From NCBI RefSeq assembly GCF_009914755.1, contig NC_060929.1: DNA of 64,000 nt. One strand, given 5' to 3'. Source of the DNA: the human T2T-CHM13v2.0 reference genome, Homo sapiens. Positions 1 through 64,000 of the stretch are shown here, in pieces (the first letter of the stretch is position 1; each line of letters starts with the position of its first letter). The notes under the pieces were generated by a model. The model was given only the letters and a program-made list of their open reading frames with translations. It ran no database searches and was not told where the DNA came from. The translations under genes and the position numbers were made by a program.

Positions 1-172
1 TGGGTTTTCTCTGTGAGCTTCCCCAGGAAACCAGCCTGGCCAACACCTTGACTTTAGCCCAGTGCAACTGACTCCACATTTCTGGCTCCAGAACTGTAAG
101 AGAATACATTTGTGTTTTGTTAAGCTAGCAAATTTGCAGTAATTTATGACAGCGCTATGAGAAACCAAAACA
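1..172 (+). mobile_element. MLT1-family (ERVL-MaLR) LTR, 3' part
   Basis: Typical MLT1 end: ...ctccagaactgtaagagaatacatttgtgttttgttaagc...gaaaccaaaaca. Confidence 0.8.
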
Positions 173-944
173 CCAGGATTATGCCCCAAGGATCCTGATG
201 CCCTCCCTCCTCTCTGCTCTGCAGTGTGCTGGAGCTCACAGGGCTCTGCTGCTGGGAGTTAGTATCTAGTCCAACACTTTACCCACTCACCCCCCAAGCT
301 AAGGGACTCCTGAAATCAGGGACCAGATGCATAATAGGTGCCCAGGAAGTGAGACTCGCCTTCCCCAGATTAAGAATAAAGAAGACAAACTATCCACGGC
401 TGCTGTGAGCCTCTCATCAGACCTCAGCTTCTAGGGCAGGGTCCCTGCCTGTCTCCAGTATGTGGCCTCTGTGTCTTCTTCGCCCTCCATCCCCACAGTG
501 GGACGAGAAGTCATCAGGAAGGCAGGGGATCTGCAGGCAGCCATCAGGGCTCTAATTGCAGCTGGCTGGGGGACCATGGGTCAGGGCTGCCACCCCCTGG
601 CTCTGTGCCTTCACCTGTGTAACGAATGGGGCACTCACAGCCCCTCTCAAGTGGTCCTGGGGATGAAGTGAGAAGGTGACATATACAAGTGAGTTATACA
701 CGTTCCTGTTCTGTCACTCACCAGTGCTCACTGGGTGGGTCACTGAACTCCCCTCAGCGTTTCCTTCTCCATCTGTAAACCACCAGTGCAAACCTTTCCC
801 AGATAGTGCTGACCCGAAGCAGGAACCAGTGCCCCTCTGCCCTCAGTAAGTCTGCCAGCAGAGGAAGCCCATAGAGGGTCTTGGGAAATGAAGCCAACAG
901 AGTCAAGAGGGTCAGATGATGAGGGACTTCAAGTGCCACCTTCA

Positions 945-1430
945 TCCCATTCTTTCTGCAAATATTCACCACACACCTACGTGACCTCAGGCTCTGTGTC
1001 AGGTCCTGGGGATGTAATGGTGTCCATGAAGAAACAAGGTCCCTGCCCTCATAGAGTGGCCTGACATATGCCCGAGGCAGTCAGCAGCCGAGTGCGGGAG
1101 ACTCTTGAGCAGAGATTGAGTGTGTTGATATCTGTAGGCATCAGCCTGGCTTTGCTGAGTGAGCTATATCAGAGTGGAGGAGGCCAGAGGCAAAGTCCAG
1201 ACTCCACTGGATCCTGGATTGAGGGGAGAAGGGGCTGGGCGGAGGAGCAGCCTGAGCACCTGCATCTCACTCCAACTGGGTGCTGATTTGTCCCCATGGC
1301 CCCAGCACCCAGGCAGGTCACCAAGTAAGCTCAAGACAAAAATGATGAGTGACTCAACAGTGTCTGGGGACAAGGGAGGGAGAGAAGAACTCAAAATGAC
1401 TGAGGTTTCCAGCTACCAGAAAAATGGAAG
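945..1430 (-). mobile_element. L2 LINE fragment(s)
   Basis: Degenerate antisense L2 3' end (caaatatt...cacctac...ggctctgtgtcagg...ggtccctgccctcatagag); boundaries approximate. Confidence 0.55.
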
Positions 1431-2049
1431 GACCTTGAAACAAATGGGCCATCAGCAGGGGACACTGGCTGGAAGCCCAGAGTCCAGTCAGCTCTGTAAG
1501 GCCCCCAGAATAGGCATTTGACTTCAAGTCACAGGCATTTCAGCAAAAGCCTCTTTGCTACAGTGATTATGGTGAAGCAGATGCCCACAGCTGAGATGGG
1601 CAACTCTCAGGCCTCCAGTGGGGACAGAGAATCCCTGGGCCCCAACATAGCTTGGCCTGAAGATCTGAGTCAGGCATCCAACCTCTTCTGCTCAGCTCTT
1701 TCAGGAAGATGTGTATACTGGCCTCTCTTGCCGCAAGGGTCCACCACCTTCCTTATGTGTGACCTAAGGCTTCTAGTGCTGGCTCAGTGGCTAATTTGAG
1801 CATAAGCACCCTTGTTGGTAAAATGAAGGATAGGTGTAGATCAGCATTTCCCAAAGTGTGTGCTTCTCAGAAAATTAGGTCCCTGGTTGTCTGTAGAGGT
1901 TACTTAACAAAGAGACTCTGTAGTTATGTTAGAAATAAATCTTATGATTACCAGGATTAGTCTCTTTAAAGCTTGTCTAGGTGGGTCACAAATCCGCCTC
2001 AGTCAGGCTTTAAATGGGGAACAGGGTTTAAATTGGATTTAAACATTTA

Positions 2050-5000
2050 AAAACCATGCTAACAAGAACCAAAAGAAAGTGAGAGTAGCTACATTGATTT
2101 CAGACAGAGCAGACTTAAGGAACATTGTTAGGGATAAGGATGGATATTACATAATAACAAAGGTGTCAATACTCCAAGAAAACATAACAATCCTTAATGT
2201 GTGTGCACCTAACAACCGAGGGTCAACATACAGAAGACAAAAAATGATATAAATGCAAGGAGGAATACATCAGTCAACTGTTACACTTGGAGGCCTTAAC
2301 ACCCCTCTACCAGAAATGGACAGATCCAGCAGGCAGAAAGTCAGTCAAGGCATAGCTGAACTCAATGACACTATCAATTAACTGGATGTAATTGACATCT
2401 GTAGGCTACTCATCCAACAAGAGCAGATATCGTATTTTTCTCAAACCCACATGGGACGTTCACCAAGATAGGCCACATTCTGAGTCATTAAACATACTTA
2501 ACAAAAGCAAAATAATAAAAATCATACAATGTCTGCTCTCAAAGCACAATGGAATCAAACTAAAAATCAATAACAAGGAGATAGCAAGAAAATCCCAAAA
2601 TACTTGGAGATTAAACAACACTCCTAAATAACATAGGTCAAAAAAGAAATCTTGAGAAATTAAAAAAAAATACTCTGAATCAACTACAGATCACACAAAC
2701 ATCAAAACAATAATAAAGGAATATTATGAACACCTCTATGCCCACAAATTTGACAACTTACATGAAATGAACCAATTCTTTAAAGTAAATAATCTGCCAA
2801 AATTCGCACAAGAAGAAATAGATAATCTTAATAGCCCTATGTCTATTACAGAAATTGAATCAATAACATCCTTTCGAAACAGAAAGCACCAGGCTCAGAT
2901 AGGCTGATTGGTGAATTCTAACAAATATTTAAGGAAGAAAATGTATCAATTCTCTACAATCTCTTCTAGAAGATAGGAACAAAGGAAATATTTCCTAACT
3001 CATTCTATGAGGCCAATATTACCCTAATACCAAAACCAGACAAAGACATCAGAAAAGAAAACTACAGACTAATATCTCTCATGAACATAGATGCAAAAAT
3101 TCTCAACAAAGTATTTGCAAATTGAGTCCAACAACGTATAAAAAGAATTATAAGCCATGACCAAGTGAGATTTATCCCAGTTATGCAAGGCTGGTCCAAC
3201 ATTTGAAAATCAGTTAATGTAACCCATCACATCAACAGGCTAAAGAAGAAAAATCATATAATCATATAAACAGATGTGGAAAAAGCATTTGACAAAATCT
3301 AACCCCCAGTTGTGATTAAAACTCTCAAAAAACAAGGAATAGAGGGGAATTTTCTCACCTTGATAAAGAACATCTACAAAAATCCTCCAGCTAACATCAT
3401 ACTTAATGGTGAGAAACTAGAAGCTTTCCTACTAAGGTACAAGGCAAGGATGTCCCCTCTCACTCCTCCTTTTCAACATCATATTGGAAGTCCTAGGTAA
3501 TGCAATGAGACAACAAAAGGAAATAAAAGGTATACACATAGGGAAGGGAAAAATAAAGCTGTTTTTGTTTCCAGATGACATGATTATCTGTATAGAAAAT
3601 TGAAAAGAATCAACAACAAAAACAAAAACCTCATGTAACTAATAAGCTATTATACTGAGGTTGCAGGATAAGGTTAATATACAAAAGTCGATCACTTTCC
3701 TATATACCAGCAATGAACAAGTAGAATATGAAATTTAAAACACACTACCATTTACATTGGTAAGGTATATCCCAAAATGAAATACTTATAATCTAAATAA
3801 GTATAAATCAAATAACATATGTACAAGATCTATATGAAGAAAACTACAAAACTCTGATGAAAGAAATCGAAGAAGAGCCAAATAAATGAAGAGTATTCCA
3901 TGTTTGTGGATAGGAAACCTTGGTATTGTCAGGTTATCAGTTCTTTCCAACTTCATCTATAGATTAAATGCAATCCCAGCCAAAATTATTGGTTATTAGC
4001 AACTATTAACAAATTATTTTATGGATATCAACAAAGTGATTTTAAAGTTTACAGAGAGAGGCAAAGACTCAGAATAGTCAATTTAATACTGAAGAAGAAG
4101 AAAAAAGTTGGAGGATTGACACAACCTGATTCAAGACTAACTCTAAAGCCATGATAATAAAGACACTGTGGTATGGGTGAAAAATAGACAAGTAGATCAA
4201 TGGAACAGAACAGAAAGCCCAGAAATAGACCCACATGAATAGAGTTGACTGATCTTTGACAAAGGAACAGAGGCAATACAGAGGAGCAAAGACAGTTTTT
4301 TCAACAAACAGTGCTAGAACAACTGGCCATCCACATTAAAAAAAAAAAAGAGTCCACACACAAACCTTGCACCCTTCACAATAATTAACTAAAAATGGGT
4401 AATAGATCTAAATATAAGACACAAAACTATAAAACTCCTAGAATATAACATGGAATCATATCTAGAAGATCCTGAGTATGGCAGTGACTTTCTAGATATA
4501 ACACCAAAGGCACAATCTGTGAAAGAAATAATTGAGAAGTTGGAATTCATTAAAATTTAAACCTCTGCCCTGTAAAAGGCAATGTTAAGAGAATGAGAAA
4601 ATAAGCCACAGACTGGGAAAAAATATTTGAAAAAATATATATCTGATAAAGGACTGTTATTCAAAGCATACAAAGAACTCTTAAAAATCAATAATTAGAA
4701 AATTAAAAATCTGATTCAAAAATAAGCAGAAGACCCGAACAGACATTTCACCAAGGAAGATATACAGATGGCAAGTAAGCATGTGAAAAAATGCTCCACA
4801 TATGTCATTAGGGAATTGCTAATTAAAACAATGATGAGATGCCACTACAGAACTCATAGAATGGCCAATATCCAAAACACTTAACAACACAAAATGTAGG
4901 TGAGAATGTGGAGAAACAGGAACTCTCATCAGTGCTTCGTGGGACTGTGCAAAACAGTACAGCTGCTTTGGAAGACAGTTTGGCAGTTTCTTACAAAACT

Positions 5001-5710
5001 AAACAGACCCTTACCATAAGATTCATCAGTCATGCCCTTTGGTATTCACCCAAGTGAACCAAAAACTTGTGTTCACACAAAAAACTGCATGTGGATGTTT
5101 ACAGCAGCTTTATTCATAATTGACAAAACTTGTAGGCCACCAAGATGTCCTTCAGTGAGCGAATGGTTAAATAAATGATGGTGCATCCTGGCAGTAGAAT
5201 ATTACTCAAGACTAAAAAGAAATGAGCTATCAAGCCAGTAGAAGGCATGGAGGAACCGTAAGTGCACATTACTAAGTGAAAAAAGCCAATCATGCTTCCA
5301 ACCATGTAACATTATGGAAAAAAGCAAAACTATGGGGACAGTAAAAAGATGGCTGGTTTCCAGGGTTGTGGGGAGGAAGGGATGATTAGGTGGAGCACAA
5401 AGGATTTTTAGGGCATTGAAACAGTTCTGTATGCTACTACAATGGTAGACATATGTCGTAATTCATTTGTCAAAACACAGAGAATGTACCAGGAGTGAAC
5501 CCTAATGTAAACTATGGACTCTGGGTGATAGTGATGTGTCATTGTAGATTCCTCAGTTATTACAAATGCATCATCCTGGTGTGGGATGTTGATGGTGGGG
5601 GAAGCTGTGCATGTGCGGGAGTAGGGAGTATATGGGAACTCTTCTACTTCCCACTTAATTTTGCAGTGAGCCTAAAACTACTCTAAAAAATAAAGTTTAT
5701 TAATCAACAA
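2050..5710 (+). mobile_element. Old L1 (L1MC1/2-like), 5'-truncated, ORF2 remnant plus 3' UTR
   Basis: Degenerate ORF2 from the endonuclease region through RT, with many stops and frameshifts and an apparent internal deletion near 2678. Ends with the L1MC-type tail aattttgcagtgagcctaaaactactctaaaaaataaagt. Confidence 0.9.
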
Positions 5711-5714
5711 AGAA

Positions 5715-6080
5715 CACAGTGAGCTGCAACTTCATAACCAGTAGATTGACAAGAATTAAGAAATTTAATAAAGAATTGATTAGAATATGGAGCAACAGGA
5801 ACTCTTACACATTACTGATGGAAAAGAAAATTGGTATACCTACTTTGTAAATAGTTTGGAAATGCCTAGAAAAGTTGAATATGACCCCAAAATGACCTAA
5901 TAATGCCACTATTAAGTATTGACCCTAAAAAATTATTGTTGAACGCATTTTTTAAGAGATAAATGCAAAAACATTTGTTGCAGTATCATTTCAACAGCAA
6001 AAACTGGAATCAATTTAAACAGCTCTCAGTGGTTGAATGAATAAACTCATTTTATGCAAAATGAAAATAAAAATAGATAT
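5715..6080 (+). mobile_element. Very old L1 (L1ME-like) 3' fragment
   Basis: atatggagcaacaggaactcttacacattactgatggaaaag...aaactggaatcaatt pattern of the L1 ORF2 3' end. Confidence 0.6.
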
Positions 6081-6904
6081 GGGAACAAGATTTACTATCA
6101 AGTGGTTTTCTCAACTTTCCTCTCTTCTTAAGAATATTTTATTTTGCCTGCCATCAAAACTTTTGTTCCAGGGCATCCATGGTCCATTGTTTAGTTTCTG
6201 CACTGAACAAAGGCTCTTGATGAAGGAGTGAGTGGGAGCTGAAATCCAGCCATGCTCTGCTCCCCAAGCCATGCATTTGGGTGCAGGCTCTGTCTCTACC
6301 CAGAGAGAGGAGGCATCTTTTACTTCAGATATTGATGTCATCTATTCCCCAAATCCAGTGCTTACAAGTCTGGATCTGCCCTGTGGGAAGTATTTTTCAA
6401 ATTCATCTACTCAGCCTGAGCATCATTTTCTAACTCACACAAAGGCATTTTTTAGATTAGTAGGAGCACTGACCTGTTCACCACCCAGCCTATCCATCCT
6501 GGTACAATCCTGTTGTAACCAAGCAGGTACCCAGGCCTTTTTAATGCAGCAGAGAAATAGGAAGTGAGGCAGGAGGGAGGCAAGGTGATGTCTTGTCTTT
6601 TCTTTGTCATGAAAAGGTCAGGAAAGGGACAGATAGAGTGAAAGAAGATTGGAAAATAAGCCAGAGAGGCTCGGTTGTTCTTCATAACAAAAAGAAGTTG
6701 GGGGTAAGTAAGAGAAAGAGCCAGGAAAGAGAGCCAGAAAAGTCCCAAAGGAGGGGTGCCCTGGGGAGCCCTCTTGTGCTTTATAGCATGAGTGGCTCCT
6801 GTGCAGTTGGGAGAAGGAAGAACATCAGAGGGGAGAGAAAAGGGAATTTTAAGAAATATTGCTAAGCGTTATAGATTAGATACCCTTTAATGTAAATATT
6901 CAAA

Positions 6905-7550
6905 TTCCTTTTTATAAAAAAAGATATATTGAAATATAATTGAAATACAAAAAAATTGTACATATTAAACATATCTGATTTTATTAGTCTGGACATATAG
7001 CCAGACCTATGAAATCACCACAATCAAGATATGAATATAACTATCACCCCCCAAAGTTTCTTCATGTCCTTTTTAATCCCACCTTCCATCCCTCCCACCC
7101 CGCCATCCCCCACCTCAGGTAACACTGATCTGCTTCCCGTCAGTAGAGAGTAGTTTGCATTTTCTACAGTTTTATCTAAATCAGCCACGCAGTATGCATT
7201 CTTGTCTGGCTTCTTTTATTCTGCATTATTCTGGGACTCATTCACGTTGTGTAACTGAATACTTCATTCCTTTTTATTGCTAAGTAGTATTGTAGTATTT
7301 CTTTGTATGGATATACCACAGTAGGCTTATTCATTCATCTATTTATAGACAATTCCAACTTTTGACTATTACAAATAAAGCTACTATGCCATTCACATAC
7401 AAATCTTTACGTGGAAATGCTTTCATTCCTCTTGGGCAAATACCTAGGGGTGGAATTGCTGGATCACATGATGGATGAAACCTTAACTTTTTAAGAAATT
7501 GCGAATTTAGGATTTTCCAAAGTAGATGTAGCATTTTATACCCACCAGCT
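6905..7550 (-). mobile_element. L1MB-like 3' end, antisense
   Basis: tattgaaatataatt...accacaatcaagata...cactgatctgcttcc...tttgcattttcta...ggtggaattgctggatcacatg. Confidence 0.8.
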
Positions 7551-7554
7551 CTCC

Positions 7555-7710
7555 ATTAATAAATTGGATTTCATCAAAAATTTAAACTTCTGCTCCAAAA
7601 GACACTCTTAACAAAGGGAAAAAGCAAGCCACAATATGAGAGGAAATATTTGCAAAGCATCTGATAAAACATGTGGATCTAAAATATGCAAGGAGAATAA
7701 CAACTCTATT
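7555..7710 (+). mobile_element. L1 ORF2 fragment in sense orientation abutting the antisense L1
   Basis: ataaattggatttcatcaaaaatttaaacttctgctccaaaagacac...gcaagccaca...aaatatttgcaaa. Confidence 0.7.
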
Positions 7711-8967
7711 TTCCACTAAGGAATGAATGACTGTACAAGGACCACATTCTAATTAGGAGCTTCTGAACCCAAAGGAATTTCAGATAAGGGGAAATTTAGG
7801 CCCAAAGCCAGGAGAAGGGGTGAGTAGGGCTTGATCTCTGCCTCTGAAGGGCAGAGGGCGTGGACTATTCTTGGCTCTTAGGGGACAGCTAGAGAAATGT
7901 GGGTCTCATGGCGACAACTCTGGACTCCATTGGAAGAACCTTCTAACAGTCAGGGCTCCCAGAGATAAACTAGACAAGTCACCAAGAGAGGCAGTGGGTA
8001 CCCCTCACAGGAGGGGTGCAAATCAAAGCCAAGGCTTGGAGTGGACCATATTAAATCCATTTCTTATCCTGTGATTCTTAGAGTCCTATCTGTATCAGGG
8101 GAAGGCAGGTGGGTTCTAGAACTTTCTAAATGTGTCCCTGTGGGTTTTTCCTTCTCCAGCTACACACAAACTTGGGCCTAATAAGAAGTCTATGGCATTA
8201 ACCCAGCAGGAATGCTTAATGCTTATATCTGACCTCAAACCAAGACTGTCTCCACAGTGAACAACCCCGTCCTGTCCCCTGGGCGTCTCCTTAGCAAATG
8301 CCATCAGTCAATGGTGCAGCCATCTTGGAGCCCTTGCCATCTATAATCTTCTACCGCCACCCCCCCAGCTGATTGTTTTCTTTGTATGTCTCCTTCCTGG
8401 ACATTACTTATTCTTTACTTTTAAATATTTGCTTCCGTAAAAAAACAAATGAATGCCTCGGACAGATTTATAAAGAACATTCCTGGAGAGGCGGGTGGAT
8501 TAATTATTCAGCATCCTCTCCCTTTGTAACTATTTATTGTCTCATATGCATTTATATGGTACCTATCACTGCAGATCTCGCTCCATGCTGGAGACATAAT
8601 TTCCAGTGACTGACTACTTGTCTAAGATATATATCGTATTGCAATACTATTTTATTTCTGACTGTAAGGGCACGTGCCACTGTTGGGTAATTGTGTTCAT
8701 GTTTTTAAATGTGAAAAATAATCAAATATAACTTGAAAGAGATTGTACAGTAATTCAAGGGGATATTAAACCACCAGGAAGTTACTCGGCAAATAAATAG
8801 GCGTTTGTGGCTGTCACGCTGAGCAATGAGGAGCTGGCTGGCTGTGGGGGAGGGGGAGACAGAGAGAGGAAGACAAAGAGGAGAGTGCAGTGTGAGTGCC
8901 TGGTTGCCAGGTTAGTTGTGTTGGGGGAAAGGAGCTTCTAATGGCCAAGAATAGAAGACCTGAAGTT

Positions 8968-9332
<365 letters not shown>

Positions 9333-9499
9333 TCACTGGATTTCCTTCGAGGTAGCCAGAAACAGAGGAAAGGGGGCATTGCCCACTTAGGGTAAAAAGT
9401 AGAGCACCGAATTGTGGAAGGCTGCAGGTTTTCATGTGTGCTTGCCCAAGTGATGTTCCATGTCAGGCTCTAGGGTCCCTGCAGGGACAGAGAGGGACT

Positions 9500-9655
9500 A
9501 ACATTTACTTACATGCCTATAGTATGTCAGGCATATACTTGTGCCTTTATATATATCAGCTCTGTTTTTGTCATTAAAACATCCCTGTAGAAAGATAGGC
9601 ACTGCTGTCCCATTTTACAGATGGGGAAACCCAAGCTCTGAGTGGTTCAGCAAAC
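9500..9655 (-). mobile_element. MIR
   Basis: Core ccccattttacagatggggaaac. Confidence 0.75.
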
Positions 9656-10160
9656 CCTGGGTGCATACCCCCACCTTGCCCCTGCAAAACCAACAAAAAA
9701 ACGAAGGCCCTGCCTTCCTGGAGCTGACATTTAGGTTGATTCTGAAAGTCAGTAGGCCCAGATTTTCACTCTTCATTTTTCTTGTTTGGAATGAGAGAGC
9801 ACACAGCTGGGTCGGGGGAAGGAGCGAGGGTCTAGGCCTGCATCCACTCACCCCAAAGGAAAGGAGTAGGGGACCAGTCTGCTGGACATGCAGACAGTGA
9901 TTGGAGAAAAGTCAGCCCAGCTATGAACCCCATTCCTTTCAGTATGAGCCAAGAGGGATGGCATCTGTCAGAGTTGCTGGATTTGGGATTTTGCATCTTG
10001 CCAAGTGTCCATGAGGAATTGGGGAAACTCTCCCCCTGGCTGGACTGAGGCTTCAGCAAGCATTGTTGCTGCCCAGTGGTGATCAGCTCAGTGTCCTTGG
10101 AAAAGAGCAGAAAGTGGTATCACGAACATATCTTCTCCTTTGCTTCCTTCTCCTCACTCT

Positions 10161-10187
10161 TCATCATCATCATCATCATCATCATCA
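10161..10187. repeat. (TCA)9 microsatellite
   Basis: Directly visible. Confidence 0.95.
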
Positions 10188-10294
10188 AATATGGATCTGT
10201 GAGGCTACCTCTGGGGTTGAAACTTGGTTTTGGGCAAAATTTGTGATGTTCTCTCTGCCCAATCCAGCCTCAGGCTACAAATGAATGTAAAAAT

Positions 10295-10710
10295 CTCTAA
10301 TTTAGTGCCAAGTAACAGAAAACAGCTCTACTTATCTTAAGCCAAAAAGAGGGACTTCTCAGAGGCATACTAATGGAGGATGGCAAGAGGGCCTCACGTG
10401 GAACCAGGGCCTGGAGCGGCACAGCATTCAGGAAGCTCAGTCTCCTTCTCTCTCTCTCTCTCATCTCTGCTTGTTTCCCTTTACCTGTAGACATGCTATC
10501 ATTTTTCCAATATCCATGGCAGAATGTGGCCACCAGTAACTCCAGGTGTATAACAGAAGCCTGGCCTCCCAGGAGAGGGTGACTTGATGCCCTTAGCTCC
10601 AGCCTTCCACTCCCACCCTGGGCCAAGCAACTGGTGGCCAGGAGGAGCTCATATTGCAGGAATATTGAAATTTTCACTAAAATCATTTGAATCGAGGAGG
10701 ACATTTCCTA
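10295..10710 (-). mobile_element. Old MLT1-type LTR
   Basis: gccaagtaacagaaaacagctctacttatcttaagccaaaaagaggg resembles the antisense start of MLT1J/K/L; boundaries approximate. Confidence 0.5.
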
Positions 10711-13079
10711 GAAAAAAGGGTGCTAGTCTGACAAGCCCACAGTGGTCCCCTTCATCTGGCAATTCATCTTCTGCAAAGGTCACACCATCCTTTTCGCTTT
10801 CCAACCTCTGCACCAGTGCCCAAGTCTGTCACTCCCTCCTCTCATTCTGAAACATCCTCTGCACTCCATTCACCAGTGCCAAGCCTTGCCCTTCTTCAGG
10901 GTTCAACTTTGTCCCACCTTCTCTGAGAAGGCTGCCCTGGTCCCTGCAACCGCTATGAGCTGCCTTTTCTGAGCTCTTCTGCTGTGGAGGATCCATGCCA
11001 TTGACCTAGGCACCCGTTTTCCACATATTGAGCATTGCTGAGCACCTATTCTGTGCCAGGCACTGTGCTTCAGGGCCATGGGGGATGCTCCAAGCGGTAA
11101 AATGCAACCAAAGCCCCGAAGGAGCTCACATTCTAGTCATGTCCACAAAGAGGTAATAAATCCATAAATTGTATGTACTATTCTAGTCACAATAAAATTG
11201 TGTCGTACTGTAATGCTGGGTATCCATTTTAAAACGGGGGGCATCGGCTGAATCTGGGTCATTACAGTAGGAAATGCATATATATAATCATTTACTCATG
11301 AATATTAATGTATTTAATGAGGGTAAAAGATATTACTTAAAGCAAAGTATTCGTTCCAGCTACTGTTGGATTTGTTCATTACTGTTTCCCATGCAGATAT
11401 TACCTGTGATTTACCTGCATATCAAGCATCTGGAAGTAGCTCAAATCCACCTGTGGGTAAATTAGGTTAGCCATTTGTTGGCAAAAATTACAGTGTTAAC
11501 TAATTTCCAGGGTATGCTTGCAGTCAGTAGTTTCATACTTAGGTACATGACTTGCATTCACATCATCTGGTTAATGGTGTGAACAGAGATTTTCTTTATG
11601 GTTTTTGGAATACAGTAAGATAATGTTAAGCTAACGTAAGTCTGTTAACAGTACCTGGTTCTGAACTGTATTTATAAGGTGTATCATAAAACCATTACTT
11701 TGGAGTTTGCCAATCTTAAATTCAGAACAATTCAAAAATGAGCCAGAATCTAGTTTGCATCATTACCACTTATAAAAATAAGGATCTGTAAGTTGGCTGG
11801 ATAAAATATATTACAAAATAATGACTTAAGTGGCTCTGGAGCCAGCACAAAAGATAAAAATTGGGTATACTCAAAATTACCTTCAAAATATCTTAAGTCA
11901 TTCTTAAAATACATGTAAATATGCCAACTCAAAATACATCCAACAAAACTAATATTTTTCCCAATTTGTTGGAAGAAATTTCTCTTTCTTTAGTTGTGCA
12001 TTAGATGAGGAAGTCAGAGTGCATTAATATTCGGGGCCCTGTTGTATAAAAATGACAGATTTTCAATGTATGCTAATATGCAGGTCACACTCGGCCCAGT
12101 GAGATGCTTGCCTAGAGGAGGCACGTGGAAGCCAAGGCCAAGGAAGGCATAATTCACTCTGGAGAACTTCTTTAGCTGGCAAAGCTCAGTTTCTCCCCGG
12201 ATCCCATTTTGCTCTGGTTGAATTCGCATGCACCAAACCAAGACCAAAGAGTTTATGATGTGGTTCCCGCCACCGTTGGCCAATAGCAATTTCTAGGCCC
12301 ACCTTCACCAAGGCAGGTCCTAGATGTGTTGCTAGGCATTTGGAGTTTACTGAGATCTGCAAAGCTGACTTCTTCCCCAGTTTCAGGTGGTTCAGGCTGT
12401 TCTTGCCTCTCCTTGGTGTGTCAGAGTAGAGGAGAAATGACTTTCAGTGCTGGGACCATAACCCTGTTTCCACTCCACTTCTGACTTGCACTGTGGGCTG
12501 AGAATTGACATTCTGCTTGGGGAAATTTTGTTCCCCCAACCGTAGCAAAGTTTAATTACCATGTTCCCGCTGTGGGGGGAAATCCTATTCAAGAAACCAG
12601 CCTCTCTCAAATCAATCAGTCATCTTGCTCATTGACCAATGGTTCGGCCACCCGGCAAGAAATTAGAAAAATCTATGCATAGGAGAAAGCTTTCCAACAG
12701 CCCTGGAAAGGCCTTGGGCCCCAAAGGGCTAGTATGAGGTTGAGGTGGGGGAGAGCAAGAGAGGACAAAACAGGCTGGGTACTGACCTTCCTCGTACTCC
12801 ATGGCTCAGAACTCTGACCTCTTGCCAACCTGCCTTCCGCAAGCAGCGAGAGTAGCACGGCTCTGAGGGGCATGGCCAGGGAGGATGTGACCTCTAAGTG
12901 CTCCAAGTCACTGGGAACCCTGTTCTAATAATAGGCAAAGCTTCAGTTGATGGAGTGCCTATATGGGCCCAGCCCTGTGAACAGCTTCCTCTCAGTTTTC
13001 CCAGAATGAAGCTCAGTGCACACACTAAGTGTGCAAGAAACACACAAGAATTAATTGCAATTTTAAGTCCTTGTGACAA

Positions 13080-13470
13080 TCCCAGGCCTGCATCTGCAGG
13101 GAGTTTTATGAAGGCTGTTTATAGAATTGCGGGAGGGGTTAAGAGAAAGACAAGAGAGTGTGAAATGCCCCAGAACTAGTAGCAGGAAGCTACTACCATC
13201 CCTGAGCCTGAAGGACAGAACCCAGAGAGACAGACCTGTGCTGTAGGTCAGGGCCCCCCAGTGTGAGCCTCAGCTGCCGCTGCCAGTCCCCAACTCAACA
13301 GGAGAGAGCTGGACAATAAAGACCCTGTGAGCACCCACAACTTCCCATTGGCTGCATCCTGTTAGAATCTAGAGGTCATGGGAGCCTGGGAGAGGCCACC
13401 CATGAAGATCAGCTTCCAGGGGCAGAGAGCAGAGTGGACATGGAGGGGCAAATGGGGACCGTCCAGCACA
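13080..13470. mobile_element. Old ERVL-MaLR LTR (MLT1M/N/O-like)
   Basis: cttcccattggc...agaggtcatgggagcc...cagcttccaggggcagagagcag...tggaggggcaaatgg...ccagcaca. Confidence 0.6.
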
Positions 13471-13587
13471 GTCACCATCTCATAGACATTTTCCTCCACC
13501 TCCTACCTCGAGTAGCCAGTAGGGTTCCAGCCGGACTGTGGAGCATCATCCCAACAACTGCATGGCTGCTTCCCACTGTCCCTTTAA

Positions 13588-14060
<473 letters not shown>

Positions 14061-14924
14061 AACTCAGTAAGTCTTTTGAATGTGAGCGGAGGCCCCCACT
14101 CAGCATTTCCAAGACCTGGGAAATGAGGGTGAGGAGGGGGCCAAGAGCTCTGATTTCAAGTCCCAGCCCTGCCACCCATTCCTTAGGGCAGGCACCCACC
14201 ACCGCCTTGGCTCAGGCCTCAGTTTCCATCTGGAAGGTGCTGGCTGCCTTGATGGGCCTCTATGGGCCCTCCAGCTCTGTGGCTCCATGTCAAATGCCCC
14301 TGACCACCCTTGAGATTAACCCTTTCCCAAGGATAGACAGCTTCCCCCATCATTCTAGATCCCTCACACTTCCCCAGCTCCTACGGAAATAACCTATCCC
14401 ATCCCCTAAGATCTGCAACTGTTGAGGGTAAGTTTTTGGTTAAAAAGAGTGAGACAGACTTTGGCGCTAGTGCAAAACAAGCTGCTGCTGTAAGAGTGCA
14501 TGTGTGTACCTGCAGACTGGTGCAATCAGATGACCTTCCCACCAGGCTGCACAGCACTGGATGTCCTCACAGTCACTCAGCCACTCAGCAAACTTTGACT
14601 GCACAGCAACCCATGCCAGACCTGCTGCTGGACTCCAGGCATGTTGAGAAATGAATATAATACCCAGGCTATGGCCTCAAAACCTTCAAAACCCAGGGCA
14701 GGACACAGACAGGGACACAGATGTGATACCTGCTGGGATACAGTCCTCATGAGGCTCTCTAAGAGGTATCTAAGCAGGGACCTAGAGGGAGGAGGTATTA
14801 CCTGAGTTGAACCTAATGGAAAGGCATTGCAGGCAGAGGGATCAGTATAAGCAAATACTCAGACCAAAAACAATGGCATGGGGGACTCCACCAAAGAAGT
14901 AAAAGAGAATAGGGTGCTACATGG

Positions 14925-15295
14925 TGTCTCAGTCCCTTTTCTGTTGCTTAGAACACTGAAACTAGGCAATTTATAAAGAAAAGGAATTTATTTCTTATGG
15001 TTATGGAGGCTTGGAAGTCCCAGGTTGAGGGAGCACATCTGGTGAGCCCTTCTTGCTGGGGGCAGGTACTCCCTGCATAGTCCCAAAGCAGCATAAGGCA
15101 TCATATGGTGAGGGGGCTGAGTGCACTAGCTCAGGTTTCTCCTAAAAACCCACCAGTCCCACTCCCCAAATAATCCATTAATTCATTCACCCACAAATTT
15201 ATTAACCTCTTAAAGGTCCTACCTCGCAATACTGCCACATTGGAGATTGAGTTTCAACATGAGTTTTTGAGGGGAAAAGTATTCAAACTATAGCT
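14925..15295 (-). mobile_element. MST-family (MSTC/D-like) solo LTR
   Basis: tgtctcagtcc...aatttataaagaaaaggaatttatttctta...aatactgccacattggagattgagtttcaacatgag...attcaaactatagc. Confidence 0.85.
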
Positions 15296-16555
15296 CACAG
15301 AGATCGCTTTTCCTAGAGATGGCAGATGAATTTTGGAGGTAGAGGGAGAGGGGCAGATCACACAGATCTCATAGTGTGTACAAACCTGCCCTTCCTGCCG
15401 GTGGTGGGCAGCTGAGGAAGGGTCTGTCTCATGAACCATTAAGGCTGCAGAGTCTAGCACAGCATCCAGGCCACAGCAAAAGCATGAGACATACTTGGTG
15501 AGTGAGCAAGAGAATGGAAGAAGAAATCAATGGAGCCAAATGACTCCACCAGATTTGCATTTGAGACGGTCACTGCAAGACTGCACCAGTCCCAAATTCC
15601 CAAGACAGCAATGTTTTCCACGATGGGTCTGAACATGTAACCATTCTCAGGTTCCTGTTGGGGGTTTGGGAGCCTAGAAACTGAGACAGCCTCACAGCTG
15701 ACAGATCACGAGCAGCCATCTAAGTCGACGTTTCCAAAGTCATGGGGCCTATGGTTTGTGAGCTTATTTAGGTTGTCCCCGGGCCCAGCATCAAAAGCAT
15801 TGAGACACGTACTGAGGGACTCTTTTCCTAGCCTCTCAGTCCTGACTGCTCAAGGACCAAGTGGTACTTCTTGCCTGCGTTCCTTTAATGCTTGCCTAAT
15901 ATGAGCTAGTCTTCTCTGATCACTTTTTTTTTTAATCCAAAGTAGGTGGGCATTGTCCCAAGAGCCTTTGGAAAGCAGCTGCCTCTCACTAGGACTTCAC
16001 AGCATCATTTTGCTTTGCTCTCTTTGTGGTTAAAATTACCTTCCATTCGTGGTGGGTGTATGTCAGGATCCCCACAAGAAACAGAGGGACACCCAAATTA
16101 GGGACATACTTCAGAGGGACTAATGACAAAGGCATGGGTGGGAGTAGAGGGGAATACAAGGGAGACTTCAAGAATCTTGGCCTTTATTATAAATGCAATG
16201 TATGTCCACTATGGAAAATTTGGGGAAAAAAGCAAACTAGAAAGAAGAAAAACCACATTGCCTGAATTCCTACTGCATGGAGAGAAGCATCATAAACACC
16301 TTTTGGAGGAGTCTCTTCTTCCTTTCTCCCTTTCTCCTTCTTTGTATAGAGAGGTCTTTCCTGAGGACTTCCCAGAATCTTGCAGATCCAAAATCTTAAG
16401 AATTTGCAGAGGCAGTGAGGAGTTAACATGCACAGCTCAGGGAATATTCTGCTTTTTATCTGGAACCAGGCTCGGAACAAGACTCCTTGCTTTTCTGTCC
16501 TGTGTTTTCATCTTCTCTCAGAACCCTAACTTTGAGATAAGATCTTTGACTATTA

Positions 16556-16602
16556 TTAGGCGGGTGCAAAAGTAATTGTAGTTTTTGGCATTATTTTTAA
16601 TA
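16556..16602. mobile_element. Half MADE1 (Hsmar1-derived MITE)
   Basis: ttaggcgggtgcaaaagtaattgtagtttttggcattatttttaat matches one MADE1 arm; the second arm is absent. Confidence 0.8.
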
Positions 16603-17659
16603 GAACTGCTTCTGTGTCCTCAGATCTCCATCGTTCATCTCCTGATAAGTCCCTGAAAATTTCCTGGCCCCTTGGAGCTCCTTCCAGGAGTAGAATGATC
16701 ACAAGAGCTGCCATGTATTGCTTATTCTGGCCTATTTCCTTAGGCACATTAGCCCATCTAACCGTTTCCATGGCCCACAGAGGTGGGAGGAGCATGAAGA
16801 AAAATGCAAGGAAATAAGCTCATCTCAAGGTATCTCTGGCTCCCAAAGAACATAGGACATTACCAACTTGAAGTTAGCTTCTCAGGAAACTAAGACCCAG
16901 CTGCTTTTCAAATCCTCAAAATATTAGTATGAATTATAGATATAGTTATAGCCTTCAGAACTTCTGGCACAGCCCAAAACTGTTGGCTGTAAAACCATGT
17001 TTCCTAAATTCAATCATGTTTCTCATTGATTTCCATTTTGAAATTGGAAGTCTTTGCCCTCAAGATATAATAAAAACCATACCAAAGAAAATGGAAAACT
17101 TTTCCCCCTTAATATTTAAAGGAGAATGATTTTTATAAAAAAAAAAAAAAACATTCATTTGTCTACTTAAAGTAAATCACAGTGCAGTGCCAGTCTGGGT
17201 TTGGAGCATAACACTTTTTTTGATTTATGGTTTCTGCCAGGAGACACCCAGCTAATGATATTTGTTCCTATGTCCTTCTCTGACTAGCTGGGTGGCAGCT
17301 AAAGAGCTAGGGTGAGGGGAGACCAGAACTCCAGGCCTGTCCCATGTTCCTGTCTCACCCATATGTGGATTTCAACCCTGGGCTTAGTGTCTGCCTCTAG
17401 CGACATGGGAAGAGAGGGATGGGTCCTCTCCTTCTTCTTGTCAAATGGCCCCCAGAGTCCCACCAAGGTGGAGCTCCAGGCTCCTGACCAGCGGGGCTCC
17501 CCAACCCTCCTGCTGTGCCCAGTCTATCCCTCCTTCCACGCCCAGCAGAGCTCAGCAGACTTGCCCTTGGCCACTCTTGTGCCTTCACTGCTGTGTGTCC
17601 TGGACAGGAGCCAGCGTGGGCTTGCTGATCACAGAGAAAGCTCACGTGGCAAAAGAACC

Positions 17660-18000
17660 AGTGAGATTAACAAGTCGAGGTTTGGGATATATCTTAGAGA
17701 TGGAGCCAATGGGGCCTGCAGAGGATTTCCCTGGGGACTGGAAGGGTGAGGAAGGAGAATGCTCTCAGATGACACCTAGGTGGCTGATGTGATAGAATGG
17801 GCATTTTCTGGAAGATCTGTTCAGGGGCATTTGGTGAGACAGAAATCAAGGGTTTGGCTTGGGACCTGATATGTTTGATCACCCTGTCAGCCACCCAGGT
17901 GGAGAGGTTGAGGAGATGGCTGATGGCATGGGTCTGGAGCTCAAAGGAGAGGCTGGGTGAGGCTTGAGTTACACATTTGAGGGCATCCATGATGTGAAGC
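17660..18000 (-). mobile_element. L2 fragment
   Basis: ggatatatcttagagatggagccaa...gatgacacctagg...ggtctggagctcaaaggagaggctggg. Confidence 0.6.
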
Positions 18001-20349
18001 ACATGGGGGGGCCCACACAGGGGTCTGTGTGTTCCCCTGTGGTGTGTGTGGGGACACGTGAGTATGTGTTTCTGCGTGTACATTGACATGCATGACTCAG
18101 AATGTCACATCCATCACAATTTCCTGTCTGACCTTGGCTGAGGTATGTCTGAGTTTTAATGGCCTGTAAAATGAGGGGGTGATATTAGATGGCATCTGAG
18201 ACCCTTGCCAACTCCACAATTCTAGGAGTTGGGGAATCCCAAAGATGCTGCCATCCCTGGTTTGTTTGGGTGAACAGGAACAGAGAAGTCTTAAGACCAC
18301 AAGCAGTGAGGTTAGATGCGAGTTCTGCACCTCCCCTGGGGCCTTCAGCAGCTGCATTCTTGGCCCAGCAGAGGACTTGCCTGATCTCCAGGATAGCAAA
18401 GGAGCTGAGGCCAAAAAGACACATGGGCTACTGCTCACCCAGCCCCATATTATACCCTTTTCATCGCTGCAATTCAACATAAAATCATATCATTCACACC
18501 TACCCACTCATGCATTCATTCAGCACATGCTCATTTTTGAACCGGCAAATATATATTAGATATCGATGCTGTGCTGAATGCCACAGATTGCAACAGGAAT
18601 CAGACGCCAACCTGTCCCGGAGGAGCTCACACATCTTTCCAAAACCAATTTCTACTTCTTGGGTCCCCTCTCAATGTGTACAACATAGAGCTTTCCTTGC
18701 AAGGCTCGAGCACAACGCAGCAGTCACTCCTTGTCTCCAGGCCTGGCTGTAGACACAATGGAGGCTCCTCCTTGCCATCTGCACTCCAGTCAGGGGAGGA
18801 CACCAATCCACTACCAAATGACCATAGCCAGCATTTACTGAATGTAGACACACTGTAGGTAGCAGATTTCAGGCACCCAATCCAGGTATTGCAGGAAGGT
18901 AGCTTCTATTTTTCTATAACTGAACTTGACTTCTTTCTTGGGTCCTCATTCTGCTGGGCATGGATATTTTAGTTTTAGTTTATTTGGGGTAAGCTCAGCC
19001 AGTGCAAAGAGTTTGCAGTCTAGGTAGGGTGTTCTTTCCCTTCTCTTCCCACTAGAGAATTTATAAGGTGCCCTGGCACTGTTGAGGGAGGAGCTACCCG
19101 GGGGAGGAATGACCCTCCGTCACTGAAGGCTGTGCTGGAATCACATTTCCTCTGTCTCCAGCCCTGAGTCCACCAAAGCATCCATTTCTTCCAGGTTTAA
19201 CCACAAGGCCTTTCCAAGACTGCCCAGGTCTCCGCTCATCCTTCTCCAGGAGATGCTAATCTCTCGGAGAATCTCCTCTCCAATCTGAGGACTGGGGCCT
19301 TTCCTGCCTTCCTGCCACCAAACAGGCCTGGAGTGGAGGAGAGCCAGAAGCCTTGCCACCTCCCCAGGCTACATCCAGGAAGAGGCACCAAGCCCACTTG
19401 TCCTGAATCTCAAAGCCTACTTAAGAGCTTAGGTTCTGTTGTCACAAGATCATGGGCACAAGCCCTCGCCTGGTTCTAGAGAGAGTGGGGTCAGAAACAC
19501 TCTCAGCATTTGAGTCTCTTTCTCCTCCTCTGTCTATCCTCCTTTCCCTCTGGCCCAGAGAATCTTCCTCCACTCCCTGGAGAAAAACCTATCCCACACA
19601 CCCTCACATATTCTTCAAGATCTATTGGTTAAGGCATCCAACTTATTGCTTAAGCATTTCAAGGACTGGACTTTGGAAAGCCAAGAATCTGAGTTGCAAA
19701 GTCTTCCTTAAAACTCAAAAACTGGGCTCATAGGTGCTCTTCTCTTTTTCTTGGCATTTGCCTAAAAGCCACCCTGAGGACACCTAGGAGAGGCCACCTC
19801 ACCACTTCTTGAACCAGGCATGGGGGATGGGGAAGAAGACACTGGGGAAAAGCTCTGAGTGGTACTTCAGATCATCCTGCCTCAGGTGTTGGTTCTGATC
19901 CTCTCAACGACTCCCAAGGGAATATGTCAGCTCCATTTTGCAGACTGAAACCCGAGTCTCGGAATGACTTGTCCATGGTCACACAGTTGCTAAACATCTG
20001 AGCCAGAGTGAAACTCTGGGGTATTTGACTTTAAAGTCCCAGCCTTTAAATCATCCCACACTTGCTTATTCCAACTTGGACTTGCCGGAGTCCCATAGAC
20101 AGAGGCTACTCTCCCACCGTGCTGAAGCTGGTGCATGCCATGTTTCAGTAAGAGAAAGGAGGGTGCCTGGGCTTCGTCTCCACCCAGGTGCCTCTCCCCC
20201 AGCAGCTGCACCAGGCCAGCTGAGGGGGATTTTAGCCCGAATCCAGGGTTTCTCCTACAGAAGACAAGGAGTTTGGGCACTGCCAGAATTAGAAGAACAG
20301 AAAGAAAATGTTCTGGATTTCTCATCAAATGCCCCTAGCCTGAGAAATA

Positions 20350-21250
20350 TAACTAAATTCACCCTTAGGTCATCTTACAATCTGTCCTGCCCCAGTGTTC
20401 CCCACTCAGGGAACTGCTCCACCCACATCCTGGTCCCCAAACCAGAGGCCTGGGAGTCACCCTTGACATTTCCTCCCCTACACCCCTAATCAATCAAATC
20501 CTGTTTATCCTGCCCTCTGAGAGTCTGCACCGAAATCTCTCTCCTCTCCTTCCCACCTACCATGGCCCAGCAGCTTTACCATCATGTCTCACGGATCTCT
20601 GCACCGCTCCCAACTGGCCTGTGCGTTCACTCCTGCCCCCTCCTCCAGCCCTGTGTACACTCCCTTCCACCATCCTTTCTATACTCTCCTCAATCCTATC
20701 TGCACCCTCCTTCAACCCTGTCTGTACTCTCCTCCAATCCTGTCCACACACTCCAAACAAAGTCATATTTCCAAGACAAATTTGACCATGCCACTTTCTC
20801 CCACAGCTCTCCACCACCTCCAGGATCCCATCCTCAGTGTTAGCCAGACACTCCCAAGGCCTTGTGATCTGCCCTGCCTATGTCTCCAGCCTCATCCTGC
20901 AACTCCCCCTACACTCTGTGTTCTGGCCATCAAACCAATGGGCTCCTCTTCCTGCACCCCCATCCACTCTTGCACATCCTGCACTCTATGTCTGAACAGC
21001 TCGGTTTCTCTTCTTTTCTTCTGGCACATGTCTGCTCTACCTGCAGGTCATCTTAGATGTCACTTCTCCTAGGAAGGCTTTCCTAACCTCCAAAACAGGC
21101 TCAGTTCCCCTCTTCAATTCTCACTGAGCCTCCTCCCTAGCATTTCCCTCTCTGCATTATAATTCCTCCCTGTGCAAGTGCTCATCTCCCCACTGCACTA
21201 TAAGATCTAGGAGGGTAGAGTCTGGGTCCCATTCGTTTCTGTACCCTCAG
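20350..21250 (+). mobile_element. L2 3' region
   Basis: Pyrimidine-rich L2 sense motifs (cctgggagtcacc...tcttagatgtcacttctcctaggaaggctttcc...ctataagatctaggagggtagag). Confidence 0.7.
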
Positions 21251-21375
21251 TATTTAGTAGAGATGGGGTTTCACCATGTTGCCCAGGCTGGTCTCGAACT
21301 CCAGAGCTCAGGCAATCCACCCGCTTCAGCCTTTCAAAGTGCTAGGATTACAGGCATGAGCCACCACTCCCGGCC
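21251..21375 (-). mobile_element. Alu left-arm fragment, no tail
   Basis: tatttagtagagatggggtttcaccatgttgcccagg...ccaccactcccggcc fused directly to the L2 end. Confidence 0.9.
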
Positions 21376-22234
21376 CTCTGCATTCTTCTATTTAAAACTA
21401 TTTATTGAGATCTACTATTGGCTAGATTTCGGGGATGAAAAAGGCAGACAAGGCGCCCTGCCCTCAAGGGGTTTTCAGTTTAGTGGGGAGCAAAGCAAAA
21501 AGACAAACAAACAGTTAAATATAACATCTAGTAGTGATAAATACTCCAAAGAAAACTAAAGCAGGGGCCAGAGAGCATGGGGGCATTGATGTTTTAGACA
21601 AGGTGGTAAAGGGAGGTCTCTCTACAGAGGTGGTATTTCAGCAGCAGCCCGAGCACTCAGTAGGTCCATGGTAAAATTTAGTTGACTCCCGAACTAACTG
21701 AGTGTCTCACTCAGTGAAAGCCTCTAATCCATTTTGCTAGAAGTCTTTCCCTGTAGCTCATTTTGTTCCAAGTCACAAGCATCAGGCTTGGAAGACCTGT
21801 GTGGGAGAGTAATTAACCTAATACACAGCGCGGGGAATGGAAGCCCGAACCCCCAGAAGCCTTTTCTGCAAAAGGACCAGGGCTTGGGTAATAAAATGGG
21901 GCTTTCATTCTCATTAATGGGGCAATTGATTTAAAGAACAGACCCAGTGGCTTATTGATCAGTGTTAATCATTAGAAAATGCTGACTTAATGAATCTAAC
22001 TGCCATGAGGCCCCTGTGGGATTTGGGAAGGCCAGTTAGATACAATAACTTTGTCCCCTTCCAGTCCAGCAGACAGATTTATTTACAGAAATCTGGATTT
22101 TTTTTTTCTGGAAAAAAAGTCAAAGAGTCACTGGGGGTTAAGCCATTTCTCCAGCTGATCTGAGAGATCATCCCAAGCCTTTGTAATACGCCTGTCTCTC
22201 CTGCCATGCTCTGTTCCTATCTAGCTTTTCAAAA

Positions 22235-23225
22235 CAAACTCTTCATTTTAGAATAGTTTTAAATTATAGTTAGAGAAAAACTTCAAAGATAGTAAGAGAG
22301 TTCCCATATCCTGCACACCTGGTGAGCCCCATTGGTAACAGCTTAGGTTAACACTGTCACCACTAATGGACAAATGTTGCAATATTATTATTTGCTCAAG
22401 TCCATACTTAACTCAGACTTCCTTAGTTTTTACCTGAAGTCCTTTTTCTAGTTCAGGATCCCACATTCCATTTCGTAGGCATGTCTCCTTAGACTCTTCT
22501 TGGCTGTGACAGTTTCTTAGGCTTCCCTCTGTTTTGATAACCTTGACAATATTAAGGAGATATTGGGCAGATGACTGTAGAATGTCCCTCAACTGGGTCT
22601 TATCTGAAGTTTTTCTGATGATTGCACTGGGGTTTGGGGAGGAAGAGCACAGAGGTAAAGTACCATTCACATCACATCATTTGAAGAGTGCATGTTATCA
22701 ACACGACCTATCACTGCTGATGGTGACCTCGATCACCTGGCTAAGATTGTGTTTGTCAGGTTTCTCTGCTGTGAAGTCATTTTCCTCCCTCCCCTCTTAC
22801 ACACTGGGCTCTTTGGAAGGAAGTCACTGTGTGCAACTCACACTGAAGGAGTGGGAAGTTAGAGATCCTCCTTGAGCGTGGGCCATCTTCATGAATTATT
22901 GGGAATTATTCTGCATAAGAGATTTGTTTATATTAATATGAGCTCATGGATATTTATGTTGACACTTTGTGTTATAATCCAATAGTATTTTACTTCTTTT
23001 CTTGCTCAAATTACTCCACCTTTGGGTACTGGGGCTCTTGCAGTTGGCTCCTATGTCCCCGTCATTGAGGGGTTTGGGTTTTGTGTGTGTTTGCGTGTGT
23101 GTGTGTTTGAGCACTTCTTTACTGTTGGCACCAAAAGATGCTTAGGCTTGCTTTGAGCATCTCCTGCCCTGGCCCTGGAGCCACTCCAAGGAACCTCCAA
23201 GAACGCCTGATTCCTTTTATTACTG
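22235..23225 (-). mobile_element. L1MC/L1MD-type 3' UTR, antisense
   Basis: ttttagaatagttttaaatt...agagagttcccatat...gtgacagtttctt...tgtagaatgtccctcaactggg...cacagaggtaaagtaccatt. Confidence 0.8.
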
Positions 23226-23796
23226 GCTCCTATTATAATTTTCATAATGGGCTGTCATTTTGTTTTGTCTGGTTTTGTTTATAATTATAAGGGTAAGTCA
23301 GCTCATTGCATAAAATATAGCAAAGATATAAAAGAATAAGAATGAAAATAAGTATCCCAAATAATCCAAGCAGCAAAGAAATCCAGCGTTAACATTTTGG
23401 GGTATTTTCATCTGGTCTTTTTGCTAGTTGCTGGCTCTTAAGAAGTCTGTGCTTTCATTCTTGATCTCTGCCAGACCAAGGGATATCATGGGCCCTGGTT
23501 TACCTCCCTGTCCCAGCATCTGTGGTTGGAGCAGCTTCCATTTGGCCATCCTCAGGTGGTCTGCTCGCTGGGCCCCTGCCCACTTCTCCCTCCAGCAGAC
23601 CGCAGGCCAAGAGGCCAGGAGCCAGGGTGTGTCCTCCAGCAGACTCTGAGGAAGTGAATACATCACTGTTCTGTGACTTCCAACGTGATAGTTGGCCTCA
23701 TTTTCCTCTTCTTTACGAAGTAAATGCGATAATATATACAAAGTGCTCAGAGAAAGGCCTGGTAAGAAACAGGTATTTTAAAAAGTAAAAACTGTC

Positions 23797-24163
<367 letters not shown>

Positions 24164-24354
24164 TCAGGCATAGTGTGGCAGGCAGGCCCCTGGGAGGGAT
24201 GAATTTGCACAAGCAAACTGCCTTCTCCATGGAGACCTAATGAAATTCATCCGGTCCTTCTTGAGAGTTTGACTGAGTTGGGAACTGTGTCTCCACCAGA
24301 CCAGCAAATGGAAGAGAAGTTTCCTGGGGCTCTAGCTGAAGAGTGTGTACTGAG

Positions 24355-24590
24355 GGGCAGTATTGCATTGTGGTTGAGAACATGGGCTCTAGAGCCAGGC
24401 TGCTCAGGTTCAATGCCCAGCTCCATCACTTACCTGCTGGGCAGCAGCCTGAGTTATTTAAACCTCACTAGGCACAATGTAAGGATAACAATATTGACTA
24501 TCCCATAAGGTTGCTGGGGATGCCAAATAAGTTCACAAATGGAAGAACTTTACACAGTACCTAGCACAGAGTAAGCAGCCAATTAATATT
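24355..24590 (+). mobile_element. MIR, near full length
   Basis: gtggttgagaacatgggctctagagccagg...ggttcaatgcccagctcc...acagtacctagcacagagtaagca. Confidence 0.75.
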
Positions 24591-24619
24591 ACTCGAGTTA
24601 CTGTTTTTATTACTTCATC

Positions 24620-24870
24620 ATTCGGGACTCTTCCGGTTGCAAGTACAAGGAAAGCCAACCCAGAATCACTTAAACAAAAGGGAATTTATTGGCTCATGTA
24701 ACTGAACTTCAACATTTTACAGAATCTCATTGGCTCCAATGGGCTCATACGTCCATCCCCAAACCAATCACAGTGACTGAGGGATTATCCAAGGATCACA
24801 CTGGCCACTTTCACAGGTTTTATCCCTAAAGGAAATCACAGGTAATAGATGTGGGGCTGCAGAAATGCAA
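24620..24870 (-). mobile_element. Old MLT1-type LTR fragment
   Basis: ggttgcaagtacaaggaaagccaacc...cttaaacaaaagggaatttattggctcatgtaactgaa. Confidence 0.6.
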
Positions 24871-26969
24871 CATGCACTTTTCCTTGAAACTGCATCCCTT
24901 TTCCCTGAAGATGAAGCTTGAAAGAACTCTAAGAGGTTAAGCATGGAGCTGATGGGCAAGCCACAGGCAGAAAGAGTAGCTGTGCAGCCAGGCTCCTGGC
25001 CAGGGAGGGCAGATAAGGAGGGGAGGCAAAGTTTGGTAAACAGGAAGCTAATCTATGGGCAAGAATCATTTTCTTCAGCATCCTGACCTCTCCTAAAATG
25101 TTCTCCACTGGTCCCTGCTAGGACAAAGGAATTACCACCAGACTAGAGTCAGGAGTCCTGGGCTGGTTCTGCTGTATGACACAGGACAGGTGGCTTGCCT
25201 GGTCTGGGCCACAGCCTCCTCCCCTGTTGATGAGCATGTTGGTTGTTCCAGCACCATGTCAGCCCTAGAAATCTCTGAATTCTTGACCAGATCAGTAATT
25301 GCTCTCTTGCGTTTACTTTTCCTTCAAATAAAGAGATTGGCATACAGGGGAGGAGCCCAGTACAGACGGCATGCTTGGCTCAGGTTCCAGAACCCAGAAA
25401 CCAGACAAGAGTTGGGAAACCATGATGGTGGAGGAGGGTGTGCCACTCCTTACTAGTGCCTAATCTCTTCGAGACACTAATGTTTCAGTATTATCCACAG
25501 ATTCTGATGCCAGGCAGCCCAGATGACTGGGGTCAGTTATTAGCATGCTTCCTGGAGGTGGTTCCCAGGTGCAGGCTACCTGCAGTCTGGCTGGATGGGC
25601 CCTGCACCACACTTGCTTCTGGGAAGCTGGTTTTGGGGTTGCCACAATCTCTGAAAGAATCACTAGGCCACCCTCTGAGTGGGTCCTTCTGTAGGAATTA
25701 TGGATAAAATTGTTCCACTAGTCTTACCTTCTTGGGGAACCCTTCCTGGATTCCCAGGCTGGGCTGGGTGTCCCTGCAGCCTAGCCCCACAGCCCTCCTG
25801 CTTCTCTTTCTCATCACAGTCTTGTTATCTCTACCAACTGTAGGCCTGCCCCACTGATGGTGTGAATAAAGGGACTGGGTCTCTCTAGCACCTAGCATAG
25901 ATCTGATACATAGTGGGTGATCTCTATTGAATGAACGATGAATGAATGAATGAATGAATACATTTAGATAATTCAGATTACTCTTTCTAGCTCAGCAGTG
26001 TAAAGCAGGAAGACATGCTGTCAATATGATTTAGGGCAAGTTTTCAAATCTCTCTGGACCTCAGTTTTACCTCTTGAAAAATAAATATAATAATTTGTCC
26101 TTACTTCATGAGACTATTTTGAAGATTAAATGAGATAATGTATACACTACTACTCACTGTCCTTACTTGAATATTCCTAGGTCCTTGGTGCTACATTAGG
26201 CTACATAGAATGTATTTAAAGTAATAGAGTGGTATTTAATAAATATTCATTTTCTTTCCCCAGAACTACCTTAAATTAATTTGTTGAAAGGACAGATGGA
26301 TGGATGGTTGATGGAAGTAGCAGGCTTCCAGCAGCAGGGGATGGAGTGAGTGTGTGGATACCGCTGGATCAGCAGAAGGTTATACCATTTTAGAGTAACT
26401 ATCTCGGACTTCGGAGAGTTCCTGGGTATGAAGCTTTGGCTTTAATTAAAGTCTCAGCACAGTGTTAAATGCCATTTTATTTTAGGTCATAATTAACGCT
26501 AATGAGATGAGTGGATTACAAAGAGCACACATTTTGAGAAAGTGAAAAACAACATCTGAGCTTGGTGGTTTCCATTTTCGCTTTTCCCCCTCCCATGCTC
26601 TGTTCAATTAAAAGTTTTGAGAAAATATTACAACCATACTCCTTGTCTTTGTGGTAATGAAGCATATTAATTTGAATGTGATGAATACAATATTCCACTG
26701 ACTTTTTTATTCCCTTATCTACAAAAGTTTAAAATAATGGACCAATTAAACCAGGAGAGAAGAATGCAGGGTTTGCCTGGGGATCCAATTCAGCAACCAG
26801 AGAACTGAAAGAACAAAATTTTTTGACGGAGTCTGGGCCAGACTTCATCCCTTACCTATAGCTGACAAACAGTAAGTCAAATTGGGCAGATGTGGACCAG
26901 CGCAGAACACATACTATATTGAGGATCGAAAGGCCAGGTTCCAGACCGTCCTCTAATATTTTCTTAGTG

Positions 26970-27065
26970 AATATTTGTTGGATGAATGCATGGATGGGTG
27001 GATGAATAGATGGATGGATGGACAGATGGACGGAGAGAGAGATGGATGAATGGATTGTTGGATGA
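26970..27065. repeat. Degenerate (TGGA)n/(TGAA)n repeat, L2-tail derived
   Basis: gaatatttgttggatgaatgcatggatgggtggatgaatagatggatggatgg... Confidence 0.75.
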
Positions 27066-27375
27066 AGTTGAAAGATGAAGGTAGATGACCTCCCATGGTC
27101 TGATTCTTCCTAAGGTAGCAAATTAAGCCTAGGATGGGCTGACCTAACCCTTCCAAGGACTTAGAAGTCAGGGCAAGAACTTACAGGGAAGGGTTCAGTT
27201 CTCTGACCTCACTACCCTAGAGGCATAAACTATAAATTATAGAGTTGGCCTGAGCTCAGTTTCCCTGGGAGCTCTGCTCTAAAGCAGAGCCCCTTGACCC
27301 TGCACCAATTTGGTTAACCCGAGTAAGGCTGAGCTTCCCCCAGCAGGAGCTCCTGCTTTGGAAGAGAACATCCTG

Positions 27376-28520
<1,145 letters not shown>

Positions 28521-30009
28521 GCCTCATTCAAGAGCTTTGGCTCTTTCTGTACTACTACATTACTTCTATTTTTTAGCTCTTAATTCTCAAAGCACTTTCT
28601 TTGTGCTGGGCTTATGCTGGGAGCTTAGACAGTAAAGCTTAGATGGTAAACTACAGTTGCTCTCAAGCAGTTCACAATGTAACAAAAAAGAGACACAAAT
28701 ACACAGTGACAATACAGTGTGTCGAGTGCTACAATAGATGGAGGGGTGCAGTTTTATGGATGTGGAGAAGAAATCCTTCTATTCCTCACTGGAGGCTTCA
28801 CTAAGGAGATATTCCCTAAGCTGCTTCTGGAAGGAAAAGGTATTGGCCAAGAAAATAAGGGTGGAGGCAGAATTTCAGGTGAAAGGACCAGCATATGCAA
28901 AGGCTCAGAGGGCAGAGCCTGGCACTGGAAACAAAATGCAAGTCACTTCGTGGACTGAGACCTGGATGAGGACATGGGGCTATGAGAGATGAGGCTGGGG
29001 AGGGAGACAGGGGCCAGATCACAGAGGCCTTTCAATGACAGCAACATATGGCAGCTGCAGAGACAGCATGGAAGGGACTGGCATGGTGAGACCTGTGATA
29101 TGGAGAACTCCCTCTCGAAGGGGTTCAGAAAAGAGATGTCCATATTTCAAGTGAAGGACTTCCTCCCCTGGAGAAACTGAGGCTCTGCCCCAGGGCTGTC
29201 CATCAGACTCCTTCCCAGAATCCAAATGCTTCCAAAGGATGTTCAGTGTGGCTGACCTTGCTTATTCATTGTGGGGAGAATTAATTTCAGGGTGGAGAAT
29301 TTTAAAAAAATATAAGATTAAGCAGTGTAATCAGCTGCTGCTGAGAGTTGCAAATGCAATAAATAATAATAGCATTGAGAGCTGTTTTTAATAACTCACC
29401 AGTGTAATTTAGCCTCGGCTTCTTAGAGCATATTTAAAATATGTCATAGTGTGTCTAATGGCAAATGCCTCATTGCCAGCCTCTGAAGACAAATGTCTTC
29501 CCAGGAGGGAGGGGGGCAGAAAATAGAGGAGAAATTGGAGGATTTGATTGCAAACAGGGTGTAGGAAGGCAAGCATTGTTCATTCTGACACCACTAATTC
29601 AAAATCTGTGATCTTTGCCTAGGCAATAGGTTTTAGTTGGTTTGTCTTCAAGGGTGAAACAGATGGATAGCAATAATATGGTAAAGGAGATATTTATAAT
29701 TTGTAAGAGAAGAGGTTGTTTTCAGAATCTATAGAATCACCATTTTCATGCAGTCCATATTCTAATTACAGATCATCCTGGACTATCTATTATAGCAGGT
29801 CCCCAGGCAACTGATATCTTGACAACATTTGTTTTACTTAGTTGAGTTACTAAATATTCATGATACCATGAAAATGTGTTATTTAAAAGTGTTCGATGAA
29901 TTCTGAGTTTTAGTAATTCATATGTGCTGTCCCCGCCCAACCCCGATTAGTCTAAACTGGTGAGATGGGGCTAGGAGTCCTCCCCTCTTGGGTAACAGAC
30001 TTGACACAG

Positions 30010-30360
30010 TTAAAGTGAGACAAACTTTGGAGTCAGACAGACCTGAGTTCAAATTCTAGTTCTACCACTTACTAGCTGTGACCTTTTGCAGCTTAAACAC
30101 TGAGGCTCTATTCCCGATCTGTTAAGTGAGAGTGGTGATGATGACGACCATGACAGCTAATATTTATGGATCGCCTATTGTGTTATCTCCAACACAACGA
30201 TACAGTGACGTAGGTCTACCATGGTTCCTGTTTCACAGATGAGGAAACTTGAAGCTTAGCGAGCTCAAGTAACTTTCCTGAGGCACAGGGCTAGTGAATA
30301 ACCACTCTGGGACCTAGTATCTGTTCTAGCTGGTTTCAAAGCCTATGCTGTTAAGTGGGC
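30010..30360. mobile_element. Two MIRs, tail to tail (+ then -)
   Basis: actttggagtcagacagacctgagttcaaattctagttctaccacttactagctgtgacc (+), then tttcacagatgaggaaacttgaagcttag (-). Confidence 0.75.
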
Positions 30361-30766
30361 TCTGATACTATCTTGTACAGTTGGGGGAAGATTTGAGAAG
30401 ACATGTGTAAGGTATAGTTCCTGGTATGTAATTAGGACTTTATAAATATCTCTTATATGGAAGGACTGAATGTATCTTCCTGGGCTGTGTCCTCGCAGGG
30501 AGATATAACATCTATGTCACTCTCAACGCTTTATTAATGTCCCTGTCACTCTATACCCTTGTCCAAGTTACTCCACACCCTCCAAAGCCTCAAGTTTTTA
30601 ATCTGTAAAATGGTGGTGGGCGGAGGTGGGGAGTGAGCGCTCTTACACATACTACTAGGTTGGGGGTAAATTAGTAAAACAACTTTGGGAAACAATTTGG
30701 CAAGACTTAGTAAAAGGTGCATAGATCCTGTGACACAGCAGTTTTATTCCTGGGATAAATGCTAAA

Positions 30767-30870
30767 GCAGGTTGTCTCCATCTCTGCACTACTGACATCC
30801 TGGGACAGATATTTCATTGTGATGGGGGCTGTTCTGGGCATTGTAGGGGATTTAGCAGCATACCTGGCAA
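30767..30870. mobile_element. MER20 (hAT-Charlie) fragment
   Basis: gcactactgacatcctgggacagata...gggggctgttctgggcattgtaggggatttagcagcatacctggc. Confidence 0.75.
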
Positions 30871-30895
30871 TTTATTCCCAAGAGGAAAGCAATGA

Positions 30896-30975
30896 GGAAG
30901 GAGGGAAGGAAGGAAGGAAGGAAGGAAGGGAGGGAGGGAGGGAGGGAGGGAGGGAGGGAGGGAGGGAAGGAGGGA
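30896..30975. repeat. (GGAA)n-(GGGA)10 compound microsatellite
   Basis: (GGGA)10 at 30928-30967 preceded by GGAA units. Confidence 0.95.
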
Positions 30976-31775
30976 AATATTTAATAGTTAAGTTACATCC
31001 ACAGGTTTGATTATAAATGTGTGTATTGAATTGGAATTTCTGTTGAAATTCTGATCCCTTCTAGACAAAGAAGGTAAAAATTGAAACATGTCAATGGATA
31101 TCTAAATATCATTACTCACTGGCTTTATTTGCAAATGGCTTTCCATTGACAACAGTTACATTTTGTTCAAAGCAACAAATGATTGGCGCTGACAATCCAC
31201 AGGAACATGGTGCAGTCATTAATGAATGTGCTCATTATTCCTCCCTGCCGGGAGGCATCGACTCCCGTTCTCCAGCCTGTTTTAAGCAGACAGACCTACA
31301 TCTGCACCTGTCAGCTTGGAACCCTAGTAGGGGAGGGGGATGCTGATGTGATGGAGAATGAAGAATGGGCCCTGCAGGCTGACATTTTGGGAGAGTAGGT
31401 TCTGAAATTTATCCCAAAGGACATGGAATCCTGGAAGCAGGGTTCAAGATCCTCCCAAAATTGATCTCCCAGGATGCTTGGAATGATTGTTCCGAGGGTT
31501 TTGTAAAATGCCAGGGGAAAACCAGGAAGCTTCTCTCCAGTTGTCTTGCCTCCTTCGTCTCCAGTCTCCATGGAGCTGACTTTGAGAATTAACTCCTGAG
31601 GGACAGAGACCCTGGGATGGAGAGCCAGCCCTGCTGGATTCCACAAGGTGCTGCTTAAAGCACAACACCTCTTCCCAATGACAGGTTCTGAAAGAAGGCC
31701 TTGTAGCTAGATGCACAGAGGGTTTTGTTTTGTTTTTTTTTTTTAACCTTTCAGCATCTGTCTAAAATTGCTCTG

Positions 31776-32093
31776 GGCTGGGTACAGTGGCTCCCACCTG
31801 TAATCCCAACACTTTGAGAGCTGAGGCAGGAGGATCGCTTGAGCCCAGGCGTTCTAGACCAGCCTGGGCAATATAGTGAGATCTCTATGTCTAGAATGTT
31901 TTTTAATTAGCTGGGCTTGCTGCCTGCACCTGTAATTCCAGCTACTTGGGAGGCTAAGGTGGGGGGATCACTCGAGCCCAGGGGGCTGAGGCTGCAGTGA
32001 ACCATGATTACACCACTGAACTCCAGCCTGGGCAACAGAGTGAGACCCTGTCTCAAAAAATATATATATATAAATAAATAAATAAAAATAAAT
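31776..32093 (+). mobile_element. AluJ
   Basis: J-type ggatcgcttgagcccagg and gaggctgcagtga; (TA)n/(TAAA)n tail. Confidence 0.9.
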
Positions 32094-32438
<345 letters not shown>

Positions 32439-32784
32439 TTAAGATAAAGGAGAAAACTGTGCAGAGCCCAGCACAGTGCCTGCTCCATGGAAAATCCTAA
32501 TGACATTTAGTTTCCCTCTCTTTGCCCCCATTTTCTTATCTATAAAACAGAAATAATGCTGTATCCTAACTCAAAAGTTGATTATGGAGAGTGGCATAGT
32601 ATTGTTTCAACAAATATTTATTGAGAAACTGCAACACGCAAATAGATGTAAAAGGTTAAACAGAACTTTGCAAATTAAAAATCCTAAAGGACATTTTAGA
32701 CCTTATGAACTTCCTAATAGGTAAGACTTTTTATCTATCTGCAGTGTCCAACAGGTGCAAGAGCTTGGGCGGACTGTGAATATC

Positions 32785-32990
32785 TAAGAAAAGAGAGAGA
32801 GCAGAAAGGAGGGAGGAAGATGAAAGAAGGAAGGGAGGAAGATGAAAGAAGGAAGGGAGGAAGAAGGGAGGGAGGGAGCGAGGGAGGCGGGGGAGGGAGA
32901 GAAGGGGGAGGTAGGGAGGGAAAGAAGGAAGGAAAGGAAAGGAAAGGAAAGGAAAGGATTACAGGTGGGAGGGAGGGAGGAAGGGAGATA
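32785..32990. repeat. Purine-rich (GA/GGAA/GGAAA) low-complexity tract
   Basis: Directly visible. Confidence 0.9.
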
Positions 32991-33889
32991 TCATTATTAT
33001 TGTGCAATTGTTATCATTATATAACTAATTTAAACAAACCCATCCTGTGCCCACAAAAGGGCACCAAGATAAAGGCTAAGATAAAGAACACACGAATCAT
33101 TTTCCCATTTTCGTCAGTGATGGGAATGGTAATGATTTTCTCTCTGAACCATAACCATCTTGCAGTTAAATAATTGCTTTCTGATAGAATCAGGAGCTCT
33201 GAGATGGTGCTCTGAGGAGTTCTTTCATTTCTTTCGCACCTTTTAAAGAAAAGAAAACTTCAAGTGCAATTATTGGCATTATTTTAATACCGACTGCAGC
33301 AGAACATTCTGGAAAATGAGGCCCCTATCAAATTAGTTTTTCCAAATGAGGTTTAGACAGTACCTTACCAGGAGAACCACTCAGAAAGCCCCCATGGCAG
33401 CAGCAAGCCCTGTTGAGTCAAGGGCACATGGATGTCACACTGCACATGTGTTTTCAGATAACTAAGTGAACTGCTCCGATCTTGTGGGTCATTGCACCAC
33501 GGGGCCTCTCCATTTACTTCAGGTTACACAGCAACAAGCAAGCTGAGAGCAGCAGAAGTAGCTAGCTAAAATTGCATTTGATTTTGTGACTGCTAGAGGC
33601 CAATACTCAAGTGAAGTTTAAGCAAAAACAAATCATACTCAGCTGAAAACATTTGCCTGGAAGAAAGATCTGTGGCTGGAGAATTGGAGTTCATGCACCC
33701 AGCAATTTCCAGAGGAAGTCTGATTCCCCTACCTGAAGTAACACTCCTTCCTCTCCCCAGATCCAGATCTCCAGACTATACGTACTCAATATATGACTTG
33801 TCCATGGGGCCCAGCTGAGCATTATTGCCTCTAGCTTATGGTTAATAATAACAGTAATAATTATACTAATATTATTCTTTCTATGCATA

Positions 33890-34275
33890 ATTACTAATTC
33901 ATCTTAATCTCACAACTCTATGAAGTACATACTGTGAATGTCTCTGTTTTACAGGTGAGAAAACTTAGGCACAGAGAAGTTAAGTAACTCATCATAGTCA
34001 CAGAGCTAAGTAGGAGGCAGAGTTAAGAGTCAATGTAGGCTTCTGACCCAGAGATTGTGCTCTGGACCTCTGTGCCACACTCCCACTTACTGGGTATCAG
34101 GGACTGTGCTGAGCAGTTTATGGCATCATCTCATTTTGTTATTGTAACAACCCTATGCTATGGGTATCAGTATTATTCCCAGGTAAGGAAACTGGCTCCT
34201 TTTGGAGCTTGAGTGACTTATCGTGGTCACACATCTAGTAAGTGGCAGAGATAAAATTGAAACCCAGAGCTAAAA
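33890..34275 (-). mobile_element. Two tandem MIRs
   Basis: ttttacaggtgagaaaacttaggcacagagaagttaagtaact, and a second copy ending cacacatctagtaagtggcagag...gaaacccag. Confidence 0.75.
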
Positions 34276-35887
34276 TTGTTTGGCAAAAACTTGGCATTTG
34301 TGATTGTGACCATCTTGGTTTCCAAGACGCCTGGGGGACTCTGCAGACCATGGCCAGTATTCATTTGTCAAGATGCAAGGACCTAAACTGGAATCCAGTC
34401 TTTTATGATGTCTGGATCATAACAAAAGTCAGGTATCTGCTCCATGAGGCCAGCTAATCCCCCCACAACCCCACATCCCCCTGACACACATCATCCTCAC
34501 CTAGAGAAACCTTTTCACAAATAATCAAACCTTTGTTTCTTTAAGGCAAATGGACCTAAGGGGAAAAAAAAATGCCTGTCAGTATTGATAAGGAATTGAA
34601 GAGGACCAACAATGTGAAGATTCTTGGCCAAAAAAATAAAATAGTAATTTGGGACAAATTTAGTAAGAGAAATATCAGAATCTATGCAGGCTCACATCTC
34701 CAATACAAACATATTCACCTTACACTCTATATGGAAATAGTAAAGAGCAATTTGTGAAATAGATTCCATGAGTGCCCCAATTAGGGCAAACATTTCTCAT
34801 CAAATGAAGGATGGAACTTCAATAAAGATTTCAAAGCTGGTTACATGTAGAGAGATTTGTGAAGAAACCTTGTAGCTCTGATGGAACTGGGATGTGAGAA
34901 GAAGGCAGGTTTTCTGATAAACAATTCCTGTATCTTTCACAAATGCCAAATCACAGACTCAGCTTGGGACATATGAGGACAGCACAGACTTTGGAGGCAG
35001 GTAGATTTTGGGTTGTCACGCAGACACCCACTACTATGAGACCTGGATTTCCTTCTGACGTTATTGGGGATAAGAAGTGGCACCTCACCATTTCTAGGAA
35101 ATAGTAGGTAAGTCTTTCTGGTTGCCACTGAGGTGACTCACCTGAGACACAGTTGCTCCTAAAGTTCAAGGTTAGGAGACAATCCAGAAGGGGAGCTGTC
35201 TGTGAAGTCAGAATTCTTGGAAGAATGTAAGTCTTTACACAGTAACAGCAAAGCAGACAGTGGGAACCACTACTCTGCCTTCTTGCATCATTCTTTCCTA
35301 GAAATACCAGAAAGCAGTGAGGGATTAAGTCTAATTCCTGGCACCTGACCTTATATCTAACAGATGCTCAGTATTACCTGTTGATGGGACCTCACTGGGA
35401 ATGTTTTGTGTGCAGTACAAAAGGGCAATAGATGAAACTTTGGGACGGGAGCCCAGGAAAATGGCTGAGAGGAGAGCTTATGCCTAGCTTATGCATGAGC
35501 TTGCAAAAAGGGAGAATACACGGGAGGGAAGATCAGCAACAGCATGAGTTTTATAAGGCAGAGAGTTGTTGGGAAGGAAGCAGCAGGGAGAGGGGAAGGA
35601 GTAAGTAGAAACCTAGAAGAGATACAGCTAAGATAAGCCAAGAGAACAAAGTATTGACTTACCAGAAACATGGAAGTCTTCCTGCTTCTAATTTAGTTCC
35701 GCATATCTGGATATGTGAATGCCTAAAATCCCATTAAGCCCAGTGGGTTAATTATTACACTTGCTAGGGCCCCAGAGGAGAGGAAACACAGTAAGTCAGA
35801 AAAACCTCTGGGCAGGTGAATTTCTCAGGTTTTCTTCTGGGCAGATGGGATCTGGAATGGTAGCGTGGCATCCTGGTAATTCAGAGA

Positions 35888-36055
35888 CAGTGGGGAGGGT
35901 GAAGAAACACTGATGTGTAGCATTTCTGTGGTGTCAACACCCTACCATGGCTGATTTCAAGCTGACAAAGGTTTAGCAACTGCCTTGCTGATTTCCTGAA
36001 AGTTTAACAATTAGTTTTCATGAGATGCAGTGGGCTGACCCCAGGACATCACTGC
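35888..36055. mobile_element. MER63-like hAT MITE
   Basis: cagtgg...accatggctgatttcaagct...ttcctgaaagtttaacaatt...catcactg. Confidence 0.7.
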
Positions 36056-36209
36056 CTACACGCCAATGAGAATGGAGATTGACACAAAGAACAGAGTGGA
36101 GAGACACAGAGCAGGGAAGACAAGATTTTCCCGAGTCTCAATCCAATATGTAGACTATGTCTCCCTTTTCACAAAGAAGGAAGGGGAGGAGAGACCAGCA
36201 TTCACATTC

Positions 36210-36359
36210 AGTTATTGTTGTTTTAAATCCATTACGCACATACATAGGAGAAAATTTCAGCAACAGTCACCCTCTGAACCCAGTTCCTCAGTTCTCTCCA
36301 GAGGCAACTAAAATGCTCAATTATTAGTGTATCCTTTTGGAAATATTTTATGTATATGA

Positions 36360-36398
<39 letters not shown>

Positions 36399-36830
36399 CC
36401 TTTCCAATATTAAAATAATATTAACATTGGTAATAGTGGTACTAAACAACTTAGGGTGTTTTTTTTTTCATTTAATAGTATATTTTTAGTATCTTTCCAG
36501 GAAAAGATACATGGATGTGCCACATTATTTTTAATGGCTCACATGGTACTCCTTTTATGTATGCACTATAATTTATGGAACCAGTTTTCTCACCGATGAG
36601 CATGTAAGTTCTTTCAGTCTTTTACTGTTATAAACGAATGATGCAATGAATATCCTTGTACATATATATTTGTGCGCATATGTAGGTATCCTTACAAGTG
36701 GAATTTCTGAATAAATGGATATATACAATTTATTTATGAATTTACCTTCCTACAAGTGATTCAAGAGAGTGTCTTTGCTCCACAGTGTTGTCAATATAGT
36801 GTATTCTCAAAATCTGACACCAATATGTGT
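36210..36830 (-). mobile_element. Very old L1 (L1ME-like), antisense
   Basis: ttttactgttataaacgaatgatgcaatgaatatccttgtacatatatatttgtgcgc...agtggaattt. Confidence 0.6.
36362..36397. repeat. (GT)18 microsatellite
   Basis: Directly visible, about 1.4 kb upstream of the coding exon. Confidence 0.95.
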
Positions 36831-37800
36831 GAAGTGCCTGCTCTGTTCCCACACTTTACACAGGTTCTCTTATTTGCGTTAAGTTTATTTAAGAAGAGGA
36901 AACTGGGCCTCATGGAGATCTAGGAACTTGCCCAAGGACAGGTCTCTGTGACTCTAAGAGTGCAATCTTCCCTTTTCCCCATGTCAAGCACCTTTCCCCA
37001 CCAGGCTCACTGCTGACAATCCAGTGTACGAAGAAGGGAAATTACCCCCACAGAGCCCAAAAGTTTAGGACATGCCGACAGCATCACTCTTTTGCCTCCT
37101 CATTCTCTCTTTCATTTCCAGAACATTTGCTCACTCAGTGCTGCCCAGTGATACTTAGCCAGCCTGATTACCCATCTAATAATTTCTGATACTAATATAA
37201 AACCTTCCCAAAGACAAATATAACTGAGACGCACTCCAGCTTACCATAGCTTTCCTGGTGGTACAGTTTCCAGGGACATTTCACTGTGTCAAAGCAGGGA
37301 CCACATATGTTCCAGACCAGCTTGTTGGGTTTTTCACTGGGAAGTGAAGACAAATTGTTGTCCCTTTGAAAAAGCATTCATCTCTCCATCTATCTGCGAT
37401 CTAAAGCAATGGGGCTCTTTCTGTATGTCTTTCAAATGGTCTACACTGACACACGTTTTCTCTGAGCTGCCGAGAGAATATGCCATGAGATGTTGCCAGT
37501 GATGGTTACACTCAGCTAGCAGAAGATTAGGGACTGGTTAAACCTTTGGAGAAATTGCCTTGGGAAAAGAGGAAATAAAAGCAAATATTACTATGAAACA
37601 TAGAGATTACCAGGTAGGAGGAGGAGAGAGGTGGAGGGAGGGGTAGGAGTGGAAGGAAGGGAGGGAGGCAGAAAGAGGAAGGCAGACTGGTGGAAAATAA
37701 ACCGTGCACTTTAGAACAGCAGGAAGGGAGGCTTGGAAGCCTGGTTTTCTGGCTTTGAATGACCGCCTAGCGCTTGCCGGTGCGCCAGGGTGCTGTGAGG

Positions 37801-37909
37801 ATGTGGGCAGAGGGCGAGTCCGAAGGGCTCCAGACACTGGGAATAGTGGTGGTCGTGTGCTCCTCCCTGAAACTTTTGCACTACCTCGGACTGATTGACT
37901 TGTCAGACG
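37801..37909 (+). CDS. KCNIP1: Alternative coding first exon of a Kv channel-interacting protein (transmembrane/KISD-type N-terminus, 36 aa + 1 nt), most likely KCNIP1
   Basis: Seen: ATG at 37801 (A at -3, in-frame TAG upstream at 37768-37770), open frame MWAEGESEGLQTLGIVVVVCSSLKLLHYLGLIDLSD, strong phase-1 donor ACG|GTAAGC. Knowledge (recalled): gapless EGL-x13-KLL-x3-GLI[DE] pattern of KChIP4a and close similarity to the KChIP4e N-terminus; KCNIP first exons splice in phase 1 onto the common exon. KCNIP1 is assigned by exclusion of the KCNIP2/3/4 sequences. Confidence 0.85.
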
Positions 37910-38083
37910 GTAAGCGAACCCTGGAGCTTCCCCGTTTTCTGTGAATGTGTTTTTGTGGCTTCGGTTGCTGTGACAGTCGTTTCGAAAATGCACGGAAATG
38001 AGGGCGGAGACCCGAGAGATTTGAAAAAGCCGGGCTGAAACAGCGTGGTATTGGTCCCCGCCTCCCCAGTCGCGCCCCAGTGC

Positions 38084-38104
38084 TGCGCTGTCCGTCGTGC
38101 TGAA
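38084..38104 (-). promoter_or_regulatory. RE1/NRSE (REST/NRSF binding site)
   Basis: Minus strand reads TTCAGCACGACGGACAGCGCA, a 19/21 match to the canonical RE1 consensus TTCAGCACCACGGACAGCGCC with canonical half-site spacing. Confidence 0.85.
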
Positions 38105-39510
38105 ATGTGGTGCGCCTGGGGAGTGCGGGAGCCAGGAAGTTAGGGTCTCCTGCTCCGGCCCTATGAGCATGTGAGTCTTGATGGATTATTAGCTATGGGT
38201 GAGGCCAGCACAACACATCACAATTCTCTCTGAAGCTGTCTGGTAACTACGTATATTGTTGATGGAAGCCAGTGACTTTTAAAAGCCATTATGTTGATTA
38301 ACTTTTTTAAAGAAGTTTAGGAGATTATATGGAGGTAAAAACCTTTGTAAAATGCTAATCACAGTGTCTGACAATTAGAACACATTTAATAAATGTCAGT
38401 TTCTTTGCTCAACCCTTATAAGAACCCTTATTCCAAAGCCACCTCCTCAGCTCTGACTTCAGCTCCATTCCTTAGTGAGAATGGGGTTATAAATCCAGGT
38501 TAACCCGATTGTTTAGGATTAGAAAGTGATTTGGTTTCCAACGTTGAAGGAGTTCAAGAAACAAAGAGTTTTATTTTTCCTCCTTATGAGATATTGTTCC
38601 AAATAGAACACAGTTTGTCTAGATGATTTTTGTCACTTAAAATTAGGCTCCAGGAAAGATTCCAAATTTCATGAGCAATTGGGCTCATAAAACAAGATCA
38701 AACTCCAATAGTGTATATCCAAAGTATGTATAATGTGTATTCGGTGTATATTCTTCCACCACTGCATGGTGTAGACAGAATTTCTCTTCCAAGGGGCACC
38801 ACATGACAAAACCGTACATAATAATGAAATGCATTTGTAGACAAAGGACTAGCTAAAATACCAACTGAAAGTGGGAAGACCAGAAACTGAAGTGTAAGAT
38901 GAGGTAAGCCCTGGAGTAAGAGTCAAGAAATCCACTTTCTATCCATAATCTGTCTCGGTTTAATGTTGGTCAAGTCATTTTTTAAAAAATTCTAGGTCTT
39001 GGTTTCCTTATGATGACTTTAGATCTCTGTTCCTTGGAATTCTAGAGTGATCCAAAGGTTTCTTTGAATTCAGTTTTGTGGGTTGAGACGGGCAGCCAGA
39101 CTGTGAGTCCCTCAGCTCTGCTTCAACCAGAACAGCTCCACTTTACTGTTCAGCATGTTAGCCCTGTATGTAAGGATGTTTTTTAGCTTTAGCTAAAATT
39201 TAGTGACTCTATGACCCTAAGGCCCTGCTTCCCTGAGATTTTGAAAGCTGAAGCACATTCGGAAAACTTTTTCTTCCTTAAAAATCACCTGAAATCTGAC
39301 AATCTGGAAGACTAGTTCTGTCTGCTCCAGCCCTTGGTCCCTTAGATGTGCTTTTCTGAAGATCCAAACTCAACCTGCCAGTCAATATACCAACTGAGCA
39401 GAGCCCCTGTTCTCCACCAGATTTCAAGAGAACATGTTCCATTCCTGTTCAGAGCTTCAGAGCAGCTTCCGCTAAGATTGCACATTAATGCAACAGCGTC
39501 CTATTTTCTT

Positions 39511-39660
39511 TGTTTCTTTTTTTTTTTTTTTTTTTTTTTTTGATGAGACAGGGTTTCACCATGTTGGCCAGGCTGGTCTCAAACTCCTGACCTCAGGTCA
39601 TCCACCTGCCTTGGCCTCCCAAAGTGCTGGGATTACAGGCGTGAGCCACCGCATCTGGCC
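39511..39660 (-). mobile_element. AluS left monomer with poly(T) tail and TSD
   Basis: Long T run followed by the left arm only; TSD 14/17 (39494-39510 vs 39661-39677). Confidence 0.9.
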
Positions 39661-40375
39661 AAGCTTCCTACTTTCTTATAAGGCTAAAGTTGCAGTAGAA
39701 ATATTCCCCTGCTCTTCCTTTCCATATCATAAGTATCCATCTTCCTTCCCCTGCTTTAACTTCTCATGATTGCAGTTTTTGTTTTATTACAATAAAGGAT
39801 ATCAATCATTCATCTAATGTTATAGCAATGAGGGGATTTAAGGTGAAAGGTAGAGAACATATGTTGAGAACTGTTTCTGGAAACTCTAGGTGAAGAAAAA
39901 GAAGGGAATTAACATTTATTCAACACCTACAATGTGCCAGGTACAGTGCTAAGTGCCTTTATATACATGAGTTAATATAAACCTCAAAATAATGCTCTAA
40001 GGAAAACATTTTAAATAATGCTGAAGTTAAATATCATGATTCCTTTTATATAAGGAAGAAGACAGATTTAGAGAAGTTAAATAAAATTTCCAAAAATGCA
40101 GCAATAGCAAGGTGGAGGTATTTGTCTCTAAAATTTCACCCTCTGTTCTGTACACCAAGTACCTCAGCAAGTAATCCAGTTCCAGATGGGATCTGCAGTC
40201 TGCCATTAAGTCTTTACCACACATAGGCTCTTATGCTAGAGCCCTTACCATATGGTCCAAAATGCCATTTTTAATGTGTATTTGATATGGAGACTCTGTT
40301 CACAATTTGAGTACTAAAGAGAGAATACCACCTCCTAGTAGATACACCAGGACCAATGTAATGCTGTCATTCTAA

Positions 40376-40801
<426 letters not shown>

Positions 40802-40966
40802 TAGGGATAATTTTAGAACAGTATACAGATATTGAGCCAAGAGTCAAAAGAGCTGGGTTGCAATTCTGGTTGTGCCATTTATCAGTTGTGTGAGGTGGGA
40901 CAAGTCTCTTTTTCTCCCTAGCTTTCTCTTTCCTCATTTATAAAATAAAGAAATGAGAATGATAGT

Positions 40967-41200
40967 TGTATTAATTTCTGAGGACTGCCAGAACAAATTA
41001 CTACAAACTGGGTGGCTTAAAACAACAAACATTTATTCTCACATAGTTCAGGAGGCTAGCAGTTTGAAATCAAGTTCTTGACAAACTCCCCTAGAGTCTA
41101 AAGTCTCTAGAGAAGGATTCCTCCTTGCCTCTTCCAGCTTTTGGTAGCTCCAGTGTTCTTTGGCTTGTGGCAGCATCACTCCAATCTCAGCCTCTAGTTT
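40967..41200 (-). mobile_element. MLT1B/C/D-type LTR fragment
   Basis: tgtattaatttc...acaaattactacaaactgggtggcttaaaacaacaaacatttattctcaca. Confidence 0.85.
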
Positions 41201-42232
41201 GTGGTAATGTATTATGACAGTCTTAGGAAAATAATACATCAGTATTTGGAAATGTTTCTTCATTTGCCACAATATGATATCAAATAAAATACATCCACTT
41301 AAAAGTTCAGGTATGGATACACCCATTGATTTGGAATGCTAGTGAATGTAAAGGCTTAGGTCAACTTCTCTCTGCAGTTCCAAGGAGGATGAGAAATAGC
41401 AGCCTTGACCTCCCACCAGCGGGAGTTTCCCTCCTTCATCCCTGGTCACTGGCCACACAAGGACCTGGCATCTCCCAGTAAATGTGTTCCTCTGCAACCT
41501 GAGCCACAAACCTCTCTCTCTTTTATCTCTTTCCTCTTTCTACCTTCATATTTGGTTGGCTATTTTTAGTTCTTCTGCAGATATAGTTACACTTTAAATG
41601 ACACACAGCCTTTAATTACTTACATGTTGACTTGAAGCAATGTCTGTTGCTCACCTTCTTGGAAATATCAGAAGACAAGAACACTTTTACTTCCTCCTCC
41701 TTCTCCCATCCTTCTCTCTGTCTACTTAATCTGTTTATCATATTCTCATTTTTACACCATCAAGGTTTATAATGCTCCCAGAACATACCTCCTTCAAGGT
41801 AAATGGGAATGGTAACCTTTGGCCTCTCCTTGCCCATAAGGACAACCCAGTCTCCTGCTCTGCGTGGGTTCCCAATTTGGCCCTAAGACTTTTCTGTTTG
41901 TATGATCAGCAAAAGGACATCAAATACTTTCCATCCTCCAATGAGCAGAACACATTCTGTGGTCAGAAGCCTTCTCATTACTTCTGATCTCAAAGGGACA
42001 TCCAGAGTTGCCCAAACCCAGGCCAACCACCCTTCCATTTAGCCACAGCCTGAAGATCCCAACTATGATCAACAAATAAGACTGACTCCAGATCCCACTC
42101 TGCCAACTGCCTACCTAATACCCAGACTCTTGCAGCTGAGAGAGTCTCTTCTAAAATCCAGCCCAAAAGGCACACTAGATGTGAGGACCAGAATATCTTG
42201 TATTTTGTAGTCTATTATAGCAAGCATAATAA

Positions 42233-42524
<292 letters not shown>

Positions 42525-43908
42525 GATAAACTTTAAAATTACTTTTTCTATTCCATATCATAGATTCTGGGAGGAAACAAGGCCCAATTTGAGTAAAAGC
42601 AACTGCATTTAGCTGGCTTGAACTTCTTCAGAGAAAGAACAACATAAAATATTCAGCTCATCTGATTTTTTAATGACATTTCCTTTTTATTTATATTCAA
42701 TTACACAAGTAATACATGAACAGATTCTCCCTTTTTTAAACCATCCCTTATTCTACAGATCAGGTGAAAGTACTTGTTGCTGGCCTGTACTTCCCATCCC
42801 CACTTTTGTCCCCAGGACAAAGTACTATCAGGATACTAGCATTCAGAGTGAGCAGATTCCTAGTACTGACATAAGGAGGATCACCATCTAATTTTTAAAT
42901 TTTAAAAAATGAACACAAAGTCTATTAGAGGAATGAAATGAACCTGCTTTGTAGGTACATAATATTTCTCTCTCCAGAGAGAAAGGAGGAGAGCACACAT
43001 AAGATAGGAAGATGAGAGCTACAATAAATGAGAGAAGAGAGAAACTGTCAGAAATAGCAGGGCAGAAAGAGGGAAAGAGGTGAGAATGAGAGAGAGGGGG
43101 AGGGAGGAACAGAGGAAGATGCGAACAAGGAGAGTCACTCAGTTCTGAGGCAAGCACTTGATTCTCCGTGGTTCATTTGGGTATCCAAGTAAGTTATTTC
43201 CTATAATCATTGGCCTTTAGGAGTCTGCTTAGCTAATTAACAGTTTGCAAATTGCCAATTGTTTTTTGTCCCGCATTCTCCAGAGACTTTACACTGCAAA
43301 GGCAGACCACAGCAGCCCACCTTACACTTGAGTTGTGGCCAAAGCACCATCCCCACCAGACAAAGCCAGCCCCACAGCTGACCCCGGCCTGTGAGTGTCT
43401 GAAAACTGGCTGTAAAGAACATTCTGTCTAGTTACTTCCTCAGTAAACTCTGGGGCTGGGCACTGGAGGTTTTCTGAAAGGAAGTGTTTGGTGTCTCACA
43501 CAGCCATGTGCTTAGTATATTCCATGCAGCACTCCACTGAGCCAGTGCCCTTGAAATGAGCAAGCACTGCAGCCATCCTCCTTTATTTCCCTCAAGGCAA
43601 TATCCAAGGATTAAAAAGTCAGAGCCGTCTGCAGATTCCTCCTCTCTACCTTGCCCTGCACTTTTTGTGCCCTTCCTCTTCCCCCTCTCCAGCCCCAAAC
43701 CTCTCTCCTGATCCACGGTACTCCTCCTGGGATGTCCACTGGGGCTGATCCTCCCCCATTCTCCCCCTGAGTTCCCTGCTGTTAATCTGTCTCCAGCAAA
43801 ATTAACCTAGCCTATGTCCCATGCCCTCTGGACTCTGGCTGCTCGTCAATCACTCTTAAAAATCCGGTTTCTCCTTAGGCAATCATTTTGTTTTGATTTT
43901 ATGTGTAA

Positions 43909-44261
<353 letters not shown>

Positions 44262-44759
44262 TAGCATACAGGCTTTAGACTGTTGGTTGCTTTTAAGTTT
44301 GCTTACTTTAAAAGCTAGAGAGAAGATGGTTGAGGTGATCTTGTCTCCTTCAGTATTCACTCTGAGCCATGCCTCCTGAGGAAGTTTGCTTTAGGGGAGG
44401 CATTGCTATGTTATACACTCTACGATGCACCAGCCCTTGCCTCAGAAGGCAAGGTTTGAACCCCAACACTGTCTTTTGCAAACTGTTACCTTAGGAAATA
44501 GATTTTATCTCCTTAACTCACTTTTTACATTTGCAAAATGGGTAAATTGTGACTACCTCACATGGATGTCATGAGATGAAATGTAAGAATGTGTGTCCCT
44601 GGCATATAGTAACCACTTTCGCCAAAGACTGAGTTATCCAACTACAGACAGAGAACAGCTGGTGGCCTAATCAAAGGGAGATACAAAATAACAATGCCAA
44701 GACTGGAAAAGGAAGTTCATCTTAGGATTTCCAAGAGAAAAAGAAATATGACTGTATTA

Positions 44760-44995
44760 TAATAGGTATATTTATTAAGCTCTTACCATGTGCCAAGCAA
44801 AGTTCTTTATATACATGATATACTTCATATACATTATTTCATTTAGTCCTCATGGCTACCAGGTGAGCACCATTATTTTCCCATTTTACAGATGAGGCAC
44901 AGAGAAGTTAAGCCACTTACCTAGGAAGGGCAGTCCTAGTTAAGAAGCTGGGATTCAAATCCAAGAGGCTGGATTCCAGACCTCAGGCTCTATTA
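44760..44995 (-). mobile_element. MIR
   Basis: cccattttacagatgaggcacagagaagttaag...gctgggattcaaatccaag. Confidence 0.8.
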
Positions 44996-45907
44996 TGAGA
45001 AGTACCTAAATAGAGATTGGTTTAACCAAAGCCTGAGTCCCAACTAAGGGCAAGACTGTGACACAGAGGTCACTAATCAGAATGAAAGATTGAGCCAGAG
45101 TTGAGTTGTTGGAATGTATTTTGGTACATTTAGGTTGTTTTAAGTATATCAATCTCCATTCCACTCAATGGTTGAGTTCAGTTTCAAGTTTTCCAAATGC
45201 TTTATGGGAAAGTCATATTTTTCTCCCATTGCAGCAGGGATGCCAGCGCAGCCATGCTTCTCAACCACCAAGTAGAAGCAAAGCCAAACTGACCCAAGAA
45301 GATGAACAGAGGGAATCCAGGGAGTTCCAACTTGGGTTCACAGCTGCAATTCTCAAAGGATGGACTAAGCCATGTCACCCCTCCAGATAACACAGTCATA
45401 TTAATAGTGACCTTTTGGAGGCCTCCCTAAACAGCAGGTGAAGTCCCAAAATCATTAGATTATTCCTGGCCTCAATTGTGGCCCAGAGGGAGAGCCCTAA
45501 GATTTTTCCATGGGAACAAAGATCTAAATTCTGGGACTATCTGGGCCATGTCCACCCTGCACCATTTACTACAAAATGGGCTGATCCTATGGAAGCACAC
45601 TACCTGTGTTGTGGTCATATAGATCATCACCTGGCTTCTCCAGGGCTAACCAGTTAGCATGGAAATGGGACACCCAAGAACAAGAGGATAGAAAGAAGGG
45701 AAGGGTGGAAAGAAGGAAGGAAGAAAGGGTGGGAGGGAGGGAAGAGTGGTAGTTTTGGAAGGAAGGAGGGAATCAGAGCTAAAGATAATACATGATATGA
45801 GTCAGTGTTCAATGTCCCTGAAGATTAGGGGAATCAAGCTTTGCTTCCAGGAGAATTAACACAGGAGAGCCAACAGAGATGTGGAAATTTAGGAAGTCAG
45901 AGGAGAC

Positions 45908-46500
45908 ATTCTTTCATTCATTCATTCGTTCATTCATTCACTTGCTCATTTTTACATGAATTGACTCTAGAACAGATGCTGGAGATACAAAGATGCATGA
46001 GACTTGCCCCCATCCTCAACAGTCATTCACAGTCTAATCAGAAAGAGAGCCTTGCATTTGGAATACAATATGGAGTAATAATACCTCTGTGTTCAGCCTG
46101 CACAAAATACTCTGTATGCATGGTCATATGTCCCTTGAAACAACTTTATGAGGAAGATACTACTATAGTCTCCATTTGACAGATAAGGAAACTGAGGCTT
46201 AGGGAGGTCAAATAACTTGCCCAAGTAAAACAACTAGTAAGTAGCTGAACCACAAAACAGAGATTCATGCAGAAAGCTGTACAACAGAAGAAACCAGGAC
46301 TACATCTGCCTCAAAGGAACCAGAGAAGGCTTCCAAAGAAGGCAGCATTTTAAATGGGTTTTGAAGGATGTATAGCAGCTATAGAGGCAGAGAAGAGGAA
46401 AAAAGTCATTTCAAACAGAAAGAACAGGTTGTGCATTCAAAGGTGAATTGAGAGGAGAGAAAAGCATGTTCAGGAAAAGACAAGACATTTGTGGCCCTGG
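45908..46500 (-). mobile_element. L2 3' end, antisense, interrupted by a MIR (about 46130-46250)
   Basis: (TTCA)n start; MIR core ccatttgacagataaggaaactgaggcttagggaggtc inside. Confidence 0.65.
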
Positions 46501-48109
46501 GAGCTGAGATATGCCCTCGGGAAGGCTGGAGATGATGTCAAAGACGAAGATTGGACAATAATGCCCATCAGGCCAGGAGCCCCCTTTCTGGATTCGCTGC
46601 TTCCACTCTTGTGTAGAATGATCTTTTTAAAATGTTCATCAAATCAGGCCCCCCTCTTATTAAACATTTCAAAGGTTTTCTGTTCTACTTAAAACCTAAA
46701 ACCCTTCTTTTGTATGCAAGGCCTGAACAGCCTGCCTTTATCCTGTAGACAAAGGGGAGATGGGAGGAGGAGCTAACTCACAAAGACAGTGGTTATGTCT
46801 GCTCTACTCACACACATCCCTACTGCCCCGCACGGTGCCCAGCACATAGTAGGTCCTCAGTAGGGTGTTGAATGAATGAACAAATCACTGATGAATGACG
46901 GCCCTAAGCAGGGATTTTTCTCCAAAGCTTCCTCACACCTTGGAATGCATTTGGGGGCCCAACACAAAGGTTTCCAACTTCAACAGCAAAAACTCCACCT
47001 CCCACACAATGTAGAGTTACTTCTTGCTCATTTCCAGTGGGTTTCTGTCTTTCTCCACAGCCTGACTCCTTCTCAAAATCTCTCTATTCCCTTCCAAATA
47101 TACATTCTAAATATTTACAGAAGCTTGTTATTCTCCTCAGAGCTGGCCTAGAGTTCTCCTGATATTTCAAAGAATTTCCAAGAATAGGGAAATCTCCTGA
47201 TATTTCAGAGAATATCCCAAGAATAGATAAAGTTCCATCTGACAAATAGATGCTCAGTAAAATCTGGTGAGTGAATGGATTAATGCAAAAACTAATTATC
47301 ATGCTGTTCATGGCAAGGGATATGATAATTTTTTCAAGTCCAACTCTGGGGCACCCTCACTTCCACGTCACATGATTAGGAAAAGGGCCCAGGTGGCATT
47401 CAGTAGACATAGACTAAGCCTCAACCCCAGCCCTCAGGCACATCAGTGCCCTCTCTAGGCTCTCTCTCACCAACTTTAGAATTGAATTACATCAGTTGTT
47501 TCCAGATGGTGATCTGCAGAATTCCTTTAAAGACCACCTGTGGGATTTGAGGGAGGAAAACTACACTCTCCCAATCTCCCTCTTTAACCCAAGCATCTGA
47601 TTGCTTTCATCTGTTTTACATACTTAGCTTCTGTGCACAACTTCCTTTGATTAAAGAGTTCCTTGCCTTTATAGTAGTGGATGATATCTAAGGATGATGT
47701 AAAATACTGGGTGTTAGCTAAGGTTTTACCAAACTTAAAGCCTTTATGCTTCATAATTCCACTTTATTGATGTAGGAAGACAAATGATAGACTTACTTTC
47801 AAGGTGGATAGAAGGGATGCGACCTAGCCAAGGCTACAGCATTTCTCTATGGCACCACTGCCATGACAACCATCAGTTTGAATGCCTTATGGGTGCATCC
47901 TATGGGTTATGCACTGGCCCCAAGCCATAACCCCTAGGACTCTAGAGCCAGCAGCAAACACAAAACACTGAATTAATAATGAGTGAGATCTCTGTTCCCA
48001 TAGCTGCCACAGGCTAAATAAGTTGAGGGGGTATTGTAAAACCCAAGATGAGATCACTGAGCCTCTGGTATCAAAAAGGTGTATTTCACAGAATGTTTAG
48101 TTGGACGAG

Positions 48110-48345
48110 AGCTTGAAGAGCATGGAAACGATCTGGTATCATTCTGGTCAAAGACCAGAATTTAGACCCCAGTTCTGCCATTTGCTGACTAATGACTTTG
48201 GGCAAAATACTTAACTTTCCTGAGAGTTAGTTTCCTCATCTATAAAGTGGGGTAATATAACCCACCTTGCAGGATACTGGTAGGATTAGTTGAAATAAAT
48301 TGTAGGAGAACATTTGGCTCAGTGCTAAGCCTATATAAATACTCC
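48110..48345 (+). mobile_element. MIR
   Basis: gactttgggcaaaatacttaactttcctgagagttagtttcctcatctataaagtggggtaata. Confidence 0.8.
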
Positions 48346-49269
48346 ACAAGGGCACAGAGAGGGAATGACTTGCCTAGGATCTCCTCCTGGAAATCACACA
48401 ACAATTCCACTAGTATCATGTGGCCCACAGGCAGCTGGTGGGCACAACCACACTGGTTCAGCATTGCCATGGTCCAAGAGGCTTCTGGTGCCCAGGGAAC
48501 CAGCAGGGTCCCCTGAGCGTTCCTCCTCAGCTCCCAACACTTCCCTCCAGGCACCAGTATGCAGGGCAAGGTCCTGGAGGGGGCGCCGAAACACCACTCG
48601 AGATCCTCACTCTCAGGAATTCAATATAGAAAACACATTAAGACCTGTTTACATGGAACTGCTGTTTATAATTATTGTTCCCTATGGGATATTCCCCACT
48701 GCTTCCTCCAATCCTCTTTTAAACTGCTCAACTAATAGAGTTTTCCTGGCTTCCCCAGGGAGACATTCACAGATGCTAATAGAGACATAATTCAAAAATT
48801 GCTTGATATACATGCCCTCAATTTTCCCCAAGAACCACCTAAGTAAAGAGCCCCAGACATGCAACACATTCATTGGCCAGATGCAATTTAACATGCGTGG
48901 GATTAAATATACAGGCTACTACAGCCAGGTTGTCATCAAGCAGCAGCAGGCATGGCATTTTATCCTAAGGTACCACCACGGCCAAATGCAACAGGAAAGA
49001 AGCAGGCTGCTGGGTGGGACCCCTGGAAGATCCCCTCCTCTGTAATTTCCACTGCAAGCTTTTCCCAGGCCTTTTCAGGCAAAGCGGGGAGTTTTGAAAA
49101 TAAATCCCCCAGGCTTGGAGAAGCAAAGAATCAATGCTAAGCAGCTCCGGAAATAATAGCTTCCATCTCTCTGATATATAAAGAGGATAAGGAAGGCAGA
49201 AAGAAGGGGCATGATATTATGAGATTGCAACAATACATTGCAACATTACATTAAAGAATTACAGAAAGC

Positions 49270-49470
49270 AAGATCTAGCTTCAGATGCCAGTTCATGCAC
49301 TTACTCCCTGTGTGACCCTGGGAATCACTTAAGCTGTCTGAGACTTAGCTTGTCTAATGACAAACTGGGGATACTAATATCACCTCCCAGGATTGTTGGG
49401 AAGGTAAATGGAGATTGACAAATGTGAACACACTTAGTATGTCTTTACATAGTAGGTATTCAATAAACTC
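49270..49470 (+). mobile_element. MIR
   Basis: tgtgtgaccctgggaatcacttaagctgtctgagac...cctcccaggattgttgggaagg. Confidence 0.7.
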
Positions 49471-52400
49471 TTCTATATATCTTCTCTTTCTGAAAATCTG
49501 AATATGGGGAGCATGGATATGCTTATATGTTGGTTAAACAAATGCATGAATGTTGAGCAAATCAGAAAATACTAAAATTAGAAGACTAAAAGGAGTAAAC
49601 TAGGACCGATTAAAAGAAGTTTGCCTTCCCCAAAACTCATAAACTTAATGAAACTTGCTATCTCCAGAGGAAATTAATATAAATTTAAAATAGCATAGGT
49701 TTGAGATGACTTTAGCGGAGTTTCTGGAGAATAGATCCATCACTGGTTAATAAACTAAAAATATAGAGAGAACTGCCCAAGGTTACACGAGTAGAAATTT
49801 GGTGTCCCCACCACTCCTTTTTATTGCAGAGGGAATTGACATTCAGGGAATGGAAATGCCCAGCCCAGAATTGGGGATGTGGTCTGGGAACCCAGGTCTC
49901 CCATCCCACTCCCTCGCCCTCTCACCCCCTCCCGCTGGTCAGTGTTCTTTGTCCTCTGCTGGCATCCCTGGGGACGGGCCAGCCCCCATCCCCCCGACAC
50001 ACACACACATTGTCCCTTCAAGATGGAGCCAGGCTGACACCACGTAGAATGACCTGGAAGCCCCCACTCAGTCTACCAGTCCTCCCTCCTCACACAGGAA
50101 TAGATGGGAGGGAAATGAAATAAGCTGCCATCTGCTGTGCATCCTCTGTGTGCCATGCTCTGGGTACCCATCTAATCCTCGTGAAGACCCTGAGAAGTGA
50201 GTGTTCTTCACAGACTAGGCAACACCAGAAGGCAGGTGAAGAACGTACAGAAGCTACAGAGTGCACAGGTGACAGGTATGAGAGCCAAGCCATTCAAACT
50301 CCCTGGGTATAGGACCCAGCTCTTCCCACGTCTCTGCCTTTACCGAATCAAACACCTGAGCACGGAAGACCCTCCATCAACATGAACTGCTTTGAATTGA
50401 CATGAACAAGCTTCAATCAAACTATAAATGCTGAAATTTTTCAATTATAGAAAGTATTTGAAAGATCCCATAAATTCCCCTGTCATATCACGTGAGCTGC
50501 ATTTACTGCAGCAGACACTTTTTATCTCGGGCTTGGAGGAAGGATTAGCAAGAAGAAAGTGGAGGGGGTCTGAGGAAGGGCTGGCAGCCTAGAGGAGGAC
50601 AGCAGCAAGAAGCAGGCTGGAGGCAGTTCTGTGCTGCCGGCCTTCATGGGTGTGGCCTTTGGACAGCACCTTAGCAGGAATGTGGTGGAGAGCAGCCCCA
50701 TTCACTCCAGAGGAGAGCCTCAAACTCTTCAGGCAGATCTAGCCTAGGTAGAATCTTGGCCTGGCCCCTCCGGGATGACAGGTGCCATTGCCCAAGAATG
50801 GGGAAAAGGCTGAAGTGCTCCAGCCAAAGACCCCAATTTATCTTCAGGACAATTTTCACTGGAAACCTTGCCTCACCACTGCCCACTTTTTCAGAAGTAA
50901 TTAGAATGCTAATCTATAAGAAAGATGACTATTAAAAATAAATTAATAATAGATAATACATTTTGGCTTACAATTTTGAATAATATAGCCATCCCATCTT
51001 AAAGTAAAAATTCATATATTTTTAATAAGCCTGAGACATGTTTTCCAATGAACCACAGATGGTTCATTTTTATTATCCTATAAAGAGACATTATGGGCAA
51101 GTGTTTTTTAAAATGGTAAAACAGAACCTTAGAGCAGCTCTCTTTTGAAGATCTCTAAGCACTTTCTAAGCATCAGGACCCCCTTCTGTCATCACAGAGA
51201 CTGAAATGAGGAGATGGTCTCTGTCACCCCCTCACTCACCAGTGAGCCCCAGACCTTCATCCCTGATCAGATGGAAGCAGTGTGGCATGATTACAGTTCA
51301 TATTTCAACTCTGCCACTCAATGACTAATAGCCAAGCACTAATAATGCAGAAAATGTAAATTTAAAAAATAATCTTCCTGAGATTGGTTATGAAATGCAC
51401 TCAACACAGCACCATCCACAGAGAGGTTCTTTTTAATTGCTCTTTTCTTTCCTCTCGACACCCAGAATCACAAAGCATGCCTGAAAGCGTCACACATATA
51501 TGTCTGTGACCATAACATGGCATTGCACATGCAAAGGAAATAAATAGGTGTTACCCATGTGACAAAGGTCCATGAGCTCTGTCCGCAAAAAGCTGTTGAG
51601 TTTAAAGAACAAATAATTCTGAAAAATCTTCCAGGAGATGAAATTTGTAGAACTCAAGGGCAGTAAACTAGCTGCTTTCCAAGGACTTGTCATAGCTTTA
51701 TTGACTTACAATAGCCAAAGATAAGTCAGTATTAATCAAACCCATTCTCTAGAAAAACCTCATCATCACTGGGGCCAGGGCAGAGAAGTGTGACACAGCT
51801 CTCTCCAGCTTCCCCACTTCACAGCATGGTTCCACCATCCACCCAATTGCTAAAGCCTGGATAGTCTTCCTTGTCACCTCCCGATCCCCTTCTCTAACAC
51901 CCATCCCCCGGCCACCCAACATCAGCAAGTCTGGTGGTTTCTCTCTGTCACAGAGATTCAAGATCTTCCCCTCATCTGTCTGTTTCAAAGTTAACATCAT
52001 CTCTCATCCAGACAGTTGCAACACTCTCCTAGCAGGTCCTTCTGCATCTATTTTTTAATTAAATTTTTAAAGATAAAAACATTCCTCTAAATAGAATCTG
52101 CTCCAGAACCCAGATTAAAAAAGAACGAGAAGGGGGAAAGAAGATTAGGGCATCCCAGAAGCTCCCTATTTGCCCCATTTGATTCATTACTCCCCAAAGG
52201 TAACTGCTATCCTGACTTCTAGCAACACTGGTTAATTTCCGTTGATTTTGCACTGTATATTCATCCGTGCTGTTGGACACTGTCATACTTGATTCATTCA
52301 CATTGCTGTGTAACATTTCATTGTGTGACTATTTTAACATCCATTTTACTGTTGAACACTTGGGTAAACTTCTGCTTTGAGGCTATTATAAACTTGACAC

Positions 52401-52478
52401 TTCTGCTTCCCATTGCTTTAAAGATAAGAGCCCAAGTCCTTGTCAGACAGGTGAATGGTCCACACAGTTAGCATCCTA

Positions 52479-52772
<294 letters not shown>

Positions 52773-53751
52773 GCCAGGCTTTTTCTCATCTCATAATCTT
52801 TGCGCATGCTGTTCCCTCTTCCTGAAACTGCTTTCCTACCACTTCTCACCTTTATGCTTCACCTCGTAGTGTTCATAGACTCTCCTTCCTTCCTAACTTA
52901 AAAGAGGCTCCTTCTGGTTTTTCCTTCATACACTTCCCTCACTCTTTTCCTTCACTGCACTAAAGATGATTTCTAATTGCATAGTCATTGATGCCAGTAT
53001 TTGTTTATTGTGTCATTCCTGCTGAACAGAGGATGGGCCTGACTTATTTGGGACCATGTTGCTGATGCCTGGACCTAAGCCTGGCACAGAGTAGGAGCTC
53101 AACAAATTTGTTAAATGAGTGGCTGAATGGCCATACTCTCAAAGGACCCACAGTCTAGGAGAGACAGAAGAATCTTTGTCTTTTTGTCTTGCAGTGGGAT
53201 GGAAGCTGCAGGGAGGGGTCTTGTCACATTGATACTGTCTGGGGAAGACAGAAAAACTTCAGTTTCAGAGGAGGTAGCCCTTGAAACGAGATTTGAGAGA
53301 GGGCAGCACATTGTACAACTCCATGGGCACCATGCACATTGTAGTCCAGATAAACAGAGCCCCTTGGAGATATGTGAGGCATGGGATAGACTCAGAGAAA
53401 CCCAGGAAATAACCCCTTCAGGCATCTGACATGCAAAGATGTGGAAGTGTCAACCAGGAAGTCATGTTGGGGGAACAGCAAGTATTTACAGAAAGTGACT
53501 GTGTGTGTCTGTGTAGGAGGGTGACTTTGTATAGGAGAGATAAAACCTGTGAGCTAATCAAGGAGAAGATCATAAAAGACCTTCATAAAGAGCATGGCCT
53601 TTTTCCTGCAAGCAGTGAGGAGCCATTGAAGGCTTTAGCATAAGGACAGTCAGATGTACTTCCCTAGAATGCACATTTCCTTCTGCTCCAGAACTTCTGC
53701 ACAGGAGGCTCCTAAAAGCTCTCCCCATCCTCCCTGTACACGTAGAATCTG

Positions 53752-53850
53752 CCTCTGTCTCTCTTTCTCTCTCCTCCTCCTCCTCCATCTCCTCCTCCTC
53801 CTCCTCTCCCTCTCTCTCGCTGTCTCACACACACATACACACACACTCCT
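53752..53850. repeat. (CT)n/(CCT)n/(CA)n compound low-complexity tract
   Basis: Directly visible. Confidence 0.9.
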
Positions 53851-54889
53851 TCCTTCCTATCTAGTCAGATTCCACTCCTTGGGATTTCAGGCCCACCGTC
53901 ACTCCTCAGGGAAGCCTGCCCTGAATGCCTGCACTACACCAGGGCCCCTTTCCCCTGCCCCCATCCCAGAGCACCAAATAGCTTTCCCTTGCAGCACTTC
54001 TCACAGCTGTCATTTTATGTTTGTGTCTGTGATTCTTAGGTTAAGTCCCTCATGCACCAAATCATAAGATCTGGGAACAAGGACCACACCTGTCCTGTTC
54101 ATCACTGTAATCATCACACTGCCTGCCAAAGTGCCTTGCACATATTAGATACTTAGTAGTTATGTGTTCCATGAATGACTCTTTAAGAGATCTTCTAGCT
54201 GTTCTTGCAAAGAACCCATTGGTAAGGTTGAACCTACAGGCTGATACTTTGCACTAGTCTCAGGAAGAGATGGTGAGTACATGAAATTGAGTCCCCCAGA
54301 GGTTAATGCCCAGTGCCCCAGCTAGGAAACGTCCAAGGAGGCAATTTGAACCCCATCTGTCTGGCTGCAGAGCCTAGCCCTCTAATGCATTCAGGGGTCC
54401 TAGCTCCTCGAGGATGCCACTGTGCCGTGAACTTCTTTCTGACCCTCATGGCTCCCAGCACAGCATCCACACTCAGAAGTGCAAGATGAATGTTTGCAGA
54501 TAATGAACATAAAGCTCTCAGGAACCCTCATCTCCTGAGAATCTGCTTTGGCCCCCACAGCAGGTCTGGGTGTGGACCTTCCCCAATGGCCTTGGGAAAT
54601 TATCAACATCTCCCCATTAGCTGTTGCAATATTAAATTGTGTGACTGGAAATGAATGAATAATCCCATGGGCAAGTGAGGGAGACCAAGCAGCAGGGATT
54701 TAATAACAAGTCCTGCCCTTTCTCCAAGCAGAAGGTCTTCCTAATTAAATATTAAAAATCTATCCATACAAGCAAGAGCGAAAAATTGCATTTTCAGCAG
54801 TGCAGCTTTGAGATGCTGCCTCAGAAGACCCAAGAGCTGTGGGAATGCCCTCTCCAGGACCTAGAAGAGGGGGCCAGAAAACCGCCATG

Positions 54890-55330
54890 TGGTAAGCACT
54901 GCCGGGTACCCGGGTATCACAGGCCTTGCCACATTCAATCCTCATGGGGACAATGAGACAGGGGTTAGATCACAGCCACTGTCTAAATGAGCAAACTGAG
55001 GCTTAGAGAGGGTTAGTGACTTACCCAAGGCCACCAGGTATCAAGTGGCAAAGTTGGGATCTTAACCCAGTTCTATGTGGCTATAAAGTTCATGGAATAG
55101 AATGCTGCAGTTAAGAACATGGGCTTTGGCATCAAGCAGACCTGTATTTGAGCCCCACCTCTGCTGTTTATTAACTGTGGCCCTGGGCAGATGACCTTAC
55201 ATCCTTAAGTCTCTAGTTCTTTGTCTTTAAAAGGGTGGCAGAATGTACCTCACTGGTTTTAGGAAGGTCACATGAGATAGTGCACATGAAGCCCTAGGCA
55301 TGGGAAAATTCTTCTAAAATGTCAGCTGCC
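54890..55330. mobile_element. Two MIRs, head to head (- then +)
   Basis: gagcaaactgaggcttagagagggttagtgacttacccaagg (-); gttaagaacatgggctttggcatcaagcagacctg (+). Confidence 0.75.
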
Positions 55331-57107
55331 ATTCTGATCACTGCAAGACCCCCACCCCCAATACTCCCAATTGTACCACCCCACCCCACTCACCAGTGTC
55401 TCAGAAATGCCTCCTCCAGAAGGAAGGCATCCTGTCTAACCCACTGCTTCTAGCCAAGCTGTCTTTCTTCAGAAGGTAGAAAAAGATTGTTAGTCATTGT
55501 TTAATCTTTATTGAGTATATACCGCCACACCAATTGCACTGCCATTCATTATCTCATTTAAATCTGACAAGAGCCTTGTAAAGTAGGGATTATTCCCACC
55601 ATTTCCCAGATGTTGAAACTGAAATTGATAAACACGACATGTTGCCATGGCTACATGAAGATCTCCAAGCCGGAGGATCTCCACCCTCACCTGCCTAGCT
55701 TCCCAGACCTCTCTGCAGAAAAGGGACTGACCCCCAAGACAGCCCTGGCCTCTGGGCTCCACCCCTTCCACATCCATCCCAGGGCCGCTGAGGACTGAAG
55801 AGTTCTCCACGTTTGCCCTTTAAAGTGACTTAAAAATAATCTTTATGAATTTCTTCATATACAAAATTTGTACTTACTCATTGCAGCAAATTTAGAAAAT
55901 ACACATAAGCAAAAAAGAACGTAACAGCCATCCATAACCCTAACTCTCAGAGATCACCACTATTAAAATGTTTATTATCTAAGAGAGAGATGATATAGAC
56001 AAAGATGAGACAGATTGACACAGAGAAGATGGGTACATGATAGATATTTTCTGTTTTATAACCCTTGCTTTTTCTTGCACTTCTAGGAATTTTTCTGAGA
56101 ACTAATCTGAAATCTGCACAGGGTCCCCACGTCTCGGATCCTCATCCCATTGCCTCCCACCTTCTTGAACTTTGCTTCAATAATTATCACACCTCCTTTG
56201 CATGTTTAATCTTCCCCCTTTTAATGACAACTACCAAGACCTGTTTCCTAGTGCAGGGTCATGAGGTAACTAAAATAAGAATTAAATTGCTCTGTGAAAA
56301 AAAAAAAAAAAAAAAAAAGTTTTACAGTCCCAGGAGATTTTCTCCAGCCTTATCATATTGTTGATACCATAGGGTCAGTTCTGAAGCTGAGCCCAACTCA
56401 GCCCTAAGCTTTCTAAAGGGGAATTGCCAGGTCCCCTGGTATTCCAGCTGAAACCTCAAACATCCTAAATTGTAGGCTCTATTAACTAATAAGGAGAAAC
56501 ACACTTCCTTCCCCTTCCCATGACTTGTAGGGAGTCTAGGGTCTCAGGCCTATGTCACAGGCCCTCGATTGCCATGAGTCAGCAAGGAGAGGAAGGACAC
56601 GAAGCCAGCAGGCAGAGAGCTGGCCCCACAGAGCCATCCTCCGTGAAGCCCCAGCAAACGGGAGGGACCAAGTTTGTTTCAGTTTTCCTAAAAATAACAA
56701 GACTGTATTTTCTTTGCTGTTGGCTGTCCCTAAAACTGTTAACATGGGTTCCCAGCCTGGCACAATGTGGTCCATGCCTGCCTCCCACATACCTGCCTCC
56801 CACCCCTCTGGGCCTTGTTCCCTTCATCCCAGCCTCCAGACACACCTGCCTCCTGTCATCTCTAGAGCAGGCTTATCTTGTTCTCCTGTGGGCTCCTTGT
56901 AGAGGATGTTCCCTCTGCCCAGAACGCTCTCCCTCACTCATCACCTGTTGGTCCCCTTCTCCTCCTTCCAGGCTCTGTGTCAAGGCCACCACAGAGAAGC
57001 CTTGCGGTTATGTTTAGTTCTTCCTGCCTAAGTTCGCATGGTAACCCATACCTTTCCTCCATCATAATTTGCTCAACTGTAATCAAACATTATTTTTAAA
57101 AAATCAT

Positions 57108-57316
57108 TCCAGCCTGGGAAACAGTGAGAAACCCATCTCTACAAAATAAAAAATAAAAATTAGCTTGGCATTGTGGCATCTGCCCGTGGTCCCTGCTACT
57201 CAGGAGGCTGAGATGAAAGGATCACTTGAGCCTGGGAGGTTGGGGCTGTGGTAAGCCGTGATTGCCCCATTGCACTCCATTCTAGGCAACAGAGTGAGAC
57301 CCTGTCTCAAAAAAAA
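57108..57316 (+). mobile_element. 5'-truncated AluJ inside an L2
   Basis: Begins at ccagcctggg of the left arm; J-type right arm (ggatcacttgagcctgggagg). Confidence 0.88.
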
Positions 57317-59470
57317 TATTATTCATTTAATATCTGTTGCCACCACAGGACTGATCCCTCTGTGAGGGCAGAGATTGTTCATGCATGGAATTGTGATTTA
57401 TAAGCACTGGCTCTGGAGCCAGGTTGCCTGAGCACGGAGCCAGCTGTGCCCTGCGGGACACCTGTGGCACACTTCACTCCTGGGACACCTGGGACACGCA
57501 CACAATAGAAATGTTCACATTTTACTAGGCAATGCCAGTCACATAGTCCTACCTAATTTCAAAAGGGTAAAAGGTACACCCAACACGCATCAGGAAGGAG
57601 GAGGACCAGAAATTGTTGGTGACAAGCACAAATGACCACCCCAATATAATATTTTGTTTGGAAGGCATTTTATTCCACAAAAACAACATTACAATAAACA
57701 CAACAACAAAACACTGGTTGCAGTAGAACCAACTTTCCAGACCTATCTGCACAGCACAACCATTATCCCACTCAAAATGTCATGTTTTTACCCAAAACAT
57801 TAAAATTTTAAAAGCAATTCAAACCCATAGCTTAAAAAATGTTCCAACCAGTAATAAAAGGAAAAGTGTGCCTCCTCCTCCCAACTTCCCTACCCCACAA
57901 TCGCAAGATATTATCCTTATAGGCGAAAAGGGTTTCAGGATTTGAGATGCAGGCTGGGAGGTCTGAGAAGACTTCCTATAGAAGACATGACTTCAAACTC
58001 TTTCTTGTATGTGAGATTTAATTTTCAAAGACTCCTCTGATCCAACTTAAGCTTTATGGTAAATCACCTTGGGACTTAAATGATGAGAAGCACTGCTATC
58101 TCACAGTGAGAAATTCAGAAGGGCTGGGAGTTCCAAGTCAGAGCTCTGATCTGGAAAGTTCCATCAAAGCGTCACTCCAGGCTTAGCGGTTGCCACCCAC
58201 CACTCGTCAGACTAAACAGCCTCAGAGCCCTGTGACCTGCTAATGTATTCACAAACTAACTCAGCTAATTAATCCCAGCTCATTCATCCTCTCAAACTAT
58301 GCAAGTCTTCCAGCTGGCCCTCCGGCTTGCTGCCCTGGCTAATGGAGTGTTACGTGGACTCTCTGTAGGTTGCACCTTACTCGCAGCCAAGCAAAGGCAC
58401 TCATTAAGAAGCTGAGCCCCAGGGCTCCCCCATGAGTGGGGAGGAAACTCATGAGTGCCTTCTATATGCCAGCGCTCTATCTGCAGGGGTTCTTTTGATA
58501 GCAGCAGACTGAGAGATGATGTTACTGTCCCCTTTTTCCTGTTGTTGGCAACTGAGACTCAGAGGATGGAAGTGACTTGCTCAGGTCCACCACCTCTTCA
58601 GCTGTGGAGCTGCGACAGGAGCCTTTGTTTGACTTCAAAGCTCACCATCACTCCTCTCTCACTGATGCTCAAGTGGGCTATCACCTCGCCTTTCCTGAGC
58701 CTTCCTTCGCTATCCTAAAACAGCGCCTCCCGAAATCACCACTAAAGAACTTATTCATGTAACCAAACACCAGCGGTTCCCCTAAAAACCTATGGAAATA
58801 AAAATTAAAAATAAAAACAGTGCCTCCCATGACCCATGTCTCTCCAGTCCCATAACTCTGCTCTATTTCCATTCACAGCTCCATCCCCACCTTTATGTCT
58901 TTTGTTCACTGCTTTATCCCCAGTGCCTAGAAGAGTGCTTGGCACCTAGTAGACACTCAGTAAGTATTTGTCGAATGAGTTAATAAGGTTGTGAAAAGAA
59001 CGTTAGATTACTGGAAGGATTCATCTGAGTTTAATTCTGCTATGCTGGGAATCCAGTGTGCGGCCTTGGATGAAGCCAGTTCCCTCCCTGGGCCCCAGTA
59101 GCCACATCTGTACATTTAGAGGGCAGGAGAAAAGCCACACGCTCTGTGACTTATACAACTTGTTGCCCAGAGTGGAGGCTGCTTTGATGCTCAGAAAAAA
59201 GAAACAAACATGGAAATGCTAAATGGGTGGCAGAGAGCTTGAGGGAGGAAGGAGATGGGGAGGGTACTCTTGAAACTGTTTGGTGTCTTCCCTCCTGCCC
59301 CCTCAGTACCAATTGTCAAGTACAGAAAGTGAAGGAGACTTGTATTAGTGGAATTTGGTCCCTGACTTGTTATAGAGACACAATTACAAAGACACAAGAG
59401 TGGGCCCAGCAGAGACCCTTAGGGTGGTCCCTTGAGGTTCCAAAGCATCTGCCCATCAAGCAGATGATGT

Positions 59471-59786
59471 GATTAGTCTCTGTGACCCCAAGGATGCCTC
59501 CTGAAATTGCTGATTCAATTTCTCCTAATAAAATAGGAACAATAATTAGCTAATAAGAAATCAACAATTAAAGCTATGAGAGAATTAAGTGAGATCATGT
59601 AAGCAAAGTACATGTCACAGTGCTCTGCAAATAGGCAGTGCTCAGAAGTGTCACCTTTTCTCTTTCTTCTCTGAGCCTCCGTCTTCTCTTCGGTAAAATG
59701 AGAATAATATTATGCATACCTCACAGGGGTTAAGCAATGTGAAAGTACTCTGTAAAGTATAAGGCTGAAATGTACTGGGCTCAGAA
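59471..59786 (+). repeat. 316-bp direct repeat, copy 1
   Basis: GATTAGTCTCTGTGACC...TGTACTGGGCTCAGAA; identical by eye along its whole length to 60942-61257 (offset 1471). Confidence 0.95.
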
Positions 59787-60230
59787 CCTATAGGTCTGTT
59801 CCATTCTCGACACACGTGATATTAGCAGCACGGTACATTTAAGGACACGGCTTGATTCTTTAATCACAGGGCATCCTGTCTTCTCCACATTGCTTGGGAC
59901 CCCAAAAAATGAAGTTCTGTCATGTCTCTAGACCACCACCAAACACATAAAAGTCACTTAGGAAAACATGGTAGGAGGCAGAGGAAAGGAATTGTTGAAC
60001 AGGGATTGCAGATTCAGGTATATAAACGAGTGATGATGACTCTAACAACAGCTCTTGGTCTTAGTGTTGGAAATGTAATAGGGAGTAGTGGGGACTGCGG
60101 TTTAATTGTTGCCGTGTGGGAATGTGGGCCTGGCATGGCCATAATTTCAGATTTCTAAAGGAAAGCCAAAAGTTCATATTTTTATGTGAAATAAATGTTG
60201 ATAAAGTTCACACTTAAATGAAGTGAAACA

Positions 60231-60377
60231 GACCAGGGCTGGTGGTTTATACCTGTAATTCCAGTGCTTTAAGAGGCCGAGGCAGGAGGATCACTTGAGG
60301 CCAGGAGTTCAAGGCTAGTCTGGGCAACACAGTGAGACCCCATCTCTACCAAAAAAAAATTAATTTAAAAAATAAAA
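60231..60377 (+). mobile_element. FLAM / free left Alu monomer
   Basis: Single monomer with A tail; TSD GAAGTGAAACA at 60220-60230 and 60378-60388. Confidence 0.88.
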
Positions 60378-60941
60378 GAAGTGAAACAACAGTACCCTGT
60401 GGGCTGCCAGATTGTGATTTCTGAACTAAACTGTCAGATTACAAAGTTACCCGCTAAATTAGCCAAATACTTTCCAGATATTCCCTGGGCCACTGTCTCG
60501 GGACTCTTAATATATTTTCCAATTAGTTCCTTTTAGTGCTACATACACACTTTTAGCAAATAATGAGCACTTACTAGTCACTTTCTATGTGCAAAGCAGA
60601 TATTAGACATCACAGAGGGAGTGAGATACCGAAAACAAAAATAAAACAAAAATAAGCACAAGACACAATCTCCGCCTACCCCACCCTTGAATATGAAAAC
60701 TGTGACACCCAAAGGTAGATTTTGATACCTGCTGGGTGATTGCTAGAGATAATAAGTGCTTTGGGAATTTGGACAGAGAGAGCTTTTTTTTGCAGTGGTC
60801 TGAGAGAGCTGCCCAGAGGAGATGGCACTTACGCCATGTTTTAAGGGTGGATAGGATTAGTGCCAGATGATCACATGCTCTGGTAGACAGGGGTCTGTGC
60901 ACCAGTAGATTCTGGGGCTATTGCAGAGGACTCATGACAGG

Positions 60942-61257
60942 GATTAGTCTCTGTGACCCCAAGGATGCCTCCTGAAATTGCTGATTCAATTTCTCCTAAT
61001 AAAATAGGAACAATAATTAGCTAATAAGAAATCAACAATTAAAGCTATGAGAGAATTAAGTGAGATCATGTAAGCAAAGTACATGTCACAGTGCTCTGCA
61101 AATAGGCAGTGCTCAGAAGTGTCACCTTTTCTCTTTCTTCTCTGAGCCTCCGTCTTCTCTTCGGTAAAATGAGAATAATATTATGCATACCTCACAGGGG
61201 TTAAGCAATGTGAAAGTACTCTGTAAAGTATAAGGCTGAAATGTACTGGGCTCAGAA
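60942..61257 (+). repeat. 316-bp direct repeat, copy 2
   Basis: Identical to 59471-59786; flanks diverge immediately on both sides. Confidence 0.95.
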
Positions 61258-64000
61258 TTGGGGAATCGTCTGGAAAGGTAGACCAGGGCCCTAGCGTGGA
61301 CTCTTCAGCGCCAGCAGGAAAATCTAGGCTCTGTCTTGAAGGTTCCTCAGCAGGAAGGTGGGGGGTTGTTGTGGGGTGAATCTGATGGAAAGGGATTCCT
61401 CCTCCTCCTCCTGCTTTCTCCAGGGTGAGGAATCTAGGCACTAGCCCTGGGGCCCCTCCAGGTCCCACTCTTCACCTCTTGTTTTTTATTTCTCCTGCCA
61501 TACAACCTTCTTTTTATTTAAAATAGATTTAAGCAGGATAGAGCCCCCTCCCCCACCATCAAGGCTGTTTCCTTGTAGGTGGGGGGATGCCTTCATGGTA
61601 ATGATGTAGACCCTGAGACAATATAGAGAGGCAGCAGGGCTTGGAAACAGGCAGTATTTCCTCTTTTTATGATGGTTTCATTTTACATTTTTATTGGCCT
61701 TTCACTGATTGCTCCCGGGCTCTCTGGCAGGATGTGAGATGCGCTGACATTTATAGAAATCAATACATTAATAAATCACGAAGTTCATAATGTCTGATTT
61801 GCTTCTAAATGAGACAGAACTATTATCGCCATAAAGTTGCACATAAAATATGCCCAATTGTGATGTATTGTGTAGTCTAATCAAAGGCATTTGAGTGAAT
61901 AACCTTTCCCCAAAAGAAGGAAACAATCAAAGCTGAATAACTTCATTAATAATTCAAGGTGTGTCTGCCAAGGCTTCATTTATTAAGTGCACAGTTAAGA
62001 GGCTTCAGAGCTGAATCCTGGAGAGGATAGCACCTTGCCATCTTCTCCCTGCCTCTGGGCAGGCGGATATACATTCTCAGATGAACTGACTGCACTCCTT
62101 GCATCTGGAAGTTCATGTTCCAGTGGAGGGTAATGCCCAGTTGACTTCTTCAGCTAAGAGATGGCCCGTAACAGTGCTCATGGACTGTCCGGATTCTTAA
62201 GGGCAGAGGAGCCAGAGCCAGGAAATGTCCTTAGTGGCCATCAGTTGTTATGTCTGTTCACTAATGTTCCAGGCCCTATGCTTCTGGTGTCCACCACCCA
62301 CAGACCCCCTGTTCTGTTCCACGGACTGAGATGATCAACAGTCTTTCATCCAGAGGGTTGTGTTTGCTGGTGGCCATTACCTTTAACATAAAACGATCAT
62401 ATTTACTTTATCCTATTCATGTCCAACCTCAACTGACAATTGAGTTGTGTCTCTGACAATAAATAGCAGAAAAAGGAAATCTTCCTATACTGAAGAGAAA
62501 CACAATTAATTAACTAGATCCATCAGGAAAGGTACAATCATGATTGAGACAGTGTTTAACAGATGTGACTATTGGATTCTGTTGTTGAGAATGACCCTTA
62601 AAATCACAGTCAAAATATACGACAAGATGGAAATAACATTTTTGAGCACCTACTATGCATGTAGAGCATCTTACATACCTTATCTCACTTAGATTTACAG
62701 CTGCAAGGTGGGTATGATTCTAGCTTGAATTAGTCTAATAACCATATACCTCCTAGGGGCAGTGAGATGATTAGATCAATTCTAAAACTATTACCATGCT
62801 CTCTGAGCTCACCAAGACAGGCAGTTAATACAAGGATACATTAATACCGAATCCAGCAAAAGCTCACATGGCCAGCTTCCATTATGTTCCTATTTGTGAT
62901 TATTCTGTATCAAGCACAGAAATGTATGTTCACACGAACAACAAAGAAGGGGTTTATTAGTGTGGATTACAGGGCCTAAGCCTACCCTCTGAAACTGGTT
63001 TTGGAGTCTTTAGCACGCTTGTTTGGGACAGTTAAACATGTGCCAGCTATTCTAAAACAGTAGCAGTAATGTGATAGAGCTGGGTCATACCGTGCTTCCC
63101 AAAGTATGATCACTTCATTTCAACAACTTCACACTAACAGCCTGAACTGGGCTGTGAAGGGAATATTTAGACCAAGGAAACTGGAAAACTGTATCAATCA
63201 GGCTTTTCCACCCTCCCCAAGAGCCAGTTGTCAGATATCTACCAGCCTACCAACGCTAGCTCTCTAATCAGAAACCATCACTTAGCAAGTTCCCAAATTA
63301 TCTGCAGAGCAATGAACTCCTCTTCTTCAGAAAGCAGGCTGAAAGATACACTGTTCACATCTTAGCCTGACCTGGACCCAGTGAGTTTCCATCAGTGAGA
63401 AAATTCTGTGCTAACTTGAGATAATACTATTCTTGTGGCAATTTTACTTTTCCTTTGAGCGATTCCTTCAACCTCTCTCTGCCCCTTCATTTTTCCGTCT
63501 TAAAACTAAAAGTGCCCTTTCTCCCTGGACACTCCTCATTTGCAATGAATTGTCATTTCAGCTCCTCAGTCAAGAGGAGTAATGAAATCCCACCCGTGTT
63601 AATCCTCTTATATCCCGCAGAAATATTGTAGACCCACTCACCCTAGGCAACATGCCCTCTCTCTTCAACACAGGTCATCAATTGTTCATTTACTGGCTAT
63701 CTCCATGTACTGGAACTTCAGGGTGGTGTCCAGCTGGGTTCAAAGGAGAAACAGTGGGAAGTTTCTCCACTGCCACCTGAATTAGATGAGAAAGAGTTGT
63801 CTACTGAAATACACTAGCTGGTGGCAGGATTGGGACGTCATTTGACTAATTGCCTCCTAGAGCTGCAGAGACTGCTGGAACTACCTAAGTAAATCATCAA
63901 AAAAAAAAAAAAAAAAAATCATCCCAGGGCACTTTTTCCAGACAAAAAGGTCCACTTAAAACATCCTCTAGAGATCTGTGCCTGAAGCTGAGCTGCTGCA

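What the first reader, a model, noticed from the sequence alone, without database searches (positions are those of the whole stretch)
37801..37915. Hidden first exon encoding a transmembrane (KISD-like) KChIP1 N-terminus
Seen: an intact 36-codon frame, MWAEGESEGLQTLGIVVVVCSSLKLLHYLGLIDLSD, with a hydrophobic core, an upstream in-frame stop and a phase-1 ACG|GTAAGC donor. It is too short for the ORF track. Knowledge (recalled): transmembrane KChIPs (KChIP4a, 4e, 2x, 3x) use such first exons, and KChIP4a/2x/3x reduce Kv4 surface trafficking and alter inactivation. This peptide is about 26/36 identical to the KChIP4e N-terminus as I recall it (MTLEWESEGLQTVGIVVIICASLKLLHLLGLIDFSE). The commonly described KChIP1 N-termini are the myristoylated MGAV... 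form and the MSGC... form. Inference: KCNIP1 has its own little-studied membrane-anchored isoform (...LSD-DKIEDELEM...) that lacks the myristoylated Gly2 and may act on Kv4 channels differently from KChIP1a/b.
Basis: partly seen in the sequence, partly recalled or inferred. Interest (0 to 1): 0.9.

Follow-up and report, generated by a model that had tools for sequence, protein, structure and literature searches.

The report
Unannotated KChIP4e-like first exon of KCNIP1
A short, deeply conserved alternative first coding exon of the human potassium-channel partner gene KCNIP1 gives the protein a hydrophobic head like that of the known KChIP4e variant, yet it is missing from the human gene table supplied and from the KChIP papers that could be read.

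Summary
Window 37801-37909 (+) is an ATG-initiated 36-codon frame plus one base. It has an in-frame TAG 33 nt upstream and an ACG|GTAAGC donor. Common KCNIP1 exon 2 lies 37.6 kb downstream, outside the window, and starts ag|AT AAG ATT GAA. The phase-1 junction therefore reads ...LSD-D-KIEDELEM.

The exon is real. Fifteen of 41 database hits are KCNIP1 protein models from chimpanzee, other mammals, birds, reptiles and a frog that join this N-terminus to DK[IV]EDELEM. Conservation stops at the ATG and at the donor. Its only human paralogue is the KCNIP4 'e' exon on chr4: 25/36 residues identical, same phase, differences 9/3/23 by codon position.

The same exon type also heads KCNIP2 and KCNIP3 proteins in fishes and a shark, so it probably predates the four-gene family.

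It is 4e-type, not KISD-type, and it is only marginally hydrophobic. Transmembrane insertion and trafficking suppression are therefore not supported. Human transcription was not testable here. This is a new member of a known kind, of moderate interest.

The parts
37768..37770 (+). In-frame TAG stop 33 nt upstream of the ATG. It closes the frame, so the ATG at 37801 is the first possible start in human.
   Evidence: sequence; open frame of 57 aa, equal to 37771-37941.
37801..37909 (+). Coding part of the alternative first exon ('e-type') of KCNIP1. It comprises 36 codons, MWAEGESEGLQTLGIVVVVCSSLKLLHYLGLIDLSD, plus the first base (G) of a split Asp codon. The transcription start upstream of 37801 is unknown.
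   Evidence: sequence, ORF; exon 2 acceptor and phase; orthologous protein models; KCNIP4 paralogue, codon-position pattern; invariant positions.
37910..37915 (+). 5' splice donor GTAAGC, phase 1.
   Evidence: rank 34 of 2985 + strand GT sites with a recalled approximate matrix; read-through translations of 20 genomic ORFs from other species all begin 'GK', so GTAAG is conserved.
37501..38300 (.). The only CpG-island-like stretch in the 64-kb window. It is a candidate promoter region, shared or contested between the sense e-exon and the antisense lncRNA.
   Evidence: 3 of 634 windows of 600 bp reach GC>=0.5 and CpG o/e>=0.6, and all three lie within 37501-38300; 37601-38200 has GC 0.563 and o/e 0.66, against 0.22 and 0.20 in the flanks. 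(GC profile).
37618..37667 (+). Purine-rich (GGA/GGAAGG) degenerate repeat upstream of the exon, inside the CpG-rich stretch. Role unknown.
37885..38202 (-). First exon of the lncRNA KCNIP1-AS1 (hub table). It overlaps the last 25 nt of the coding exon and its donor. The first antisense intron (37559-37884) covers the rest of the exon and the region just upstream.
   Evidence: Hub table. Minus-strand splice signals were checked in the sequence: AC at 37883-37884, CT at 37559-37560 and AC at 37243-37244.

Best explanation
Window 37801-37909 is a genuine, ancient alternative first coding exon of KCNIP1. Transcription starting in the small CpG-rich island around it would give an mRNA whose first exon is spliced over a 37.6-kb intron to common exon 2. 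That mRNA encodes a 232-aa 'KChIP1e': a 36-residue N-terminus in place of the myristoylated MG... head, followed by the unchanged EF-hand core that binds the Kv4 N-terminus.

The N-terminus belongs to the same exon family as KChIP4e. It has:
- an acidic cap with an invariant E-x-E-G-L-Q-T-x-G-I block;
- a variable purely hydrophobic stretch (VVVVC);
- an invariant K-L-x-H-x-L-G-L-I block.

Inferred mechanism: the segment forms one hydrophobic helix that tethers the KChIP1 core to internal (ER/perinuclear) membranes or to a specific partner, instead of to the post-ER vesicles targeted by myristoylated KChIP1a/b. Through the unchanged core it keeps classical KChIP effects on Kv4, as reported for KChIP4e, and does not act as a KISD-type trafficking and inactivation suppressor. 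The invariant polar Lys and His inside the helix suggest a sequence-specific protein contact and not a generic lipid anchor.

Shown here: exon anatomy, splice phase, conservation, paralogy. Inferred: transcription in human, membrane association, effect on Kv4.
For: Anatomy:
- ATG, 36 codons and a phase-1 GTAAGC donor.
- Exon 2 starts ag|ATAAGATTGAAGATGAG at C5:171257498 (window-equivalent 75498), which completes GAT=Asp and reads KIEDELEM.

Orthologues (one search returned 41 hits among 61 candidates; all 41 carry the peptide):
- 15 are KCNIP1 models joined directly to DK[IV]EDELEM. They include Pan troglodytes isoform X2 (cluster of 57 members, N-terminus 36/36 identical to human), Zootoca isoform X1 (63 members), a snake, a tortoise, geckos, birds, a hamster and a frog.
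- 20 are unspliced genomic ORFs. In these the 36 residues are nearly invariant, while the 12 residues before the Met and everything after 'GK' diverge.

Coding constraint: the human KCNIP1 and KCNIP4 e-exons share 25/36 aa and 73/108 nt. Differences fall 9/3/23 on codon positions 1/2/3, pN is 0.205, pS is 0.673 and dN/dS is about 0.14. The flanks are 33/100 identical on each side.

Family:
- A whole-genome protein search finds only this exon and chr4:20965404-20965505 (E 6.5e-9).
- The chr4 exon has the same phase-1 donor and heads KChIP4 proteins from mammals to elephant shark.
- A 14-sequence profile finds 122 proteins at E<=1e-3 among 1.84 billion representatives, and all carry e-type peptides.
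- The peptide sits on KCNIP1, KCNIP2, KCNIP3 and KCNIP4 cores (source names; best human locus; core tree).

Conservation: across 92 distinct near-complete peptides, E, G, L, Q, T, G, I in the first block and K, L, H, L, G, L, I in the second are each at least 95% invariant.

Promoter-like context: the only CpG-island-like stretch of the window lies here. The KCNIP4 e-exon likewise has a CpG-rich region just upstream.

Functional analogy: properties of KChIP4e as summarised in the 2014 review (passages).
Against: - No human transcript evidence was available. None of the 7 RefSeq KCNIP1 transcripts in the hub table (RS_2025_08 on T2T-CHM13) uses this exon. The only annotated RNA here is the antisense lncRNA.
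- The CpG island could belong to KCNIP1-AS1 alone.
- The orthologous models are automated predictions, and I could not see their RNA support.
- Hydrophobicity is marginal. The best 19-residue Kyte-Doolittle mean is 1.92 (KChIP4e 2.36). A position-independent sum on a recalled translocon scale is about +3.3 kcal/mol (KChIP4e +0.75), with Lys and His in mid-helix.
- The review reports that the KChIP4e N-terminus fused to eGFP did not go to the membrane fraction.
- The functional analogy to KChIP4e rests on homology only.
- No structure prediction could be run.
Confidence: 0.72

Rival explanations
1. The exon works as a KISD-type transmembrane domain. It would span the membrane with the N-terminus outside, retain Kv4 channels in the ER, lower surface current and slow or suppress inactivation like KChIP4a/2x/3x.
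For: A 19-residue window reaches a Kyte-Doolittle mean of 1.92, above the usual 1.6 cut-off. The short acidic N-terminal flank could be translocated. The eLife 2020 authors (passages) assume KChIP4e behaves like other tmKChIPs, and they correlate it with slower, smaller A-type current in TOR interneurons.
Against: The 2014 review states that the LIVIVL retention residues are not conserved in KChIP4e and that LLH replaces VKL; the KCNIP1 exon also has LLH. The review also states that KChIP4e increases Kv4.2 surface expression, does not slow inactivation and accelerates recovery, and that the 4e N-terminus-eGFP fusion was not membrane-bound. The invariant Lys and His sit mid-segment, and the recalled-scale insertion energy is positive.
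Confidence: 0.15
2. The exon is functional in other vertebrates but silent in human. It would be an intact relic whose promoter now drives only the antisense lncRNA KCNIP1-AS1.
For: It is absent from all 7 human RefSeq KCNIP1 transcripts in the hub table, while the chimpanzee has a predicted isoform X2. The antisense first exon overlaps the donor (hub table).
Against: The ATG, the frame and the donor are all intact and identical in protein to chimpanzee. The exon is nearly invariant across mammals. Absence from one annotation is weak evidence for a short, probably cell-type-restricted first exon.
Confidence: 0.08
3. The conserved block is a non-coding element, such as a promoter or enhancer of KCNIP1-AS1 or KCNIP1, and the open frame is incidental.
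For: It lies in the only CpG-rich stretch of the window. One other ORF-plus-donor of similar quality occurs by chance in the window.
Against: Differences from the KCNIP4 paralogue fall 9/3/23 on codon positions. Conservation begins at the Met and ends at the donor in 20 genomic ORFs. The peptide is kept on four paralogous genes across jawed vertebrates, with synonymous change. No Rfam family matches 36500-39000.
Confidence: 0.02

Closest known systems
KChIP4e (the KCNIP4 variant with the 'e' first exon; named in Jerng & Pfaffinger 2008 as cited in the 2014 review, PMC3973911)
   Same: It is a homologous first exon. The human chr4 exon MLTLEWESEGLQTVGIVVIICASLKLLHLLGLIDFSE has 25/36 identical residues, the same phase-1 GTAAxx donor, the same junction to the exon that starts the common core, the same LLH motif, and a CpG-rich region at the exon.
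   Different: It belongs to another gene (KCNIP1 core). It has Gly in place of the otherwise conserved Trp before E-x-EGLQT, Tyr in place of Leu after His, and is one residue shorter. It is less hydrophobic (Kyte-Doolittle 1.92 against 2.36). It has no name in the literature I could search, no functional data and no human RefSeq transcript (hub table).
KISD-type tmKChIPs: KChIP4a, KChIP2x, KChIP3x
   Same: They also arise from an alternative first exon giving a hydrophobic N-terminal helix in front of the same EF-hand core, and they lack lipidation motifs.
   Different: They form a different exon family. The review calls 4e 'considerably different'. The LIVIVL and VKL motifs are absent here. 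The reported KISD effects (ER retention, suppressed surface expression, slowed inactivation) are not reported for the e-type.
KChIP1a/KChIP1b (N-myristoylated) and KChIP1c
   Same: Same gene and the same core from exon 2 onward (the 11-residue insert of 1b aside), so the same Kv4 N-terminus binding groove and Ca2+ sites.
   Different: KChIP1a/1b start with Met-Gly, and Gly2 is myristoylated (review). The e-type starts Met-Trp and cannot be. Its first exon lies 37.6 kb from exon 2, far downstream of the other first exons; the hub table puts the gene start about 290 kb before the window.

Membership tests
KChIP e-type N-terminal exon family (type member KChIP4e) | ATG-initiated alternative 5' coding exon ending in a phase-1 donor that joins the first common KChIP exon | tested here: met
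   exon, donor; KCNIP1 exon 2 acceptor, G+AT=Asp; the KCNIP4 e-exon has the same phase.
KChIP e-type N-terminal exon family (type member KChIP4e) | Significant sequence similarity to the KChIP4e exon | tested here: met
   the only second hit in the human genome is chr4:20965404-20965505, 74% over residues 3-36, E 6.5e-9; 25/36 aa identical.
KChIP e-type N-terminal exon family (type member KChIP4e) | Family-invariant positions (E-x-EGLQT-x-GI ... K-L-x-H-x-LGLI) | tested here: met
   14 invariant columns in 14 sequences from KCNIP1/2/4; these columns are at least 95% conserved in 92 distinct peptides. The human exon carries all of them.
KChIP e-type N-terminal exon family (type member KChIP4e) | Actually spliced to the KChIP core in transcripts | tested here: inconclusive
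   15 of 41 hits are predicted or deposited KCNIP1 proteins of other species with the junction. No RNA data were available for human, and the exon is not in the hub's RefSeq table.
KISD-type transmembrane KChIPs (4a/2x/3x) | ER-retention residues LIVIVL and the VKL-type motif at residues 19-21 (as described in PMC3973911) | tested here: not met
   The peptide reads GIVVVVCSSLKLLH. The review states that these residues are not conserved in 4e and that LLH stands at the VKL position.
KISD-type transmembrane KChIPs (4a/2x/3x) | N-terminal segment hydrophobic enough to span the membrane | tested here: inconclusive
   Kyte-Doolittle 19-residue mean is 1.92 (above 1.6), but the sum on a recalled translocon scale is about +3.3 kcal/mol, with Lys and His in the segment. 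No dedicated TM predictor or structure model was available.
KISD-type transmembrane KChIPs (4a/2x/3x) | ER retention of Kv4, reduced surface current, slowed inactivation | not testable with these tools
   Needs co-expression and electrophysiology.
N-myristoylated KChIP1 (1a/1b) | Glycine at position 2 | tested here: not met
   Residue 2 is Trp. In orthologues it is Trp, Leu or Arg.

The most novel reading that the evidence does not exclude
The e-type N-terminus is a pre-duplication, sequence-specific interaction helix that all four KCNIP genes once carried, and that humans keep in KCNIP1 and KCNIP4. Human KCNIP1 would therefore encode an unrecognised fifth membrane-associated KChIP ('KChIP1e'). 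It would be expressed from its own CpG-island promoter in a restricted set of neurons and possibly gated by the overlapping antisense KCNIP1-AS1. Its invariant Lys/His face would contact a defined partner in the Kv4-DPP complex and so set A-type current properties differently from KChIP1a/b. 'KChIP1-positive' cells would then not be uniform.
Probability: 0.3. Interest if true: 0.7.

Novelty: new member of a known kind. Interest (0 to 1): 0.5.

Why it matters
KChIP N-terminal variants decide where Kv4 channels go and how they gate. One study links a switch between KChIP1 and KChIP4e to two firing types of hippocampal CCK interneurons (PMC7269670, passages).

The field's reference list counts 17 mammalian variants: KChIP1a, 1b and 1c, with 2x, 3x, 4a and 4e as the 'transmembrane' ones (PMC3973911). 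It contains no hydrophobic-headed KChIP1 and treats 4e as a lone outlier.

The data here add two points. First, KCNIP1 carries an intact, strongly constrained 4e-type first exon. Second, the e-type exon is as ancestral as the KISD type, because it is found on KCNIP1, 2, 3 and 4 cores in different vertebrates.

If it is expressed, antibodies, probes and knock-outs aimed at 'KChIP1' would lump together isoforms with different targeting. Exon-level reanalysis of existing RNA-seq could reveal a new determinant of A-type current diversity.

The gain is incremental. The kind of variant is known, and gene-prediction pipelines already emit the isoform for other species.

Tried and rejected
Steps that could not be run or led nowhere:
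- Structure prediction of the 232-aa isoform with alignment A1 was not available, so no model of the N-terminal helix exists.
- The first protein search failed on length (36 aa, minimum 40). I repeated it with the window's own 47-aa ORF.
- The own genome cannot be searched with an alignment. I used single proteins instead.
- A profile search of solved structures gave 0 matches at E<=10, and Pfam has no family for the 36 residues. No structural or family precedent was found for the e-peptide.
- Rfam found nothing in 36500-39000.

Literature:
- Searching for three fragments of the peptide as text gave 0 papers.
- The names KChIP1c/1d/1e/1x/KChIP1.3/KCNIP1-Ic gave 3 papers, none describing this variant. 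The 'KChIP1e' hits come from a 2009 paper that I did not open.
- KCNIP1-AS1 gave 0 papers.
- KCNIP1-Ia/Ib, KCNIP4-Ie and KChIP1.2 gave 2 irrelevant papers.
- 'tmKChIP' gave 4 papers, of which 3 were listed.
- Pruunsild & Timmusk 2005 and Jerng & Pfaffinger 2008 are not held. I did not look up Pruunsild & Timmusk 2012. All three are known to me only through citing passages, so an earlier description of this exon there cannot be excluded.

Readings considered and rejected:
- An internal exon. An AG at 37769-37770 could serve as an acceptor, but a phase-1 upstream exon would then read a different frame that ends at a TGA inside the exon (read).
- Upstream extension of the frame, as in some predicted models (P0015, P0024, P0028, P0037). 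Those extensions are not conserved, and human has a stop.
- Meaning in the 187-aa antisense ORF 37607-38170 or the 100-codon frame 17445-17744. Neither has a Pfam match.

I did not run a complex prediction.
Full report
**What is in the sequence**

One search shows ATG at window 37801, followed by 36 sense codons ending GAC at 37906-37908. One extra base, G, follows at 37909, then GTAAGC at 37910-37915. One search translates the frame as MWAEGESEGLQTLGIVVVVCSSLKLLHYLGLIDLSD. Without splicing it runs 11 codons further, giving a 47-aa ORF that is below the usual 60-aa listing threshold. An in-frame TAG lies at 37768-37770. One search reports an open frame of 57 aa, which matches 37771-37941.

**Is it more than chance?**

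The ORF and donor alone are not. I scored donors with an approximate matrix recalled from memory. The donor ACG|GTAAGC ranks 34th of 2985 GT sites on the + strand. One other ATG-open frame of at least 30 codons in the window (17445-17745) ends at an equally good phase-1 donor. That frame is Pro/Ser-rich and has no Pfam match. The case rests on comparative evidence.

**Fit to the gene**

The window is C5:171182001-171246000 of the held assembly, inside KCNIP1 according to the hub table. I searched the genome with a 232-aa chimpanzee protein model, P0013, obtained. This located the common exons downstream of the window. One search shows the first of them:

- The acceptor reads ...ctggttccag|ATAAGATTGAAGATGAGCTGGAGATG at L007:1511, which is C5:171257498 (window-equivalent 75498).
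- The donor reads AAAAAT|gtaag at L007:1635.
- The G at 37909 plus AT makes GAT (Asp), and the frame continues K-I-E-D-E-L-E-M.

**Orthologues**

One search used the window's 47-aa ORF against longer proteins. It returned 41 proteins at E<=10 among 61 candidates, and all 41 carry the peptide (table). They break down as follows:

- 15 join it directly to DK[IV]EDELEM and an EF-hand core. Their sources label them Kv channel-interacting protein 1 or KCNIP1. They include Pan troglodytes isoform X2 (cluster of 57 members; N-terminal 36 residues identical to human), Zootoca vivipara isoform X1 (63 members), Naja, Gopherus, Paroedura, Tiliqua, several birds, Capra, Galemys, Cricetulus and the frog Pseudophryne.
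- 1 (a caecilian) joins it to a later exon.
- 1 (a mudskipper) has a different core, discussed below.
- 4 have other continuations.
- 20 are unspliced genomic ORFs.

In those 20, the 36 residues are almost invariant. The 12 residues upstream of the Met share nothing between species. The read-through always begins 'GK' (the conserved GTAAG) and then diverges. Conservation that switches on at the ATG and off at the donor is the signature of a first coding exon.

Rodent-type sequences start MLT... in place of MWA.... Three ORFs (P0038-P0040) begin inside the exon. I cannot tell whether that reflects the gene caller or a lesion.

**Paralogue**

A six-frame search of the whole human assembly with the 36 residues finds only two places. 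One is the exon itself. The other is C4:20965404-20965505 on the minus strand, with 74% identity over residues 3-36 and E 6.5e-9.

One search shows that locus: ATG TTG ACT ... TCG GAA G|GTAAAG, encoding MLTLEWESEGLQTVGIVVIICASLKLLHLLGLIDFSE, again with a phase-1 donor. (38 hits at E<=1 among 45 candidates) and one search show this peptide at the head of proteins named Kv channel-interacting protein 4, from horse, dog, opossum, birds, reptiles, frogs, a newt, bichir, eel and carp to the elephant shark.

The 2014 review describes KChIP4e as having a putative transmembrane segment at residues 10-32 and the motif LLH (passages). That fits this peptide, so I take the chr4 exon to be the KChIP4e exon.

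Aligned with an offset of one codon, the two human exons compare as follows:

| Measure | Value |
|---|---|
| Amino-acid identity | 25/36 |
| Nucleotide identity | 73/108 |
| Differences at codon positions 1/2/3 | 9/3/23 |
| Nei-Gojobori pN | 0.205 |
| Nei-Gojobori pS | 0.673 |
| dN/dS | about 0.14 (dS near saturation) |
| Flank identity, 100 nt each side, ungapped | 33/100 |

This is protein-level constraint, not conservation of a DNA element.

**A family wider than the literature describes**

I built a profile of 14 e-type N-termini (alignment A2; 14 invariant columns). Run against 1.84 billion representative proteins, it gave 122 hits at E<=1e-3 and 92 at E<=1e-10. All 122 carry recognisable e-type peptides, and no unrelated protein family appeared. 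Sorting them with my own motif patterns gave:

| Group | Hits |
|---|---|
| Tetrapod KCNIP1-type | 18, plus one truncated |
| KCNIP4-type | 43 |
| Teleost type, 'WE[VM]EGLQT.GILL' | 14 |
| '...FLKLMH...' type | 31 |
| 'WD.QGLQ' type | 11 |
| Divergent 'GDGL.TLAIV' type | 3 |
| Further divergent sequence (P0183) | 1 |

I assigned paralogues for representatives in two ways.

By source names:
- Heterodontus 'KCNIP2 isoform X1', cluster of 22 members.
- Teleost 'Kv channel interacting protein 3a/3b, calsenilin' isoforms, clusters of 159 and 48 members.

By best-matching human locus of the core exons:
- P0041 matches chr10 at 78-85%, against 62-68% on chr5.
- P0177 matches chr10 at 77-88%.
- P0153 matches chr2 at 80%, against 67%, 62% and 60% elsewhere.
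- P0181 matches chr5 modestly best, at 58-77%.

That chr10, chr2 and chr4 hold KCNIP2, KCNIP3 and KCNIP4 is recalled knowledge.

I also built a maximum-likelihood tree of the cores of 19 full-length e-type proteins, chosen from about 200 fetched, with the N-termini removed:
- The KCNIP1 clade has 100/100 support (5 rows).
- The KCNIP3 clade has 100/100 support (4 rows).
- The KCNIP2 clade has 95/91 support (3 rows).
- The 7 KCNIP4 rows are not resolved as one clade.

The e-type exon thus sits on all four paralogous cores somewhere in jawed vertebrates, so it most likely predates the duplications that made the family. In human, only KCNIP1 and KCNIP4 show it at the sensitivity used.

The 2014 review argues ancestral retention only for the KISD-type exons of 2x, 3x and 4a, and treats 4e as 'considerably different'.

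**Anatomy of the peptide**

Across 92 distinct near-complete e-peptides, two blocks are essentially fixed:
- E-x-E-G-L-Q-T-x-G-I (human residues 6-15), each position at least 97% conserved.
- K-L-x-H-x-L-G-L-I (residues 24-32), each position at least 95% conserved.

Between them, residues 17-22 vary but stay hydrophobic or small. The last four residues vary.

Hydrophobicity figures:
- The best 19-residue Kyte-Doolittle mean is 1.92, over GIVVVVCSSLKLLHYLGLI. KChIP4e gives 2.36.

The segment is therefore a borderline membrane-spanner, with an invariant Lys and His in its second half. Residue 2 is Trp, so N-myristoylation is excluded. No solved structure and no Pfam family covers the peptide.

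**Surroundings**

- The exon lies in the only CpG-island-like stretch of the 64-kb window. Three of 634 windows of 600 bp reach GC>=0.5 and CpG o/e>=0.6, and all three fall within 37501-38300.
- The KCNIP4 e-exon has a comparable CpG-rich region immediately upstream.
- A purine-rich degenerate repeat lies at 37618-37667.
- On the minus strand, the hub table places the first exon of the lncRNA KCNIP1-AS1 at 37885-38202. Its splice signals are present.
- That antisense exon overlaps the last 25 nt of the coding exon and its donor. The first antisense intron covers the rest of the exon and the likely sense promoter.
- The CpG island therefore cannot be assigned to the sense exon alone. Sense/antisense interference is possible but untested.

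**How it most likely works**

Shown: an intact, constrained, ATG-initiated first exon that splices in frame to the KChIP1 core.

Inferred:
- Transcription from a local promoter yields a 232-aa KChIP1e.
- Its core binds Kv4 N-termini as in other KChIPs.
- Its N-terminal helix replaces the myristoyl anchor.

For the homologous KChIP4e, the review reports the following:
- perinuclear localisation;
- increased Kv4.2 surface expression;
- no slowing of inactivation;
- accelerated recovery;
- no membrane-fraction association of the isolated N-terminus fused to eGFP.

The eLife 2020 study links KChIP4e to slower, smaller A-type currents in one interneuron type. It states that the effect of KChIP4e on Kv4.3 kinetics is not known.

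On this basis I expect KChIP1e to behave like KChIP4e, not like the KISD group. That means altered targeting (internal membranes or a specific partner) with classical core effects retained. The near-invariance of the two blocks, including polar residues, points to a sequence-specific contact and not to a generic lipid anchor. This last step is inference.

**Comparison with what is known, and novelty**

- The review's list of 17 mammalian variants has KChIP1a, 1b and 1c only.
- A 2023 review legend mentions five human KCNIP1 transcript variants, two of them unnamed.
- A 2026 paper on KChIP1 splice variants treats 1a and 1b.
- None of eight text searches turned up a description of this N-terminus.
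- The hub's RefSeq table for T2T-CHM13 shows no KCNIP1 exon here.

Against that, automated pipelines already emit the isoform for chimpanzee and many other species. The three most relevant primary papers could not be read (Pruunsild & Timmusk 2012 was not looked up). I could not consult Ensembl or UniProt.

I therefore rate it a new member of a known kind: the KCNIP1 counterpart of KChIP4e. The added point is that the e-type exon is ancestral to the whole family.

**Verdict**

- Observation: confirmed.
- Interpretation: partly supported. The exon and its 4e homology are supported. 'KISD-like transmembrane' and reduced trafficking are not.
- Expression in human remains the open point.
- Interest: 0.5.

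Noticed in passing
window 26264-26425 (+): The only KCNIP1 exon that the hub table lists in this window is an internal 162-nt cassette. It has an acceptor (ccccag|AAC) and a donor (CTGGG|gtatga), and stop codons in all three forward frames. Transcripts that include it probably start translation downstream or are non-productive.
   Followed up: partly
window 37607-38170 (-): A 187-aa ATG ORF on the antisense strand spans the CpG-rich stretch and overlaps the first exon of KCNIP1-AS1. It has no Pfam match and is probably a chance ORF in GC-rich DNA.
   Followed up: partly
window 17445-17745 (+): A 100-codon ATG-open frame, Pro/Ser/Cys-rich, ends at a strong phase-1 donor. It is the only other such configuration in the window.
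   Followed up: partly
own genome: C10 about 102.71 Mb and C2 about 95.88 Mb (KCNIP2 and KCNIP3 loci, gene names recalled): No e-type exon was detected at the human KCNIP2 or KCNIP3 loci, although shark and teleost KCNIP2 and teleost kcnip3a/3b proteins carry one. This suggests lineage-specific loss. A unnamed 'WD.QGLQ' KCNIP2-type group (P0165-P0173, P0177) comes from unidentified taxa.
   Followed up: partly
proteins P0038-P0040 (rodent-like genomic ORFs related to P0005): These ORFs begin inside the exon ('MVVCSSLK...') and not at the upstream Met. This may be a gene-caller start at a Val codon, or it may reflect a lesion upstream in those genomes. I could not decide which.
   Followed up: no
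protein P0034 (Cricetulus griseus, 441 aa): This deposited model fuses an e-type KCNIP1 with ligand-gated ion-channel domains. It is probably a read-through merge with the neighbouring GABRP gene.
   Followed up: no
KCNIP1 'first intron' (PMC4740744, passages only): A common 4,470-bp insertion/deletion in the first intron of KCNIP1 is reported to be associated with atrial fibrillation and with higher KCNIP1 mRNA. The passages I saw give no coordinates, so its distance from the e-exon and its CpG island is unknown. It is worth checking.
   Followed up: no

What the first reader, a model, noticed from the sequence alone, without database searches (positions are those of the whole stretch)
37801..37915. 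Hidden first exon encoding a transmembrane (KISD-like) KChIP1 N-terminus
Seen: an intact 36-codon frame, MWAEGESEGLQTLGIVVVVCSSLKLLHYLGLIDLSD, with a hydrophobic core, an upstream in-frame stop and a phase-1 ACG|GTAAGC donor. It is too short for the ORF track. Knowledge (recalled): transmembrane KChIPs (KChIP4a, 4e, 2x, 3x) use such first exons, and KChIP4a/2x/3x reduce Kv4 surface trafficking and alter inactivation. This peptide is about 26/36 identical to the KChIP4e N-terminus as I recall it (MTLEWESEGLQTVGIVVIICASLKLLHLLGLIDFSE). The commonly described KChIP1 N-termini are the myristoylated MGAV... form and the MSGC... form. Inference: KCNIP1 has its own little-studied membrane-anchored isoform (...LSD-DKIEDELEM...) that lacks the myristoylated Gly2 and may act on Kv4 channels differently from KChIP1a/b.
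Basis: partly seen in the sequence, partly recalled or inferred. Interest (0 to 1): 0.9.

Follow-up and report, generated by a model that had tools for sequence, protein, structure and literature searches.

The report
Conserved hydrophobic alternative first exon of KCNIP1
This is a real, deeply conserved alternative first coding exon of the potassium-channel partner gene KCNIP1; it swaps the usual lipid-modified start for a hydrophobic helix like that of KChIP4e, is missing from the human gene table supplied with the finding, and was not found in the channel papers I could search.

Summary
ATG 37801, 36 codons, a phase-1 G|GTAAGC donor at 37909/37910 and an in-frame TAG at 37768-37770 are all present.

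It is not a chance ORF:
- A six-frame search of the whole assembly finds two copies only: this one and a KCNIP4 exon on chr4.
- The two copies share 26 of 36 residues. Identity by codon position is 78/92/36 %.
- Predicted KChIP1 proteins of chimpanzee, other mammals, birds, reptiles, amphibians, sturgeons, a bichir and a shark start with this peptide joined to the common second exon.
- Conservation stops sharply at the ATG and at the donor.
- The human exon-2 acceptor fits the phase.

The exon is the KCNIP1 counterpart of the KChIP4e exon. It is only a remote relative of the KChIP4a/2x/3x KISD exon (10/26 identities).

Human RefSeq rows lack it. Reviews list no hydrophobic-N-terminus KChIP1. 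I could not test human transcription, membrane insertion or the effect on Kv4.

The kind is known. This member is present in automated gene models of other species but appears uncharacterised.

The parts
37600..38200 (.). Small CpG-rich patch around the exon, a candidate promoter region. It is shared head-to-head with the antisense lncRNA start.
   Evidence: GC 0.56 and CpG observed/expected 0.66 (29 CpG), against 0.16 for the whole window. GC 0.53-0.61 here against 0.29-0.46 on either side. Promoter function is inferred, not shown.
37759..37770 (+). Three-codon upstream ORF (ATG ACC GCC TAG). Its TAG (37768-37770) is the in-frame stop that closes the frame upstream of the start codon.
37801..37909 (+). 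Coding part of the alternative first exon of KCNIP1: ATG, 36 codons and the first base (G) of the split Asp-37 codon.
   Evidence: sequence. (orthologous proteins, 30-36 of 36 identical). (KCNIP4 paralogue; codon-position identity 78/92/36 %). (phase fits the exon-2 acceptor at window 75498, outside the window).
37834..37896 (+). Codons 12-32 (TLGIVVVVCSSLKLLHYLGLI): the hydrophobic helix-length segment, with Cys20, Lys24 and His27 conserved.
   Evidence: Kyte-Doolittle 1.89 over 21 residues, 1.92 over 19. (C, S, L, K, L, H, L, G, I invariant across the KCNIP1, KCNIP4 and fish KCNIP2 forms).
37910..37915 (+). 5' splice site GTAAGC of the 37.6-kb intron that runs to the common exon at window 75498.
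   Evidence: In 20 of 20 unspliced KCNIP1-type read-through ORFs from other genomes, the residues after the exon are Gly-Lys, as G|GTAAR would give.
37885..38202 (-). First exon of the lncRNA KCNIP1-AS1 (hub table). It overlaps the last 25 bases of the coding exon. Its own donor (GAG|GTAGTG on the minus strand, intron from 37884 down to 37559) lies inside the coding exon.
   Evidence: Hub annotation for the coordinates. Canonical GT (37884-37883, minus strand) and AG (37560-37559) read.

Best explanation
Window 37801-37909 is the coding part of a genuine, selectively maintained alternative first exon of KCNIP1, presumably driven by its own internal promoter in the CpG-rich patch around it. It splices by a phase-1 donor (G37909|GTAAGC) to the common KCNIP1 exon 37.6 kb downstream. 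The product is a 232-residue KChIP1 in which the first 36 residues replace the myristoylated N-terminus with a hydrophobic helix. The exon is the ohnologue of the KChIP4e first exon of KCNIP4. It belongs to an exon family that dates at least to the jawed-vertebrate ancestor and is distantly related to the KISD exons of KChIP4a, 2x and 3x. Inferred mechanism: the hydrophobic, near-invariant helix (about residues 12-32) ties the EF-hand core to internal (ER or perinuclear) membranes and/or contacts a specific partner. That would give Kv4 complexes built with this isoform different trafficking and gating from those built with KChIP1a/b. I expect behaviour closer to KChIP4e than to KChIP4a. Shown: the exon anatomy, coding constraint, paralogy, the phase fit, and its use in gene models of other species. 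Inferred: the promoter, human expression, membrane insertion and the effect on Kv4.
For: - Anatomy.
- Genome-wide, the peptide has two loci only, KCNIP1 and KCNIP4.
- KCNIP1 exon against KCNIP4 exon: 12 identical codons, 14 synonymous-only differences, 10 replacements. Identity by codon position is 78/92/36 %, and both exons end G|GTAA. BLASTP gives 25/33, E 1e-10.
- Of the 124 proteins stored, I count 46 of KCNIP1 type (my signature classification plus reading). 21 are spliced to the D/N-K-x-ED... common exon, 20 are unspliced read-throughs that all continue Gly-Lys, and 5 have other junctions.
- Named carriers include Pan, Capra, Galemys, Cricetulus, birds, lizards, a snake, a turtle, a frog, a caecilian, sturgeons, Polypterus and the shark Chiloscyllium.
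- The exon is as conserved as the core: Zootoca 33/36 against 182/196, Pseudophryne 32/36 against 176/196.
- Flanking in-frame translation diverges immediately upstream of the Met and after the donor.
- Human exon-2 acceptor: ttccag|AT AAG ATT gives G|AT = Asp.
- The P0013 core matches human KChIP1 chains at every position but one, E 1e-133.
- In a tree of the cores, carriers fall into a KCNIP1 group and a KCNIP2 group (each 100/100) and a KCNIP4 grade (tetrapod members 96/91). Each has its own exon subtype.
- Hydropathy 1.92. CpG patch.
Against: - None of the 7 human RefSeq KCNIP1 transcripts in the hub table uses the exon. No human RNA, CAGE, ribosome or peptide data could be examined here.
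- The gene models that carry the exon are automated predictions, and I could not see their transcript support.
- Some unnamed genomic ORFs are weaker. P0012 has Leu in place of the start Met and 30/36 identities. P0033 has 30/35. P0021 and P0026 have a changed C-terminal end. Some lineages may have relaxed or lost the exon.
- Membrane insertion is uncertain. Hydropathy (1.92) is lower than KChIP4e (2.36) or KChIP4a (2.39), and Lys24 and His27 sit mid-helix.
- The 2014 review reports that a KChIP4e N-terminus-eGFP fusion was not found in the membrane fraction (passages of PMC3973911).
- The antisense lncRNA overlaps the exon and could interfere with it.
Confidence: 0.88

Rival explanations
1. 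The exon is a conserved vertebrate coding exon, but in humans it is silent or nearly so. On this view it is a relic whose locus now mainly produces the antisense lncRNA KCNIP1-AS1.
For: The hub table shows 7 RefSeq KCNIP1 transcripts, none with this exon. The cDNA-based KCNIP1-AS1 has its first exon and donor overlapping the coding exon, and its first intron (37559-37884) covers the start codon and upstream region. No paper in the library mentions such an isoform.
Against: The start codon, all 36 codons and the donor are intact, and the peptide is identical to the chimpanzee model. It is 35/36 identical to several other mammals. The CpG-rich patch is retained. Absence from an annotation is weak evidence for a cell-type-restricted first exon.
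Confidence: 0.1
2. The exon is used, but its helix is not a membrane-spanning anchor. Instead it is a specific protein-binding helix. It could dock in the KChIP hydrophobic groove, as the KChIP4a N-terminus does in crystal structure 3DD4, or bind another partner. Any membrane association would then be secondary.
For: The segment is near-invariant residue by residue, including polar Cys20, Lys24 and His27, across the KCNIP1, KCNIP4 and fish KCNIP2 forms. That is more than a lipid anchor needs. The KChIP4e N-terminus-eGFP fusion was not in the membrane fraction, and the KChIP4a helix lines the groove in vitro (passages of PMC3973911 and of PMC6104694). Hydropathy is moderate.
Against: The review reports perinuclear localisation for KChIP4e and membrane-spanning N-termini for the related KISD forms in cells. 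The Kyte-Doolittle value exceeds the usual 1.6 threshold.
Confidence: 0.3
3. The isoform is a functional KISD equivalent (a 'KChIP1x'). Like KChIP4a, 2x and 3x, it would retain Kv4 in the ER and suppress fast inactivation.
For: There is remote homology to the KChIP4a exon (10/26 identical, 18/26 similar, E 2e-6 for the pair). HMMER aligns the related fish N-terminus to the KISD of 3dd4. LKL aligns with the VKL motif, whose Leu is critical (with passages of PMC3973911). The donor phase is the same.
Against: - The true KISD exon family has copies in KCNIP4, KCNIP2 and KCNIP3 but none on chr5.
- This exon's close relative is KChIP4e. The 2014 review says KChIP4e raises Kv4.2 surface expression, does not slow inactivation and lacks the LIVIVL retention motif.
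- The residues aligned to LIVIVL are VVVVCS here.
- The peptide alone finds nothing in PDB sequences at E<=10.
Confidence: 0.12
4. It is a chance open frame, or a conserved non-coding element (an enhancer or lncRNA exon), rather than coding sequence.
For: The frame is short. It lies in a GC-rich patch where open frames are frequent: a 187-aa antisense ORF spans it. An annotated lncRNA exon overlaps it.
Against: Third-position identity to the paralogue is 36 %, against 92 % at second positions, with 14 synonymous-only codon differences. Conservation is bounded exactly by the ATG and the donor. 21 gene models splice it in frame to the KChIP core.
Confidence: 0.01

Closest known systems
KChIP4e (the KCNIP4 first exon; one of the 'tmKChIPs' of Jerng and Pfaffinger)
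   Same: It is a paralogous first coding exon. 26 of 36 aligned residues are identical, and BLASTP gives 25/33, E 1e-10. Both have a phase-1 G|GTAA donor and sit upstream of the common exon. The acidic N-flank, hydrophobic stretch, Cys, Lys-Leu-Leu-His and Gly-Leu-Ile-Asp are shared. These two are the only copies of this exon type in the human genome.
   Different: It lies in KCNIP1, not KCNIP4. It is one residue shorter and less hydrophobic (1.92 against 2.36), with Tyr28 for Leu and Ser21 for Ala. KChIP4e has been cloned and tested, according to the review passages. I found no such work for the KCNIP1 form.
KISD N-termini of KChIP4a, KChIP2x and KChIP3x
   Same: Each is a first exon of similar length ending in the same phase. 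They share a hydrophobic helix and the pattern EGL...hydrophobic run...K-L-L...G-L-I-E/D. Similarity is 10/26 identical and 18/26 similar, E 2e-6.
   Different: It is a separate exon family. The KISD query finds KCNIP4, KCNIP2 and KCNIP3 but not KCNIP1. The LIVIVL ER-retention motif named in the review aligns to VVVVCS. Functional equivalence is not expected from what is reported for KChIP4e.
KChIP1a / KChIP1b (the myristoylated isoforms; MANE NM_014592.4)
   Same: The common exons and EF-hand core are the same. P0013 residues 35-232 match the human KChIP1 chain 7f3f_E at every position but one.
   Different: The first exon differs, so Gly-2 and N-myristoylation are absent. The membrane or partner contact would come from a hydrophobic helix instead of a lipid.
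Automated gene models: 'Kv channel-interacting protein 1 isoform X2 [Pan troglodytes]' and the X-isoforms of lizards, frogs, sturgeons and others
   Same: The chimpanzee model begins with exactly the window's 36 residues and continues into the common exon. So the isoform already exists in databases as a prediction.
   Different: These are predictions in other species. The human RefSeq rows given with the finding lack the exon. No functional or expression study was found.

Membership tests
4e-type hydrophobic KChIP N-terminal exon (KChIP4e-like) | Significant sequence homology to the KChIP4e first exon | tested here: met
   E 6.5e-9 in a whole-genome six-frame search; 25/33, E 1e-10; 26/36 identical, 78/92/36 % by codon position.
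4e-type hydrophobic KChIP N-terminal exon (KChIP4e-like) | First coding exon of a KCNIP gene, with a phase-1 donor compatible with the common exon | tested here: met
   (ATG, upstream stop, G|GTAAGC). (acceptor ttccag|AT AAG ATT at window 75498; G+AT = Asp). (KCNIP4 exon ends G|GTAAAG).
4e-type hydrophobic KChIP N-terminal exon (KChIP4e-like) | Spliced onto the EF-hand core in transcripts | tested here: inconclusive
   Met in 21 predicted KCNIP1-type proteins of other species, but these are gene models. Human transcripts could not be examined, and the hub table lists none.
4e-type hydrophobic KChIP N-terminal exon (KChIP4e-like) | Hydrophobic segment long enough to span a bilayer | tested here: met
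   19-residue Kyte-Doolittle mean of 1.92 (residues 14-32) and 21-residue mean of 1.89. This is a computed propensity only.
4e-type hydrophobic KChIP N-terminal exon (KChIP4e-like) | Membrane or perinuclear localisation of the protein | not testable with these tools
   Needs expression and fractionation. The review passages are themselves ambiguous for KChIP4e.
KISD (KChIP4a/2x/3x inactivation-suppressor domain) | Membership of the KISD exon family by sequence | tested here: inconclusive
   Pairwise BLASTP gives 10/26, E 2e-6. The KISD query finds no chr5 copy (3 matches of 4 candidates), and the peptide finds no PDB chain at E<=10.
KISD (KChIP4a/2x/3x inactivation-suppressor domain) | ER-retention motif LIVIVL (KChIP4a residues 12-17, as named in PMC3973911) | tested here: not met
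   In the alignment these positions read VVVVCS in the KCNIP1 peptide.
KISD (KChIP4a/2x/3x inactivation-suppressor domain) | VKL motif with the critical Leu-21 (PMC3973911) | tested here: inconclusive
   The BLASTP alignment puts LKL on VKL, so Lys and Leu are kept. The review instead places LLH of KChIP4e at that position, so the alignment is not settled.
KISD (KChIP4a/2x/3x inactivation-suppressor domain) | Suppression of Kv4 fast inactivation and reduced surface expression | not testable with these tools
   Electrophysiology is required.
N-myristoylated KChIP1 (KChIP1a/b) | Gly at position 2 | tested here: not met
   Residue 2 is Trp. It is Trp, Leu or Arg in the orthologues.
KChIP / neuronal calcium sensor EF-hand proteins (the product as a whole) | EF-hand core identical to KChIP1 | tested here: met
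   (P0013 against 7f3f_E, 446.8 bits). (EF-hand Pfam families on residues about 105-214; no Pfam family on the N-terminal 36 residues).

The most novel reading that the evidence does not exclude
The 4e-type N-terminus is an ancient module, present by the jawed-vertebrate ancestor, and it acts as a specific interaction helix rather than a passive anchor: polar Cys20, Lys24 and His27 are invariant. On this reading KCNIP1 encodes an unrecognised fifth hydrophobic-N-terminus KChIP that gives KChIP1-expressing interneurons a second, functionally distinct mode of Kv4 regulation. In humans its use would be gated by the head-to-head antisense transcript KCNIP1-AS1, whose first exon, donor and first intron overlap the coding exon, its start codon and its presumed promoter.
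Probability: 0.15. Interest if true: 0.75.

Novelty: new member of a known kind. Interest (0 to 1): 0.5.

Why it matters
- **Interpretation of KChIP1 data.** KChIP1 is treated in the Kv4 literature as a 'classical', myristoylated or cytosolic subunit. Work on interneuron firing types contrasts 'KChIP1' with the hydrophobic-N-terminus form KChIP4e (PMC7269670). If KCNIP1 makes its own 4e-type isoform, gene-level RNA counts and pan-KChIP1 antibodies lump together subunits that may traffic and gate Kv4 channels differently.
- **Evolution of the family.** The 4e-type exon is as old as the KISD type and was retained differentially: KCNIP1 and KCNIP4 in humans, and KCNIP2 as well in ray-finned fishes.
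- **Annotation.** This is a coding exon missing from the human RefSeq rows supplied. Variants in 37801-37915 would be read as intronic or lncRNA variants.

Tried and rejected
- the 36-aa query was too short for the protein search. I re-sent it as the 47-aa window ORF.
- no KChIP4 protein appeared. I think isoforms are merged under the longest member of each 90 % cluster. For the same reason I do not count the '57 members' of P0013 as carriers. The paralogue was found in the genome instead and by the profile search.
- the peptide alone against PDB sequences gave 0 hits at E<=10.
- **Structure prediction** of the 232-aa isoform (alignment A1) was not accepted (tool not ready). There is therefore no model, no fold search, and no test of whether the helix docks in the groove.
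- **Complex prediction** was not used. A pass would only mirror 3DD4, and a failure would say nothing.
- **Papers not held:** Jerng and Pfaffinger 2008 (PMC2602920), Pruunsild and Timmusk 2005 and Pruunsild and Timmusk 2012 (DOI recalled). These are the primary papers most likely to mention extra KCNIP1 exons, so I cannot exclude a mention there.
- the hit for 'KChIP1e' was 'KChIP1EF...' mutants, which is irrelevant.
- script error, fixed.
- my regex for the acceptor found nothing, so I read the acceptor from the printed sequence.
- **Lamprey record P0099:** it nests among teleost KCNIP2 with a branch length of 0.014. I treat it as possible contamination and do not count it.
- **Orthologue dN/dS:** not computed, because no vertebrate DNA other than this assembly was available.
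- **Pfam:** no family covers either exon type.

Full report
**The observation**

The sequence is as described. ATG sits at 37801-37803 and is followed by 36 sense codons reading MWAEGESEGLQTLGIVVVVCSSLKLLHYLGLIDLSD. Base G37909 comes next, then GTAAGC at 37910-37915. Read through the donor, the frame is a 47-aa ORF. Ten codons upstream there is an in-frame TAG at 37768-37770, which also closes a three-codon upstream ORF that starts at 37759. Position -3 of the start codon is A. The donor matches the consensus at -1 and at +1 to +5.

**More than chance**

A six-frame search of the whole 3.1-Gb assembly with the 36 residues gave two candidates and two matches. One is the exon itself (E 4.8e-16). 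The other is chr4:20965404-20965505 on the minus strand (E 6.5e-9, 74 % identity). That second locus is an ATG-initiated frame reading MLTLEWESEGLQTVGIVVIICASLKLLHLLGLIDFSE, followed by G|GTAAAG. It lies 133 kb upstream of a KCNIP4 common exon hit at chr4:20832170.

This is the KChIP4e exon. Macaque and dog KChIP4 proteins start with exactly this peptide joined to DSVEDELEM.

Codon by codon, the KCNIP1 and KCNIP4 exons share 12 identical codons, differ only synonymously at 14, and differ by replacement at 10. Identity is 78 %, 92 % and 36 % at codon positions 1, 2 and 3. This is the signature of long purifying selection on the sense frame. It rules out the 187-aa antisense ORF, or a non-coding element, as the conserved entity.

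**Orthologues**

Protein searches returned 41 proteins at E<=10 among 61 candidates, 27 of 29, and 196 at E<=1 among 8000 scored with a profile, of which the best 120 were listed.

The chimpanzee model 'Kv channel-interacting protein 1 isoform X2' (P0013, 232 aa) begins with the identical 36 residues and continues DKIEDELEM.... From residue 35 onward it matches the human KChIP1 chain 7f3f_E at every position but one.

Of the 124 proteins stored, I classify 46 as KCNIP1-type (a signature script plus reading):
- 21 are spliced to the common exon. They come from Pan, Galemys, Capra, Cricetulus, a Laurasiatheria UniRef entry, four birds, lizards, Naja, Gopherus, Pseudophryne, three sturgeon species (four records), Polypterus and the shark Chiloscyllium.
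- 20 are unspliced genomic read-throughs. All continue Gly-Lys, as a G|GTAAR donor would give.
- 5 have other junctions. One is a snake model that inserts EFARWYYLSQRD. By recall only, this resembles the optional KChIP1b mini-exon.

Exon identity to human is 30-36 of 36 in the 37 hits that cover the exon. The exon is as conserved as the EF-hand core: Zootoca 33/36 against 182/196, and Pseudophryne 32/36 against 176/196.

In-frame translation just upstream of the Met and just after the donor differs freely between species, while the 36 codons stay fixed. Weaker copies exist among the unnamed contigs: P0012 has no Met and 30/36 identities, P0033 has 30/35, and P0021 and P0026 have an altered end.

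**Fit to the rest of the gene**

The common KCNIP1 exons lie downstream of the window. The first has the acceptor ttccag|AT AAG ATT GAA at chr5:171257498, which is window 75498. So G37909 + AT reads Asp and the product continues KIEDELEM. The intron is 37910-75497.

**The exon family**

The KChIP4a (KISD) exon was located by a degenerate pattern taken from the 3dd4 alignment. It reads MNLEGLEMIAVLIVIVLFVKLLEQFGLIEAGLE plus G|GT. As a query it finds copies in KCNIP4, KCNIP2 (chr10, 79 %, E 4.9e-7) and KCNIP3 (chr2, 41 %, E 0.14), but none on chr5 (3 matches of 4 candidates).

The 4e-type exon finds only KCNIP4 and KCNIP1. A fish KCNIP2-type query adds no chr10 copy. The extra hits on chrX (E 9.4) and chr16 (E 2.4) are noise.

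The two exon types are remotely related: 10/26 identical, 18/26 similar, E 2e-6 for the pair. All five human exons end in the same phase.

The profile search shows the 4e type on three paralogues:
- KCNIP1, from mammals to a shark.
- KCNIP4, from mammals to Callorhinchus.
- KCNIP2, in many teleosts and in Amia.

A tree of the core domains separates a KCNIP1 group and a KCNIP2 group, each at 100/100. The KCNIP4 carriers form a grade beside KCNIP1, with the tetrapod members at 96/91. The mudskipper protein's core is closest to KChIP2 in the PDB, at 338 bits against 278 for KChIP1.

So the exon type predates the divergence of jawed vertebrates. It was kept in KCNIP1 and KCNIP4 in the human lineage. 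A lamprey record nests inside the teleosts and is not counted.

**Surroundings**

The exon sits in a 600-bp CpG-rich patch at 37600-38200, with GC 0.56 and CpG observed/expected 0.66 against 0.16 for the window. A purine-rich tract at about 37610-37690 lies upstream.

The hub table places exon 1 of KCNIP1-AS1 at 37885-38202 on the minus strand. Its donor (GAG|GTAGTG) and the acceptor of its next exon are canonical. The antisense RNA therefore overlaps the last 25 coding bases, and its first intron (37559-37884) covers the start codon and the presumed promoter.

**How it probably works**

- *Shown:* a selectively maintained first coding exon that replaces the Gly-2 myristoylation start with a hydrophobic stretch. 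The Kyte-Doolittle value is 1.92 over residues 14-32, against 2.36 for KChIP4e and 2.39 for KChIP4a.
- *Inferred:* an own promoter; membrane association or a specific helix contact; and altered Kv4 trafficking and gating.

The nearest relative is KChIP4e. From passages of the 2014 review PMC3973911, KChIP4e is perinuclear, raises Kv4.2 surface expression, does not slow inactivation and accelerates recovery. Its N-terminus-eGFP fusion was not in the membrane fraction, and it lacks the LIVIVL retention motif. By contrast, the eLife paper PMC7269670 (passages) assumes that all hydrophobic-N-terminus KChIPs, including 4e, fail to promote surface expression.

I therefore expect 4e-like rather than 4a-like behaviour, and I regard true membrane spanning as about even odds. 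The residue-by-residue invariance of the segment, including Cys20, Lys24 and His27, suggests a specific binding surface.

**What is known**

- PMC3973911 lists KChIP1a, 1b and 1c only, and names 2x, 3x, 4a and 4e as the transmembrane forms.
- PMC10377897 lists five human KCNIP1 isoforms, two of them unnamed.
- PMC6104694 mentions KIS domains only for 4a, 2x and 3x.

For all of these I saw passages, not whole texts. The searches found no description of a hydrophobic-N-terminus KChIP1 and no paper on KCNIP1-AS1. The primary papers of 2005, 2008 and 2012 are not held, and I could not consult Ensembl/GENCODE.

**Verdict**

The kind of element is known (KChIP N-terminal variants with a hydrophobic helix). 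This member is already predicted in other species' gene models. It is absent from the human RefSeq rows supplied and, as far as I could search, uncharacterised.

Noticed in passing
window 37885-38202 (-) and 37559-37884 (-): KCNIP1-AS1 starts head-to-head with the sense exon. Its first exon overlaps the last 25 coding bases. Its splice donor lies inside codons 27-29. Its first intron contains the start codon and the upstream region. This could allow transcriptional interference.
   Followed up: partly
window 37610-37690: A purine-rich (GGA/GGAGG) tract lies about 110-190 bases upstream of the ATG. In-frame upstream translations of read-through ORFs from other amniotes are also Gly/Glu/Arg-rich at the matching distance. 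Human 'LEQQEGRL' is echoed by 'AEQQEGKL' in a bird-like ORF (P0010). This hints at a conserved 5' UTR or promoter.
   Followed up: partly
window 26264-26425: The exon the hub lists for 'other transcripts' has a canonical acceptor (ccccag|) and donor (TGG|gtatga). The one frame I translated contains stops. It looks like a non-coding or 5' UTR internal exon.
   Followed up: partly
P0099 (named Lampetra planeri, 35-kb contig): A 'KCNIP2-like, partial' record nests among teleost KCNIP2 proteins with a very short branch. It may be teleost contamination of the lamprey assembly.
   Followed up: partly
P0042 (Alosa alosa hypothetical protein, 92 aa): It contains two tandem copies of the KCNIP2-type exon peptide in one frame. 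This is either an exon duplication or an assembly artefact.
   Followed up: no
P0027 (Thamnophis), P0097 (Gekko), P0104 (Monodelphis): Some gene models join the hydrophobic first exon to an extra small exon before the common exon. The hydrophobic start may therefore combine with optional second exons.
   Followed up: no
L017 (chr10:102717771-102717857, -) and L018 (chr2:95853500-95853586, +): The human KChIP2x-type and KChIP3x-type first exons were recovered intact. Each is an ATG-initiated hydrophobic frame ending in Glu plus G|GT.
   Followed up: partly
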